Position numbers and translations under genes: made by a program
In this document: positions 1 to 64,000 of the stretch, piece after piece
Numbering within the stretch: the stretch's first letter is position 1
How the letters are laid out: each line of letters begins with the position of its first letter
Notes under the pieces: generated by a model
Told to the model about the DNA's origin: nothing
The model's input: only the letters and a program-made list of their open reading frames with translations
The model's database searches: none
From: Methanobacteriota archaeon
GTDB taxonomy: Archaea > Methanobacteriota > Methanobacteria > Methanobacteriales > Methanobacteriaceae
NCBI GenBank assembly: GCA_963787255.1
Contig: CAWBCJ010000010.1
Location: forward strand, 148,373 to 212,372
Direction of reading: 5' to 3'
DNA: 64,000 bases

Positions 1-71
1 TCAATTTTAACATCGTATTCTTCTCCTTCATTTATAGGAGCAATATTTCCTCTATTATCTCTTCCAAACAA
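1..71 (-). CDS. Single-TRAM-domain RNA-binding protein, N-terminal part (runs off the window)
   Basis: Manual translation from TTG at 71: MFGRDNRGNIAPINEGEEYDVKI, the typical start of archaeal stand-alone TRAM proteins; AGGATGTGA SD-like sequence upstream. Confidence 0.7.
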   Translation of the reverse strand, partial: MFGRDNRGNIAPINEGEEYDVKI

Positions 72-411
72 TTCATCACATCCTTAAATATAGCTAATAA
101 AATGGTTTATACAATTTTTTATTTTGGATACTATATAAAATGATGCATATAAAAGAAAAATGAGAAAAATTAAAGTACCCTTAGGATTAACTCTCATTCT
201 ACAATATAATAAGTCTTTAGTGGACTTTTTTTATCCTCTGACTTACAAAGTCCGTCGAACAGGAAGTATAGCCATTAAATTGGATATAAGGCTTGAATAT
301 GAGATTATATGGAATATTGAGTATCATTACTTTTTTTATTTGAAAATTTAGAATTTAAATACTTTATAAGATAAAAAGAAATTTAAGAAATAAGTAATAA
401 TAATATTCATT

Positions 412-1344
412 ATGGTTATTACAAAATTTGATAAGGAAAAATTTCTTAAATTTATCAAATTAGGAAAACCCCACCTAGCAGGTAGTTTATTTTTTTATTT
501 TTCTATAGGGGCATTACTTGCCATTTTATTCAATGCACAATTCGATTTAAGTAAATTTATACTGGGATGGATCATAATATTTTTGTCTGGATGGGCAGTT
601 CATTACCATAATGATTACTTTGATTTTAAAACAGACCATTATACAATACCCACTGCTATTTCTGGTGGCAGCGGGATCCTAATAGAACATCCTGAATGGA
701 GAAAATTATCACTAATAATGGCCATCACATTAATTGCTTTGTCTATTGCTCTTTCAATAATTTTTACTTTAATTTTTTCATATCCTACTACTTTTATCTT
801 TTTTGTTATTATTGGTAATATTATAGCATGGTTTTACGCTGCTCCCCCTATTAAATTATCTTATCGAGGATTAGGTGAATTTGGAAACACTGCAATTGGT
901 CTTCTATTTCCAGGAATGGGTTATTTTACGTTAATGGGAACTTTAAACCTTCCTTTCTTCATTTTTATCATACCGATGTTGTTTTTACAAATGTTATTTG
1001 CAAATAGTGTAGAGATCCCGGATATGGAAGGAGATAGAATTGGGGGTAAAATTACATGGATAGTTTCAAGAGGCCGTAAATTTGGTTTTAAAGTAATTGC
1101 AATTTCGGGATTGATGGCCACAATGTCATTTCTTTCTTTATCTCTCACAAGTATATTTCCTTCAAATATTGATTTTAGAATACTAGCGATAATATCATTA
1201 ATTCCACTAAGTTTAGGAATTATAGAGCTAATAAAGAAACCAATAGATAAAAAATCTGCCACTAAATTCTGCACCTATAATCTTGCTTCAATCATCGTAA
1301 CAGCAATTTTAATTAATTTTTATTTTATATATCTCATACTATAA
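412..1344 (+). CDS. UbiA-family prenyltransferase, MenA-like
   Basis: Multi-TM protein with NDYFD, SGGSG, YAAPP and DMEGD motifs. Confidence 0.85.
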   Translation: MVITKFDKEKFLKFIKLGKPHLAGSLFFYFSIGALLAILFNAQFDLSKFILGWIIIFLSGWAVHYHNDYFDFKTDHYTIPTAISGGSGILIEHPEWRKLSLIMAITLIALSIALSIIFTLIFSYPTTFIFFVIIGNIIAWFYAAPPIKLSYRGLGEFGNTAIGLLFPGMGYFTLMGTLNLPFFIFIIPMLFLQMLFANSVEIPDMEGDRIGGKITWIVSRGRKFGFKVIAISGLMATMSFLSLSLTSIFPSNIDFRILAIISLIPLSLGIIELIKKPIDKKSATKFCTYNLASIIVTAILINFYFIYLIL

Positions 1345-1371
1345 GTAAATAATATATTAGACAGGTAGAAA

Positions 1372-2295
1372 ATGAATAAAAACACTGATACTTTATTTAA
1401 AATTATTAAGTTAGGAAGACCGCATGTTTTAGCGGGTAATTTTCTTCTTTTTACCATGGGAGCATTGCTCGCAGTATTATTGAACGCACAATTTAACTTA
1501 AACGAATTTATATTTGGATATTCTATTTTATTTACAGCCCATCTTTCAGTGCATTACAGTAATGATTATTTTGATTTTGAAGCAGATCATTATAATATTC
1601 CAAATGCAATTTCAAATGGTAGAGGGATTCTTGTTGAAAATCCCTATTTAAAAGAGTTTTCAAAACTATTTTCTATCTTTTTGATGATATTATCTCTTGC
1701 TCTTGCAGCAGTTTTTACATTTTTATTCAGTTATCCTCTAACTTTTTTCTTTTTTTTCTTGTTTGGGAACCTATTAGCATGGTTTTACACAGCTCCTCCT
1801 ATAAAACTAGTTTATCGAAGATTAGGTGAAATTGCAAACATAATTGCTGTCATTATTTTTTTAGGTGCAGGTTATTTTACTTTAATGGGAACTTTAGACC
1901 TTCCTTTTTTAATTTTTTCTATACCTGTAATATTTTTGCAAATAATATTCATTAATAGCTTTGAAATACCAGATATGGAGGGGGATAAATTAGGAGGTAA
2001 AATCACATGGATAGTATCATGGGGCCGTGGATTCGGTTTTAAATTGATTGCCATTTCTGCATTTTTAGCCACTCTCTCATTTTTTCTAATTTCATTCACA
2101 AATTTATTTCCCGCAAGTATAAATTTCCGAATACTTACTTTTATATCTTTGATTCCATTGGGTTTAGCATTCATCGGATTATTTAAAAAACCAGTAGATA
2201 GAAAATCGGCAACTGAACTTGCAAGCATTAATGTTGCATGCCTTTTTTTTATATCGATTTTAGTCAATATTTATTTTATTTATATCTTGATATAA
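1372..2295 (+). CDS. UbiA-family prenyltransferase, MenA-like (tandem paralog)
   Basis: Collinear with the upstream gene; NDYFD, YTAPP and EIPDMEGD motifs; 27-bp gap. Confidence 0.85.
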   Translation: MNKNTDTLFKIIKLGRPHVLAGNFLLFTMGALLAVLLNAQFNLNEFIFGYSILFTAHLSVHYSNDYFDFEADHYNIPNAISNGRGILVENPYLKEFSKLFSIFLMILSLALAAVFTFLFSYPLTFFFFFLFGNLLAWFYTAPPIKLVYRRLGEIANIIAVIIFLGAGYFTLMGTLDLPFLIFSIPVIFLQIIFINSFEIPDMEGDKLGGKITWIVSWGRGFGFKLIAISAFLATLSFFLISFTNLFPASINFRILTFISLIPLGLAFIGLFKKPVDRKSATELASINVACLFFISILVNIYFIYILI

Positions 2296-2597
2296 TATTA
2301 TAAAAACAAAAAGAATTCCTCCGTTCCCTTATTAAAAGAGAAAAAGATATTATACCCGTTTAAAAATAAAAATATTATTAATTATACATAAATAAAACTC
2401 TATACTTTTTTAAATTAAATTTGATACTTTTTAACAATTTAATGAATTTTTAGTTATTAGACTCTTCATCTTTACTTTTCCCGAAGCCCTTAAGATTATA
2501 TTAAAGTATCCCTAAAAGGGCATAGAAATCCTACCCTACGGTCAATATCACGTATTTTTGGTTGTATATACTCTTTTTTTATAATTGCGGAATATTA

Positions 2598-2741
2598 AAA
2601 TTTAAAGAACGCAGAAAAGCAGTCGAGCATCATGTTGAAGAAGAAGATAAACTCTTCCCAAAATCCAAAAAAAAGTTAAAAGACGATGAATAAAAAGAAA
2701 TGGCCACCAAGATAGAGGAAGAAAAATCAAAAATGATGTAA
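2598..2741 (+). pseudogene. C-terminal remnant of a hemerythrin/HHE cation-binding domain protein
   Basis: Reads KFKERRKAVEHHVEEEDKLFPKSKKKLKDDE*KEMATKIEEEKSKMM*; HHxEEE..LFP motif, internal stop, no 5' part. Confidence 0.6.
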
Positions 2742-2933
2742 ATCCCATATTTTTTATTGAAGTGATTAATGAAATTTTAGTTTAGCAACGTTTTTAATAA
2801 ACATGCTTATTAATATTCTTTTCTAAAAATAAACCGATAGAAAGTAATATTAATATTAAGTTTCATAATATCGTTAGACATCTGACTTATTATATCCAAT
2901 AGGTGTCCAATATTATTATCAGGAGCGTTATAA

Positions 2934-3116
2934 ATGGTGGAAAAAAGCAAATGGATAATTAAATGTGATAGCTGTGGAAAGGAATATGATATACCTCAAA
3001 ATATTCCAACAAAAATTGAGGACATGGAAGGGCAAGATCAGATGGTTCTTGAGGCCCCGCCAGAATGTCCATCCTGCAAAACCATGAATTCACGTCTTGC
3101 AACCTTAAAATCTTAA
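2934..3116 (+). CDS. Small zinc-finger protein (CxxC...CPxC)
   Basis: CDSC and CPSC pairs; AGGAG SD upstream. Confidence 0.65.
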   Translation: MVEKSKWIIKCDSCGKEYDIPQNIPTKIEDMEGQDQMVLEAPPECPSCKTMNSRLATLKS

Positions 3117-3121
3117 AGAAT

Positions 3122-3388
3122 TTATTTAGCCATCATCTTTATGTGGTTAATTTTTTCTGTTACTGTCAATAGATTGTTAGTTAATTGTTCTAATTTATCT
3201 GCCACAATAGATTCGGTCATTTCTTCTAAATGGGGTTCATAAAGCATTGTGAAAACTTTTAGCTCATCTTTAGAATGATTTTCCCTATTATATTTTCCAA
3301 TATGTTCTAATCCTAACTGGAGCTCTTCATATGCCCGTATCTGCCCGATTAGACTAATTTTCTGGTTAGTCAGTTGCTCTAATTCCAT
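3122..3388 (-). CDS. Hypothetical helical protein
   Basis: 88-aa ORF with GGGGAGTGG SD. Confidence 0.6.
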   Translation of the reverse strand: MELEQLTNQKISLIGQIRAYEELQLGLEHIGKYNRENHSKDELKVFTMLYEPHLEEMTESIVADKLEQLTNNLLTVTEKINHIKMMAK

Positions 3389-4046
3389 ATATCCACTCCC
3401 CTACGTGATTTATATAAAATATATTAGTTGATTAAAAGTTATTATCATTATTTTAGCTTTATTTTGTTAAAAAAGCTCAATAATATCTAAAAACCATTTA
3501 ATATATTACCTGGGCTTAGAACTATAAATTATACCGCATAATAAATGGTTCTACAAATCTTAAATTATTAAATTTATCTATGGAGTATATTATGTTTTTT
3601 TTTAAATAAATATATTTGCATGAAAATTTTAGAACTTTTAATCTTAGATATAGAAATATGGTTCTAGTTTAAAAAATAAGCAGATATTGTCAATTCATGC
3701 CCATTAAGAATATTTTATAAAGCTTATATCGTAAATAAAGGTTATTAATTACTATTAATGGAAAAGTTCAATTTTTATGAAAAAGAATTTTAATAGTTCA
3801 TAATATAACATTTTCTTCCAAACTGTTTATTCTATTAAAAATTTAAATGAATTATGATATCATAGGTGTTATCTTGTTGGAAAAAGAAGCTAGAAGTGTT
3901 GATTCTTGATTTGTAAGTATAAATAATATTAAGAGAATGAATTAATATATTTAATAAAAATATTATTTTTATAAACTTTTAAATACTTTTAAAATAAATT
4001 TCTAAAAAAATAGTCAATTCAATTAAAAAAGATCAGAGGACGAAAT

Positions 4047-6440
4047 ATGAATGCAAAAGAAGTTCTATCCAAATCTAAACCAATAATAATCATAATAATA
4101 CTATTCTCAATAGTATTTTTACTTAGAGCGGATTCGGTATATTTGTCCAGCATACCTGACGATTTGAAGTCTTTTTATCAGGATCAAAACGGACAACCTT
4201 ATTTTAGTGAAATGGATTCTTATTATAACTATAGAATGACCCAGGATTACCTGGAAAACGGCCATTTAGGTGATGTAATAATTAACGGCACGCAATGGGA
4301 TCAGCATTCATATTATCCTGAGGGTAGATCTGCAGAATATCCTCCTTTAATTGTATATATAACGGCTTTTGTCTATAAATTCCTGAATTTATTCACCACA
4401 ATTCCTTTAACCGCGGTCAGTTATTGGATTGCACCAATTATCGCGTCTCTATGTGTTATTCCGGCATATTTGTTTGTAAGTAGGCTTACTAATGACTATG
4501 GAGGAATAGCTGCAGCACTTTTGGTAGCATTAGCACCTGCCTATTTTGCACACACATTTGCAGGATTTTTTGATACAGACATGTTCAATGTGATTATGCC
4601 AATTCTGGTAGTATGGTTCTTTGTTGAAAGTATGCGTGCAAATAACATTAAGAATAGATCAATTTTTGTAATCCTTTCTGCAGTTTCCATGTTCATATTT
4701 TCTACTGCATGGGAAGGATGGTGGTATATGTTTTACATCGTTATTGGTGTAGGCGTAGTATACCTATTAGTATCTAACTACCTCTTTAAAATGAAAACAA
4801 TAAAGCCATTTAAAGAGTATCCTGACAAAATTACATGGTTTAAGGATCAAAAAGCGCTTTTCACACTATTAATTTTCATCGTCGCAAGCTCTATTTTAAT
4901 CATGTTTAATTTGGGTGTATCCGGATTCTTTGGAACATTAATAAGTGCATTCGGATTTACAAACATTCAATCATCTGTTCAGGGTACTTCCTATCCAAAC
5001 GTATTGGTTTCTATTTCAGAACTGCAGATACCTACAATTTCTGATGTTGCAAGCGGTACTGGAATAGGTGCATTTGTACTTGGTATTTTGTGTGTTCCAT
5101 TATTAATCTGGAAATTTAAACCGGATTTAATTAAAAGTGAGAGCAATAATAAAAATAAAGCTCCAAAAAGGAAAACAAAACCAAGAAGGAGACAAAAAAG
5201 AAATAAGACTGAAATTGCAGAAGAAAAGATCAAAGAAACAAAAAAGGTAATAGATCCTGCATTAATGAAGAAAAGAATGAATTACCTTCTTTACATAGTC
5301 TTATTTGCCGTATGGCTTTTATTAACTGCATACACCGTTACCAAAGGTTCAAGGTTCATTGAAGGATTTTCAATCCCAATTGGACTAGCTGCAGGTCTTT
5401 TCATAGGTTTAATAGTTCCTAACATTGCAAAACGCATTAAAAATGCTAAATATTGCGCAATAGCAATGTTAATTATAATTGCGGCCGTTTCGTATCCTTC
5501 TGTTGCAGGAGCATACACTATTTCCAATTCAGTAATTCCAGGTACAGATGATTCAATGTACAGTTCTTTGGAATACATTAAAAACAACACTGCAGAAAAT
5601 ACAGTTATCACTTCCTGGTGGGATTTCGGCCACCTTTTTGCAGCAGTATCTGATAGACCTATAACGTTTGATGGGGCTTCTCAAAACAATCCAAGAGCAT
5701 ATTGGGTTGGAAAAGCACTTTTAACTAACAATGAAGATCTTTCTGCAGGAATACTTAGAATGTTAACGACAAGTGGAGATAAAGGATACCTTACCCTTGA
5801 AAACTACACAAAAAATACTGGAAAGAGTGTAGAAATACTGGATAAGATTTTGCCAGTTGATAAACAGAGTGCACAGACAATATTAATCAATGAGTATAAA
5901 TTAACTCCTGATCAAGCGCAAAATGTCCTTAAATACACACATCCTGACAATCCTAATCCTCATGTGTTTATTACAAGCAGCGATATGCTTGGTAAAGCAG
6001 CATGGTGGTCTTACTTTGGAGGATGGAATTTCCAGAATAACACAGGACAGCATTATATTTACTCTGCAGCACAGGCAACACCACAGAACGTTAATGGAAC
6101 AACAGTACTCACAGCTGAAAATGGAGTAGTAGCTCAGATAAATGGAACTGAAATAACTGCTGGACTTAAGTATAGTCAGGGTAATCAGACACAGATAATA
6201 GCACCTCACAAACTTACAGTAATAGCGAATAACAAATTAGTCAAAAATGAGGTAGTTTCCAGTGAAAGCCCAATTAGCATAATCCTGATAGTTGAAAACA
6301 ACACCAGTTTAGCAATTGTAATGAACAAGGAGCTTGAAGATTCCATGTTCACCCGTTTGTTCATCTTTAGAGGTGCAGGACTTAGTAAATTTAAGATTGC
6401 TTATGAAAAACCGGGAGTAACTGTCTGGAACGTGACTTAA
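4047..6440 (+). CDS. aglB: Oligosaccharyltransferase AglB (STT3 family)
   Basis: DSYY, FFDTD, SISE, WWDFG and DMLGK motifs; multi-TM N-terminus plus soluble C-terminal domain. Confidence 0.95.
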   Translation: MNAKEVLSKSKPIIIIIILFSIVFLLRADSVYLSSIPDDLKSFYQDQNGQPYFSEMDSYYNYRMTQDYLENGHLGDVIINGTQWDQHSYYPEGRSAEYPPLIVYITAFVYKFLNLFTTIPLTAVSYWIAPIIASLCVIPAYLFVSRLTNDYGGIAAALLVALAPAYFAHTFAGFFDTDMFNVIMPILVVWFFVESMRANNIKNRSIFVILSAVSMFIFSTAWEGWWYMFYIVIGVGVVYLLVSNYLFKMKTIKPFKEYPDKITWFKDQKALFTLLIFIVASSILIMFNLGVSGFFGTLISAFGFTNIQSSVQGTSYPNVLVSISELQIPTISDVASGTGIGAFVLGILCVPLLIWKFKPDLIKSESNNKNKAPKRKTKPRRRQKRNKTEIAEEKIKETKKVIDPALMKKRMNYLLYIVLFAVWLLLTAYTVTKGSRFIEGFSIPIGLAAGLFIGLIVPNIAKRIKNAKYCAIAMLIIIAAVSYPSVAGAYTISNSVIPGTDDSMYSSLEYIKNNTAENTVITSWWDFGHLFAAVSDRPITFDGASQNNPRAYWVGKALLTNNEDLSAGILRMLTTSGDKGYLTLENYTKNTGKSVEILDKILPVDKQSAQTILINEYKLTPDQAQNVLKYTHPDNPNPHVFITSSDMLGKAAWWSYFGGWNFQNNTGQHYIYSAAQATPQNVNGTTVLTAENGVVAQINGTEITAGLKYSQGNQTQIIAPHKLTVIANNKLVKNEVVSSESPISIILIVENNTSLAIVMNKELEDSMFTRLFIFRGAGLSKFKIAYEKPGVTVWNVT

Positions 6441-6462
6441 AAAAGAATAGGATTAAGAATAA

Positions 6463-6484
6463 TAGATTCCAAATCTGGAATCTA
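6463..6484. terminator. Hairpin between the convergent aglB and CBS genes
   Basis: TAGATTCCA-AATC-TGGAATCTA perfect 9-bp stem followed by a T-run. Confidence 0.5.
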
Positions 6485-6494
6485 ATATTTTTTT

Positions 6495-6875
6495 TTACAT
6501 TATTTTTCGAATTTTATCTATAAGGATATCTGTAGCACTAACTATCCCTACAATTTGCCCTGCTTCTTCTACAGGTAATCTCCAGATACCGTGATCTGCC
6601 ATTTCTTTTGCGGCCTTTTCAACAGGAGTATCACTATGGACTGTTACAAGGTGAGTTTCCATGGTGTCATGGACTTTAACGTCTTTTAAATTATCTTTAG
6701 ACCCTATTGCTTCTAAAATGTCCCATGTGGTAACTATTCCTACAACTTCTCCATTTTTTTCCACTATTAAGCTTCCACCTTCACCTTCTTCGGTTGATTT
6801 CTTTAAAGCAGCTTCCAAAGTTTCATTTTCACCTATAGTTTCAACTCCTTCCACCATGATTTCTTTAACTTCCAT
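6495..6875 (-). CDS. Tandem CBS-domain protein
   Basis: Two CBS repeats (VVGIVT, RLPV..IVGIVSATD). Confidence 0.9.
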   Translation of the reverse strand: MEVKEIMVEGVETIGENETLEAALKKSTEEGEGGSLIVEKNGEVVGIVTTWDILEAIGSKDNLKDVKVHDTMETHLVTVHSDTPVEKAAKEMADHGIWRLPVEEAGQIVGIVSATDILIDKIRKIM

Positions 6876-7341
6876 TGTATCACCTTTTTTAGTTTTTAAA
6901 ATTTTAAGGTAAATTTCACAAATATTATTAAGTTTAAAGTAATTATTATCATTTTCTGTTAAAATTCCATTTTCATTTTACTAAAAACATTTTTAAGGAT
7001 AAAAAATTAATAATAGTTATATTTAATTATAGTCAAGTGCAAAAGCTTTTAAACTAAATAACTCCACGGGATAATGGAAAAGACAAATTAATATTAAATA
7101 ACTGAACACATATCCCCGATTTTTATGAATAAATTCAATAAATCATGCTCTTAACTATAATAAAATGTTTAAAGGACTATAATTTTAAATGGAGTGTTAT
7201 TGTTCATATAATCGTCATTAAACTAACTCCTTATCTGGAATTTAAGTAAAATTCCGTATATTTTGCAAAAAAAAGCGTAGTAAGGAGTTAATATTAAATT
7301 TACTAATCAACAACAATTTTTCAATTTAAACTAATTTTTAT

Positions 7342-8445
7342 GTGATAATTATGGCTCTTGAGGATAGAATTAAACAGATTGAAGATGAAATTAAAAAAAC
7401 GCCATATAATAAGGCCACTTCACACCACATAGGTAAACTTAAAGCTAAATTATCAAAGCTTAAAGAAGACTCCTTACAAAGAAGCAGTAAATCGACTAAA
7501 GGGAAAGGATTTCACATTAAAAAAAGTGGAGATTCCACAGTTGTGCTTGTAGGGTTCCCTTCAGTTGGAAAATCAACAATTCTAAATGACATCACCAATG
7601 CAGAATCTAAAATTGGAGAATACGAATTTACAACACTTGAAATAATTCCAGGGATTATGGAATATGAGGGTGCAAAAATTCAGATACTTGATATTCCCGG
7701 AATAATTACCGGAGCTTCAAGGGGTAAAGGTCGTGGAAGGGAGATTCTCTCAGTTGCAAGAAACGCTGATTTAATATTAATTATTCTTGATGTATTTAAC
7801 CCCCAACATTTTGATGTTATAACAGATGAGCTTAAAAATATAGGCATAAGACCAAATGAAGAGCGTTCAGATGTTACTGTAAAACAGAAAAAGATGGGAG
7901 GGCTCAGGGTTTCTTCTACAGTGGAACTTACGAATATCGATGAGAGAACCATCAGATCAGTATTGAATGAATATGGAATACACAGTGCTGATGTCCTTAT
8001 AAGGAACGATGTGACTGTAGATCAATTTATTGATAGTTTAGATGTAAGCTGCAAGTATATTCCTACTTTAAAGGTTGTAAATAAGATAGATTTAGCAGAT
8101 AAAGATTATCTTAATAAAATTGAATATGAAATGCCAGATGCAATGTTTATATCTGCAAATAAGCAAATTAATGTTGAAGAACTTAAAAGAGAAATATTTG
8201 ATAAATTGGCCCTTATCCGTATATATTTAAAGCCTCAAGGTAAAAAGGCTGATTATGAGGAACCACTTATAATAAGGAGAGATTCTACAGTTAAAGATGT
8301 GGCAAATAAACTCCACCGAGATTTTGTTAGGAATTTTAGGCATGCCAAAATTTGGGGAACATCTGTAAAATTTGAAGGTCAAAAAGTAGGATTAGATCAT
8401 GTTTTAAACGATGGCGATGTTTTGAGAATCATAGTAAAAAAATAA
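7342..8445 (+). CDS. DRG/OBG-family GTPase with TGS domain (start may be ATG 7351)
   Basis: [17 protein letters not shown] and NKID motifs; C-terminal TGS domain. Confidence 0.95.
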
Positions 8446-8493
8446 CAATAGTGATATTAATAAAATAAATAAATAATAAACTGAAAGTTTATA

Positions 8494-9285
8494 ATGGGTG
8501 AAAAAATGAAACTGGATGACGTAATAATATCAAAAGCAATAATTCAGAGCTTTATGGAAGATTTCATTGATTATACAGACATTGATGTAGCAATAGGTGG
8601 GGGAGGACCAGCAGGACTTACAGCAGGTTATTACCTTGCCAAGGCAGGTCTTAAAGTTGCATTATTCGAAAGAAAATTAAGCATAGGCGGCGGAATGTGG
8701 GGCGGCGGCATGATGTTCAATAAAATAGTCGTTCAAGAAGAAAGTAGAAGAATTCTCGATGAATTCGGAATAAGAACCCAAAGATACGAAGAAGACTACT
8801 ATTTAGCCGACTCTATAGAATCTGTTTCAACTTTATGTTCTAAAGCAACCCAAGCAGGCCTTAAAATATTTAACCTCATGAGTATTGAAGATGTAATGAT
8901 CCAAGAAAACGAAGAAATTACAGGGCTTGTTTTAAACTGGAGTGCAGTTGAAATGGGAGGATTACACGTTGATCCACTAACTATAAGAACAAAAGCGGTT
9001 GTTGATGCAACAGGACACGACTGTGAAGTAGTAAAAGTCGTGGAAAGAAAAGTTGGACCAAATCTTAACACAAAAACTGGTAAAATCATTGGAGAAAAAC
9101 CAATGTGGGCAGAAGTTGGAGAAAAAGCACTTATGGATAATACTAAGGAAGTCTATCCAGGATTATACGTTACAGGAATGGCTGCAAACGCTGTTTACGG
9201 ATCTCCAAGAATGGGTCCAATATTTGGCGGAATGCTGTTATCCGGTGAAAAAATAGCTCAAATACTCATTGAAAAATTAAAATAA
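8494..9285 (+). CDS. thi4: Sulfide-dependent thiazole synthase Thi4
   Basis: [19 protein letters not shown] (His-type), DATGH and [10 protein letters not shown] motifs. Confidence 0.95.
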
Positions 9286-9290
9286 AAAAA

Positions 9291-9851
9291 ATGATAATTC
9301 TAATTACAGGAACTCCAGGAGTGGGAAAAACCACTATTTCTAAAATTCTAGCAGAAAAATTAAATGCTCATCTTTTAGCCATCAATGAATTGGTGGATGA
9401 AAAGCATCTTTATACGGGCATTGATGAAGAACGAGGATATAAGATAGTGGATTTAGATGCCCTGTTTAATGAAATAGATAATATCATTGAAAAGGTTGAT
9501 AAATCTGATTACATTATTGTGGAAGGTCATCTTTCACATTTTTATGAAAATTCAGATACAGTAATTGTTTTAAGGGCTAATCCTGATATTTTAAGGGAAC
9601 GTTTAGAAGTTAAAGGCTGGAAAGAAGCCAAAATAAATGAAAATATTGAAGCTGAAGCCATTGGAGTTTGTTCCTATGAAGCCTATGAGATTCATGGGAA
9701 GAAAGCCAATGAAATAGATACAAGTAATATTTCTCCTCAAGATGTCGTTAATTTGATAATTGATGTGATAAATGGTGAAAAAAGGTTTCCTGTGGGGGAT
9801 GTGGATTTTCTGGAGTATTTAGGGAAGTTTGATATTTACTCCAGTTTGTAG
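9291..9851 (+). CDS. Adenylate kinase, AK6/Fap7 family
   Basis: ITGTPGVGKTT P-loop, VEGH motif, KINENIEAE. Confidence 0.9.
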   Translation: MIILITGTPGVGKTTISKILAEKLNAHLLAINELVDEKHLYTGIDEERGYKIVDLDALFNEIDNIIEKVDKSDYIIVEGHLSHFYENSDTVIVLRANPDILRERLEVKGWKEAKINENIEAEAIGVCSYEAYEIHGKKANEIDTSNISPQDVVNLIIDVINGEKRFPVGDVDFLEYLGKFDIYSSL

Positions 9852-9920
9852 ATAGTTATATAATTGGATTGGGGGTTTTAGAATTTTCTTCTATTTGATC
9901 TAATTTAAGGATAAGCGAAT

Positions 9921-10985
9921 ATGTACGATATAACGATTGTTGGAGCTGGACCTGCTGGTTCTGCTTTAGCAAGACTTCTAGGTAAAAAGCATAAAATACT
10001 GTTGTTAGACCGGCGTGAGTTAATATCATATAAAGAAGGTTCTTTTGAGAAATGTTGTGGTGGGCTTATTGCGCCAGATGCACAATATATGTTAGCTGAA
10101 CTCGGTTTAGGAGTACCTAAGGACGTATTAGTTGGTCCACAACTTTTTACTGTAAGAACCATCGACATTCAGAATAACATAGAGAGGTATTATCAAAGAC
10201 ATTATATTAATGTTGATAGGGAAAAGTTTGATAAATGGCTTGTATCTCTTATACCATCAAATGTAGATATTCGTTGCGGGACATTATACAAATCATACGA
10301 AAGTAAGGCTGATAAAATCATTGTCAATTTTTTATCAGACGGAAAAAGATATTATGAGGAAACAAAATTCTTAGTGGGCGCCGACGGGGCAAATTCTCTT
10401 TTGAGAAGACAACTAACAGGTAACAAGTTTGAAAAGATGTATATATCCATTCAAGAGTGGTTCAAAGTAAATCAAAATCAGCCTTATTACTCAGCGATAT
10501 TTGATAATGATATATCTGATTTTTACTCGTGGACTATTCCTAAAGATGGCTATTTGATTGTTGGGGCGGCAATTACGCCCAAAGATAACGTAAATCAAAA
10601 GTTCGACTTACTAAAAGAAAGATTAATTAATTATGGTTTTGAGCTTGATAGAAGTGTAAAAAAGAATGGGGCCTTTATATTAAGACCTCAAAGTACTAAG
10701 CAGATATTTCTGGGAAAAGATAACGTGTCACTTATTGGCGAGGCGGCGGGATGGATTAGTCCGACGTCTGCAGAAGGGCTGAGTTATGCTTTTAAAAGTG
10801 CAATTGCCTTAGCTAAAAGTTTTGATAGCAATCCTGGAAATTTAATAGGGGAATATTACAAGAACACAAAAGGACTAAGGATTAACATTTCACAGAAAAA
10901 CTTAAAGTCTCCTTTTATGTATAATCCATTAATACGGAAGATATTTATGAAATCGGGGATCTTAAGTATGAATATTAATAAATAA
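9921..10985 (+). CDS. FAD-dependent oxidoreductase, CbrA/geranylgeranyl-reductase-like, bacterial type
   Basis: GAGPAG, KCCGGL, GADGA and IGEAAGWISP motifs (GEAAG in place of GDAAG is typical of the CbrA group). Confidence 0.8.
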   Translation: MYDITIVGAGPAGSALARLLGKKHKILLLDRRELISYKEGSFEKCCGGLIAPDAQYMLAELGLGVPKDVLVGPQLFTVRTIDIQNNIERYYQRHYINVDREKFDKWLVSLIPSNVDIRCGTLYKSYESKADKIIVNFLSDGKRYYEETKFLVGADGANSLLRRQLTGNKFEKMYISIQEWFKVNQNQPYYSAIFDNDISDFYSWTIPKDGYLIVGAAITPKDNVNQKFDLLKERLINYGFELDRSVKKNGAFILRPQSTKQIFLGKDNVSLIGEAAGWISPTSAEGLSYAFKSAIALAKSFDSNPGNLIGEYYKNTKGLRINISQKNLKSPFMYNPLIRKIFMKSGILSMNINK

Positions 10986-10996
10986 AACCATATATA

Positions 10997-11071
10997 GTCT
11001 AACAGGGTATTGCTGTAACTTAGCAGGATGAATGCGATCAGGACGCTATAGGAATGCCCAGAACGTTAGGT
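10997..11071 (+). mobile_element. attC-like integron cassette recombination site
   Basis: GTCTAAC (RYYYAAC) 11 bp after the stop codon, GTTAGGT (GTTRRRY) at the other end, 75 bp long, imperfect internal inverted repeat GGGTATTGCTGTA / TATAGGAATGCCC. Confidence 0.55.
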
Positions 11072-11401
11072 GGAATCAGACGTGAATGCGCTCGCCGTCT
11101 TGGCACTGATTTTGGGGATGGGATTTGAAGACTTAAAAATAAGGAGATTTTTATCTCCTAACATTTTTAAGTGTGAGTACCTTTTTAAAAGTTTGATAGA
11201 AAAGCTTTTTAAATAGAATAAGAAATAAATTATAATATTATTCTTAAGTAGATTGCACATTATATTGAGGTTTATTAATAGCACTGATTCAATTGTAAAA
11301 AAATGCTGTGTTTTAGTTGATTCAGTAATTCAAACCCCTGATAAAGGCTTAAGATCCATTTCTATATTATAGCACCATACGATTTCATTAGAGGGTAAAC
11401 T

Positions 11402-11773
11402 TTGAGAAGGGGAAGAAGACCAAAATGGATGTTAAAGATAGCAGGAGAGAGAATTGATATTCTCTTTAAACTTGCAGAAGAATCCTTTGATAAACGCCCT
11501 GAAAGGTCAGATCGCTATGTTGAAATGGCAAGAAATATAGCTACCAAATATAATATGAGAATGCCAAGAATCTGGAAGAGGAGATTCTGTAAAAAATGTA
11601 ATAAATTCCTAAAACCTGGAAATAACTGCCAGATCAGGTTAAAGGATTCACGTGTTACTATAAAATGCCTTGAATGTGGAAATGTGGTTAACATTCCATA
11701 TATAATGGAGAAAAAGGATAAAAGGAGGAAAACTATTGAATCCTACATCATCAAAAAAGGAATTAATGAATAG
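11402..11773 (+). CDS. rnp4: Ribonuclease P protein component 4 (Rpp21)
   Basis: IAGERIDILF and the KRRFCKKC...CLECG zinc ribbon. Confidence 0.95.
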   Translation: MRRGRRPKWMLKIAGERIDILFKLAEESFDKRPERSDRYVEMARNIATKYNMRMPRIWKRRFCKKCNKFLKPGNNCQIRLKDSRVTIKCLECGNVVNIPYIMEKKDKRRKTIESYIIKKGINE

Positions 11774-11999
11774 ATCACTTTCAACAATCACCATAAATAT
11801 TGGAAAGTCTGGAATAAATGAAAATGTTATAGAAGAAATAAAAAGACAGCTTAAAGCTCACGAAGTAATAAAATTAAAATTTGCAAAAAATATATCTTCA
11901 GAGAAACAAAATTATATAAATAATATAATTGAAAAATCTAACTCTAAACTAATTGATTTAAGAGGAAATGTTGCTGTTATATTTAAAAGAAAGAGATAA
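11736..11999 (+). CDS. YhbY/CRS1 RNA-binding protein
   Basis: INIGKSGI...HEVIKLKF...RGNVAVIF; conserved position before rps19e. Confidence 0.9.
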
Positions 12000-12013
12000 T
12001 TAGGAGGATTAAT

Positions 12014-12451
12014 ATGACTACAGTTTACGATGTACCTGCAGATTTGCTAATAAGTAATGTTGCAAAAGAATTAAGTGAAAATAAGAAAATTAACTCGCCA
12101 GAATGGGCTAAATTTGTTAAAACAGGAGTTCATAAAGAAAGAAGACCCGAAGACATGAACTGGTGGTACACACGATGTGCATCCATCTTAAGAAGAGTGT
12201 ACATAGATGGCCCTGTTGGACTAAACAGTCTAAGATCATACTACGGCGGAAAGAAGGACAACGGCACAAACCCTGAAAAATTCGCAAAAGGAAGCGGTTC
12301 TATAATACGAACAGCACTACATCAACTTGAAGATGCAGGATATGTAACAAAAATTAAAGAAGGAAGAATTATAACCCCTGAAGGTAAATCTTTCCTTGAT
12401 AACTCATCAAATATTGTTAAAAAAGAAGTTCCAGAACTTGCTAACTATTAA
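12014..12451 (+). CDS. rps19e: 30S ribosomal protein S19e
   Basis: [28 protein letters not shown]. Confidence 0.98.
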
Positions 12452-12491
12452 ATAAGTTGATCAGACTAAAAAATATCATGGAGGCGGGATT

Positions 12492-12827
12492 TTGAGCGAT
12501 ATTGAAGAATTAAGACGAAAAAGAATGCAAGAGCTACAACAACAGGCTGCAGCACAGCAGACAAATTCATATGAACAAGAACAGGCTCGCCAGCAATTAG
12601 AAGCTCAAAAAAGACAAGTTATGGTGCAAATACTGACTCCTGAAGCTAGAAGCCGACTTGCAAACCTTAGATTAACCCGACCAGAAATGGTTGAACAGCT
12701 CGAACTTCAACTTATTCAACTTGCCCAGGCGGGTCGAGTTAATGCAAAAATAACTGATGAACAGCTGAAACAACTCCTTAAAAATCTTTCTGGTCAAAAA
12801 AGAGAGATAAACATAACAAGAAGATGA
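12492..12827 (+). CDS. PDCD5-like DNA-binding protein
   Basis: [19 protein letters not shown]. Confidence 0.95.
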
Positions 12828-13420
12828 AAACGTGTGTTCTCTACAGCGGGGGAAAAGACAGTTCCCTTATGGCTGTGATACTTCAAAAATTAGGTTATAA
12901 AATTGAACTGGTAACCTTAAACTTTGGAGTTTTCGATTCATTTAAACCGGCAGCACAATCAGCAGCATCCCTAGGCTTTAAACACCATATTTTAAAGGCA
13001 GATACAAAAATTGTTGAAAAAGCAACCAGAATAATCATTGATGATGGATTTCCCAACAATGGAATTAATTACATCCATAAAGAGGCGCTAGATATTGTCG
13101 CTTGTTATTACGATGTGGTTGCAGATGGAACAAGAAGGGATGACAGAATTCCTAAGCTGGAAGGAAGAGAAATAAACAGCCTTGAAAGCCGGAAAAATGT
13201 TGAATACTTGACTCTCCGTGGTTTTGGACATAAAACAATAAATAATTTATCTGAAAATCTCTTTGATGTCAAGAAAGAACAGACTAGCATGAAAAATAAC
13301 TCCGATTACGAGATTGAAATCAGATACCTTATAAACGAGATGGAAGGAAAAAAGTCAGCTGATAATATATTTCCAAGCCATATACAATCTAGAGTGGTAG
13401 GCTGGAAAAATGAAATTTAA
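12824..13420 (+). CDS. PP-loop superfamily protein conserved in the archaeal rps19e-rpl39e cluster
   Basis: SGGKDS PP-loop, [12 protein letters not shown]. Confidence 0.85.
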
Positions 13421-13462
13421 TGCAATCATTAAATAACATAATAAGACTAACGTGGTGAAAAA

Positions 13463-13618
13463 ATGAGTAGAAATAGACCATTAGCTAAGAAATTAAGGCT
13501 TGCTAAGGCCAACAAGCAGAATAGGCGTGTACCTTTATGGGTAATGCTTAAGACTAACAGAAAAGTAAGGACTCATCCAAAGATGAGACACTGGAGAAGA
13601 AATAGCTTAAAAGTGTAA
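13463..13618 (+). CDS. rpl39e: 50S ribosomal protein L39e (not in the ORF track)
   Basis: [51 protein letters not shown]. Confidence 0.97.
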
Positions 13619-13631
13619 GGGGATTTATATT

Positions 13632-13877
13632 ATGGAAAGAGTCTATGTTATACCACTAAGAAAAGTAAAAAACGTTCCAAGGACTATCCGGTCCCCAAGA
13701 GCAATACGTTACGTAAAAGAATTCATAAAAAGACATATGAAAACAGATGATATTAAAATTGACGCTTCTGTTAACGAAAAAATATGGGAAAGGGGAATCC
13801 AGAAAATACCTCCAAAAATTAAAGTTAAAGCTGTAAAAGATGAAGACGGTTCAGTTGCAGTCACCTTGGTAGAATAG
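13632..13877 (+). CDS. rpl31e: 50S ribosomal protein L31e
   Basis: [24 protein letters not shown]. Confidence 0.97.
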
Positions 13878-13887
13878 GTGAAATTTA

Positions 13888-14562
13888 ATGATTAGAAGAG
13901 CTAATTTAAATGGGAATCCCAATCTGGGAGTTGCAATTTCAACAACCGATAAAATTGCGATAGTTCCCTCTAATTTATCAGAAGTATTGGAAAATTTAAT
14001 AGCAGATGCTCTAGAAGTTTCTGTAATTAAAACACCGATTAGCGGAAGCAATCTGGCCGGAGCATTGGCAGTTGGGAATTCAAATGGTTTTTTAGTATCT
14101 CCATATGCTCTTGACAGTGAAATTAATGCTATTAAAGAGTTTGACGTGGAAGTGGAAAGAATTCCAGACCGTTTCACAGCCGTAGGTAATATTATACTGG
14201 TCAACGATTTTGGAGCAGTTGTAAATCCACTGCTTTCTGATAAATCCTTGGAAGTAATCAGCGATGTTTTAGACGTTGAAGTAGAGCGAGGAAATATAGC
14301 TAAATTCAAAATCACAGGATCTGTAGCTGTAGCTACAAATAAAGGAGTATTAGCACACCCTTCTGCAACTGAAGATGAACTTGCATTTGTAGAGGGTATA
14401 TTAAAAACTCCTGCAGACATTGGAACAGTAAATAAAGGTATTAAGCTTGTTGGGGCATGCGCAGTGGCGAATTCCAATGGTGTTATCGTGGGACTAGACA
14501 CAACAGGCCCAGAACTTGCAAGAATTGAAGAAGCACTAGGTTTTCTTGAGGGATATGAATGA
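13888..14562 (+). CDS. eif6: Translation initiation factor 6 (aIF6)
   Basis: Pentein repeats, GTVNKG, TTGPEL. Confidence 0.97.
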   Translation: MIRRANLNGNPNLGVAISTTDKIAIVPSNLSEVLENLIADALEVSVIKTPISGSNLAGALAVGNSNGFLVSPYALDSEINAIKEFDVEVERIPDRFTAVGNIILVNDFGAVVNPLLSDKSLEVISDVLDVEVERGNIAKFKITGSVAVATNKGVLAHPSATEDELAFVEGILKTPADIGTVNKGIKLVGACAVANSNGVIVGLDTTGPELARIEEALGFLEGYE

Positions 14563-14783
14563 AAACAAAAATATTTAGAATTCAAGGTAAATTTATGATG
14601 GGAAATAAATATAAACCCTTCACCAAAGAGTTAAAAGCTATTAACGAAGAAGATATACAAGAAAAGATTTACTCCGACTTTGGAAGTAGACACGGAATCA
14701 AGAGAAACAAAATAATCATAGAAGATATTAAAGAAATCTCTAAAGATGAAGTACAAGATCCAATAGTTAAAGCCTTGATCTGA
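14559..14783 (+). CDS. rpl18a: 50S ribosomal protein L18Ae/LX
   Basis: FTKEL...YSDFGSRHGIKR. Confidence 0.95.
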   Translation: MKTKIFRIQGKFMMGNKYKPFTKELKAINEEDIQEKIYSDFGSRHGIKRNKIIIEDIKEISKDEVQDPIVKALI

Positions 14784-14792
14784 GGTGTTCAC

Positions 14793-15227
14793 GTGGATGA
14801 TAGACAAAAGCTCGAACAGATGGTAAATGAAATAAACATGTACCAGGGTCAACTGGACATTTTAAACCAGCAAATAGAAACGGTTAAAGCTTCATTAAGT
14901 GAATTAACATCTGCTGAAGAGACTTTAAACTCAATTGAAGGAAAGGAAGGTACTGAAACATTTGTACCAATTGGTGCAGGTTCATTTATCATTACCGAGC
15001 TTAAAAATACAGATAAGGTTATAATGGGGCTTGGAGCCGGCGCTGCCGCTAAAAAAAGCGTTGAAGAAGCTAAAGAAACCATATCTTCACAGAAAAAAGA
15101 GTTAGAAGAGCTCATGAATAAAATGAGTGGGGATATACAAAAATTAACAGACTTCATTGTAAGAAAAAGCCCGGAAGCAGAGGCACTACTTAGGAAACTG
15201 GAAGACCAGGAAGCAGGGCAACAATAA
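14793..15227 (+). CDS. pfdA: Prefoldin alpha subunit
   Basis: Coiled coils with the VPIGAGSF and MGLGAG hairpins. Confidence 0.95.
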   Translation: MDDRQKLEQMVNEINMYQGQLDILNQQIETVKASLSELTSAEETLNSIEGKEGTETFVPIGAGSFIITELKNTDKVIMGLGAGAAAKKSVEEAKETISSQKKELEELMNKMSGDIQKLTDFIVRKSPEAEALLRKLEDQEAGQQ

Positions 15228-15260
15228 AATTATTTTTAATTCTGGAAATCTAAAAAGGAA

Positions 15261-16445
15261 GTGGATATTTTGTTTGAATCACTTAAAAAGAAATTCAGCG
15301 GTACTGTAGGAAAGATAAGTGATAAATTCTCAGTCGAGGAAGAAACAGAAGAAAACGCTCCTGTAGAAAAAAATCCAGAAGAAGTAAAAAAAGAAGAGCC
15401 TGAAGAAACCTTTGAAAAACTGGAAGAAATTCAAAAACCAGCTGAAGAAAAGGAAACCGAAGGAGTTAGAGGAAAATTATCTGGAATTTTTTCCAGGGAA
15501 AAAAAGGAAGAAAAATCTGAAGAAAACCCCGAAGAAACTCCCAAAGAGATTGAAGAAGAAACAGAAGAAGAATCAGGAATATTCTCTTTTGTCACCCAAA
15601 AAACAATTTCTGAAAAAGATATTGAAGATATACTCTTTGAACTTGAAATGTCTTTACTTGAAAGTGATGTTGCCCTTGAAGTTGCAGAAAAGATTATTAA
15701 TTCTGTAAAGGAAGACCTTGTGGGTAAAAAAATTAAAAGAAGAAGTGACGTAGCAGAATTTACGCGGGCTGCCCTTAGAAAAGCAGTATCTGAAATACTT
15801 GGTGTTGAAACTCGAGATCTTAAAGAAATGGCTGAAAACGCACGAAAAACCGGTGAACCCCTTAAAATCATGTTTGTAGGGATTAATGGTACTGGAAAAA
15901 CAACTACAATTGCTAAAATAGCTACATTTTTCATAAATGAAGGATATACTCCAGTAATCGCTGCTTCTGACACTTTTAGAGCCGGCGCTATCGAGCAGAT
16001 TGGGCACCATGCTGAAAATATCGGGGTAAAACTAATAAAACATAAAAAAGGTGCAGATCCTGCTGCAGTGGCTTATGATGCTGTTGAACACGCAAGAGCA
16101 AAAGGAAAAGAAATAGTTCTAATTGATACTGCTGGTAGAATGCAGACAAATGTGAACCTAATGGATGAAATGAAAAAGATTAAGCGTGTTGTAAAGCCTG
16201 ATATTATAGTTTACGTTGGTGATTCTCTTACAGGAAACGATGCAGTTGATCAGGCCTCTAAATTTGATGATGCTGTGGGTATTGATGGAATAATTCTTAC
16301 CAAAGCTGATGCAGATGCAAAAGGTGGTGCTGCACTTTCCATCGGATACGTAATTAATAAACCAATACTATTTTTAGGTATTGGACAATCATATGATGAT
16401 ATAATGGAATTTAAGCCTGATTGGATGGTTGATCAGTTAATTTAA
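15261..16445 (+). CDS. ftsY: SRP receptor FtsY
   Basis: Acidic N-terminus; GINGTGKTT, DTFRAGA, DTAGR and TKAD motifs. Confidence 0.97.
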   Translation: MDILFESLKKKFSGTVGKISDKFSVEEETEENAPVEKNPEEVKKEEPEETFEKLEEIQKPAEEKETEGVRGKLSGIFSREKKEEKSEENPEETPKEIEEETEEESGIFSFVTQKTISEKDIEDILFELEMSLLESDVALEVAEKIINSVKEDLVGKKIKRRSDVAEFTRAALRKAVSEILGVETRDLKEMAENARKTGEPLKIMFVGINGTGKTTTIAKIATFFINEGYTPVIAASDTFRAGAIEQIGHHAENIGVKLIKHKKGADPAAVAYDAVEHARAKGKEIVLIDTAGRMQTNVNLMDEMKKIKRVVKPDIIVYVGDSLTGNDAVDQASKFDDAVGIDGIILTKADADAKGGAALSIGYVINKPILFLGIGQSYDDIMEFKPDWMVDQLI

Positions 16446-16536
16446 ATTAATCATAAAGATATTTTTGAGTATTGTAAAAATCTTCTTTACAGTACCGCTT
16501 AAAATATTAAAATTAATAAAAGTAGGAGTGAATAAA

Positions 16537-16629
16537 ATGTCAAAAGTTAAAGGAACTAAAGTTAGAACAAGGCAAAAAAAGACTTATAAAAAAGCTGGAA
16601 GTAAAAGAGGAAGAGCTTGTAAGCACTAA
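16537..16629 (+). CDS. 30-aa highly basic small protein
   Basis: MSKVKGTKVRTRQKKTYKKAGSKRGRACKH; AGGAGTGA SD just upstream. Confidence 0.65.
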   Translation: MSKVKGTKVRTRQKKTYKKAGSKRGRACKH

Positions 16630-16967
16630 AATTAATGAAATTAAATTATTTACGAATGTTTCAATACTATATGATGCTAATTTTCTTTAGGTATCATATA
16701 TTTAGAGATTTACCTGCTGATTTAAGCAATTAAAATAAAATATATTGCTTATTAATCTTCCTCGGTAATATATACTATTCTTTTATAATTCAAAAGCTTT
16801 TAAGCTCTATTTTTTTTTATATTGTTCATTTGGAACAATATATAATCTCTTTTTTTATTTTTTGTGATATTAGTTGTTTAAGAACGTCTATTAGGTTTTA
16901 TTAAGTTTTATTTTATCCTGTAATCATTATTATTTGTATAATGTAACTCTTTTTTTTGATTGTTTAG

Positions 16968-17252
16968 TTATATTTGGATGTTTTTATAATTGAATGGTAC
17001 AACTTCTTTAATTTCCACATTAAGTGGTTTAAAAAAGCTTTTTATATTTTTAGCATTTTCAGTATTTATTATGTAAAATCCTTTATGGGTGGAGTGTTTT
17101 TCTTTTGGACAGCTAATATAAGCTTCTTCTAGTTTAATGTTATGCTTTTTTATATTTTTTTCAGAAAAAATCTCTTTAAGCATTTCCACACCTTCATCTG
17201 TTTTAAGGGGGCATTTTTTACCATCATGTTTATTTGTAGCAGCAAATAATAT
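16968..17252 (-). CDS. Hypothetical protein; the frame extends to an ATA at 17252 behind a GAGGTGA SD
   Basis: Frame open 21 codons upstream of the called GTG: (I)LFAATNKHDGKKCPLKTDEGVEMLKE. Confidence 0.55.
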   Translation of the reverse strand: MLFAATNKHDGKKCPLKTDEGVEMLKEIFSEKNIKKHNIKLEEAYISCPKEKHSTHKGFYIINTENAKNIKSFFKPLNVEIKEVVPFNYKNIQI

Positions 17253-17386
17253 AAAATCACCTCGATTTATTACTAAGTTCTTTGAAATATTTAATTTTAT
17301 AGAAAATGAATAAATAAATGAAAATTAGCATTAACTTAAATATTAGATGAACAAATTAATTTCTAGATAAAAATATACTATTTTTT

Positions 17387-18235
17387 TTGAGTGATTTCAT
17401 GAACGCATATTTAGAGATTTTAAGGCCAGGAAATGCAGTAATGGCAGTAATAGCAATTCTTTTAATGATAATTATAAGTGGAAATATTACATTAGATGCA
17501 TTTTTAGCAGGTTTCGTTGTTTTCATTCTTACCGGTGCAGGGAACGCTATAAACGATTATTTTGACTACAAAATTGATGCTATTAATAAACCGAAGAGAC
17601 CAATTCCTTCTGGAAGAATTTCAAGAAAGTCTGCAGGAATTTATTCCATTTCCCTTTTTGTAATTGGAATCATAGTAGCATTTTTCATCAGCTTTTTACT
17701 GGGTATGATAGCACTTTTAAGCTCATTTTTAATGATTTATTATGCCTACTCTCTTAAAAGAAAAATTATAATTGGAAATTTAAGTGTTTCATTTCTTACA
17801 GGTCTTTGTTTTGTATTTGGAGGAATAGCTGTTGGCGAAATCATTATTTCAATTTACTTAGGGTTCTACGCATTCTTAATGACCATGGCACGGGAAATAG
17901 TAAAAGACATGGAAGATGTGGAAGGAGACAAAAAAGAGGGCGCGACAACATTACCGATTATCTATGGAATGAAAACATCATCAATACTTGCAGCAGCCTT
18001 CATGATAACAGCAAGTATAACCAGCCCTGTGCTTTATTTTATAGGAATTTTCAATATTCTTTACTTAGTAGTACTTGCTATTGCTATTTACATATTTATA
18101 GTAGGTGCGGTCTCACTATTAAAAGATCAATCAGTTAAAAATTCAGCAAAGGTGTCAAAAAGAATTAAAATCGGTATGGGAATAACTTTTCTGGCTTTTG
18201 CTGTTGGATCACCAGTTCTAGCAAGCTTATTATAG
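17387..18235 (+). CDS. Digeranylgeranylglyceryl phosphate synthase (UbiA family; start probably ATG 17399)
   Basis: RPGN, NDYFDYKIDAINKPKRPIPSG, REIVKDMEDVEGD. Confidence 0.9.
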   Translation: MSDFMNAYLEILRPGNAVMAVIAILLMIIISGNITLDAFLAGFVVFILTGAGNAINDYFDYKIDAINKPKRPIPSGRISRKSAGIYSISLFVIGIIVAFFISFLLGMIALLSSFLMIYYAYSLKRKIIIGNLSVSFLTGLCFVFGGIAVGEIIISIYLGFYAFLMTMAREIVKDMEDVEGDKKEGATTLPIIYGMKTSSILAAAFMITASITSPVLYFIGIFNILYLVVLAIAIYIFIVGAVSLLKDQSVKNSAKVSKRIKIGMGITFLAFAVGSPVLASLL

Positions 18236-18323
18236 ATAGTAACTTAAATAGATAGAAATATTAATTGGAATATTCAAAATTTTCTATTGAACTAGTTGGG
18301 AGGGGTTCAATATCTTAGAAAAT

Positions 18324-19712
18324 TTGAAAAATAATCAGAAATTAACTATTTTTATAATTTCACTCGCTTCTTTTATGGGTTTTTTTGATATTTCAATTGT
18401 TAATGTTTCTCTTCCCACAATTGCAAGATATTTCAGTGTTGATATCGGCATGGTTACATGGGTTGTTATAATCTATGTTCTGGCCATTAGCAGCTTCCTC
18501 ATAGCTTTTGGGAGTTTAGCAGATAGAAAAGGATATAAAAAAATTTTTCTTACAGGATTCGCTGTTTTTATAACCGGATCTTTTCTAAGTGGTATTGCCC
18601 CAACATTCGACTTGCTCATACTGTTTAGATTCGTACAGGCAACTGGAGCTGCCATGTTCACAGCTCTTACAGCTGCAATGGTTACTGCTTACCTTCCTGC
18701 TGAAAAGAGAGGTCGGTATATGGGATATGTAGCCACATTCGCATCAGTTGGCTTTGCATTTGGTCCGGTAATTGGAGGGTTTCTAACACAATATCTAAGC
18801 TGGAACTGGATTTTTTTCATCAATGTCCCCATAGGAATCATAGGTATTATTTTAGGGTTAAGTGTTTTACATGAAAAAGAAAAAAAGCAATTCAAAAAGC
18901 GTTTTGATTTTATAGGGGTAATATTGCTTCTATTGGCTCAAACTACTCTAATATTTGCGCTTAATAGAGGTTTACAGTTAGGCTGGACTTCACCAACTAT
19001 TTTGTTAAGCGTAGGCACATCTATTATTTCATGGATACTCTTCATCTGGAGAGAATCCAGATATTCTGAACCAATTTTAAAGCTTGATTTGTTCCGCAAC
19101 AGAAAGATAAGTCTGGCGACTTTTGGTAATTTCTTTTTTAATATGCCCAATGCGGGAATATTGGTACTTATACCCTTCTATTTAGAACTTGTTAAAGGAC
19201 TTCAAGTTAGTCAGGTGGGATTAATACTTTCAGTTGCTGCTATTGCTGTGATAATAATAGGACCTATTGCGGGCCGTATTTCTGATAGAGTTGAACCTAA
19301 CCGGGTTACAGCGGTTGGGGCGTTAATAGGGGTAATATCACTATTTTTATTCTCTACCTTTGGGATAGATAGCACTATTCCCTATATAGTAATGGTCTTT
19401 TTCATATTAGGTGCATCAATAGCGGTTTTTAATCCGCCTAATATGAAGTTTATAATGGGAGAAAGTCCTGAAGAAATGAGAGCAGTAACTTCTGGAATTG
19501 TAACTACGGCTAGAATGACTGCAAACGCGTTTGGGATAGCTATATTACAAACAGTCGCTGTCATTTCAATATATTTAACCTCAAATGGGACAGCTAATGT
19601 TAAAAATATTAGCCCTGACCTTATAGTAGTTGGATTTCACGATGCTTTTCTGGTAGGGGCATTCATTTTAATAATTGCTCTATTTTTGATATTGCTCATT
19701 AGAAAAAATTAG
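18324..19712 (+). CDS. MFS transporter, DHA2 (14-TM) efflux type
   Basis: DISIVNVSLP, motif A GSLADRKGYKK, WIFFINVPIG. Confidence 0.9.
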   Translation: MKNNQKLTIFIISLASFMGFFDISIVNVSLPTIARYFSVDIGMVTWVVIIYVLAISSFLIAFGSLADRKGYKKIFLTGFAVFITGSFLSGIAPTFDLLILFRFVQATGAAMFTALTAAMVTAYLPAEKRGRYMGYVATFASVGFAFGPVIGGFLTQYLSWNWIFFINVPIGIIGIILGLSVLHEKEKKQFKKRFDFIGVILLLLAQTTLIFALNRGLQLGWTSPTILLSVGTSIISWILFIWRESRYSEPILKLDLFRNRKISLATFGNFFFNMPNAGILVLIPFYLELVKGLQVSQVGLILSVAAIAVIIIGPIAGRISDRVEPNRVTAVGALIGVISLFLFSTFGIDSTIPYIVMVFFILGASIAVFNPPNMKFIMGESPEEMRAVTSGIVTTARMTANAFGIAILQTVAVISIYLTSNGTANVKNISPDLIVVGFHDAFLVGAFILIIALFLILLIRKN

Positions 19713-19728
19713 GAGGTATATTTATTTC

Positions 19729-20124
19729 ATGGAACTTAAACCAATAGGAATTATTAATTCTCCATATAAAAAAAAGGAAGATGCCCCTCGCCAGGGACGT
19801 TATTCTGATAAATTAAGTAAAATTACAGTTTTTGATGAATATTTAGAAGGAATCCAGGATATTCAGCGTCATAACTATTATTATATTCTTTACTGGTTAG
19901 ATAAGGCTGAACGTGATAAGTTAAAAGGAATTCCTCCAGGAAAAACTAAAGAAAGGGGAGTCTTTTCTATTAGATCTCCCATTCGACCAAATCCAATTGC
20001 TTTATGTTTAGTTGAATTGATCAATGTAGAAAGAAACGTTTTGACAGTAAAATGGCTTGATGCACTTGATGGTTCTCCGATTGTTGATATTAAGCCTTTC
20101 TGGCCTGAAACGGACTGTATATGA
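19729..20124 (+). CDS. tsaA: TsaA/TrmO (YaeB)-like SAM-binding protein
   Basis: PIGII.SPY..PRQG, RGVFSIRSP.RPNPI, LDALDGSPIVDIKP. Confidence 0.85.
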   Translation: MELKPIGIINSPYKKKEDAPRQGRYSDKLSKITVFDEYLEGIQDIQRHNYYYILYWLDKAERDKLKGIPPGKTKERGVFSIRSPIRPNPIALCLVELINVERNVLTVKWLDALDGSPIVDIKPFWPETDCI

Positions 20125-20183
20125 AAAAAATTATAAATTTAGAAAATTAATAAATTATACATAATAGAAATTGGGGAGAAATA

Positions 20184-20909
20184 ATGGCAGCCGATAAAGA
20201 TAAAATGAAGATTAAGATCTTAAAAGATGGTCCATATGCAGTTTCAGGAGGAATACCGCTTCTTGAACAGGTAATTACAACAGATGAAGCTGGTCACACT
20301 CGTGAGCTGCAGGATGTCAGAGAATATCCATATCGAGAAAGATATACTCTCTGTCGCTGTGGTGCATCAAAAAATAAGCCTTACTGTGATGGTAATCATA
20401 ATAAGATCGATTTTGACGGCACTGAAACAGCAAGTAGAAAGCCTTACATAGAAAAAGCAGAGATTTTTGAAGGGAAAGACTTAAAGTTAACAGATGCTCA
20501 CGAATTCTGCGATCATTCACGGTTCTGCCTCCGATCAGGTGGAATAAGGGAATTACTACAAAAACCAGATGATCCAGAGGCCAGACAAACTGCTATTGAA
20601 GAAGCCATGGTTTGCCCTTCTGGAAGGCTTGTTTTATGGGATAAAGAAACTGGAAAGCCATTTGAAAAAGAGTTTGAACCATCAATTGTTATGGTTCATG
20701 ATAAACAGAAAGGATGTGAAGGTCCAATATGGATTAGGGGGGGAATTCCTGTTGAATCTGCTGATGGAACTATGTATGAAGTTCGTAATCGGCAAACTCT
20801 TTGTCGTTGTGGTAAATCTGAAAATAAGCCATACTGTGACGGAAGTCATTGGATGACTGCAGAGCAGAAAATAAAGTTCCGTAAAAAATGGGGACTTGAT
20901 GAAAAATAA
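20184..20909 (+). CDS. CDGSH iron-sulfur protein (two CDGSH domains around a divergent 4Fe-4S domain)
   Basis: CRCG.S.NKPYCDG(N/S)H twice; central CDHSRFC...CPSG. Confidence 0.9.
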   Translation: MAADKDKMKIKILKDGPYAVSGGIPLLEQVITTDEAGHTRELQDVREYPYRERYTLCRCGASKNKPYCDGNHNKIDFDGTETASRKPYIEKAEIFEGKDLKLTDAHEFCDHSRFCLRSGGIRELLQKPDDPEARQTAIEEAMVCPSGRLVLWDKETGKPFEKEFEPSIVMVHDKQKGCEGPIWIRGGIPVESADGTMYEVRNRQTLCRCGKSENKPYCDGSHWMTAEQKIKFRKKWGLDEK

Positions 20910-21152
20910 TAGTTTTCATTTTTCGCTTTTATTGTGAAATTATTTCAGACATAAAAATCCACTAATGTAATAAATTGTTTTTAAATAATATATGAAATTC
21001 AATGTATTAAATTAAAGAATAAGTTAATGAATAAAGTTTTTATACCATCAGATTTGATATTAAGGAATAATGATTGAATACTAATTTCTCAATAGAGAAT
21101 TTTATAGTATTTATATAAAAGTTTAACCAAAAATATTGGAGAATGAAACTAA

Positions 21153-21812
21153 ATGAAAAAAAATATGCCAGAAAAAGGTGCAGCAGTCCAAAAAGACATG
21201 GAAACCTATGCAGTTAATCCATATCTTCCGGGTGGTCTTGTTGATCCTGATACACTAAGAAAAATTGCGGATGTAGCAGAAAAATATGATGCTAAATTCC
21301 TTAAATTATCATCAGAACATCGAATTACAATCTTTGGTATCCCATTTGAAGATATAGATAATGTCTGGAAAGATCTAGATATGAAACCTGGTGGTTTATC
21401 AGGTAAAATAGTTAGGCCGGTCAAATTCTGTATTGGATCTTCTTCTTGTAAGATGGGAAAACAAAATACTATGGAACTAGGAATGGAAATTGACCAACAG
21501 TTTAGGGGAACAAAAACACCTGACAAGATGAAAATCGCTGTTTCAGGATGTGAAAACTCATGTGCAGAACCTGCAGTGAGGGATATTGGCCTTATTGGAA
21601 CAAAAAAAGGTTGGAATGTTTTAGTAGGTGGTACAGCAGGTATTAGGCCCCGAATAGGTGATTTAATTGCTAAAGACTTATCTGATGAAGAGGTTTTAAA
21701 TTTAATGGGTAAGCTTATTGCTTATTATAAAGAAAATGAAGAAGAAAAGCGTTTAGGTAGATTTATAGACCATATGGGATTTAAAGAATTCAAAAAAGAA
21801 ATAATGGATTAA
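21153..21812 (+). CDS. Nitrite/sulfite reductase-like siroheme-[4Fe-4S] protein (small stand-alone type)
   Basis: CIGSSSC and SGCENSC motifs, DIGLIG. Confidence 0.85.
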   Translation: MKKNMPEKGAAVQKDMETYAVNPYLPGGLVDPDTLRKIADVAEKYDAKFLKLSSEHRITIFGIPFEDIDNVWKDLDMKPGGLSGKIVRPVKFCIGSSSCKMGKQNTMELGMEIDQQFRGTKTPDKMKIAVSGCENSCAEPAVRDIGLIGTKKGWNVLVGGTAGIRPRIGDLIAKDLSDEEVLNLMGKLIAYYKENEEEKRLGRFIDHMGFKEFKKEIMD

Positions 21813-21996
21813 AATTAAACCATTATAATATCTAAATATATTTTTTTTTAAATTATATTTCCTTTTTTTCTGGGATGATCATTTCCTTTTGATATTAATT
21901 CATTGATTATTACATTTAATTTCTCTAATTTACTTATAAAAAAAATTCAAATTAACTAATAAATTGTTTTTATTGTTAGAATAATTACTGAATCTA

Positions 21997-22392
21997 TTAT
22001 TTAGTTTCTATTTCAAGATCAAACACTTCTTCAATATACTTTCTTTTTAATGCTTTAGTAATTCGGTATGCAAGTATTAAGGATGGATTATATCTTCCCT
22101 GTTCTAATGCTATAATGGTCTGCCTTGTTACGTCTACTTCTTCGTGAATGTATCATCTTTCGTCTTTTTTTAAGGTGTAACACTACATATATTAGGTCTA
22201 TGAGTAAAAAAGCTAATAAGACTCCTGTAATGAATATTCTAGTTTCTGTAGATAAATTAGGGATAAGTTGCAGCACAATTAGGAGTGAAAAACATTATTG
22301 CAATATAAGCTGCTCCTTGCCAGGCTTTGATGCTTAGTTTCCCATCCTGTGTATTTTCTTGGTCCGAACCATTCGGGTTTAGTTATTATCAT
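21997..22392 (-). pseudogene. Decayed two-gene unit: membrane protein 5' part fused to an XRE-HTH regulator 3' part
   Basis: MIITKPEWFGPRKYTGW...(frameshifts)...KKDER*YIH then [32 protein letters not shown]...IEEVFDLE. Confidence 0.7.
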
Positions 22393-22502
22393 AAGATTCC
22401 TCTATGTAAAAAAAATAGTTTACATATAATCTGCCTAATAAAAGAAATTAATAGATAAATAGAATTAAACAAAATAAAGAATATAATCTAATAAATAAAA
22501 AC

Positions 22503-23423
22503 ATGGGGCGAAATATGAATCGTGTATGGGGTTATCTAAGTGCATTAACAGTTGCTCTTCTTTTTGGAGTCTGGTTTTCTCTAGATAAGATTTTACTTGG
22601 ATATTTACATCCTTTTGCCCTTGCGGCTCTAACATATCTAATTGCAAGCGCATTTTTGTTCATAATAAACTTTTCACCCCTTAACGAGAAAATATTGCAC
22701 TTCATAAACCGAACAAGTGAAGTCGAAGATTATATAACACGAAAAGAATATTTTATCCTATTTTTAACAGCAATTTTTGGCTCATTTATTGCCCCAGCAT
22801 TATACTTAAGCGGTTTATTTAGAATAACTGCAGTAAACGCCGCCCTTCTAGCCAATGCAGAAATAATATTCATTATTATTTTAGGAATACTCTTTTTAAA
22901 AGAGAAAGTAAGAAAAAAAGACTTTATTGGGTTTGCTTTCCTACTAATTGGCGCTATCTTTTTAAGCACTAACAACTTTCAAAATCTTTCATTTAACCAG
23001 AACTTGTTTGGGAGCATTCTTGTTATCTCAGCATCATTTTTCTGGAGTATGGATACAATTTTAAGCAAATTTCTAAGCTATAAACGGAATATAATATTTA
23101 TAACCGCTCTAAAAACAGCAATAGGTGGTTCTATTCTGCTTTTAATTTCATTAATTATGGGGTTGAGCTTTTCCCTACCTTTAGATAAGGTACCTCTTTT
23201 GCTTTTTATAGGGCTTGTTTGTTTAAGCTTTTCGCTGCCATTAATTTATTATGCCATTAGAATTATCGGTTCTACGAGGACTGGTTCAATATTTTCTTTA
23301 AGTTCTTTATTTGGCGCTATGACTGCATTTATAGTCCTTGGAGAGTCATTAAGTTTAATGCAATTATCATTCGGCGTTTTAATGATAGCGGGAGTTTATA
23401 TTTTATATTCCGGCCATGAATGA
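22503..23423 (+). CDS. EamA/DMT family transporter
   Basis: 10-TM pattern, LFLKEK and VLGE motifs. Confidence 0.9.
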   Translation: MGRNMNRVWGYLSALTVALLFGVWFSLDKILLGYLHPFALAALTYLIASAFLFIINFSPLNEKILHFINRTSEVEDYITRKEYFILFLTAIFGSFIAPALYLSGLFRITAVNAALLANAEIIFIIILGILFLKEKVRKKDFIGFAFLLIGAIFLSTNNFQNLSFNQNLFGSILVISASFFWSMDTILSKFLSYKRNIIFITALKTAIGGSILLLISLIMGLSFSLPLDKVPLLLFIGLVCLSFSLPLIYYAIRIIGSTRTGSIFSLSSLFGAMTAFIVLGESLSLMQLSFGVLMIAGVYILYSGHE

Positions 23424-23617
23424 TAATATCAATTTCCATTAGAATTTTATTTTTTAGGAATATAAAGCAATAGAAAAATTTAAATTAATACACAAATTCA
23501 TATAATAATATATCTAGCATTTTAAACTCATTTAATATAATTTGTAGTTATTTATTAGTTAATAAATTAAATAATAGTAAATCTTATAATTTTTATATAT
23601 TCAGTTTAACCTGCTTA

Positions 23618-25902
23618 ATGGGGGATGTTAATATTAATAATCAGAACTTCATTGCAATAATAATGTTTTTATGCGTTACTTTAATTAGCTTAAGCGCAGT
23701 AAGCGCAGATACACAAATAGGAACTGATTCAAACTCAACAGCGAATTTATCAAGTATAGATACACAAAATAATGTAAATTTGAGTGAAAATGAATCAGGA
23801 AACCAAAATAATCAATATAATCAAGATAAATCGTCAAAAGCTGCAGAAAATTCTAATTTAAATTCTGTAGAAAATCAGAATTCATATGAAAGTGCAGATA
23901 TCATGGCTGCAGGTTCAGATAGTACAGAATCTTTCAGCGTAGATCAAATAAAAGACGCGGCTTCACGTGTTAGAAATCATGTTGAGACTAATAGTAGTTT
24001 ACCCAATTACGTGCTAATAGGATCCAGTCAAATTAGCATGCCCCAATTTTTGGAATTATTAACCAGTGCGTTACTGCAAATTAACAGTGGAAACAACAAT
24101 TCAATGCCATTAATGGATTTCAGTGCACCAACAAGCCCAATTGAAAATATTCATGCTGGAAATATTTATAAAGCAGAGTATTTGAAGATTGCAAATGATG
24201 TTAAAAACTATATGGATAGTAGTGGTAAAACACCAGACTTCGCATACGGGACTAGTCTGGGAACATGTCTTAGGATTTGAGAATTTGGTTTATATGTACA
24301 GCATGATCCTAGACTACCATAAAACCAGTGGTAAGGTGGCTGACTGGGCAGGGATGGAACCATGGAGTGTTATAATTTCAAAGCCTGTTGTGGATCCAAA
24401 TGCGCCAAAATTCAGTATAGATCAAATTAAGGCCGCTGCATCAACTGTAAGAGGTCAAATTGAGTCTAGTCATAAGTTACCGGAATTCGTGGAAATTGGG
24501 TCCAGTCAGGTTACTATGTCGCAGTTTCTAGAATTATTAACCAGTGCTTTACTGCAAATTAACAGTGGAAAGAACAATCCGATGCCATTAATGAATTTCA
24601 CTGCCCCAACAAGTCCAAAAGACAATATTCATGCTGGAAACATCTATAAAGCAGAGTATTTAAAGATTGCAAATGACGTTAAAAACTATATGGATAGTAG
24701 TGGTAAAACACCAGACTTCGCATACGGTACTAGTCTGGGCACTTGTCTTGGATTCCAAAACCTAGTCTACATGTACACTATGATCCTAGATTACTACAAC
24801 ACCAGCGGTAAGGTGGCTGACTGGGCAGGGATGGAACCATGGAGTGTTATAGTATCTAAACCTGTTGTGGATCCAAATGCACCAAAGTTCAGTGTGGATC
24901 AGATTAAAGATGCTGCATCAACTGTGAAGAGGTCAAATTGAAACTAATCATGTTTTACCTGGTTCTGTATTAATAGGGTCAACCCAAGTTAGCATGTCAC
25001 AGTTCCTAGAACTATTAACCACTGCAATATTGCAAATTAACAGTGGAAACAACAATTCAATACCATTAAGGAATTTTACAGCACCAACAAGTTCACAAGA
25101 CAATATTATATCTGGAAATATTTATAAAGCAGAGTATTTGAAGATTGCAAACGACGTTAAAAACTATATGGACAGTAGTGGTAAAACACCAGACTACGCG
25201 TACGGAACAAGCTTAGGAACATGTCTTGGATTTGAGAATTTGGTTTATATGTACAGCATGATTCTGGATTACCATAAAACCAGTGGTAAGGTGGCTGATT
25301 TTGCAATGATGAAACCATGGAATGCTTTAGGAGCGACAGATTATGGAAAGGTGGAAAAACTAGGGCCTTTTGGTAATATAAATTCACCAGTAAAAATTGC
25401 ATATATTGTTGGAGTACATCCAATAGAACATGCTTCTCATCAAGCACTAATTGAATCTATAAAAGATAATAACAGTCTTCTAAACTATTGTTATTATATC
25501 TATAAAGTCACTGTAACAAAAGATGCTAATAATTATGAAAAAGGTCGAATGAACGGACAATTACTTGCCAACAAATTTGTTGTACCGGACATTATAAATG
25601 AAAAATTCAATTTAGCCATTGATGTTCACTCTAATGTAGGAAACTGGCAATATAGAAGGTTTATTTTTAGTCCAGTTCCAGGAACTAGTGCTGAATCAAT
25701 TGCAAGAACAATCAAAAATGAAATGGGATGGTTAACATATTATGTTCCGCCTAATCCTACTAGCACACAATATGTAACTGTTCCTTTGATACAGGGAGGA
25801 ATACCAGCAGTAGTATTTGAAGTATATACCTACGACGCGTATGATATAGTCAAAAATCAGGTGAATCAATTGGTAATAACAGTTAACAACCTATTTTCAT
25901 AA
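23618..25902 (+). CDS. Secreted pseudomurein-binding repeat protein with a C-terminal M14-like zinc-hydrolase domain; split by two +1 frameshifts (~24272, ~24926)
   Basis: Signal peptide ending AVSA, S/N-rich linker, three 159-aa units (FSxDQIK.AA...LP.YV.IG...QFLELL), C-terminal GVHPIE...DVHSN...FE. Confidence 0.8.
23933..25320 (+). repeat. Three tandem ~477-bp coding repeats
   Basis: Unit starts at 23933, 24411 and 24888. Confidence 0.9.
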
Positions 25903-25904
25903 GG

Positions 25905-26030
25905 TATAACTTTTTCCCCTACGTTATACTTTATTAACTGTGCTTGGTATGGTTATCAATTGGTATACTACCATCATTTGGAGTTTTAATGATTTTTGAC
26001 GTTTATATTTTGTATATAGGTGAGAAACAA
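25905..26030 (+). pseudogene. 3' remnant of a second EamA/DMT paralog
   Basis: SFGVLMIFDVYILY vs SFGVLMIAGVYILY of the 22503..23423 gene; 33/42 nt identical (25974-26015 vs 23367-23408). Confidence 0.6.
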
Positions 26031-26113
26031 GCAAGTTTTGTATATGAATATTTATTAAATTATTAATACGATTAAAAACAAATCCCTAACAATAAAAGTC
26101 GTGGAGGTTTTAC

Positions 26114-26251
26114 ATGAAAAAAATGGCGTTAATATTGGCTTTAATGCTTGTTTTAGGAATAGTATTCATTTCAGGTTGTACTCAGCAACAAAATACAACT
26201 AGAAATACTTCAAGCCAAAATCAGAGTGGAATCAGCCAGGACAGGGAATAG
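26114..26251 (+). CDS. Small lipoprotein (may extend to 26343 with one frameshift)
   Basis: GGAGG SD; MKKMALILALMLVLGIVFISGC lipobox followed by a Q/N/T/S-rich tail. Confidence 0.7.
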   Translation: MKKMALILALMLVLGIVFISGCTQQQNTTRNTSSQNQSGISQDRE

Positions 26252-26352
26252 GGAATAAATCTATTATAAACAACAAAAATATGTCAAATTTAACCAATAA
26301 AACAGTATCTAACAATTCTAGTGGTGTTGGAATAAAATACTGATTAAAAAAT

Positions 26353-26919
26353 TTATCCTTTATTTTTTTTATCCAGAATTGAATTTATCTGTGCATTTAC
26401 ATTTTCAATACTGCCTGTAGCATTTATTATGTGCCATCCGTCAGCTAATTTTAAAACTTTTTCCCTTACCTTAACCAGATCTTGAAGATTTTCAAACATT
26501 TCCTCATCATCCCGTGTTTGAAGCCTTTTAAGGGCCTCTTGAGGTTCCACATCCAAAAAGAACATATATTCGGATGTTGGTAAAATAGTTTCAAAGAATT
26601 TGTAAAAGAGTTTTGCAAGGGGAAATGGTAAATATGCCACCCCCATGAGATAACGAACAAAAATAACTGTATCTGATTTTCTATAATACATTTTAACGGA
26701 TCTAATGACATCTAATGCATAATAAAGTGACGCACTAATTTTATTAAACTTTCCACTTCCAAGAAGGGCTTTTTTTGCCTTAATACCATATGAATTATCG
26801 TTGGATGGATGTGAACGTAAAATGACACTTTTACCTCTTTCCAGATATTTCCGTCTTATCAAATTAGCCTGTGTATCTTTCCCCGAACCATCTAACCCAT
26901 CAATGATTATAAAACGCAT
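26353..26919 (-). CDS. Thymidylate kinase-like P-loop kinase
   Basis: IDGLDGSGKDTQ, FLDV.P; VRY in place of the canonical DRY. Confidence 0.8.
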   Translation of the reverse strand: MRFIIIDGLDGSGKDTQANLIRRKYLERGKSVILRSHPSNDNSYGIKAKKALLGSGKFNKISASLYYALDVIRSVKMYYRKSDTVIFVRYLMGVAYLPFPLAKLFYKFFETILPTSEYMFFLDVEPQEALKRLQTRDDEEMFENLQDLVKVREKVLKLADGWHIINATGSIENVNAQINSILDKKNKG

Positions 26920-27014
26920 TTAAACACCGTTATAATACTCAAAAAGTGTGGAAGAATTTATTTTTGATTATTTTATAGTTTATTATTTTTTAATGTTGAA
27001 TAAAAATCATGCTT

Positions 27015-27671
27015 TTAAAAAGTTGTAAGTAGAAGATATGTTCCAACTGCTCCAAAACATGCAGTTAAATTATCTAGCCCTTTAGGAGTTATTCCTTCTA
27101 AAACGGTTGCAACAAGTGCTATAACTGGTATAATAATGAAATTAGAAGGTAGAACGGTATAATAACTTAATACTATCCATAAAGTTGCTATTAGGACTAA
27201 AAACATGGCTAATGATCCTTCTATGCTCTTAGAATCTCCAAATATGTTATACTTTCTTTTTCCAATCCTTTCTCCTACAAGAGATGCTATTCCATCACCA
27301 TAGGACATTGCAGCTATACCCACTGCTATAACCCACGGCTGGTCAAAGAACAGGAAAGCGAGCACTGTCCATGAAATTGCATAGTAAATCAGACCTAAAC
27401 CGTGTCCTGAAGATGAAAGCCCATCTCTTATTTTAAGTGGAGAATAAGGGCTCATTAAATAGGTCAAAGGAATGAAAGGTGCGGCAGCAAGGAATGTAAT
27501 AACCCACCATGTGTCAAATAAAGGTAAAATAAAAAGAATATTCCCTACCATTATGTGCAGAAACTTTCTGCTGAACCGAGGATGTTTATTTATTGCCTTT
27601 TCAGAGATTAAAAGTAGAATGGCCACGTATCCATATACAAATAGAAGGCCAATAAAATCACTGGTTGTCAT
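27015..27671 (-). CDS. CTP-dependent polyprenol/diacylglycerol kinase (SEC59/phytol kinase family)
   Basis: SRKFLHI, YGDGIASLVG, KSIEGS, GLDNL. Confidence 0.9.
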   Translation of the reverse strand: MTTSDFIGLLFVYGYVAILLLISEKAINKHPRFSRKFLHIMVGNILFILPLFDTWWVITFLAAAPFIPLTYLMSPYSPLKIRDGLSSSGHGLGLIYYAISWTVLAFLFFDQPWVIAVGIAAMSYGDGIASLVGERIGKRKYNIFGDSKSIEGSLAMFLVLIATLWIVLSYYTVLPSNFIIIPVIALVATVLEGITPKGLDNLTACFGAVGTYLLLTTF

Positions 27672-27780
27672 AAGTTTTAGTAGTCTTTTTGAATATAAGT
27701 GGATTTGTATTAATTTATTTTTGTTGAAAATTATTAATTTTAAATAACTGGGTAAATAAAAATATTAGCATGGTTAAAAA

Positions 27781-28287
27781 ATGAAATCTGGAAAATTATA
27801 TGCAGGGGGAACATTAATATGTAATGATAAAGAGGGAATAATCGGCGCAGTAATTAAATACAAAGGAAAAAGCTGCGTTTTGACCGCATATCATATATTA
27901 AAGGTTGGAAACTGCGAATTAGGTAATAAAATAAGTTTTAATGGCACTGATGGTCGTGTAATTGAAATATTAATAGATCACGACTTGGCAATAATTGAAA
28001 TAGTGACTTCTAAATCGGATTTTAAATTTTCAGATATTGGAACGCCTGAAATAGGACCGGCATATGCCCTTAAGGGGAGTTTTAAAAATCCATGCAATAT
28101 TATGACGATTGGTAAGACTTATCATTATCTTTCATTTCCATTCAAGACTTTACCTCTTCCTGGAGACAGTGGATCACCAATAATTCAAAATGGAAAGGTA
28201 GTAGGAATATTAGTATCAGTATTTCACACCAATGCTAATGGAATTGCAATATCTCTTGATTTTATAAAAAACCAAAATGGGATTTAA
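27781..28287 (+). CDS. Trypsin-like serine protease, no signal peptide
   Basis: LTAYH, DHDLAII and PGDSGSP catalytic triad motifs. Confidence 0.8.
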   Translation: MKSGKLYAGGTLICNDKEGIIGAVIKYKGKSCVLTAYHILKVGNCELGNKISFNGTDGRVIEILIDHDLAIIEIVTSKSDFKFSDIGTPEIGPAYALKGSFKNPCNIMTIGKTYHYLSFPFKTLPLPGDSGSPIIQNGKVVGILVSVFHTNANGIAISLDFIKNQNGI

Positions 28288-28401
28288 TTATTTAAAATCT
28301 TTTTAGAGCTAATAAATATTTTTAGTAATAAATAAATAAAATTAGTATAATAAATATTTAAAATGAAACGGAGTTTTATTTAATATAAATGAATTATAAG
28401 A

Positions 28402-28761
28402 ATGGAGTTGATTAATTTGGCAGAAGTTTTAGAGCCTGTAACATTCGGCCTTGAAATAGAAGGCACAAAAAGTGATTTAATAATTCCTGAAGAGTTTATA
28501 AGAGATTTCCATTTTTCAACTGACCAGCATCTTATGATAATGATACGGGTCGTTGGTGGGGATGCAGTGAAGGTTAGGGATTACTTCCAGGACACTGAAG
28601 GCGAAATTTTTAACTTAAAAACCGTTGAAGGCAATGGCCAGGAAATAAATGATGAATTTTTATTGACTGATATGCATATGGACGAGGGCCCTTCACTTGG
28701 CGTTGATATAGATCAAGAGCAGGGAATGGTTAGATTAATACTTGATTTTAAGATGAAATAA
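28402..28761 (+). CDS. Hypothetical acidic protein
   Basis: 119-aa ORF; no family recognised. Confidence 0.6.
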   Translation: MELINLAEVLEPVTFGLEIEGTKSDLIIPEEFIRDFHFSTDQHLMIMIRVVGGDAVKVRDYFQDTEGEIFNLKTVEGNGQEINDEFLLTDMHMDEGPSLGVDIDQEQGMVRLILDFKMK

Positions 28762-29000
28762 CTTAAAATTTCATATAAAACCTTATTTTTTTATAATTTA
28801 TCTCATTTTTTAATTCATTGAGGATATATGGTGCTGTTTAGGAGTATATTTCTATTTTTCGGTAAATTTTAATAGCTATAACGAACATATATTTTTTTAG
28901 AAAAAATATTTCTTCATATTGATTTATTTGATTATTATGTGTTTAAGGGCTTTTTCAACGATTTTAAAGATGTAATATTAGTTTAACTTAAGTTGGAGGT

Positions 29001-29699
29001 GTGCCTTTTATGGTGTCTATTAGTGATAATTTTTTCGACCTTCCTGAACTTAGAAACCGAGCAGGAGTTTTTAAAGACAGGGAACATGCCGGAGAGGTTC
29101 TTTCTGAAATTATGAAGCAATATAAAAGTTCAGATGCAGTTGTTTTTGCAATTCCTGCAGGAGGAGTTCCAGTAGGGGCCACAATCGCTGAAAATCTACA
29201 AATTCCCCTAGATGTGGCAGTGGTAAGCAAAATCACCCTTCCCTGGAACACTGAAGCAGGTTATGGTGCAGTTGCTTTTGATGGTACAGTTCGTATAAAC
29301 CGAGATATAGTTTCACGAACGGGGCTTAGTGAAGGTGAAATTGAAAATGGAATCGAAAAAACATTGAATAAAGTAAAAAAACGTGTTATGATGTTTAGGG
29401 AGGGCAAACCTCCACTTCAGGTAAAAGGAAGACCTGTTATCTTGGTGGATGATGGAATTGCATCAGGGTTTACCATGTTGGTAGCTGTAGAAGCCCTTAA
29501 AAAGTCAGGTGCTGATCAAGTAATTATAGCGGTTCCAACAGGAAACTGGCAAGCTATAGAAAATGTTGTTTCAAACGTTGAAGCGTTATATTGTGCGAAT
29601 CTTAGAAGTGGATGGACATTTGCAGTTGCAGATGCATACGTGAACTGGTCAGACGTAACAGAGGAGGAAGTTATTGAAATTTTAAAATCATTTAAATAA
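29001..29699 (+). CDS. Phosphoribosyltransferase family protein
   Basis: FKDREHAG, IPAGGVPV, ILVDDGIASG PRPP loop. Confidence 0.9.
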   Translation: MPFMVSISDNFFDLPELRNRAGVFKDREHAGEVLSEIMKQYKSSDAVVFAIPAGGVPVGATIAENLQIPLDVAVVSKITLPWNTEAGYGAVAFDGTVRINRDIVSRTGLSEGEIENGIEKTLNKVKKRVMMFREGKPPLQVKGRPVILVDDGIASGFTMLVAVEALKKSGADQVIIAVPTGNWQAIENVVSNVEALYCANLRSGWTFAVADAYVNWSDVTEEEVIEILKSFK

Positions 29700-29798
29700 A
29701 ATAATAATTGAGTCCTGATTTTAAACCTCTATTAAGATAAATATTATTAGTTTCAAGAATAATTATTAGGTATTCAAACATTTTAAGAGGTTTATTTT

Positions 29799-30254
29799 AT
29801 GTTAGGCGAAAAAGAATTAATAAAACTATTTCCAGAATTTAAAGAGCTTATACAACCTTCAGGAATTGATTTAAGATTAGATAATGTTTTCATACAAAAA
29901 AGTGGCGGATCTCTAATCGATAATGAAAAAAATCTGCCAGAATTGGAGAAATTAGAACCGCCTATTTACACTTTAAAGCCAAAAACAGCTTATTCAGTTA
30001 CGGTAGAACCTAAAGTGAAAATTCCAAAAGGATGTTCCATGCTTTATCTCCCACGGTCAACTCTTAATCGGTCATTTATTTCAGTTCATACAGCAGTTGG
30101 AGATCCTGGATTTTATGGAACTCTGCAATTCATGCTTTATAACTATGGAGAATTTGATTACACTATTAAAAAAGGAGAAAGAATTGCTCAAGCTGTTGTA
30201 TTTGATGTTACCGGTTCTGGAGAATACAATGGCAGCTATCAAGAAAAAGAATAA
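29799..30254 (+). CDS. dut: Archaeal dUTPase (dCTP deaminase fold)
   Basis: QPSGIDL, PRSTLNR, DPGFYG, GERIAQ, YNGSYQ. Confidence 0.85.
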   Translation: MLGEKELIKLFPEFKELIQPSGIDLRLDNVFIQKSGGSLIDNEKNLPELEKLEPPIYTLKPKTAYSVTVEPKVKIPKGCSMLYLPRSTLNRSFISVHTAVGDPGFYGTLQFMLYNYGEFDYTIKKGERIAQAVVFDVTGSGEYNGSYQEKE

Positions 30255-30286
30255 TCCTTATTCTAAAAAATGAAAAATTTAGGGAA

Positions 30287-32239
30287 TTAAATGGCTTTAT
30301 CCAGTCCGTCAACTGCTTCTGGATTTGCAAGGGTGCTTATATCACCTACATCTTCTCCTTTAACTTTTGCTTTTATTACTCTTCTCATTATTTTCCCGCT
30401 TCTTGTTTTAGGAAGATCATCAACAAAATATACGTATTTTGGCGTTGCAATAGGCCCTATTTCAATTTTAACATGATATTTTAGGGCATCATTTAGTTCA
30501 GGTGAAGTTTTGTAGTTTGATTTTAAAATGACAAATGCTGTTATTTCTTCACCTTTTATTGGATCGGGTTTCCCGACAACTGCAGCTTCAGCCACTGCTT
30601 CATGGCTTACAAGCGCCGATTCAACTTCAGCAGTACTTATTCTATGTCCAGCTACGTTTAAAACGTCGTCTTCACGTCCTTGAATCCAGAAATAACCTTC
30701 ATCATCTTTTCTTGCCACGTCTCCGCTTAAATAATTACCTTTAAATTCGCTCCAGTATGCATCAATGTATCTTTGAGGATCCTTGTATAGGGTCCTAAAC
30801 ATGGATGGCCAGGGAGTTTTAATAACAAGATGTCCTCCTTTATCTGTTAATGGATTTCCTTCTTCATCAAATATATCTGCTTCAATTGTTGGGAATGGCT
30901 TTACTGCTGAACCTGGTTTAAGTGTAGATATGGGTAGAGGTGTAATAAGGTGCATTCCAGTTTCTGTCTGCCACCATGTATCCATTATAGGGCATTTTTC
31001 CCCTCCAATATACTTATAATACCATATCCATGCTTCGGGGTTAATTGGTTCGCCTACAGATCCTAAAAGTCTCAATGAACTTATATCATATTTATCAGGC
31101 CATTTTTCACCGTATTTCATGAACATTCGTATTGTTGTAGGTGCTGTATAAAAAACTGTAACTTTGTAATCTTCTATCATCTTCCAGAACCTTCCAGGAT
31201 CTGGATAATCAGGAGTACCTTCAAACATGACTGATGTTGCACCGCAAAGTAGTGGAGCATAGACTATATAGCTGTGCCCGGTGATCCAGCCAATATCAGC
31301 TGCACACCACCATATATCCTCGTCTTTAATGTCAAAAACAAATTTTTGGGTAGCATATACACCAACAGCATACCCTCCGTGGACATGCATTACTCCTTTT
31401 GGTTTTCCTGTTGTTCCAGAGGTGTATAAAATGAATAGGGGATCTTCTGGGTCCATAGGTTCAGTTTCACAGCGTTCATCCATATTTTCGGTAATTTCAT
31501 GCCACCAGAGGTCTCTGTAATCATCCATTTCAATTTCAAGTCCCGCATGTTTGACTACAATCAAATTTGTTACTGTTGGGGTTTTATCAAGTATGTCATC
31601 AACATTTTCTTTAAGAGGAAGGAGTTTACCTCTTCTTGTAAATCCATCTGCAGTTATGGCTATTTTTGCCTCAGAATCGTTTATCCTATCTTGAAATGCC
31701 TTTGCCCAGAATCCAGAAAATACAACGGAGTGAATAGCACCTATTTTAGCACAGGCAAGCATTGCAATTGGAAGTTCGAGTATCATGGGTAAATAAATAC
31801 TAACTCTATCTCCTTTTTTAACGCCTAAATTTTTAAGTGCATTTGCAAATTTGTTTACTTCCTTCCACAGTTCAAAATAAGTTATTTTTTTTGTGTTACC
31901 ATCTTCTGATTCTAAGATATATGCTATTTTATCTTTATTTTCATTTTTAACGTGCCGGTCTAAAGCATTGTGCACTATGTTAAATTTTCCTTCTAAAAAC
32001 CATTCTGCATGAGGTGGATTCCATTTTAAGACTTCTTCATAATTTTGGAACCATTCAAGTTCTCCAGCAATTTCATTCCAAAACCATTCCGGATTTTGGC
32101 CTGCTTTTTCTAGTAGTTCATCATAATTTTTAATTTTATATTTTTTCATCCATCTTGAGATATTGCTTTTTTCTAAAAGCTCATTTGAAGGTTTAAATGT
32201 TCGTTCTTCTTTGAGTAATGCCTCTAAATCTTTTGACAT
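30287..32239 (-). CDS. acs: Acetate-CoA ligase (AMP-forming)
   Basis: [32 protein letters not shown]. Confidence 0.97.
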
Positions 32240-32369
32240 TTTATCTCCTCAAGTTTTAGAATATTATAATTATGGTAATTTATTATTATTATCTAATTTA
32301 AATCATAAAAATTGATTGATTTTTTTGTTGAATTAAATTTAATTAAAATAAAAACATAATAGTAATATA

Positions 32370-33986
32370 ATGGTGCCGCATGATACTAGGATAAGATGTG
32401 CAGATGCTCTTGTTAAAATTTTAGAAGAGAATGATGTTAAATTTATTTTTGGACATCCTGGAGAACAGATTTTGCCTTTTTACGATGCATTAAGGAGTTC
32501 AAGCATTAAACATGTTCTTATGCGTCATGAGCAGGGAGCTGCTCATGCTGCAGATGGATATGCGAGGGTTTCATCTAATTTTGGTGTGTGTGTTGCAACA
32601 GCCGGTCCGGGGGCTTTAAACTTAACTATGGGTATTGCAACTGCTTTTAAAGATTCAGTTCCTATGATTATAATTACTGGAGATGTACCTCGAGATCTTA
32701 AAGGTAAGAATGTATTTCAGGACATTGATTTGAATGCAATTTTTAAACCTATAACGCTGGAAACGTTTCATATAGAAAGCGTTGAAGATGGTGTTTTGAA
32801 ATTAAAGGGTGCAATTGAATTAATTAAGCATGGTAAAACGGGGCCGGTTCATCTAAATTTTCCTAAAGATGTTCTTGAGGATTTTGTTGATATAGAAGTT
32901 CTAAATGAAAATGTGGAATTTTCAACAATGCCTCCGTTAAAGGGGATTGAATATGCAATTAAATTAATGGAAAGTTCTGAAAGGCCGCTTATTCTTGCTG
33001 GTACTGGTATTATATGGGCACATGCTGTGGATGAATTTAGAGATTTTGTTATAAGAAATTCTATTCCAGTTGCAACAACCTACTCTGCAAGGGGTGTTTT
33101 ATCTGAAGACCATCCTTTGTGTCTTGGAATGATTGGTCTTAGGGGTACTACTGCTGCTAACTTTGCAGGTAAAAATTGTGACCTCCTTATTGCCTTAGGA
33201 TGTAGATTTTCAGAAAGAACAAGATTAGGAATTGGAAAAACGGAAATAATTCATGTAAACCCTGATCCGAATGTTCTTGAAGGAAATATTAAAATTCAAG
33301 GAGATGCAGGTGAATTTTTAAATAAAATAAAGGATATAAATGTTACTAGCAAAGATGAATGGCTTAAAGAATTGCAAAACCACAAAAGAAGTTACAATAT
33401 TAAAACTAACTACAGTGATATTCCAATAAAGCCTCAAAGGGCAATAAAGGAAATATTGGATGCTTCAGATGATGCAATAACTATTAGTGATGCGGGAACA
33501 CATACTACTTGGGTTAATCTTCTTAAAAAGATCACCAGGCCGTCTGAACTGATTTTTTCCGGTGGATTCGGGCCAATGGGCTATGGTCTACCGGCAGCTA
33601 TCGGTGCTTCACTTGCAAATCCTAAAAAAAAGGTTGTTTTAGTAGTTGGCGACGGTGGATTCCAGATGACGGAGCAGGAACTTGCAGTAATAGCTCAAGA
33701 AAAAATTGGGGTTCTGATTTGTATTATAAACAATTGTTGTCTTGGAATCATAAAACAGTGGCAAGATATGAATTATAGGGAAAGATATGAGGTTGAACTT
33801 GAAAATCCTGACTTCGTTGAGCTTGCAAAGGCATATGGTATTAAAGGAGAAAGAGTAGGTGCTCCGGATGATGTGTATAATGCAGTTAAAAAAGGATTAG
33901 GGTTGGAAGAACCATATTTAATTGATATAATGGTTGATAAGGAAGAAGGAATAATTTTACCTAAGGTAAGCCCTCCAGAACATTAA
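32370..33986 (+). CDS. ThDP-dependent enzyme, acetolactate synthase large-subunit-like
   Basis: RHEQGAAHAADGYAR, GPGA.N, GDGGFQM...NN. Confidence 0.9.
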   Translation: MVPHDTRIRCADALVKILEENDVKFIFGHPGEQILPFYDALRSSSIKHVLMRHEQGAAHAADGYARVSSNFGVCVATAGPGALNLTMGIATAFKDSVPMIIITGDVPRDLKGKNVFQDIDLNAIFKPITLETFHIESVEDGVLKLKGAIELIKHGKTGPVHLNFPKDVLEDFVDIEVLNENVEFSTMPPLKGIEYAIKLMESSERPLILAGTGIIWAHAVDEFRDFVIRNSIPVATTYSARGVLSEDHPLCLGMIGLRGTTAANFAGKNCDLLIALGCRFSERTRLGIGKTEIIHVNPDPNVLEGNIKIQGDAGEFLNKIKDINVTSKDEWLKELQNHKRSYNIKTNYSDIPIKPQRAIKEILDASDDAITISDAGTHTTWVNLLKKITRPSELIFSGGFGPMGYGLPAAIGASLANPKKKVVLVVGDGGFQMTEQELAVIAQEKIGVLICIINNCCLGIIKQWQDMNYRERYEVELENPDFVELAKAYGIKGERVGAPDDVYNAVKKGLGLEEPYLIDIMVDKEEGIILPKVSPPEH

Positions 33987-34026
33987 TATTATTAGTATGA
34001 AAATAAATAGTATATAGTGTGATTGT

Positions 34027-35385
34027 ATGAAGGTTCTTTTAATAAATCCGCCAGATACAGCTTCAAAATATAAATTTATTGGCCTTGTAGCTCCTCCTTT
34101 AGGTATAGGTTACATAGCGGCAGTTCTTGAAGAAAACGACATTGAAGTTAAGATAATAGATGGTTCTGCCCTTGAAATGAGCTGGGAAGAACTAGAAAAA
34201 GAAATTTATACTTATTCTCCAAATATAATTGGGATTACAGCATTAACGCCAACTATCAATCAAGCTCTAAAAACAGCTAGAATTGCTAAAAACACATGTA
34301 ATGACGCACTTGTTGTTTTAGGAGGATACCATCCAACATTTACTTATGATGAACTTTTAAAAAATGATTTTGTAGATATAGTGGCTTTTGGAGAAGGCGA
34401 ATACACTATGCTGGAACTTGCAAAGGCAGTTGAAAATGAAACAGATCTAAAGGAAGTTAAAGGAATAGCTACCAAAGAATTTGTAACTCCTTCAAGACCT
34501 ATTATAGAGGATTTAGATGAATTACCATTTCCAGCAAGACATCTTCTACCCATGGACAAGTATAAAATCATTAACATGAAACTTACAACTGGAACTTTAA
34601 TTTCTGGAAGAGGATGTCCTCATAAGTGTTCTTTTTGCTCATCAGCAGCAATGCATGGGCATAAACTAAGAATGAGATCATCTGAAAATATTGTTGATGA
34701 AATGGAGCATCTATTGAACGTACATGATGCGGAGATGATGGCGTTTATGGATGATACATTTACAATGAATAGAAAAAGAGTTGAAGAAGTGTGCGCAGAG
34801 ATTAAAGAGAGGGGACTTGATTTTTATTGGGGATGCACAGCAAGAGCGGATACTTTAAATAAGAATTTATTGGGAAAAATGAAGGATTCAGGATGCATTA
34901 CTCTATTTTTAGGAGTAGAATCTGCAGATCAGCAACGTTTAGATAATTTAAACAAAAGAGTTACTATAGATCGAATAAAAAAGACATTTGAAATTACAAA
35001 TGAGCTTGATGTTAGAACAATTGCTTCTGCAGTTCTTGGAATGCCCGGAGACACCAAACAGAGCATTGAAAAAACAATAAATTTCGTTAAAAGCCTTAAT
35101 CCATCATATGCTGTATTTTCACTTGCCACACCATATCCTGGAACTGATTTTTATGTCAACGCGTCCAAACAGAACCTTATTAAAGTTAACGACTGGTCAA
35201 AATATACTCTGTTGAGTCCAGTCTTAGAAACTGTTGATTGTTCCTTAGAAGAACTTAAGAGTCTTCAAAAGCAGGCATTCAGGGATTTTTACCTGCGTCC
35301 AAGTTATATAATCCGACAGGCGTGGATGGATGGTTTTATAATCCTTAAAACTGTTGGTGCAATGATTAAGGATGTTAGTAGATAA
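34027..35385 (+). CDS. B12-binding radical SAM protein
   Basis: PPLG, GGYHPT, GEGE; RGCPHKCSFC (CxxxCxxC); GVES. Confidence 0.92.
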   Translation: MKVLLINPPDTASKYKFIGLVAPPLGIGYIAAVLEENDIEVKIIDGSALEMSWEELEKEIYTYSPNIIGITALTPTINQALKTARIAKNTCNDALVVLGGYHPTFTYDELLKNDFVDIVAFGEGEYTMLELAKAVENETDLKEVKGIATKEFVTPSRPIIEDLDELPFPARHLLPMDKYKIINMKLTTGTLISGRGCPHKCSFCSSAAMHGHKLRMRSSENIVDEMEHLLNVHDAEMMAFMDDTFTMNRKRVEEVCAEIKERGLDFYWGCTARADTLNKNLLGKMKDSGCITLFLGVESADQQRLDNLNKRVTIDRIKKTFEITNELDVRTIASAVLGMPGDTKQSIEKTINFVKSLNPSYAVFSLATPYPGTDFYVNASKQNLIKVNDWSKYTLLSPVLETVDCSLEELKSLQKQAFRDFYLRPSYIIRQAWMDGFIILKTVGAMIKDVSR

Positions 35386-35640
35386 TTAGTATATATTTTT
35401 TTTATGTATAGATTCTTTTCACAATTTTATGGTCTGTAGATATTCTCATTTTATTTTCCTCAGTACGAAAGGCATATAAAAGCTCATTTTTTTTCACAAA
35501 TAATTCAACTAAAGTATAAATGTTTGTGAAAACACTAAAGAAAGTTGAAGAAACGATTAAAAGATTGAAGGGCATATTAAAGAACTTTTTAGGAAATACA
35601 AGATAATAATATAAATTATTTTTTATTAAATAAAAACGAA

Positions 35641-36834
35641 ATGTTGATAAAAAAAATGGAAGAAGAACTTAAAATCCTTATGCTGGAAGACGTCCAGTAC
35701 GATGCCGAACTGGTAAAATACGAGTTGCGGCGTGAAGGTATAAAATTTTTATCAGTGAGAGTGGAAACAGAGATTGACTTTGTAAGGGGACTTGAAAACT
35801 TTAAACCAGATATAATATTGGTTGATCATTCTCTTCCTAATTTTGATGGGATTTCAGCTTTAGAAATAGCTCAAAAAAGATCTCCGGATACACCTTTTAT
35901 TTTTGTAAGTGGAAAAATAGGGGGCGAATTCGCTGTAGAAATGCTAAAAAAAGGTGCTACAGACTACGTCTTTAAAAATAACCTTACAAAATTAGCACCT
36001 GCAGTTAAAAGAGCTCTTACAGAACGTAATGAACTTGCTGAACTTAAAAAAAGCAAAAAGCAATTACAAAGGGCCCTTAAAGAAAAAGAAATGCTCATAA
36101 AAGAAATTCATCATAGAGTCAAAAATAATTTGATGATCATATCCAGTTTGCTTGAGCTCCAATCTCATTATATAAATGATGAAAAGGACTTTGATTTCTT
36201 CAGGGAAAGTAAAAATCGGGCATATTCAATGGCGCTGATACACGAAAGACTTTATCGATCAAATAACCTTAAAGTGATTGATTTTGAAGATTACATCCGC
36301 AAACTGGCAGTTGATTTATTTGGTGTTTATGCAATTGATCCGGATCAAATAAAGCTCATCTTTAATGTTGAAGATATTGTGCTGGATGTTAATACAGCAA
36401 TTCCACTGGGTTTAATAATAAATGAATTATTAACAAACAGTTTGAAATATGCATTTCCAACGAACGTGAATCGCGGATCAGCAAATGAAAAATTTGCTAA
36501 TCCCAAGACTGTAGGTCGTGAGTCCGAAAATGGAAAATTTTCAAGTCTGGTAACTAAGGATTATGGAAATACTGACGGGGCATCAGAAAGTCCAAGTGGG
36601 ATTAACAATATTACTATAAATTTAATTAAAAATGATGATGAATTTACATTAATGGTTAAAGATAATGGTATAGGATTCCCTGAAGACGTGGACTTTAAAA
36701 ATACAGATAGCATGGGATTAGAACTTGTAAATAGTCTTACAAAACAAATAGATGGCATTATAGAGCTTGATAATGTTGATGGAACTGAATTCAAAATTAC
36801 TTTTAAAGAATTGGATTATAATGGGAGCATTTGA
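35641..36834 (+). CDS. Hybrid receiver / HisKA_2 histidine kinase
   Basis: Receiver domain (ED, D, K), EIHHRVKNNL, NELLTNSLKYAF, DNGIG, MGLELV. Confidence 0.92.
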   Translation: MLIKKMEEELKILMLEDVQYDAELVKYELRREGIKFLSVRVETEIDFVRGLENFKPDIILVDHSLPNFDGISALEIAQKRSPDTPFIFVSGKIGGEFAVEMLKKGATDYVFKNNLTKLAPAVKRALTERNELAELKKSKKQLQRALKEKEMLIKEIHHRVKNNLMIISSLLELQSHYINDEKDFDFFRESKNRAYSMALIHERLYRSNNLKVIDFEDYIRKLAVDLFGVYAIDPDQIKLIFNVEDIVLDVNTAIPLGLIINELLTNSLKYAFPTNVNRGSANEKFANPKTVGRESENGKFSSLVTKDYGNTDGASESPSGINNITINLIKNDDEFTLMVKDNGIGFPEDVDFKNTDSMGLELVNSLTKQIDGIIELDNVDGTEFKITFKELDYNGSI

Positions 36835-37120
36835 TGTCTGGAAGAAAAAATATATATTAATTGTTGATAGATACTGGACATGCTAATTTAAAGAGCTAAT
36901 GCGTGACTTAATTTTTTTTTTGAGGGATATAGTTTTAAAATGAAAAAAAATGGGTGTATATATGTCTAATTTAAGGTAAATATCGTTTGAAACATTCACT
37001 TTCTTATGGTAACAATAAAAAAAAATATAATAAATTGCACAGTATTTTTTTTGAGCAAAAAAGGAAAATGGGGATTTCTTTTTTTATTTAATCTGTATTT
37101 TAAATAAAATAAAAAGGAAA

Positions 37121-38278
37121 TTAGAAGTGTGGAGATGCAAGATAAGTATCTGCTACAGCACCGGTTCCTTCTCCAAGGGTTACATCAAATTTAAGGCCTT
37201 TTAATGTCATTTCGAGGGCTGAAATTGTTGTAACAATGTCCTTATATGTAACGTTACCCATGTGTCCTATTCTAAATACATTGCCTTTAAGGTGATCCTG
37301 ACCGCCTGCAAGTACAATTTTGTATTTATCTCTCATTGTGCCTCTCATGTCTTTATCTGAAACTCCTTTAGGCATTTTAATTGCTGTAACTGTTGCAGAT
37401 GAAACTTCTTTTTGTGCGAATAATTCCAGACCAATGGCTTGAACACCATTTCTTGTGGCTTCTGCTGCTAAGTGATGTCTTTTAATCCTGCTTTCAAGTC
37501 CTTCTTCCATTATCACATTTAAAGCCTCGCGCATGGCGTACATTAAAGATACAGATGGAGTATATGGAGTTTCTGGTGGTTCGTTATTTCCGTATTTCCG
37601 GTATTTCCTCATGTCGAGATAATAAGAGTTAGAATCCACTTTATCAATTACTTCCCATGCATCGTCACTAACAGTAATTGCAGCAATTCCTGGCGGTGCT
37701 GCAAGACATTTTTGTGAACCGGTTACGCAAATATCAATGTTATAGTCATCTACAGCCACATCGTCCCCTCCAAGGGAAGATACGGTATCTACAACGTATA
37801 ATGCATCGTAATCTTTTACAATTTTCCCTACATCTTCTATAGGGTTAGTAACACCAGTTGAAGTTTCGTTGTGCACGATTGTCACGGCTTTAATTTCGTC
37901 ATCCTCTTCTAAAATGTTTTTAACATCTTCGGGATTGACTCCTGTTCCCCATTCCACATTATGGACAATTGTTGATCCTTTGTTGGCTTCAGATATCTGT
38001 GTAAATCGTTGACCGAATTTTCCACCGACAATGTTCAGTATTTTGTCTCCTTTATTTAGAATGTTTCCAACAGCTGCTTCCATAGCTGCTGTTCCAGAAC
38101 CGGTTATGGTGTAAGATTTGTTTTGGGTCTGGAATATTTCAGACATCATTTCATTGGTTTCAACTAGAATTTCAGCAAATTCAGCGCTTCTATGGTTTAT
38201 TATAGCCTCTGACATAGCTTTTAATACACGCGGAGCTACTTGAGTAGGTCCTGGTATCATTAACAATGTTTCCTCCAT
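37121..38278 (-). CDS. Class V PLP aminotransferase (serine-glyoxylate/phosphoserine type)
   Basis: LMIPGP, HNETSTG, DTVSS, GSQKC, FRIGHMG. Confidence 0.92.
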   Translation of the reverse strand: MEETLLMIPGPTQVAPRVLKAMSEAIINHRSAEFAEILVETNEMMSEIFQTQNKSYTITGSGTAAMEAAVGNILNKGDKILNIVGGKFGQRFTQISEANKGSTIVHNVEWGTGVNPEDVKNILEEDDEIKAVTIVHNETSTGVTNPIEDVGKIVKDYDALYVVDTVSSLGGDDVAVDDYNIDICVTGSQKCLAAPPGIAAITVSDDAWEVIDKVDSNSYYLDMRKYRKYGNNEPPETPYTPSVSLMYAMREALNVIMEEGLESRIKRHHLAAEATRNGVQAIGLELFAQKEVSSATVTAIKMPKGVSDKDMRGTMRDKYKIVLAGGQDHLKGNVFRIGHMGNVTYKDIVTTISALEMTLKGLKFDVTLGEGTGAVADTYLASPHF

Positions 38279-38352
38279 TTTTAATCCTCCAAATCAAATT
38301 AATTAACTTAAACAAGTTTATTTATATATATTATATAATATATCTCCTTTAT

Positions 38353-39114
38353 ATGAATTTGAATATATGGTTTTCATGGTATAAAAGAATATTAGATGAA
38401 TTTTCTTTTAGTAGGGAAGACGACGAAAAATCAGCAAAAATGCTAGATAATATATTGAACAAACAGGGGAGCTTAAAACCATCTCAAATTGATATAAAAG
38501 ACAAAATAATTGTTTTTGGGGCGGGGCCCTCCCTTAAAAGAAATATTAAAGAATTAAAGGAATTAAATTTAGATGATTTCACGTTAATTGCAGCTGATGG
38601 AGCTACAACTGCACTTTTAGAGGAAAATATTATTCCAAATATCATTGTTACGGATTTAGACGGTCAAATGGAGGATATAATTAAATCAAATAATGAAGGG
38701 GCTATTTTAGTTGTTCATGCACATGGAAACAACATTGATAAAATAGAAAAGTATGTTCCTGAACTTCATAGTATTTTGGGAACCACTCAAAGCGTCCCGC
38801 TCAAAAATGTTTATAATTTTGGGGGATTTACCGATGGAGATAGATGTATATTTTTAGCAACTGAGTTGGGGACAAAATTAATTGTTTTAGCGGGAATGGA
38901 CTTTGGTAAAATCGTTACGAGATATTCAAGGCCGGATTTATCTAATTTTGAGGATAAAGCAGATAAAATAAAAGAAATGAAGCTTAAATATGCAAAGGCA
39001 CTCACTGAATGGGCTGGAAAAAATGAAGAAGTTAAAATATTGAATTTATCTGGTGGAGAAAATTTAAATGGAATTGAAAATATTGGAATTGAAAATATTC
39101 TCCACATGAAATAA
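38353..39114 (+). CDS. mptE: 6-hydroxymethyl-7,8-dihydropterin pyrophosphokinase MptE
   Basis: GAGPSL, AADGA, VTDLDG, HAHGNN, NFGGFTDGDR; start placed at ATG 38353. Confidence 0.9.
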   Translation: MNLNIWFSWYKRILDEFSFSREDDEKSAKMLDNILNKQGSLKPSQIDIKDKIIVFGAGPSLKRNIKELKELNLDDFTLIAADGATTALLEENIIPNIIVTDLDGQMEDIIKSNNEGAILVVHAHGNNIDKIEKYVPELHSILGTTQSVPLKNVYNFGGFTDGDRCIFLATELGTKLIVLAGMDFGKIVTRYSRPDLSNFEDKADKIKEMKLKYAKALTEWAGKNEEVKILNLSGGENLNGIENIGIENILHMK

Positions 39115-39144
39115 TCATTATTCAATTATTTTAGATACTTCTTT

Positions 39145-39426
39145 TTATTTCATTTTCTTATATTTTAGGTCTATATCATCACTTAGTGCTTTTATTCTCT
39201 TTTCTAGATCTTTTGTTTCACTTTTAAATTCTTCATCACTTTTTTTAGTTGCTAGCTGCATTACAAGCTTTGCAACCTTAAATTGAGTTTCCCCAAGCTT
39301 GTTCATAATTTTTCCCATTTCCTGATACTTGGCGCCTTGTTCTTGTCCTTTCTCTCCCCATTTTTTATCCCAATGTTGTTTCCAGTATTTTTCCCAATTT
39401 CCTTCTTCATGCTTCCATTCTTTCAT
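39145..39426 (-). CDS. Hypothetical protein, Trp/Lys-rich N-terminus and coiled-coil C-terminus
   Basis: 93-aa ORF with AGGAG SD. Confidence 0.6.
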   Translation of the reverse strand: MKEWKHEEGNWEKYWKQHWDKKWGEKGQEQGAKYQEMGKIMNKLGETQFKVAKLVMQLATKKSDEEFKSETKDLEKRIKALSDDIDLKYKKMK

Positions 39427-39613
39427 ATTTACGTTCTCCTAAAATGGTTAATAAAATAATTCTAATCATTATTTTTAATATTTTATAATTGTTAATCAGC
39501 AATCTATTTAATAATATTTAGTATATTATTATTAAAATATTTTAGGAAATTAATTATATATAACGTAAATATAAGTAAATTAAATCTTGAAATTACATTA
39601 GGAAATAGATATA

Positions 39614-39943
39614 ATGCAAATAGCTGAATCGCTTATTTATTTTATAATTGCAGGGTTGTGTGAAATCGGCGGCGGATACCTTGTATGGCTCTGGCTGCGT
39701 GAAGGAGCAAGTATCTGGTTTGGAGTTTTCGGTGCCGTAATTCTAGTTCTCTATGGAATTATTCCTACACTTCAGCCGGCGAATTTTGGACGAGTATATG
39801 CTGCATACGGAGGAGTATTCATAGTAATGGCTATAATATGGGGATGGCAAGTAGATAAGATAACTCCAGACAAATTTGATATAATTGGTGGCTTAATTGC
39901 TCTTATAGGTGTCTTTGTAATAATGTATTGGCCCCGCGGTTAA
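39614..39943 (+). CDS. YnfA/UPF0060 small membrane protein
   Basis: [25 protein letters not shown]. Confidence 0.93.
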
Positions 39944-40189
39944 TCATTAAAACTACATTATTTTTCATTAAAATAGGAGCGGAACACGCTCAAAAAATAG
40001 AAAATAAACTCTAAAAAGTTTTTTTATCTAAAATATTCATTTTAATTTTTTTTTATCCATATACCTTTAAGCTTATTAATATATTTTAAATAGAGGAGTG
40101 GATACGATTATTATATATAGCCGTTTATCGTAATTTCTTATAGATATTAAAAATAACTCTACTACATATGGATTTTTTAGGTAAAAAAT

Positions 40190-41314
40190 ATGGACATTGA
40201 TGATCTTCTGCTTTACGATGAAACTCTGTTTAAAAATATAGATGCATTTAATCCAGATTACATTCCCGAAAATTTCATGCATCGAAAATCACAGATAGAA
40301 GCGCTTGCACTCAGCATTCGCCCTGCTTTAAGAAACGGAAGACCTGTTAATGCAGTTGTATTGGGTTCATGTGCTACAGGAAAAACAACAGCCATTAAAA
40401 AAATATTTGAAATGGTTGAGAGAGCTTCAGATAAGGTTGTTTGTGTTTATATAAACTGCCAGATACATACAACCAGATTCGGGATTTTTTCGCAGATTTA
40501 TCAAAAATTATTCGGCCACACGCCGCCGGAAACAGGAGTTCCCTTTTCAAGAATTTATCAAAACATCATGCAGAATCTTTCAAACGAAAAAAAGTCGCTC
40601 ATTGTAGCATTGGACGATATTAATTACTTATTTTACAGTAAAAATGCTAATAAGATATTTTATGATATTTTACGTGCTCACGAAGCATTTGAAGGAATCA
40701 GAACAGGAGTATTTGCCATATTATCAGACATTGAATTCAGATTTATCCTTGATAAGAATGTTAATTCCATATTCATCCCTCAAGAGATAATATTTAATCC
40801 ATATAACAAAGAAGAAATGCGGGATATCTTAAAGGAAAGATCAAAAATTGGATTTTATGCAGATGTGATTTCTGAAGGATTAATAGATGAAATAGCTGAA
40901 TATGCATCATCCAGCGGCGATCTAAGAGTGGGAATTGATCTGCTTAGAATAAGCGGAAACCTTGCTGAAGCTGACGCTTCAAAAACTATAGAAAAAAAGC
41001 ACATAGATGAGGCACTGAAAAGCACAGGTTCTATAAATCTAACTTATACTTTAAAATCATTGTCTGATGAGGAAATAGCTTTGCTGGATATTATAAGACT
41101 ATCCAAAACAGATTTAACTGCGGGTGATCTCTATGAAGAATTCAGCAAAAGGACAAGATCAAGCTACGCTTCTTTTAACCGTATTTTAAATAAAATTGAA
41201 TTTTTAAGGCTTATCGATACTAGATTCACTGGAAAAGGCGTTAAAGGTAATTCAAGAGTAATAATACTCAGATTTGAACCAGAAGAAATAAAAAAGTGCA
41301 TGAATCCACTTTAA
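40190..41314 (+). CDS. cdc6: Orc1/Cdc6 replication initiator homolog
   Basis: PDYIP, Walker A GSCATGKT, YINC, LDD Walker B, GDLRVGI, C-terminal wHTH. Confidence 0.93.
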   Translation: MDIDDLLLYDETLFKNIDAFNPDYIPENFMHRKSQIEALALSIRPALRNGRPVNAVVLGSCATGKTTAIKKIFEMVERASDKVVCVYINCQIHTTRFGIFSQIYQKLFGHTPPETGVPFSRIYQNIMQNLSNEKKSLIVALDDINYLFYSKNANKIFYDILRAHEAFEGIRTGVFAILSDIEFRFILDKNVNSIFIPQEIIFNPYNKEEMRDILKERSKIGFYADVISEGLIDEIAEYASSSGDLRVGIDLLRISGNLAEADASKTIEKKHIDEALKSTGSINLTYTLKSLSDEEIALLDIIRLSKTDLTAGDLYEEFSKRTRSSYASFNRILNKIEFLRLIDTRFTGKGVKGNSRVIILRFEPEEIKKCMNPL

Positions 41315-41487
41315 ATACCTGCAAACATGTTGGAATTAGGATAAGCAGCCACGCAAAGAACGCTTATTATCAAAATCATTACAATCATTCCTATTAAAGC
41401 TAATGATTGTAGATTAAACTGCTCTAAATTCATAAAACTTTTTCTTCTTCTTAAATCAACTGAAACACTTCGACTATTTTTCAACAT
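41311..41487 (-). CDS. 58-aa single-TM small protein (not in the ORF track)
   Basis: MLKNSRSVSVDLRRRKSFMNLEQFNLQSLALIGMIVMILIISVLCVAAYPNSNMFAGI; AAGGAGTGG SD; stop overlaps the cdc6 stop. Confidence 0.6.
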   Translation of the reverse strand: MLKNSRSVSVDLRRRKSFMNLEQFNLQSLALIGMIVMILIISVLCVAAYPNSNMFAGI

Positions 41488-41664
41488 TTAACCACTCCTT
41501 TTATAGTATCCTCTTTGTAGGGTTATTTAAAGAAAGAGATAGAGAGCACGTGAAAAGTAATCAAAAAAGGTAAAATGATTTCCAAAAATTTATATCAACT
41601 TAATAACATAAATGTTCAATATATTATCATAAATTTGATTTTTTTGTTTATGGGGGAATCACTA

Positions 41665-43950
41665 ATGCCTGAAACCAGTGAAGTTGAGCTTAGAGTTGCA
41701 GAAGCGTTGCAGCAGGATGTTGGAAAGGGAATTATAAGGATGGATAGAGAATTACTTTCTAAAATAGGTATTGCACCTGGAGAAATTGTTGAAATAATAG
41801 GTAAAAGAACCACCGGTGCAATAGTTGGTCAAGCATACCCTGCAGATATTGGACTTGAAATTGTAAGGATGGATGGCCTTACAAGATCTAACGCAGGAAC
41901 ATCTATAGGTGAAATGATAACTATAAGACATACAGAAATTAGAGCGGCCAAAAAAGTTGTATTAGCCCCTGCAACCAAAGGCCTTAGAATAATGGCTTCA
42001 GGCGACATTATTAAAAGAAATATACTGGGTAGACCAGTATCTAGAGGTGATGTATTATCTTTAATTTCCCCAAGAAGGACAAGAGAAACGTTTAAGGAGT
42101 TTCCAGCAAGCGAAAAAATTTTCAGAGAATTTTTTGAATCCACAACTCCCTTTTCCCTTGGAGAAATAAAATTTGCAATAGTATCCACAAATCCGGCAGG
42201 CATTGTAAGAATAAATGACGAAACCGAGGTTGAAGTCAGGCCAGAATCAGTGGAAATAATTGAAAAAAAGGTTCCAGACGTTACATACGATGACGTGGGA
42301 GGCTTAAAACAGGAAATATCAAAAGTAAGGGAAATGATAGAGCTTCCTTTACGTCATCCTGAGATATTTGATAGATTAGGAATTGATCCACCTCGTGGTG
42401 TGCTTTTACATGGTGCTCCAGGTACTGGAAAAACTCTTCTAGCTAAGGCAGTGGCTAATGAAAGTGGTTCAAACTTCGTGGCCATTAACGGTCCTGAAGT
42501 CATGAGTAAATATGTTGGTGAGGCTGAAAAGAAAATCAGGGATCTTTTTAAAGAAGCTGAAGAAAATGCACCTACTGTGATATTTATAGATGAAATTGAT
42601 GCTATTGCACCTAAACGTGAGGAAGTTACAGGGGAAGTTGAGCGGAGAGTTGTAGCACAGATACTTGCACTTATGGATGGATTAAAAGAAAGAGGAAAAG
42701 TAATAGTAATAGGTGCAACTAACCGTCCAGATGCGCTTGACCAAGCATTACGACGTCCTGGAAGATTTGACAGGGAAATTGAGCTTAGAGTACCGGATAG
42801 AGAAGGTAGATATGAAATATTACAAATTCACACTCGTGGAATGCCTTTAAAAGATGACGTGGATATAGAAGAAATTGCAGATATTACACACGGTTTTGTT
42901 GGTGCAGATCTGGCAGCTTTAAGCCGTGAATCAGCAATGATTGCTTTAAGAAGAATACTTCCAGAATTAGACCTTGAAGAACAGACTATTCCTCCAGAAG
43001 TTTTGGATAAATTGTTTGTTGCAAATGACGATTTTATGGAAGCATTAAAATCAATTAATCCATCTGCACTGCGTGAAGTGTTTATAGAAGTTCCAAATAT
43101 TCATTGGGAAGATATAGGTGGCTTAAAAGAGTTAAAGGAAACTTTAAAAGAGGCTGTGGAATGGCCTTTAACTCATTCTGAAGATTTCAGACGAATTGGA
43201 ATACAGCCCTCTAAGGGAGTTCTCTTATTTGGACCTCCGGGAACAGGTAAAACCATGCTCTCTAAGGCAGTGGCAACAGAATCAAAGGCCAATTTTATTT
43301 CGGTTAAAGGTTCAGAGATTTTAAGCAAATGGTTTGGGGAGTCTGAAAGAAAAATAGCAGAAATATTTAAAAAAGCAAAACAAGCATCTCCATGTATAAT
43401 ATTTTTCGACGAAATAGATGCCATAGCCCCAATGCGAGGTTCTGGGGTGGGAGAACCGCGAGTGGTTGAAAGAATGGTAAACACAATTCTTTCAGAAATG
43501 GATGGTTTAGAAGAATTAAGAGGTGTTGTAGTAATAGGTGCTACAAACAGGCCAGATTTAATTGATGCCGCATTATTACGCCCTGGAAGGTTTGATGAAG
43601 TTGTATTAGTTTCTCCTCCAGATGAGAAAGCCCGTCTAGATATTTTAAGGGTCCATGTTAAAAACATGGCTCTTGATGACGATGTGAACATTGAAGCGCT
43701 TGCAAAAAAGACGAAAGGCTATTCTGGAGCAGATATCGAGGCATTATGCAGAAAAGCAGGAGTAATTGCACTACATGAAGATATTAAGATTGAAAAGGTA
43801 TCAAAAAGACACTTTAAAGCAGCTTTAAAGAAAATAAATCCATCGACAACACCACAAACTAAAGAATACTACGAAGAAGTTGCAAGAAAACTTGGAAGGG
43901 GAATGGAACCTAAAAAAGTAAGAGAAGAGTTCCCAAGAGAGGTAGCTTAG
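41665..43950 (+). CDS. cdc48: CDC48/VAT family AAA+ ATPase
   Basis: N domain plus two AAA domains ([26 protein letters not shown]). Confidence 0.96.
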
Positions 43951-44097
43951 CCTAATATTTTTTAAACTTTATAAGTCCATTTATATTATTGGAAACAGCA
44001 AATCTGATATTATGAAATTATTCCAAAAGAATTTAAGTCAAATAAAACAATTTTACAATTAGTTACTATTTTATTTTTAAGATTAAGAGGTTATTCA

Positions 44098-44532
44098 TTG
44101 AAAAACAATACCAAAAAATTTGAATTTTTTGACGTTACAGCTGATGCAGGTATTAAAGCTTATGGAAATACATTAGAAGAGACATTTGAAAATGCAGCCC
44201 TAGCAATGTTTGAAGTGATAACTGATACCAATGCTATTAAGCCTGAAATTAAAAGAGAAATTCAAGTAGAATCTGAAGACGAATACGCGCTTCTTTACGA
44301 TTGGCTTTCTGAATTTCTGGTTATATTAGATTCTGAATTTCTGGTATTTTCAAAATTCGATGTTAAAATAGAAAAAAATGGTGAAGAATACGTTTTAAAT
44401 GGAACTGCATGGGGAGAAGAATTCAATCCAGAAAAACATGAAAGCAGAGCCGAAGTTAAAGCGGTTACTTATCATTTAATGGACATTAAAAAAGACAATG
44501 GTTACATGGTTCAAGTTATAGTGGACATTTAG
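44098..44532 (+). CDS. Archease
   Basis: DVTADAG, EVKAVTYH, terminal VDI; upstream of rtcB. Confidence 0.95.
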   Translation: MKNNTKKFEFFDVTADAGIKAYGNTLEETFENAALAMFEVITDTNAIKPEIKREIQVESEDEYALLYDWLSEFLVILDSEFLVFSKFDVKIEKNGEEYVLNGTAWGEEFNPEKHESRAEVKAVTYHLMDIKKDNGYMVQVIVDI

Positions 44533-44778
44533 CCCCCTCCCACATCTTGGAAAAAAATGTCCTCAAAAAATTGGTTCTAAGCTAATTAAGACAAATTTGT
44601 TGATTTGTTTAATATAACATAATTCCATTTAGTGTAGTTGACTTATTTAATCATAATATTCAATTTTATTTAAATTGGATACTTATTTTAAAAAGAATTA
44701 ACAAAAATATTAATTAATCTATTTATCAAGTTTTTAATAAAAATTATTCTTAACATTCTGTTTTTGGAGAGATAAACA

Positions 44779-46227
44779 ATGGAAATTGAAGGAAATTTGA
44801 AAAAAATAAGGGATTGTGTTTGGGAAATCCCATCAAGCTATAAAAAGGATATGAGAGTCCCTGCAAGGATATATTTAAATGATGAAGCCATTAAAGAAGT
44901 AGAAGTAGGAGCAGTAGATCAGGTCTCTAATGTGGCATGTTTACCTGGAATTCAGAAGTTTTCAATTGGACTTCCAGACATACATTTCGGATACGGGTTT
45001 AGTATAGGGGGAGTTGCAGCTTTCAGTGCTCGAAATGGGATTATAAGTCCGGGTGGTGTTGGATTTGATATTAACTGTGGTGCAAGGCTTTTAAGAACAA
45101 ATTTAACTGAAGATGAATTAAAACCAAAACTCAATCAGCTTATGGATGCGCTCTTTAAGAATATACCTTCGGGTGTAGGAAGTAAAGGTAAAATAAGACT
45201 TCAAGAAGGACAAATCGATGAAGTGCTTGATAATGGGGCTGAATGGGCTGTTGAAAATGGATATGGCTGGGAAAGAGACCTTCAATTCATTGAAGAAAAC
45301 GGTAAAATGGAGTCTGCAGATTCAAGTAAAGTCAGTGATAAAGCCAAAAAAAGAGGCGTACCCCAATTAGGTTCGCTTGGATCAGGAAATCACTTCTTAG
45401 AAATCCAAAAAATGGATAAAATCTTTGATCATGACACAGCAAAAGTTTTTGGAATAGAAGAAGGTCAAATAGTAGTGCTTATCCACACCGGCTCAAGAGG
45501 ATGTGGTCATCAAATATGCTCAGACTACCTCAGAGTCATGGACAGGGCAGCAAAAAGATACCAGATCAATCTTCCTGACAGACAGTTAGCATGCGCACCA
45601 GTAGATTCAGAGGAAGCAAAAGATTATTTCAGCGCAATGTCTGCGGGGGCAAATTATGCTTGGACTAACAGGCAAATGATTGTTCATTGGGTTCGTGAAT
45701 CATTTGAACAGGTTTACAAGAGGGATGCTGAAGAAATGGGCATGGATATAATCTACGATGTTGCCCATAACATTGCTAAAAAAGAAACTCACAAAATAAA
45801 AGGAAGAGATATGGAAGTTTATGTTCACAGAAAGGGAGCAACCCGTGCATTTGGTCCGGGAAGAGAAGAAATTCCTAAAGTTTACCGGGATGTAGGGCAG
45901 CCTGTTTTAATCCCCGGAACAATGGGTACAGCATCATATATACTTGTAGGAACAGATACTGCGATGGAAGAAACATTTGGTTCTTCTGCTCACGGTGCTG
46001 GACGTAAAATGAGTAGAGCTGGAGCTAAAAGAGAATACAAAGGCGAGGAAGTTAAAAAATACTTAGAAAGCAAAGGAATTGTTATTAGAGCAACTTCAAT
46101 GCCAATTGTAGCTGAAGAAGCTCCCGGAGCCTATAAAGACGTTGATGAAGTTGTTATGACTTCCCATAAAGCAGGAATATCTAATATGGTTGGTAAAATG
46201 ATACCTCTTGGAGTTTCCAAGGGATAA
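44779..46227 (+). CDS. rtcB: tRNA-splicing ligase RtcB
   Basis: [32 protein letters not shown]. Confidence 0.97.
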
Positions 46228-46303
46228 AAAGCCATAATTTTTTTTAATATTTATTTTTAAATTTAACTGAAGATAAAAAAAAAATTTAAAGTAGGGTGTT
46301 TAA

Positions 46304-46708
46304 ATGGCAAAAAGGCCATTAGGAATTGTAATAGTAGCTATAATAATGTTTTTAGCAACAGCAATGGCTTTAATAGTTGGAATATCATTACTTTTGCCGG
46401 GAACCGCTTTAGATATATTATGGACATTAAACCCTGCTGCTGCAGGGCTTACATCTATGGGCACTATCTTGGGATTTTTTCTTTTAGTTATAGGGATAAT
46501 TACATTATCTGCAGGAATCGGATTTTTAAAAGGTCGAAAATGGGCTTGGTGGATAGTAGTAATAATATTTGTATTAAATGGAATTGGAGATGTATTTAGA
46601 ATTGCTTTAGGCGGTATTGAAGGAATAGTTGGAGTATTAATTGCAGCAGTCTTTTTATTTTATCTTACCCGACCTGAAGTTAAAAAATTTTTTGAAAAAT
46701 CAAATTAA
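46304..46708 (+). CDS. Small membrane protein (DUF2127-like)
   Basis: KRPLG start, four hydrophobic segments, YL.RPEVK.FF end. Confidence 0.7.
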   Translation: MAKRPLGIVIVAIIMFLATAMALIVGISLLLPGTALDILWTLNPAAAGLTSMGTILGFFLLVIGIITLSAGIGFLKGRKWAWWIVVIIFVLNGIGDVFRIALGGIEGIVGVLIAAVFLFYLTRPEVKKFFEKSN

Positions 46709-46748
46709 AATGTTTTTAAGTTATTAATTGGTCTTTTGGAGGTTTTAA

Positions 46749-47129
46749 ATGTTAAAATTTGAAGGAATTAAAGAATTTGACATTGAAAAACTGGACAGTA
46801 AATCAGATCTTACAAAACGAAGACTTCGAAATCGAAGATTTCAAGAGCTTTCCAGAAATTTTCAGATAATTTTTTCAGATGAGGTATTAGGAGAAGATGA
46901 TTGTGAATTGGTTGAAAAAGCATTTAATAAGCATGAGTTTAGCATAAAAGATGAAATTATAAAAACTGAAGTTATCTACAACATTGATCTGGATACAGCA
47001 ACAATTGCAATGACTATTCACTGTCCTTTAATGCATATTGACCAGATTTCAGAAGAAAAACTTAATGATCTTTTAGATAAGCAAAAAAGTAATTTTGAAG
47101 AATATTATGAGAAAATAAAACCTTATTAA
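46749..47129 (+). CDS. Hypothetical protein
   Basis: 126-aa ORF with GGAGG SD. Confidence 0.6.
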   Translation: MLKFEGIKEFDIEKLDSKSDLTKRRLRNRRFQELSRNFQIIFSDEVLGEDDCELVEKAFNKHEFSIKDEIIKTEVIYNIDLDTATIAMTIHCPLMHIDQISEEKLNDLLDKQKSNFEEYYEKIKPY

Positions 47130-47211
47130 ATTAAATATTTAAAAACTAAAAGAAAATTTAAAAAAAAATAGTTTTTGTTCCCCCTATGAGGAACAATTTA
47201 GAATTTTTGTT

Positions 47212-49999
47212 TTAAATCATTGCCCATGGTTTCATTCCTGCCCAGTCAGCTACCTTACCGCTGGTGTTGTAGTAATCTAGGATCATGGTGTACATGTAGA
47301 CTAGGTTTTGGAATCCTAGACATGTTCCTAGGCTTGTTCCGTACGCGTAGTCTGGTGTTTTACCATTACTGTCCATGTAGTTTTTGACATCATTGGCTAT
47401 TTTTAGGTATTCTGCTTTGTAGATGTTTCCAGCATGAATATTGTCTTTTGGACTTGTTGGTGCAGTGAAATTCATTAATGGTATCGGATTGTTTTTTCCA
47501 CTGTTAATTTGCAGTAAAGCACTGGTTAATAGTTCCAGGAATTGTGACATGCTAACTTGGTTTGACCCTATTAATACAGAACCAGGTAAAACATGATTGG
47601 ACTCGATTTGACCTCTTACAGTTGATGCAGCGGCTTTAATTTGATCTATACTGAATTTTGGTGCATTTGGGTCCACTACAGGTTTTGATACTATAACGCT
47701 CCATGGTTCCATTCCTGCCCAGTCAGCTACCTTACCGCTGGTGTTGTAGTAATCTAGGATCATGCTGTACATGTAGACGAGGTTTTCAAATCTTAGACAT
47801 GTTCCTAGGCTTGTTCTGGTATGCGAAGTCTGGTGTTTTACCACTACTGTCCATGTAGTTTTTGATGTCGTTTGCAATTTTCAAGTATTCTGCTTTGATA
47901 GATGTTTCCTGCATGAATATTGTCTCTTGGACTTGTTAGGTGCAGTGAAATTCTTAATGGTATTGGATTGTTGTTTCCACTGTTTATTTGTAGTAATGCG
48001 GTGGTTGAGTAGTTCTAGGAATTGTGACATGCTAACTTGGCTTGATCCAATTTGCACATAGTCTGGTAAGTTTGTGATTAGACTCAACATAAGCCCTTAC
48101 AGTTGAAGCAGCGGCTTTAATTTGATCTACAGTGAATTTTGGTGCATTTGGATCCACTAACAGGTTTTGATACTATAACACTCCAAGGCTCCATCCCTGC
48201 CCAGTCAGCCATCTTACCACTGGTTATGATGGTAATCTAGGATCATGCTGTACATGTAGACGAGGTTTTCAAATCTTAGATATGTTCCTAGGCTTGTTTG
48301 GTATGCGAAGTCTGGTGTTTTACCACTACTGTCCATGTAGTTTTTAACATCTCTTGCAATTTTCAAGATATTCTGCTTTATAGATGTTTCCTGCATGTAT
48401 GTCTTCTATTGGGCTTATAGGTGCTGCTGAAGTTTCTTAATGGTATTGTATTGCTGTTTCCATTGTTAATTTGTAGTAATGCGGTGGTTAGAGTTCTAAG
48501 AATTGGGACGTGCTTACTTCCAGTTCCGGAAACATTAACCGTACTTGGAAGTTTATGATAAGTTTCAATATAGCTTCTCACGGTGGATGCTGCAGCTTCT
48601 ATTTGAGCCACACTGAAAGAATATGGGGTTGTAGTGAAGTTGCTTGTGAAGGCAGTTATATTATTTCCAGCCAAGTCGGTTATTGAGTTTGCTGGCAAGT
48701 TAATTAATGAATTTGTTCCTATAGCGTAATTTGCACTATTGGTTAGTGTTAAAACATTACCACTAATGGATTTAGTTATACTTGACACTACTGCACCGTT
48801 ATTGGTTATAGTAATGCTGTTGTAAGCTGTTCCTGCTTTTATTGCTTCGCTAAATGTTATTTTGATTACCTTGTTAATTGCAACGTTTATAGAACCATTA
48901 GTTGGATCTACACTTGTAATGCTTGGAGCAATTGTTTTCACCGCTTCACATTCCAGTGTACCATTCATTGACTGTTAATGTTTTAACTCCAGTTTGGGAA
49001 ATATATGCAATTAAACCGGTGAAATCAGTTATAGTCCATTGATATGCGCCATCTTCACCAGGAGCAATTACTGGACAGTATCTCGTGTAGTAATATGAAA
49101 GCGGTTGTGTTTGTTGCTATTGCTCCATCAACGAATGCTTTAGCTTGATCTAAGGTATGACTTCCAGTAATTTCTTATCTGGAAGCTGTAATAAATTAGC
49201 AGGAGGATTTGTACATATATCCATCATCAGTTGTTCGATGGATTTTTATTCCTAATTCACGTAATACTTCCAACACTTCATCATTGTATGATCCAAAAGG
49301 ACTTGCAAAATGATATGCGCCATCTCCAAATCCATTATTTTTAAGCCAGTCTATAGCTGTTTGAAGTTCAGAAACTTATTTCTGTTTTAGTTAATGTTAG
49401 AAGATCTAAATGTGTCACTTCCATGATTTGCAATTGTCCATCCGGCATTATGTAGTTCTTGAAGTTCTGCTAAGGTTAAATATCCATGGTTTTCCAACAT
49501 ATGCTGGAATAACATATACTGTTCCTTTAATTCCGTATTGTTGCATTATGGGATATGCATTAGTATATACTGATTCAGCTCCATCATCAAAGGTTATAAC
49601 TATTGTTCCATTTGGATTGTTGGCTGCAGCTAATGCTGATACGCTACTTTAGTGTAAGTTAATTCTTGGGTTGGACTAGAACTGGTAGTTAATGCTGCAT
49701 TATTGGAAGAATTAGCTGTGTCTTCGTTAGTTTTTTGTGTAGGCGTTGTATTTGAGGATGCAGTAGTTAGTGTTTTGTTTGATTCAGCTTGTTTGTGTAG
49801 GGGACGAATTTTGGGTATTTGTGGTGTTCGTTATTGTAGAATTGTTATTTCCAGAGTCGTTAGCATAGATATTGTCTTCAGTGGTTGCAGAAACTTCAGC
49901 AATAGTTGTACTAAATGTTAAAGTCAGGAGCAACAAAAAAATAATGGTTTTATTGTGTCCAAAATTTTTAAATTTGCTTAAAATTGCACTGTTTTTAAT
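47212..49999 (-). pseudogene. Large cell-wall protein: signal peptide, T/N-rich linker, polysaccharide deacetylase, Ig-like (Big_5) domain, three pseudomurein-binding units; many frameshifts (possibly sequence errors)
   Basis: Fragments read VITFDDGAESVYTNAYPIMQQYGIKGTVYVI...WTIANH...HFASPFG (NodB/CE4); APSITSVDP...IKITFSE...DLAGN (Big_5); repeats as at 24 kb. Confidence 0.75.
47215..48620 (-). repeat. Three ~480-bp coding repeats, inverted relative to 23933..25320
   Basis: Near-identical protein and DNA, e.g. KVADWAGMEPWSVIVSKPVVDPNAPKFS in both loci. Confidence 0.9.
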
Positions 50000-50252
50000 C
50001 TTTATTCCCTCCTAATCGCTTTTTTTAGTAATAACTTGATTTAATAAGTTATTTTGTCCATTAAATGTATCTAAGATTTAGGATATTGTCCGTAATTTTA
50101 GATATTAATAATATGGTAATATATTATTACTAATATATAGTAAATGAGGTAATAAATAGTTAACTATCGGTAATAAAATAAATAATATTATTTGTTTAAA
50201 GGAGACACTTTTTTAGGGTATCTTGCAAAGTTTAGACATGTTTATCAAGCAA

Positions 50253-50517
50253 AAACGGAGATAAATAATGGATAAAATGGTAAAAAGTTGAGAATTCAAC
50301 TCGCCTATGAACAAAAATGGAAATAAATAAACGATAAAAATAGTAAAAAAGTTGATAACTTAATTCGCTTATGAAAACATGAGTTGACATATCATCTATA
50401 ATCCGCTATTAACTGATTTGATTATTTTTTTCGAATTTTACGGGATTTAAACATTTTCTCCTAGACAGGATTTAAACATTTTTTCTAGACATTTATGACA
50501 TGAAAATTCGAGAAATA
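50253..50517. repeat. Intergenic repeat cluster: degenerate ~63-bp tandem duplication, plus a ~95-bp element with terminal inverted repeats and an internal 24-25-bp direct repeat
   Basis: aaaaagttgagaattcaactcgcctatgaa vs aaaaagttgataacttaattcgcttatgaa; tcgaatttt...aaaattcga around ggatttaaacatttt(ctc/tt)ctagaca x2. Confidence 0.65.
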
Positions 50518-50654
50518 AAAAAAAAGGAATATTTATAGTTTAGTCCTGTTTTGAAGATGTTTTATTTTTTCTATTAAATTGAGTTATATCTACAGTAATT
50601 GACTTGAGTAAAAATTGAAAAGTTAAAATACATCTTTTTTCAAATAGTGAAAAC

Positions 50655-51426
50655 ATGATAGGAATTATAGGCGGCACTGGAATATACGAAATAGTTGAAA
50701 TGGGAGAAGAAGTTGAAACAAGGGTCATTGATACTCCTTACGGAAAATCTCCAGAAATTACCATTTTTAAATTACACGAAAAGGAAGTTGCGTTCATGCC
50801 CAGACATGCAAAAGGGCATGCAAATCCTCCACATATGATAAATTACAGGGCTAACATCCATGCAATGAAACAGATGGGTGTAGAAAGGATAATTGCCACT
50901 AATGCTGTTGGATCCCTTGAAATATCAGTTAAACCGGGGGATTTTTTGGTGCCTCACGATTTTCTTGATTTTACCAAGGTAAGAGAATTCACATTCTACG
51001 ACTCTAAAACTGTTCATATTGATATTACAGAGCCTTATTGCCATAATTTAAGGGATATTTTAATTTCTTCAGGTGAAGTCGTTGAAAATGGGAGTTTACG
51101 TTTGTACTGAAGGTCCACGATTTGAAACAGCCGCTGAAATAAAGATGTTCAAACAGTTGGGTGGTGATGTTGTGGGAATGACCGGAATACCCGAAGCAAT
51201 ACTTGCAAGAGAGCTTGAAATTTGTTATGCCAGCATATGCATGGTTTCAAATTATGCAGCATCAATATCTTCAACAAAATTAACAATTAAAGAAGTATTT
51301 GACATTGTTGAAGATAAAAAGGAAGATTTAGTTAAATTAATCTATAATGCAATAGCAAAAACTCCTGCAGAAAGGGATTGCCCCTGTAAATATGCATTAG
51401 TAGGCGCAGAAATAGATGAAGTTTAA
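50655..51426 (+). CDS. mtnP: Methylthioinosine/methylthioadenosine phosphorylase, one frameshift near 51090
   Basis: IGIIGGTG, PRHA.GH, NAVGSL, then EGPRFETAAE, VGMT, SNYAA (Asn suggests 6-oxopurine preference). Confidence 0.88.
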
Positions 51427-51685
51427 ATTAAAATGGTCTTTTTACTTTTTTAGATATAATAAACTATTATATGGAATAAATTTTAATAAACACGGGCTTT
51501 TAATTTATAATAATCATCAAGTACCTTATTTTGTTAAATAAGAACATTTTTTAGTGGATATTGTCTAATAATGGTTTAAGTATTTATTAGATGAAGCAGA
51601 TAAATAATTAAGAATTGTAATAACTATAGTTAAATATTCTATTGTTTCACTGTTTTTAATATTATATTGATTTAAAGGCGATTTT

Positions 51686-52603
51686 ATGTTAAATGATCTG
51701 CAAAAGGAAATTATACAACTTAAAGAAGAAAAAAATGCAATAATACTGGCCCATAACTATCAAACTGGGGATATACAGGAGATTGCAGATTTCATGGGCG
51801 ATTCTCTCGAACTTTGTATAAAAGCAACAGAAATAGAGGATAAAGATATGGTGGTTTTCTGCGGCGTTGATTTCATGGCAGAAACCGCAGCAATCCTGAA
51901 TCCAGAAAAAAAAATATTGATTCCAGATACTCAAGCAGAATGTCCTATGGCACACATGCTCCCTGCAAGTGAAGTAAAAAAAGCAAAGCAGAGACATGAG
52001 GGTGCAGCAGTAGTTTTATACGTTAATACTCTTGCAGAAGCAAAGGCAGAGGCCGACATTCTCTGCACATCTTCAAACGCGGTTAAAATCGTTGAAAGTC
52101 TTGATGAGGATAGAATACTCTTTGGACCGGATATGAACCTTGCAGCATACGTTTCTCAATTTACAGACAAAGAAATAATTCCTATTCCTGAAGGCGGGCA
52201 CTGCTATGTGCATAAAATGTTTACAGGAGAAATTTTCTTTTTAAGAGAAAAATATCCTGACGCAGAAATACTTGTGCATCCTGAATGTGATCCAGAGATT
52301 CAGGAAATGGCAGATTTCGTTTTAAGTACAGGCGGTATGGTTAGTCACGTCAAAGAATCATCTAAGGATACATTCATAATTGGAACTGAGGTTGATATGG
52401 TTACCCGGCTTAGGCGGGAAAATCCGGATAAAAAGATAATTCCAGCTTTATCTGAGGCCATATGTAAAACTATGAAGCTCCATACACTTCAAAAAGTTAA
52501 AAATTCACTTTTAAACGAGGAATTTGTGGTAAAAGTTGATGATGATATTGCAGAAAAGGCAAAAATTGCTGTTGAACGGATGATTGAAGTTTCAAAACGT
52601 TAA
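51686..52603 (+). CDS. nadA: Quinolinate synthase
   Basis: ILAHNYQ, FCGV.FMAE, YVNT, CTSSN, HPEC and three cluster Cys. Confidence 0.96.
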   Translation: MLNDLQKEIIQLKEEKNAIILAHNYQTGDIQEIADFMGDSLELCIKATEIEDKDMVVFCGVDFMAETAAILNPEKKILIPDTQAECPMAHMLPASEVKKAKQRHEGAAVVLYVNTLAEAKAEADILCTSSNAVKIVESLDEDRILFGPDMNLAAYVSQFTDKEIIPIPEGGHCYVHKMFTGEIFFLREKYPDAEILVHPECDPEIQEMADFVLSTGGMVSHVKESSKDTFIIGTEVDMVTRLRRENPDKKIIPALSEAICKTMKLHTLQKVKNSLLNEEFVVKVDDDIAEKAKIAVERMIEVSKR

Positions 52604-52750
52604 TTGACCCGTTTTTCTATTTTATTTTTTAAATTACTAATTTTTATTACTTTTCAAATGCTCTCGGGATAATCCTTTATTATAAAAATTATAATATAAA
52701 AACTTGAGAATATTATTTACAATTTTATTTGTTAGTGGATCCCAAAAAAA

Positions 52751-53899
52751 ATGCAATCAAGAAGTGGAGTGGCAAATCTTCCTTTACATGGAGGACACGC
52801 GCCAAGATGGCTCTTTACCCGTATGGTAAAGCTTACAGAAGGTATTCTTGATGTAATTTTATATGAATACGATGCCGATGAATTTTTAAGGCGAATTTCA
52901 GATCCTTACTGGTTCCAGGCATTTTCCTGCGTTATTGGATTTGACTGGCACTCATCAGGAACCACCACAACCACCTGTGGCGCATTAAAGATGGCTATAA
53001 ACCCTGAAGAACACGGATTGATGATTGCAGGAGGTAAAGGCAAAAATTCAAGAAAAGCACCACTAGATATCGAGTTGGGGTCCGAATTATTTTCACTATC
53101 TTCAAAAAAAGCTGGATGAGTTAACTCCATTCAAGTAAAATCTCTGCTAAAATAGATAATTCATGTATTCAGGATGGCTATAACCTCTATCATCATTCAT
53201 TCATTTTTAACGAATCTGGAAACTGGGCAGTTGTACAGCAAGGATTAAACACTGAAAATAAGTATGCCCGACGTTACCATTGGCTTTCTGAATCTATTGA
53301 TAAAGTTATAGAAGAGCCGCATAATGGAATCTGCTGCGATGAGTCCAAAGATGATACACTGGATATGACATCAAAATTAAGCAGTGAAGCAAGGGACATA
53401 AGCGTTGATGTTATACGTGATAATCCAGATCATTTAAGGCGCTATTTTAGAAGGAAATCTCAAACATTGCTTACAGATTTCTTTGGAAGTCATTCTTCAA
53501 ACAACTTTAAAGAAGTTAACATGCCCAGTCATCATCCTGTGCTGGAAATGGACATGAATGATCAGGAATTTAAAGTTTTAAAGAATGCTTATGAGTTTCA
53601 GCCGGGTAATTATGAAGAGTTGATTTCTATTGAGAGGAATGGGGCCTAAAAAAATAAGGGCATTGGCATTGATCTCTGATCTAGTTTATGGTGCAGAATC
53701 AAGTTGGAATGATCCTGTTAAATTCAGTTTTACTCATGGTGGAAAGGATGGTTTTCCTTATCCCGTTAATAGGGAAGTTTATGATCATTCGATTTATACA
53801 CTTAAAGAAGCTCTTGATGAAGCTAAACTTGAAAAAAAGGATAAATATAATGCTATTAAGCGTTTAGAATCTTTTATTAATGTTAAAAGTGTTAATTAA
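52751..53899 (+). CDS. DUF763 family protein, split by frameshifts (~53110-53130, ~53635)
   Basis: LPLHGGHAP.WL, GFDWHSSGTTT, QDGYNLYHH, WAVVQQG, DPVKFSFTHGGKDG. Confidence 0.85.
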
Positions 53900-54013
53900 G
53901 TCTATTATTTAAATTCTGTTAAAACGTTTGATAACATAAATAAGAATAAAAGATTATATTACTGGTATTTAATAGTTAATGCTGCTTAAAAAAGGTTTAA
54001 AATGGGAAAGTTT

Positions 54014-54793
54014 TTATTCTCTTTCCCTGGTAACTCTTCCTGCGGGCAATTTTTCTTCTGAAGATATGTAATCGTAGATTAAAGCAGCTAAAACTGCTCC
54101 AACTATCGGGCCGATGATGTATATGGGGAAATAATTCCAGAGATTGTTCCCTCCTAAGACCATATCGCCTAAATAAGGTCCAAAAGTTCTTGCAGGGTTT
54201 AATGAAGAGCCTGTAATATTACCGATAGTCGTGATAACTGCTGCAACTGTAAAACCTATTGAAATGCCTGCAAATCCTGGAACTGCCCTTTTATCAACTG
54301 CAGAACCCATTATAACCAGCATAAGTAGGAAAGTACCTATTGCTTCTACTAAAATCGCTTGATAATATCCGATTCCTTCAAATGGGGCGGTAGCACCGAG
54401 GCCTCCAACTGTAACTGCACCCATTCCTGCACTTGCAGCAAAAAGGAAGCTTGCAAGAGAGGCACCAATTAATTGAGCAACTATATAGGGAATGACTTCA
54501 TTTGTGGGAAATTTTTTAGTAGCCCAAAGAGCTATTGTAACCGCAGGATTTATGTGACACCCGGATATATGGCCTATTGCATAAATTAAGACAACAATGG
54601 TAAGACCGAATGCCATTCCTATTGCAAGCCAGTCTGCTAAACCTCCAAGAACGCCTATACCAATGTTAAATGGGTTTGGTGGTGTTGCTCCGGCGCTTAT
54701 CATTAATGTTATTGCTGCAGCGCCTGCGCCAATATAAACCAGGAAGAATGTTCCTATAAGTTCGGCTAAGAACCTTTTTGTTAATGAAATCAT
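54014..54793 (-). CDS. MIP channel (AqpM-like aquaporin)
   Basis: HINPAVT and SLNPART NPA boxes. Confidence 0.95.
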   Translation of the reverse strand: MISLTKRFLAELIGTFFLVYIGAGAAAITLMISAGATPPNPFNIGIGVLGGLADWLAIGMAFGLTIVVLIYAIGHISGCHINPAVTIALWATKKFPTNEVIPYIVAQLIGASLASFLFAASAGMGAVTVGGLGATAPFEGIGYYQAILVEAIGTFLLMLVIMGSAVDKRAVPGFAGISIGFTVAAVITTIGNITGSSLNPARTFGPYLGDMVLGGNNLWNYFPIYIIGPIVGAVLAALIYDYISSEEKLPAGRVTRERE

Positions 54794-54800
54794 TTTTTAA

Positions 54801-55016
54801 TCACCCTTCCCCACTTTGATAGGCTTCATAACACCATTCACACAAAAAACGGGGTAATGTTTTTTCAAATCTTTTTGAAGGGAATGGATAGTCTCCTTCC
54901 CAAATTTCAACATCTTCTCTAATCAGGTGTTCCATACAGATGCCCATTCCACAAACTATACAAATTGCTAGCGCATCCGTATCTTTGCCTTCTAAAGCGC
55001 ACATGTAACATTTCAT
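54801..55016 (-). CDS. DUF2180-like small Cys-rich protein
   Basis: CYMC...CIVCGMGICMEH...CEWC. Confidence 0.8.
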   Translation of the reverse strand: MKCYMCALEGKDTDALAICIVCGMGICMEHLIREDVEIWEGDYPFPSKRFEKTLPRFLCEWCYEAYQSGEG

Positions 55017-55061
55017 TTATAGCACCTCAAAAAATCCGTTAAAAAAATAAATAAATGAAGT

Positions 55062-56561
55062 TTATACTGCTTCTTTCCACTGGCAGTAACCATGTCTAAA
55101 ATCAACCAAGCATGCTGAAGCACAATTTTTACATGCTCTAACTGGAGATGCGGGTGTTTCCTTATGCAGGGCAATAACGTTGGTCATCAAGGTGGCAGTT
55201 ACTGGTTCGCTTGTAATCAGGCATGGATAATCCGCTAATCTCATTAAAGAAGAGAATCTAACTGTTATGGCACATCCAGGGTAAGTGTATCTTTGCGGGT
55301 TCATTAAAACTTCATTTGTGTTTATTGGATCTAGATTAACTTTAAATCCTGCAACACGTGGTTCTAATTTTCCTTCGCTTCCATTTATCATTCTTCTTTC
55401 TTCATCTAGGTATTTCCATCCTCTATAAATTGTGTCCATGAAATCGCAGTTGTGAAGTTCTGCTGCAGCTGGTCTTGTAGGATTCAGCTGTACGTAATTG
55501 TGGAACCTTCGGGTGAGTAATTCAACAACTGTTGGTGCATTAAATCCATCTAATTCTAGTATGTATTCTATTGCGCATGCTGCAGATCCGGTAGCAAGTG
55601 ATAATATTTGATATTCACTTTTAAAGTCTTTCATTGCATTTTTTAGTGTTGATTCCATTACGTCTGTTGTAGCTTCGATTATAGACATTATAACGTCGTC
55701 TTTACACATATTATATGTTGATTGTGATATGTGGTGAGATATATCTCCCACGCAGTATGCAGGGACGGTTACTATGTTTCCGTAATGTACTCCATCTTCA
55801 ACAGCGGCCATGATTGTTCCTTTCATCTTTTCCTTGTATTTTGACATGTATTTACGCACATCAAATGATTCATGACCTAAAGAGTCCATAAGTTTTGCCT
55901 GGGCATCTACAGGAGTTTCGTAGATTGATTTAATCATTTCAATTTCGTTTTTAAGGGCTTCGGTTACTGTTATGTTATCTTCTATTTTGTTTGCAAAAAT
56001 TTCGCCTATACCATAAGAAGTGTTCATTCCCCAGGATTTAGCAGCTAATATGGCCCTTTTATGATCATCGGGTATATCTGTCTTTTTTAGTATCTGATTT
56101 ACCACATTACTGGTACTTCCAGGAATCATGGCAAAATCAACAACACATGTGGGTCCATAAAATCCAGCATACCTTCTTACAGATTCGAGCCCGATAATGT
56201 CTTCAGATTTTCCAATAACATCTATAAACTTATCAACACTTTTTTTAAAGCTTTCATCTTCTTCATACAGTATTTCCAGTATAGCGGGTGTTTGGTAGTG
56301 TTCTACAAAAGGATCGTCTTCTGGCCGCACTGTATCGGTAAGACCCGTTAAAGTGTCGTAGTGGGTGTTAATTGAATCTACATGGAGATTTATGACAGCT
56401 TCGCTTTGTCCGTCAACTGCTTCCATTTTATTTGCCACATCAACATACGCTTTTGTATGTTCCATTTTAAAGTCTTGTCCTCTATATTTACTTACAGTGT
56501 TTACATCAGCTTTTTGAGCCATCATGGCTTCATTTATCATTTTTTCATATAATTCTGACAT
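55062..56561 (-). CDS. DUF2193-like protein with a C-terminal Cys cluster
   Basis: DDPFVEHYQTP, GFYGPTCVVDFA, PAYCVGD, ACKNCASAC...CQW. Confidence 0.8.
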   Translation of the reverse strand: MSELYEKMINEAMMAQKADVNTVSKYRGQDFKMEHTKAYVDVANKMEAVDGQSEAVINLHVDSINTHYDTLTGLTDTVRPEDDPFVEHYQTPAILEILYEEDESFKKSVDKFIDVIGKSEDIIGLESVRRYAGFYGPTCVVDFAMIPGSTSNVVNQILKKTDIPDDHKRAILAAKSWGMNTSYGIGEIFANKIEDNITVTEALKNEIEMIKSIYETPVDAQAKLMDSLGHESFDVRKYMSKYKEKMKGTIMAAVEDGVHYGNIVTVPAYCVGDISHHISQSTYNMCKDDVIMSIIEATTDVMESTLKNAMKDFKSEYQILSLATGSAACAIEYILELDGFNAPTVVELLTRRFHNYVQLNPTRPAAAELHNCDFMDTIYRGWKYLDEERRMINGSEGKLEPRVAGFKVNLDPINTNEVLMNPQRYTYPGCAITVRFSSLMRLADYPCLITSEPVTATLMTNVIALHKETPASPVRACKNCASACLVDFRHGYCQWKEAV

Positions 56562-56995
56562 TTTATCACCTTATTTAATTAACTTTTTATTTTATAATAT
56601 ATTTTGTTAAAATAGTATTATTATTTTGCTATTTGCTGATCTTATGAAAAGTTAATTAATTAAAAAAAAGTTAGTGAAACTAAAATTTATCTTATCATTT
56701 TTTAAGAAAAATAAAGTGCTGACAAGTGTTAGGTAAGAGAGCAAGGATTTATTGTCAAAAAAAAAATTTGTTTTGGGGCCCCTCTGTTATTTACTTAAAT
56801 AAGAGGAATGAAAGATTTGTGATTTGTAAACGCTTTTTTTTGTAGCTATTCCTCAGTGAATTCAACCATTTTTAATTTAATCTTCTTTTTCTCTCCTTTT
56901 TAAGATTCTATCAAAATAATGAAACTATCTAAACCTCCTTGCTATATTCTATTTATATCTACTGCGGAATCTTAATTTTTTTTATGCCCTACTTT

Positions 56996-57490
56996 TTACA
57001 TATATTCTGGATAATGTTCAGCTGATTTATGTTCTAGAAACTTTTCAAGTTCATTTTCAAAACGATCTTTTATTGTATTGAAAATTAAATCATTCATTGG
57101 CTTAAAATCTTCTATTTTATCGGGATTAACGTTAAATTCCTTTTTTAGCGTCGGAAATTCAACGATGAACCTATTTTTATCACCTTTAATAGCCAGGTCT
57201 AATATAAAAGGCATAGCCGGGTTCTTATTACCTACTAAATACAAGTTAATTCCCATACCATAATGCCAGAAGGTGTCATCTTGTAATATAAGAGCATCTC
57301 GGGGGTGCGCTTCAACTGGTTTACCGTCTTTATCATATAAATAATATTGTATATCTTCTTCTTTACATTCTAAATAATTTGCAACATTTTTTCCTATATC
57401 TTTTGCAAAATCTATGCATTCCCACCTGTAATTATTAAAATCATTTCCTGATTCTGTATAAATTTTGCATAATTCTTCAAACTTAGTCAT
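56996..57490 (-). CDS. Hypothetical protein
   Basis: 164-aa ORF with GGAGG SD. Confidence 0.65.
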   Translation of the reverse strand: MTKFEELCKIYTESGNDFNNYRWECIDFAKDIGKNVANYLECKEEDIQYYLYDKDGKPVEAHPRDALILQDDTFWHYGMGINLYLVGNKNPAMPFILDLAIKGDKNRFIVEFPTLKKEFNVNPDKIEDFKPMNDLIFNTIKDRFENELEKFLEHKSAEHYPEYM

Positions 57491-57602
57491 TCAACATCTA
57501 CCTCCAAAATATAATTCGCATAAATCGAAATACTTTCGTTTTAATCCATAATATCCTCTTTACTTGGGAATAATCATCACCTTCACCTCCATAGAGTGAT
57601 TT

Positions 57603-58928
57603 TTAGATATTATTTTGCTTTATTCTTTCAATACGCCATCTATTCAAGACATATACTATGATACCAATAAAGATCCATGAACCCCCATAAATAACTGCAT
57701 TAGGGTTTAAATAGAATGCCAGGCCCACACAACTTATAATTCCAAGTATAGGTGTTAAAGGATACATTGGAACTTTAAATCCACGTTTAACATTTGGTTG
57801 GGTCCTTCTAAGCTGTAATAAACTTAAATTAATAAAAGTGAATGTCAATAGAGTTCCAAAATTGAATATAGATGCAAGCTGATTCAGATTACCTGACGAA
57901 ACTATTATGATCAAAGATATAGAGATACCACAAATAATTACTGTAAACAGTGGAACGCCATTTTTTGAAATTCTGGAAAATATCAATGGAAGTGCTTTAT
58001 TTCGGGACATGGAAAAGAGAACTCTTGATCCCCCAATTATAGATGACAAAATAACCGAAGTAGTCGCAAATAGTGCAGATATAGCAACGAACTCCAACAA
58101 CCAGAAGTTATTAGTTGCTGCCTTCAAGGCAAGTTCTACAGGTGCGGCTGATTGACCCAAGATTTGCCAGTTCACCAATCCTACAGCTACAAGAGATACC
58201 CCAATATATAGAAGTGTGCACACTGCAAATGAGAGAAGAACTGCCCGGGGAACACTCTTTTCAGGATCTTTCACTTCTTCAGCAACCATAGTAACTGTAT
58301 TAAAACCTATAAAAGCAAAGAAAATGATAGCAGCCCCTGAAAGCATTCCATTAATCCCATTAGGAAAAAATGGCTGGTAATTAGATAAATTAGGGTGATA
58401 AAAAAGGTAATATGCACCCACAAAGATGAAAATCACTAATGCAGAAACTTTTAAGAAAACCAAACCATTATTAGTACCTGATGCCTCTCTTATTCCTTTA
58501 AGATTCAGTATCGTTAGAATAATAGGCCAAACTGATGCAACCGTTATTATTGTGCTTTGAAGCGGAGGTATGCTAAGAAAATAAGTGAAATAAGACGCAA
58601 ATCCTATACTAACTGCACTGGAACCCACTATATAATCAAAAGATTTCATCCATCCAATCACAAAGCCGGGAAATTTACCAAAAGCTTTATGCGTATAGAT
58701 ATAACTCCCTCCTTCTTCAGTAATAAATGAAGAAAGTTCTGCAGATGAAAGTCCGGTAAGAAGTGCAGTAAAACCTGCTATGATAAATGAAAATATTACT
58801 GATGGTCCTGCCAAACCTGCAGCCACGCCTAATAGCACAAAAATTCCGGTACCAATAATGGCACCGATACCAATGCTTGCTGCACCCCAAACTCCTAGAT
58901 CCCGTTTTAATTCGGCCAATTCAATCAC
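57603..58928 (-). CDS. APC-family amino acid permease
   Basis: GIGAIIGTGIF, FFAFIGF, AEEVKDP. Confidence 0.92.
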   Translation of the reverse strand: MIELAELKRDLGVWGAASIGIGAIIGTGIFVLLGVAAGLAGPSVIFSFIIAGFTALLTGLSSAELSSFITEEGGSYIYTHKAFGKFPGFVIGWMKSFDYIVGSSAVSIGFASYFTYFLSIPPLQSTIITVASVWPIILTILNLKGIREASGTNNGLVFLKVSALVIFIFVGAYYLFYHPNLSNYQPFFPNGINGMLSGAAIIFFAFIGFNTVTMVAEEVKDPEKSVPRAVLLSFAVCTLLYIGVSLVAVGLVNWQILGQSAAPVELALKAATNNFWLLEFVAISALFATTSVILSSIIGGSRVLFSMSRNKALPLIFSRISKNGVPLFTVIICGISISLIIIVSSGNLNQLASIFNFGTLLTFTFINLSLLQLRRTQPNVKRGFKVPMYPLTPILGIISCVGLAFYLNPNAVIYGGSWIFIGIIVYVLNRWRIERIKQNNI

Positions 58929-58968
58929 TTTCTCCTAAATACAAAAGAAATTATTTAAAATAAAATTA

Positions 58969-60357
58969 TTAGACATAATCTTTTCCTTTAAAGATACTAT
59001 CACATCCACCACGTTCTTCTACCACTTTTTCCAGTCTATTCCATAAACCCATTCTTTCTAATTCATCCAAAGATATGTGATTTTTGAATATTTCAGCATA
59101 AAGTCTTCCATTTTCTTTTGTTTTTCCATTAGTTAGATCATCACAGTATATTTTTAAAATTTCATCGGGAAGATATTCTAAAGCAAGTTCAAACACGTGT
59201 CTCCCTACATTATTACATATTGTTTCCGCGGGCAGGTTTTTATCAAACCATCTGTCAAACTTGTAATGATCAATTACGAGGTCTATTGGCGGGAATTTAA
59301 AAGTAGTAACTTTATATAACTTATTGTAAGGATCATCTCCATGGGAAAGGTAAAATCTGTGTTTAGTACTATATACAAAATATGGCAGCGCATGACCACA
59401 TCGCTCTTCTAATACTACCGGTATGTTTATTGTTCTTAAAACTGTGCGTAGAAATCCAGTTGTCCCCCAACAACCTGCAGTAAAATGTTGGAAACCCAAT
59501 TTTGGATGTTTAGTTCCAGAAATAACTCTTTCAACTGGAGGATAACCTTCAAATTGCCAATATTCTTCATAACTTTCGGGGGTGTTCCCGTCATTATAAT
59601 GATACATATTTTCTCTGCACCATCCAAGTAAATGTCCAATTGAATCCCATCGTGTAATTCCTATCAACTTTTCTTTATCCAGAAAATCATAGATTCTGAC
59701 AGGATCCCCTGGTGTTGCTGATCCGTGATTAAATAGTGATCCATGCCATCTTAATATGGAGTAAACATTACGAGATTTGAAATATTCAAAGAGAGTACGG
59801 CTATCCAGTAAAAGTTCTAACTGTTTTTGATTGTATTTTAAAAGAGACCAGTGTACTAATTTATCGATTTCTACCGTGAGACACTGTGCAACATAGGCTA
59901 AATAATATTTCCAGGCATCTTTAGGTTTAAGATCTGTAGAAAATACTTTTCCATTTTCATATAATTTCACAGTGCTGGATGGGGCTTCAGGAAGACTTGG
60001 TTGTACGTTTAGCAGAGTATTCCAAAATGTGTTTGATATTTCAATTTTTTTTGACTTAGACCATGATAGATATGCATTGCTATTATTATTTGAGTCTTCT
60101 TTTGAACTATTTCCTCTCCATATAATTGCATTAGCGATTTTAGTGTTATTGGCCAGCCATTGGTCAAATAAATCAAATAGGGCGTCTTTATTTTCTTCTA
60201 AAAATGTTTCAAGAGCATTCTTTGTTGTGAATTCTTTGTTAACAAGAAAACTTCCAAATCTTTCGCCATAGGGCTTTTTTAATGGTTGCATTGATTCATG
60301 TTGTTCTTTAGAAATTAAATCAGCTTCATAAAGCATTGTAATTAACTCAGGAATCAT
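58969..60357 (-). CDS. Hypothetical protein: degenerate MshEN-like N-terminus and a putative transglutaminase-like Cys-His-Asp domain
   Basis: Start at ATG 60357 (GGAG SD); AGCWGTT...INIP...GHA...HGDDPY. Confidence 0.6.
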   Translation of the reverse strand: MIPELITMLYEADLISKEQHESMQPLKKPYGERFGSFLVNKEFTTKNALETFLEENKDALFDLFDQWLANNTKIANAIIWRGNSSKEDSNNNSNAYLSWSKSKKIEISNTFWNTLLNVQPSLPEAPSSTVKLYENGKVFSTDLKPKDAWKYYLAYVAQCLTVEIDKLVHWSLLKYNQKQLELLLDSRTLFEYFKSRNVYSILRWHGSLFNHGSATPGDPVRIYDFLDKEKLIGITRWDSIGHLLGWCRENMYHYNDGNTPESYEEYWQFEGYPPVERVISGTKHPKLGFQHFTAGCWGTTGFLRTVLRTINIPVVLEERCGHALPYFVYSTKHRFYLSHGDDPYNKLYKVTTFKFPPIDLVIDHYKFDRWFDKNLPAETICNNVGRHVFELALEYLPDEILKIYCDDLTNGKTKENGRLYAEIFKNHISLDELERMGLWNRLEKVVEERGGCDSIFKGKDYV

Positions 60358-60526
60358 GTAAAAAACTCCGATTAAACTAATTTTATTATAATAATATATT
60401 TTAATCATAACATATAAAAATTATGATAACTACGATATAAAAACGAAAAAAAGCATTCATACAGTGATAATTGATAAAAAAAATTTAAATAAATTAATTG
60501 TTTAACTGAATAAAAAAAAATCAAGA

Positions 60527-61567
60527 GTGAAAAATATGAAAAATCTTCTAAAAAAACTTGCAAATGCACCTGGTGTCAGCGGTTTTGAAGGCGATATCAG
60601 AAACATAATAACCAATGAATTAAAGGATTATGTAGATGAAATTGAAGTTGATAATCTTGGAAACATTATTACAATAAAAAAGGGGAAACCCAACAGTAAA
60701 AAAGTGATGCTAGCATCCCATATGGATGAAATAGGGCTTATGGTAAGATATATAGACAAAAAAGGATTCATAAAGTTCTCAAAGATTGGGGGAATAAACG
60801 ATCAAACCCTTCTAAATCAGAACGTTTTAATACACACATCTAAAGATAAAATTCCGGGAGTAATTGGTTCAAAACCACCGCATCTAATGAAACCAGAAGA
60901 AAGAAAAAAAGCTGTTAAATATGATAACATGTTTATAGACATTGGCGTCAATGATAGGGAAGAGGCAGAAAGATTAGTGCATATTGGGGATCCAATAACC
61001 ATAAGACAAAATTTCAGTCAACTTCAAAACTCTATGTTTACCGGAAAATCACTGGATAACCGAGTGGGCTGCTATATCATTGTTGAGGTACTAAAAAGAG
61101 TTGAAAGTGATGCTACGGTATATGGAGTTGGAACCGTTCAAGAAGAAGTTGGGCTAAAAGGCGCTAAAACCTCAGCTTTTAGAATTAATCCGGATATGGC
61201 CATAGCAATCGATGTTGCAGTATCAGGAGATCATCCCGGAATAAAAGAAGGAGAAGCACCGGCATCTGCGGGCAAAGGTCCAGTAATTATTTTAGCTGAT
61301 GCCAGTGGAAACGGAATAATAACGCACCCCAAAGTCAAGAAACTGCTGATTTCAACTGCAGAAGCAGAAGAAATACCCTATCAACTTGTGGTGAGCGAAG
61401 GCGGTACAACTGATGCAACTGCAATTCATTTAACCAGACAGGGCATACCATCAGGGGTTTTATCACCTGCTGTAAGATATATGCATTCACCAGTTGAAGT
61501 TGTAAATATGGAAGATATCGAAAACACGGTGAAACTTATTGTAGCAGCACTAAAAGACTTTAAATAA
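60527..61567 (+). CDS. M42 (TET-like) metalloaminopeptidase
   Basis: [27 protein letters not shown]. Confidence 0.93.
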
Positions 61568-61580
61568 TTTAAAAAAAGAT

Positions 61581-63005
61581 TTATTCTTCTTCAATTTCCT
61601 CTTTTGATACTTTATTACCAGTAAGAAAGCTTTTTTTCCTTCCATAAAAATAATAGATACACAAACCAATAGCTAACCATATCACAAATCTCAGATGGGT
61701 TAATGTGGGAAGTTCTGCAATCAGGAAGAGGCAGAATATTATGGACAGAATAGGTACCAACGGTACATAAGGGGTTTTAAAAGGACGTTTTAAATCTGGT
61801 CTCTGCCTTCTTAAAACTATCACTGATGCTGATACTATAATAAATGCTGCCAGTGTTCCGATGTTCACCAGCTCTGCTATCGCGGTTATGGGAAGAAATG
61901 CCGCTATCACCGATGCAATTCCACCTACCAATATTATGCTATTTATGGGAGTTTTAAAATTTGTATGAAGTTTTGAAAAAAATGATGGTAGTAAACCGTC
62001 CCTGGACATTGCAAAAAATACCCTGGTTTGCCCGAAAAAGCCCACTAGAAGTACAGAAGTGATTCCAGCCAAGGCACCTATGGATATAACTATATTCGCC
62101 CATTTAATCCCTACAGTTTGCAGAGCAAAAGCAACAGGAGCAGCTGTTTCTTTAAATAAATAATATGGAACCATACCATTTAAAATAACAGTCACTACAA
62201 TGTACAGGATGGAACTTATAATAAGCGATCCCATTATGGCAATGGGAAATGTTCTTCGAGGATTTTTAACCTCTTCAGCGGCGGTGGTGATAGCGTCAAA
62301 ACCTATATATGCAAAAAATATGATGGCCGCGCCTTGAAAAACTCCACTCCAACCGTATGGTAAAAAAGGATGATAGTTAGCAGGATTTATGTAGTTTACC
62401 CCTATGCTTATAAAAAGCATTATAACTGCTAATTTGATGATAACAATTATTGTATTGAACTGGGAACTCTGCTTGGTGCCCCTGATCAATAGCAAGGTTA
62501 AGATAAGTATGATCAATACTGCTGGAACGTTAATAAGACCTCCCTCAACTCCGGGAGGATTAATAAGCTGAGCGGGTAGAATTATTCCTAGTGTAGTGAA
62601 TATGTTGACTATGTAACCAGACCAGCCGACTGCTACAGCCGTTACTATCAGAAGATATTCAAGTATAAGGTCCCATCCTATGATCCAGGCCAGAAGTTCT
62701 CCTAAAGTTACGTAACTATAGGTATAGGCACTGCCTGCAACAGGTACCATGGATGCGAATTCGGCATAGCAAAGAGCAGTGAAAAGGCAAGCAGTTCCGG
62801 CTATTACAAAGGATATAATCAGTGCTGGTCCGGAATAATAGGCTGAAGCAATGCCGGTGAGAATAAATATTCCGGCACCAATAATAACACCCAATCCCAT
62901 TAAAAGCAGTGCTGGAGTCCCAAGAACCTTCTTAAGACCTTTTTCACTTTTACTAACCTCTAACAAATCATTAATAGGTTTTTTCTGGAAAATTTTCCTG
63001 GCCAT
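61581..63005 (-). CDS. APC-family (CAT-type) amino acid permease
   Basis: GVIIGAGIF, CYAEFAS..P.AGSAY.Y, FFAYIGFD; start placed at ATG 63005. Confidence 0.93.
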   Translation of the reverse strand: MARKIFQKKPINDLLEVSKSEKGLKKVLGTPALLLMGLGVIIGAGIFILTGIASAYYSGPALIISFVIAGTACLFTALCYAEFASMVPVAGSAYTYSYVTLGELLAWIIGWDLILEYLLIVTAVAVGWSGYIVNIFTTLGIILPAQLINPPGVEGGLINVPAVLIILILTLLLIRGTKQSSQFNTIIVIIKLAVIMLFISIGVNYINPANYHPFLPYGWSGVFQGAAIIFFAYIGFDAITTAAEEVKNPRRTFPIAIMGSLIISSILYIVVTVILNGMVPYYLFKETAAPVAFALQTVGIKWANIVISIGALAGITSVLLVGFFGQTRVFFAMSRDGLLPSFFSKLHTNFKTPINSIILVGGIASVIAAFLPITAIAELVNIGTLAAFIIVSASVIVLRRQRPDLKRPFKTPYVPLVPILSIIFCLFLIAELPTLTHLRFVIWLAIGLCIYYFYGRKKSFLTGNKVSKEEIEEE

Positions 63006-63063
63006 GATTATATCCCATATTATTGTTTCATTATAAAGTAGTTTAATTAAATAATTCAATATT

Positions 63064-63774
63064 TTAGCTTTTTTTCATGTAATTATTCATGATTTCAATT
63101 TCTTCGTCTAAAAGAGACTTTTTATTATCTTTTTCGTGCCTGATTAAAAGCCATACTCCAAAGACCGCGCCTATTACTGCTCCGACTATATCAACCATTA
63201 AATCAGTCATTGTATCTGTAAATGGATCTAATATTGGTGACCCTTGAGTTAAAGCGCCCCTGGAGATATAGAAATTTGTAGCAGGACCTATAAAATGGTC
63301 ATAACTGTATTCTATTACTTCAATTATTGTCCCCAATCCGATTGTAACTAAAACAATTATTATCGCTGCCATTAAGTAGCTGGCTTTGAGTTTTCCAAGA
63401 CGATACCCTATATAAACTAGTAACATGCCTACAAATGATGTAATTGCAGGAATCATGGTGTGCTGGAACTTATCGTAGTACTCAAATCTTGCATAGAAAC
63501 TTAAAGAATCAGCTACCACATATTCAAGGGTCACTATTAAAAGGAATAGAATTTCTAATTCAAGGGGAATGAATATATGCTGGCGGGTTAATATTGCAGG
63601 AAGCAGAATAAGAAATACTGCAAGAAGGATCATAATACCAAATACTGGAAAACCATAGATGATTTCATAAATTCCGACGGATATGAGAAATATTCTTAAG
63701 GTCCAGGCGGTAATTATACTTATTTTATGATTTTTAAAAAGTAAATCTTCAGTTCTAGATATCATCCTAATCAC
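63064..63774 (-). CDS. Membrane protein, DUF2238/VanZ-like
   Basis: YDKFQH, EVIEY, DTMTDL motifs. Confidence 0.7.
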   Translation of the reverse strand: MIRMISRTEDLLFKNHKISIITAWTLRIFLISVGIYEIIYGFPVFGIMILLAVFLILLPAILTRQHIFIPLELEILFLLIVTLEYVVADSLSFYARFEYYDKFQHTMIPAITSFVGMLLVYIGYRLGKLKASYLMAAIIIVLVTIGLGTIIEVIEYSYDHFIGPATNFYISRGALTQGSPILDPFTDTMTDLMVDIVGAVIGAVFGVWLLIRHEKDNKKSLLDEEIEIMNNYMKKS

Positions 63775-63899
63775 TGATTATAATTATCGTACTTATTAGT
63801 TATATCCTTGTGATGGATGGCGTTACCGAACAAAAGCTGAATGAGAGCAAATGCCTGCAAGAAAATGAGAATAATTAAGGTTAAAAAATTAAATTTCAT
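63771..63899 (-). CDS. Possible 42-aa hydrophobic small protein
   Basis: MKFNFLTLIILIFLQAFALIQLLFGNAIHHKDITNKYDNYNQ; TGA overlaps the next GTG start; no clear SD. Confidence 0.35.
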   Translation of the reverse strand: MKFNFLTLIILIFLQAFALIQLLFGNAIHHKDITNKYDNYNQ

Positions 63900-64000
63900 T
63901 TATTTTTTTTATTATTGCTAATGCTTTCGGTCTTTTGAAATATTTTATGAATTAATATTATTGTTAACAATTAACATCTATTTAGAAAATTGTAATTAAA

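Follow-up and report, generated by a model that had tools for sequence, protein, structure and literature searches.

A bacterial-type CbrA-like gene between two conserved genes of a methanogen, and the attC-like stretch that follows it

The AK6–rnp4 locus and its flavoprotein gene

The window, that is, the whole 64,000-nt stretch of DNA analysed here, belongs to the genome of a methanogen, as the profile search for MCR alpha (215 bits) indicated. The region of interest extends from a nucleoside kinase gene to the gene of an RNase P protein and contains the following features.

9291–9851, plus strand: AK6-like nucleoside kinase gene of the host, left neighbour (Pfam AAA_18, 4.9e-28; 71–82% nucleotide identity to 17 same-genus genomes)
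9852–9912: host spacer with the left junction zone (local alignments to the same-genus genomes G017, window 9804–9870, and G003)
9921–10985, plus strand: horizontally acquired gene of a CbrA/PRK11445-type FAD-dependent oxidoreductase, geranylgeranyl-reductase superfamily (NF008519, 443 bits)
10986–11141: foreign GC-richer 3′ flank, single copy (composition, absence elsewhere)
10997–11071, plus strand: "attC-like" 75-nt stretch with two core motifs and an imperfect inverted repeat (sequence)
11142–11172: terminator-like 7-bp hairpin (AGGAGAT/ATCTCCT) with T-runs on both strands, right junction zone (consensus scan)
11195–11401, plus strand: promoter-like conserved block and rnp4 leader of the host (77–91% nucleotide identity in 20 of 22 same-genus genomes)
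11402–11773, plus strand: right neighbour, rnp4, coding for RNase P protein component 4 with an Rpr2 domain (Pfam PF04032, 2.7e-20; present in 25 of the 26 genomes searched)

The ORF located on the plus strand at 9921–10985 (stop codon at 10983–10985) codes for a protein of 354 aa. That a CbrA-like gene stands between AK6 and rnp4, as an earlier note on this DNA had stated, was confirmed by the profile searches: the product matched the NCBIfam model NF008519/PRK11445 (CbrA-type FAD-binding) over its full length with 443.2 bits (curated cut-off 303), residues 1–352 being aligned to profile positions 3–351 of 355. The TIGR02032 model of the geranylgeranyl-reductase superfamily gave 122.8 bits, which is below its cut-off. 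Matches to Pfam FAD_binding_3 and NAD_binding_8 and the N-terminal GAGPAG dinucleotide-binding motif are those of an FAD protein. The best-known relative, CbrA (YidS) of E. coli, is described as an FAD protein that belongs to the CreBC regulon and protects against colicin M (PMC3599342). The window protein shares with it the superfamily, the GAGPAG motif and the full-length match to NF008519, an equivalog model built around CbrA, but it is nearest to the Clostridia and Desulfotomaculia versions and not to the enterobacterial one, and its gene resides in an archaeon with isoprenoid ether membrane lipids. By analogy with the proposal made for E. coli CbrA, the product may be a flavin-dependent reductase with a polyprenyl or isoprenoid lipid as its substrate, and such an enzyme in an isoprenoid-lipid archaeon would be a sensible candidate for functional testing.

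Distribution and relatives of the gene

In a DNA search of 314 genomes of the family, the insert (9881–11150) was recovered from its own genome only and from 0/313 others, the six remaining rows being 37–44-nt matches to the N-terminal nucleotide-binding motif. The closest protein found among 40 relatives, of which 22 belong to the same genus, was a 30% paralogue. Comparison of the AK6–rnp4 adjacency in sister genomes, recommended in the earlier note as a check, showed that the two genes are neighbours in all of the 17 same-genus genomes examined, where AK6 and the rnp4 leader are 29–404 nt apart, versus 1378 nt in the window (9821 to 11199). The gene is thus a true insertion. Vertical inheritance at this locus across the relatives, which the note had named as evidence against its own proposal, was not observed, since the family relatives lack the gene.

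Among 8000 scored candidates, 3744 homologues were found. Within the best 120, all named homologues belonged to Bacillota, and they included Pelotomaculum sp. FP (78%), Clostridiales (approximately 71%), Desulfitibacter, Gracilibacter and the "CbrA" of C. pasteurianum (63%). The best species-representative locus was that of a Pelotomaculum MAG (L049; 81% at the amino acid and 81.4% at the nucleotide level), and two metagenome contigs (L066 and L067) likewise encode proteins 81% identical to the window protein. Nucleotide similarity to the homologues is limited to 9913–10977 (left edge at 9913–9921). On a quick maximum-likelihood tree (24 rows, midpoint-rooted, L002 and L006 left out because they were translated in the wrong frame, L052, L058 and L060 kept with a stop symbol), the window protein groups with the Pelotomaculum locus L049 and the metagenome contig L066, basal within the Bacillota clade, which long branches part from the paralogues of the archaeal relatives. 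Because the gene is bacterial in type, unique within the family and interrupts the conserved AK6–rnp4 adjacency, it is regarded as foreign. The cross-domain acquisition of a bacterial-type gene unique to this species within the family is therefore well supported, and the transfer postulated in the earlier note holds on the family-wide search, the Bacillota homologues and the tree.

The GC content of the gene (34.7%) is the same as that of the genome. It is worth noting that the CbrA-type genes of the three closest bacterial loci (L049, 3001–4062; L066, 4001–5062; L067, 1850–2911) have 36–38% GC in flanks of 43–47% GC, thus the gene seems to have been acquired in Pelotomaculum-like genomes, too. 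At the more distant Tissierellia and Clostridia loci, the GC contents of gene and flank agree.

The attC-like stretch

The earlier note interpreted the stretch behind the gene as the attC site of a stranded integron cassette. The positions of its motifs were verified: GTCTAAC starts at 10997, 11 nt after the stop codon, GTTAGGT occupies 11065–11071, and the total length is 75 nt. The imperfect inverted repeat is also present, as GGGTATTGCTGTA (11005–11017) matches the reverse complement of 11047–11059 at 10 of 13 positions. Hence the element shows the core arrangement of an attC, that is, inverted RYYYAAC and GTTRRRY motifs 50–150 bp apart, close downstream of an ORF. However, strict RYYYAAC…GTTRRRY pairs with a spacing of 50–150 nt occur 164 times in the 2.47-Mb genome, three of them in the window, so the cores alone carry no signal. 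From 164 pairs per 2.47 Mb, the chance that a core pair lies 11 nt after the stop of a chosen gene is approximately 0.2%, a figure to be read with the fact that the gene was picked post hoc. The proposed match to attC architecture thus stood for the cores, the size and the position after the stop codon, but failed for the hairpin, the L boxes and the boundary, as detailed below.

Folding of the bottom strand, one of the checks suggested in the note, revealed no stable hairpin of R and L boxes. Using DNA parameters, the fold had −3.7 kcal/mol without R-box pairing and −3.5 kcal/mol with the R boxes forced, and in energy per base it ranked 106th among the 164 motif pairs; the top strand gave −5.9 kcal/mol. 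Eight real attCs (aadA1, blaIMP-1, aac(6′)-IIa, dfrA1, aac(6′)-Ib4, aph(3′)-XV, catB2 and a cupin cassette), taken from class 1 integron arrays of nine plasmid records, folded with −16.1 to −38.9 kcal/mol; R-box pairing, with the usual bulges, was seen in seven of them. At real cassette ends, strict cores gave an attC in 5/15 cases and the relaxed AAC…GTT motif with R-box pairing in 10/15. Seven of the eight sites came from the relaxed screen and aph(3′)-XV from the strict one, while the qnrVC1 element (−3.0 kcal/mol, clearly not a real site) and the dfrA22 element (uncertain bounds) were left out of the model.

The covariance model built from these sites (R1) is home-made and represents eight class 1 attCs only. 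Among held-out sites, blaVIM-1, dfrA22 and one site of the locus L100 scored 38–41 bits and arr-2 17.7 bits, while dfrA14 and qnrVC1 were missed, consequently atypical attCs could escape R1. With default filters, no match was obtained in the whole window. With the filters off, the candidate reached 10.4 bits in the 9500–11500 segment (E = 0.11 in 2 kb), relying on the two cores only with 56 inner positions skipped, and a chance site within coding sequence (9928–10010, minus strand) reached 9.7 bits. The candidate therefore scores at background level, an outcome that the note itself had counted against its proposal. Moreover, a cassette should be bounded at G/TT of R′, but the foreign DNA runs approximately 65 nt or more beyond this point.

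The search for an integrase and for further attC sites, also proposed in the note, gave negative results. No integron integrase was detected in the genome, where the best TIGR02249 match had 89 bits (cut-off 265), and the four PF00589 tyrosine-recombinase matches were all on contigs other than that of the window. R1 found no other attC in the window, and genome-wide the search was by the strict motif pair and its fold. Likewise, none of five bacterial genomes carrying the closest named homologues had an IntI match above the cut-off (0/5), and R1 gave no match at E up to 10 in any of 24 homologue loci, a set that leaves out the contigs of the 83–97% identical proteins. Homologues lying in cassette arrays, for which the note had advised to look, or followed by the same downstream hairpin were thus absent from these 24 loci, and it had listed the lack of the hairpin as contrary evidence.

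Flank, junctions and origin of the insertion

The claim of the note that the element is GC-richer than its surroundings proved correct, but the note missed that the GC-richer block runs approximately 70 nt beyond the element, to ~11140. Using 100-nt windows, the GC content was 46–50% at 11000–11149 versus 19–31% at 11100–11349. The block is single copy in its own genome, and no copy was found in 40 relatives. By blastn, no match to it was obtained downstream in 32 loci (24 of them with clear homologues), and the genomes of five bacteria that carry the nearest named homologues gave only 16–36-nt matches with E values of at least 0.04. The plasmid collection yielded a single 25-nt chance match to the element (blastn), ARAGORN detected no tRNA at it, and six-frame translation of 10986–11200 against the 32 homologue loci revealed no remnant of a donor gene (nothing better than E 0.15). 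The GC content of 46–50% resembles the 43–47% of the flanks of the three closest bacterial loci, and this composition, which is like that of middling-GC Pelotomaculum-type genomes, suggests that the block may be a piece of donor flank carried along with the gene. An 11-mer is repeated in the block 54 nt apart (TGAATGCGATC at 11029–11039 and TGAATGCGCTC at 11083–11093).

According to local alignments, host-like sequence reaches ~9870–9907 on the left and restarts at ~11146–11182 on the right, positions that are good to approximately 35 nt only, as AT-rich spacers align poorly. From ~11146, the window aligns with the G003 spacer. GTTATAT at 9855, considered in the note as a weak 5′ crossover remnant, did not prove to be one: it falls inside the sequence aligning with the AK6 3′-end and native spacer of G017 (window 9804–9870), thus it is host DNA and no crossover scar. 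It is taken in by a TATA-like TTATATAA at 9857–9864 of the host spacer. No convincing flanking repeat, either target-site duplication or terminal inverted repeat, was found around the insert. Both junctions are perhaps similar to one segment of the G003 spacer, which is too AT-rich to judge. The AK6–rnp4 spacer is variable in length (29–404 nt in 17 same-genus genomes), and in G013 (L026) and G017 (L022) it contains runs of short GC-containing palindromes bounded by GATCCACC…GGTGGA(T/G)G, which resemble a small repeat element. The variable length and the palindrome runs suggest that this spacer tolerates or attracts insertions.

The junctions were also looked for in environmental assemblies. 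Contigs from four studies bridge both of them: in X1 they align with 9770–10528 and 10593–11208 of the window and in X5 with 9291–10017 and 10782–11255. An empty site was not found in the environmental contigs of four runs, where no joint omitted the insert. The 90% protein cluster has 12 members including that of the window, and it is also seen on other contigs, of 55–139 kb. The gene is intact and retained across environmental populations. That the gene lies outside the methanogen chromosome and was joined to it by chimeric assembly or contamination would be compatible with the estimated contamination of the assembly (4.57%) and with another contig of the same genome (C26), which switches abruptly to 55–72% GC. 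Nevertheless, this explanation is exceedingly improbable, as contigs of four separate studies, among them those of X1 and X5, pass from AK6 into the gene and from the gene into the rnp4 leader, and the GC content of the gene equals that of the genome.

We consider it probable that a fragment of approximately 1.25 kb, consisting of the Bacillota-type CbrA/PRK11445 gene followed by some 150 nt of donor flank, entered the AK6–rnp4 spacer by non-integron recombination and that the motifs of the 75-nt "attC" are paired by chance. An ancestor of this Methanobacteriaceae species would have taken up bacterial DNA, perhaps from a Pelotomaculum-like partner, and the gene, together with the GC-richer DNA located downstream of it in the donor, would have entered the spacer by illegitimate recombination. 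Transcription of the gene may start from host spacer signals, for example, the TATA-like TTATATAA at 9857–9864, and terminate at the hairpin and T-run at 11142–11172. The apparent attC site would then consist of two common 7-mers that happen to enclose a weak imperfect palindrome in the donor flank.

In the alternative put forward in the earlier note, a circular cassette of bacterial origin was inserted into a non-canonical site by an integron integrase acting in trans, so that 10997–11071 would represent an attC that is decayed or atypical and the 70 nt behind it the remnant of a donor array. The fit of both 7-nt cores to the consensus, the length of 75 nt, the start 11 nt after the stop codon and the 10/13 inverted repeat agree with this, and archaeal attC sites do exist: clusters, singletons excluded, were reported in 75 archaeal MAGs, and data S1 of the same study includes one Methanobacteriaceae MAG with two attCs (Ghaly et al. 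2022, PMC9668308), thus attCs are not unheard of in the family. Like the cassettes of that work, the locus has a single promoter-poor ORF followed by a short imperfect palindrome within RYYYAAC/GTTRRRY, in a cross-domain context. It differs from them in that the element forms no stable bottom-strand hairpin (−3.7 versus −16 to −39 kcal/mol for real sites), has neither L boxes nor an unpaired central spacer, and scores at the background of the covariance model with no credit for L boxes. Furthermore, foreign sequence continues for at least ~65 nt beyond R′, GTTATAT at 9855 is host sequence, and there is no IntI in the genome or in the five genomes with the nearest named homologues, no second attC in the window, no attC match in the 24 homologue loci, and no cassette-borne homologue. 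On these grounds the stretch was rejected as an attC, and the stranded cassette is not supported as the mechanism. The placement chance of ~0.2% and the archaeal attC record leave a decayed site only a slim chance; if true, a stranded single cassette would document integron-mediated transfer from bacteria to archaea.

A further possibility is that the 3′ block is a functional structured RNA (a stabiliser of the 3′ UTR, a terminator or a small RNA) and not inert flank. In AT-rich archaeal genomes, GC-rich islands are often RNAs, the sense-strand RNA of the block can form a long imperfect hairpin at 10999–11069 followed by the 7-bp hairpin and T-run, and the block is approximately 98.5% identical in environmental contigs (9/616 letters differ). 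On the other hand, the z-scores of the RNA fold (−1.64 on the plus and −2.51 on the minus strand) are unremarkable, Rfam (E up to 1, 9000–13000) matched nothing at the element and only gave a weak gut-2 match within AK6, and no homologous copy was found in the own genome, the 40 relatives, the homologue loci and the five bacterial genomes. We regard a functional RNA as rather unlikely, although deserving more weight than a decayed attC.

In Methanobacteriales, single-gene transfers from bacteria to archaea are general and well documented. As in those cases, a bacterial metabolic gene of near-host composition, with its nearest relatives in anaerobic Bacillota, stands between conserved core genes; the present case differs in that 17 sister species show the empty site and that a short flank of other composition is still attached. 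The latter suggests that the event is fairly recent or that an intermediate donor had a middling GC content. Thus, the transfer between domains is real and of a familiar kind, and the locus offers a clean, datable case of one bacterial gene entering a methanogen, with the empty site kept in the 17 sister species. Pelotomaculum-like bacteria are known syntrophic partners of hydrogen-using methanogens; that they carry the nearest relatives, and that the gene looks compositionally foreign in them as well, hints at gene flow within syntrophic consortia. The data give no evidence for integron activity in methanogens, and they indicate that, in AT-rich genomes, attC core motifs are not a reliable guide on their own.

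Some minor observations concern the neighbouring sequences. In the environmental contigs, AK6 (window 9291–9799) differed at 29/509 letters in X1 and 31/727 in X5, more than the inserted gene (12/759) and its flank (9/616) did in X1 (window 9770–11208), and this lower divergence may reflect recombination or a sweep around the insert. On contig C26 of the window genome (~107.4–132.5 kb; L105, 2400–8001), the GC content changes from approximately 30% to 55–72% over the last ~25 kb. No Rfam family was found in this GC-rich end, for which a chimeric join or a contaminant is the probable explanation and a large island of foreign DNA the other option. The AK6 frame of the window is six codons longer than that of G017 and nine codons longer than that of G005 (window 9804–9851, alignments) because of a one-base difference near the stop codon of the relatives. 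Upstream of rnp4, the promoter-like block GAAAAGCTTTTTAAATAG… and the leader of ~160 nt (window 11195–11401) are as conserved as coding genes, and the promoter core also matches another family. The leader gave no Rfam match. A hairpin at ~11293–11337 keeps four pairs through two-sided changes in the consensus fold of 13 sequences, and the leader may be a regulatory leader or small RNA of the rnp4/YhbY/ribosomal-protein cluster.
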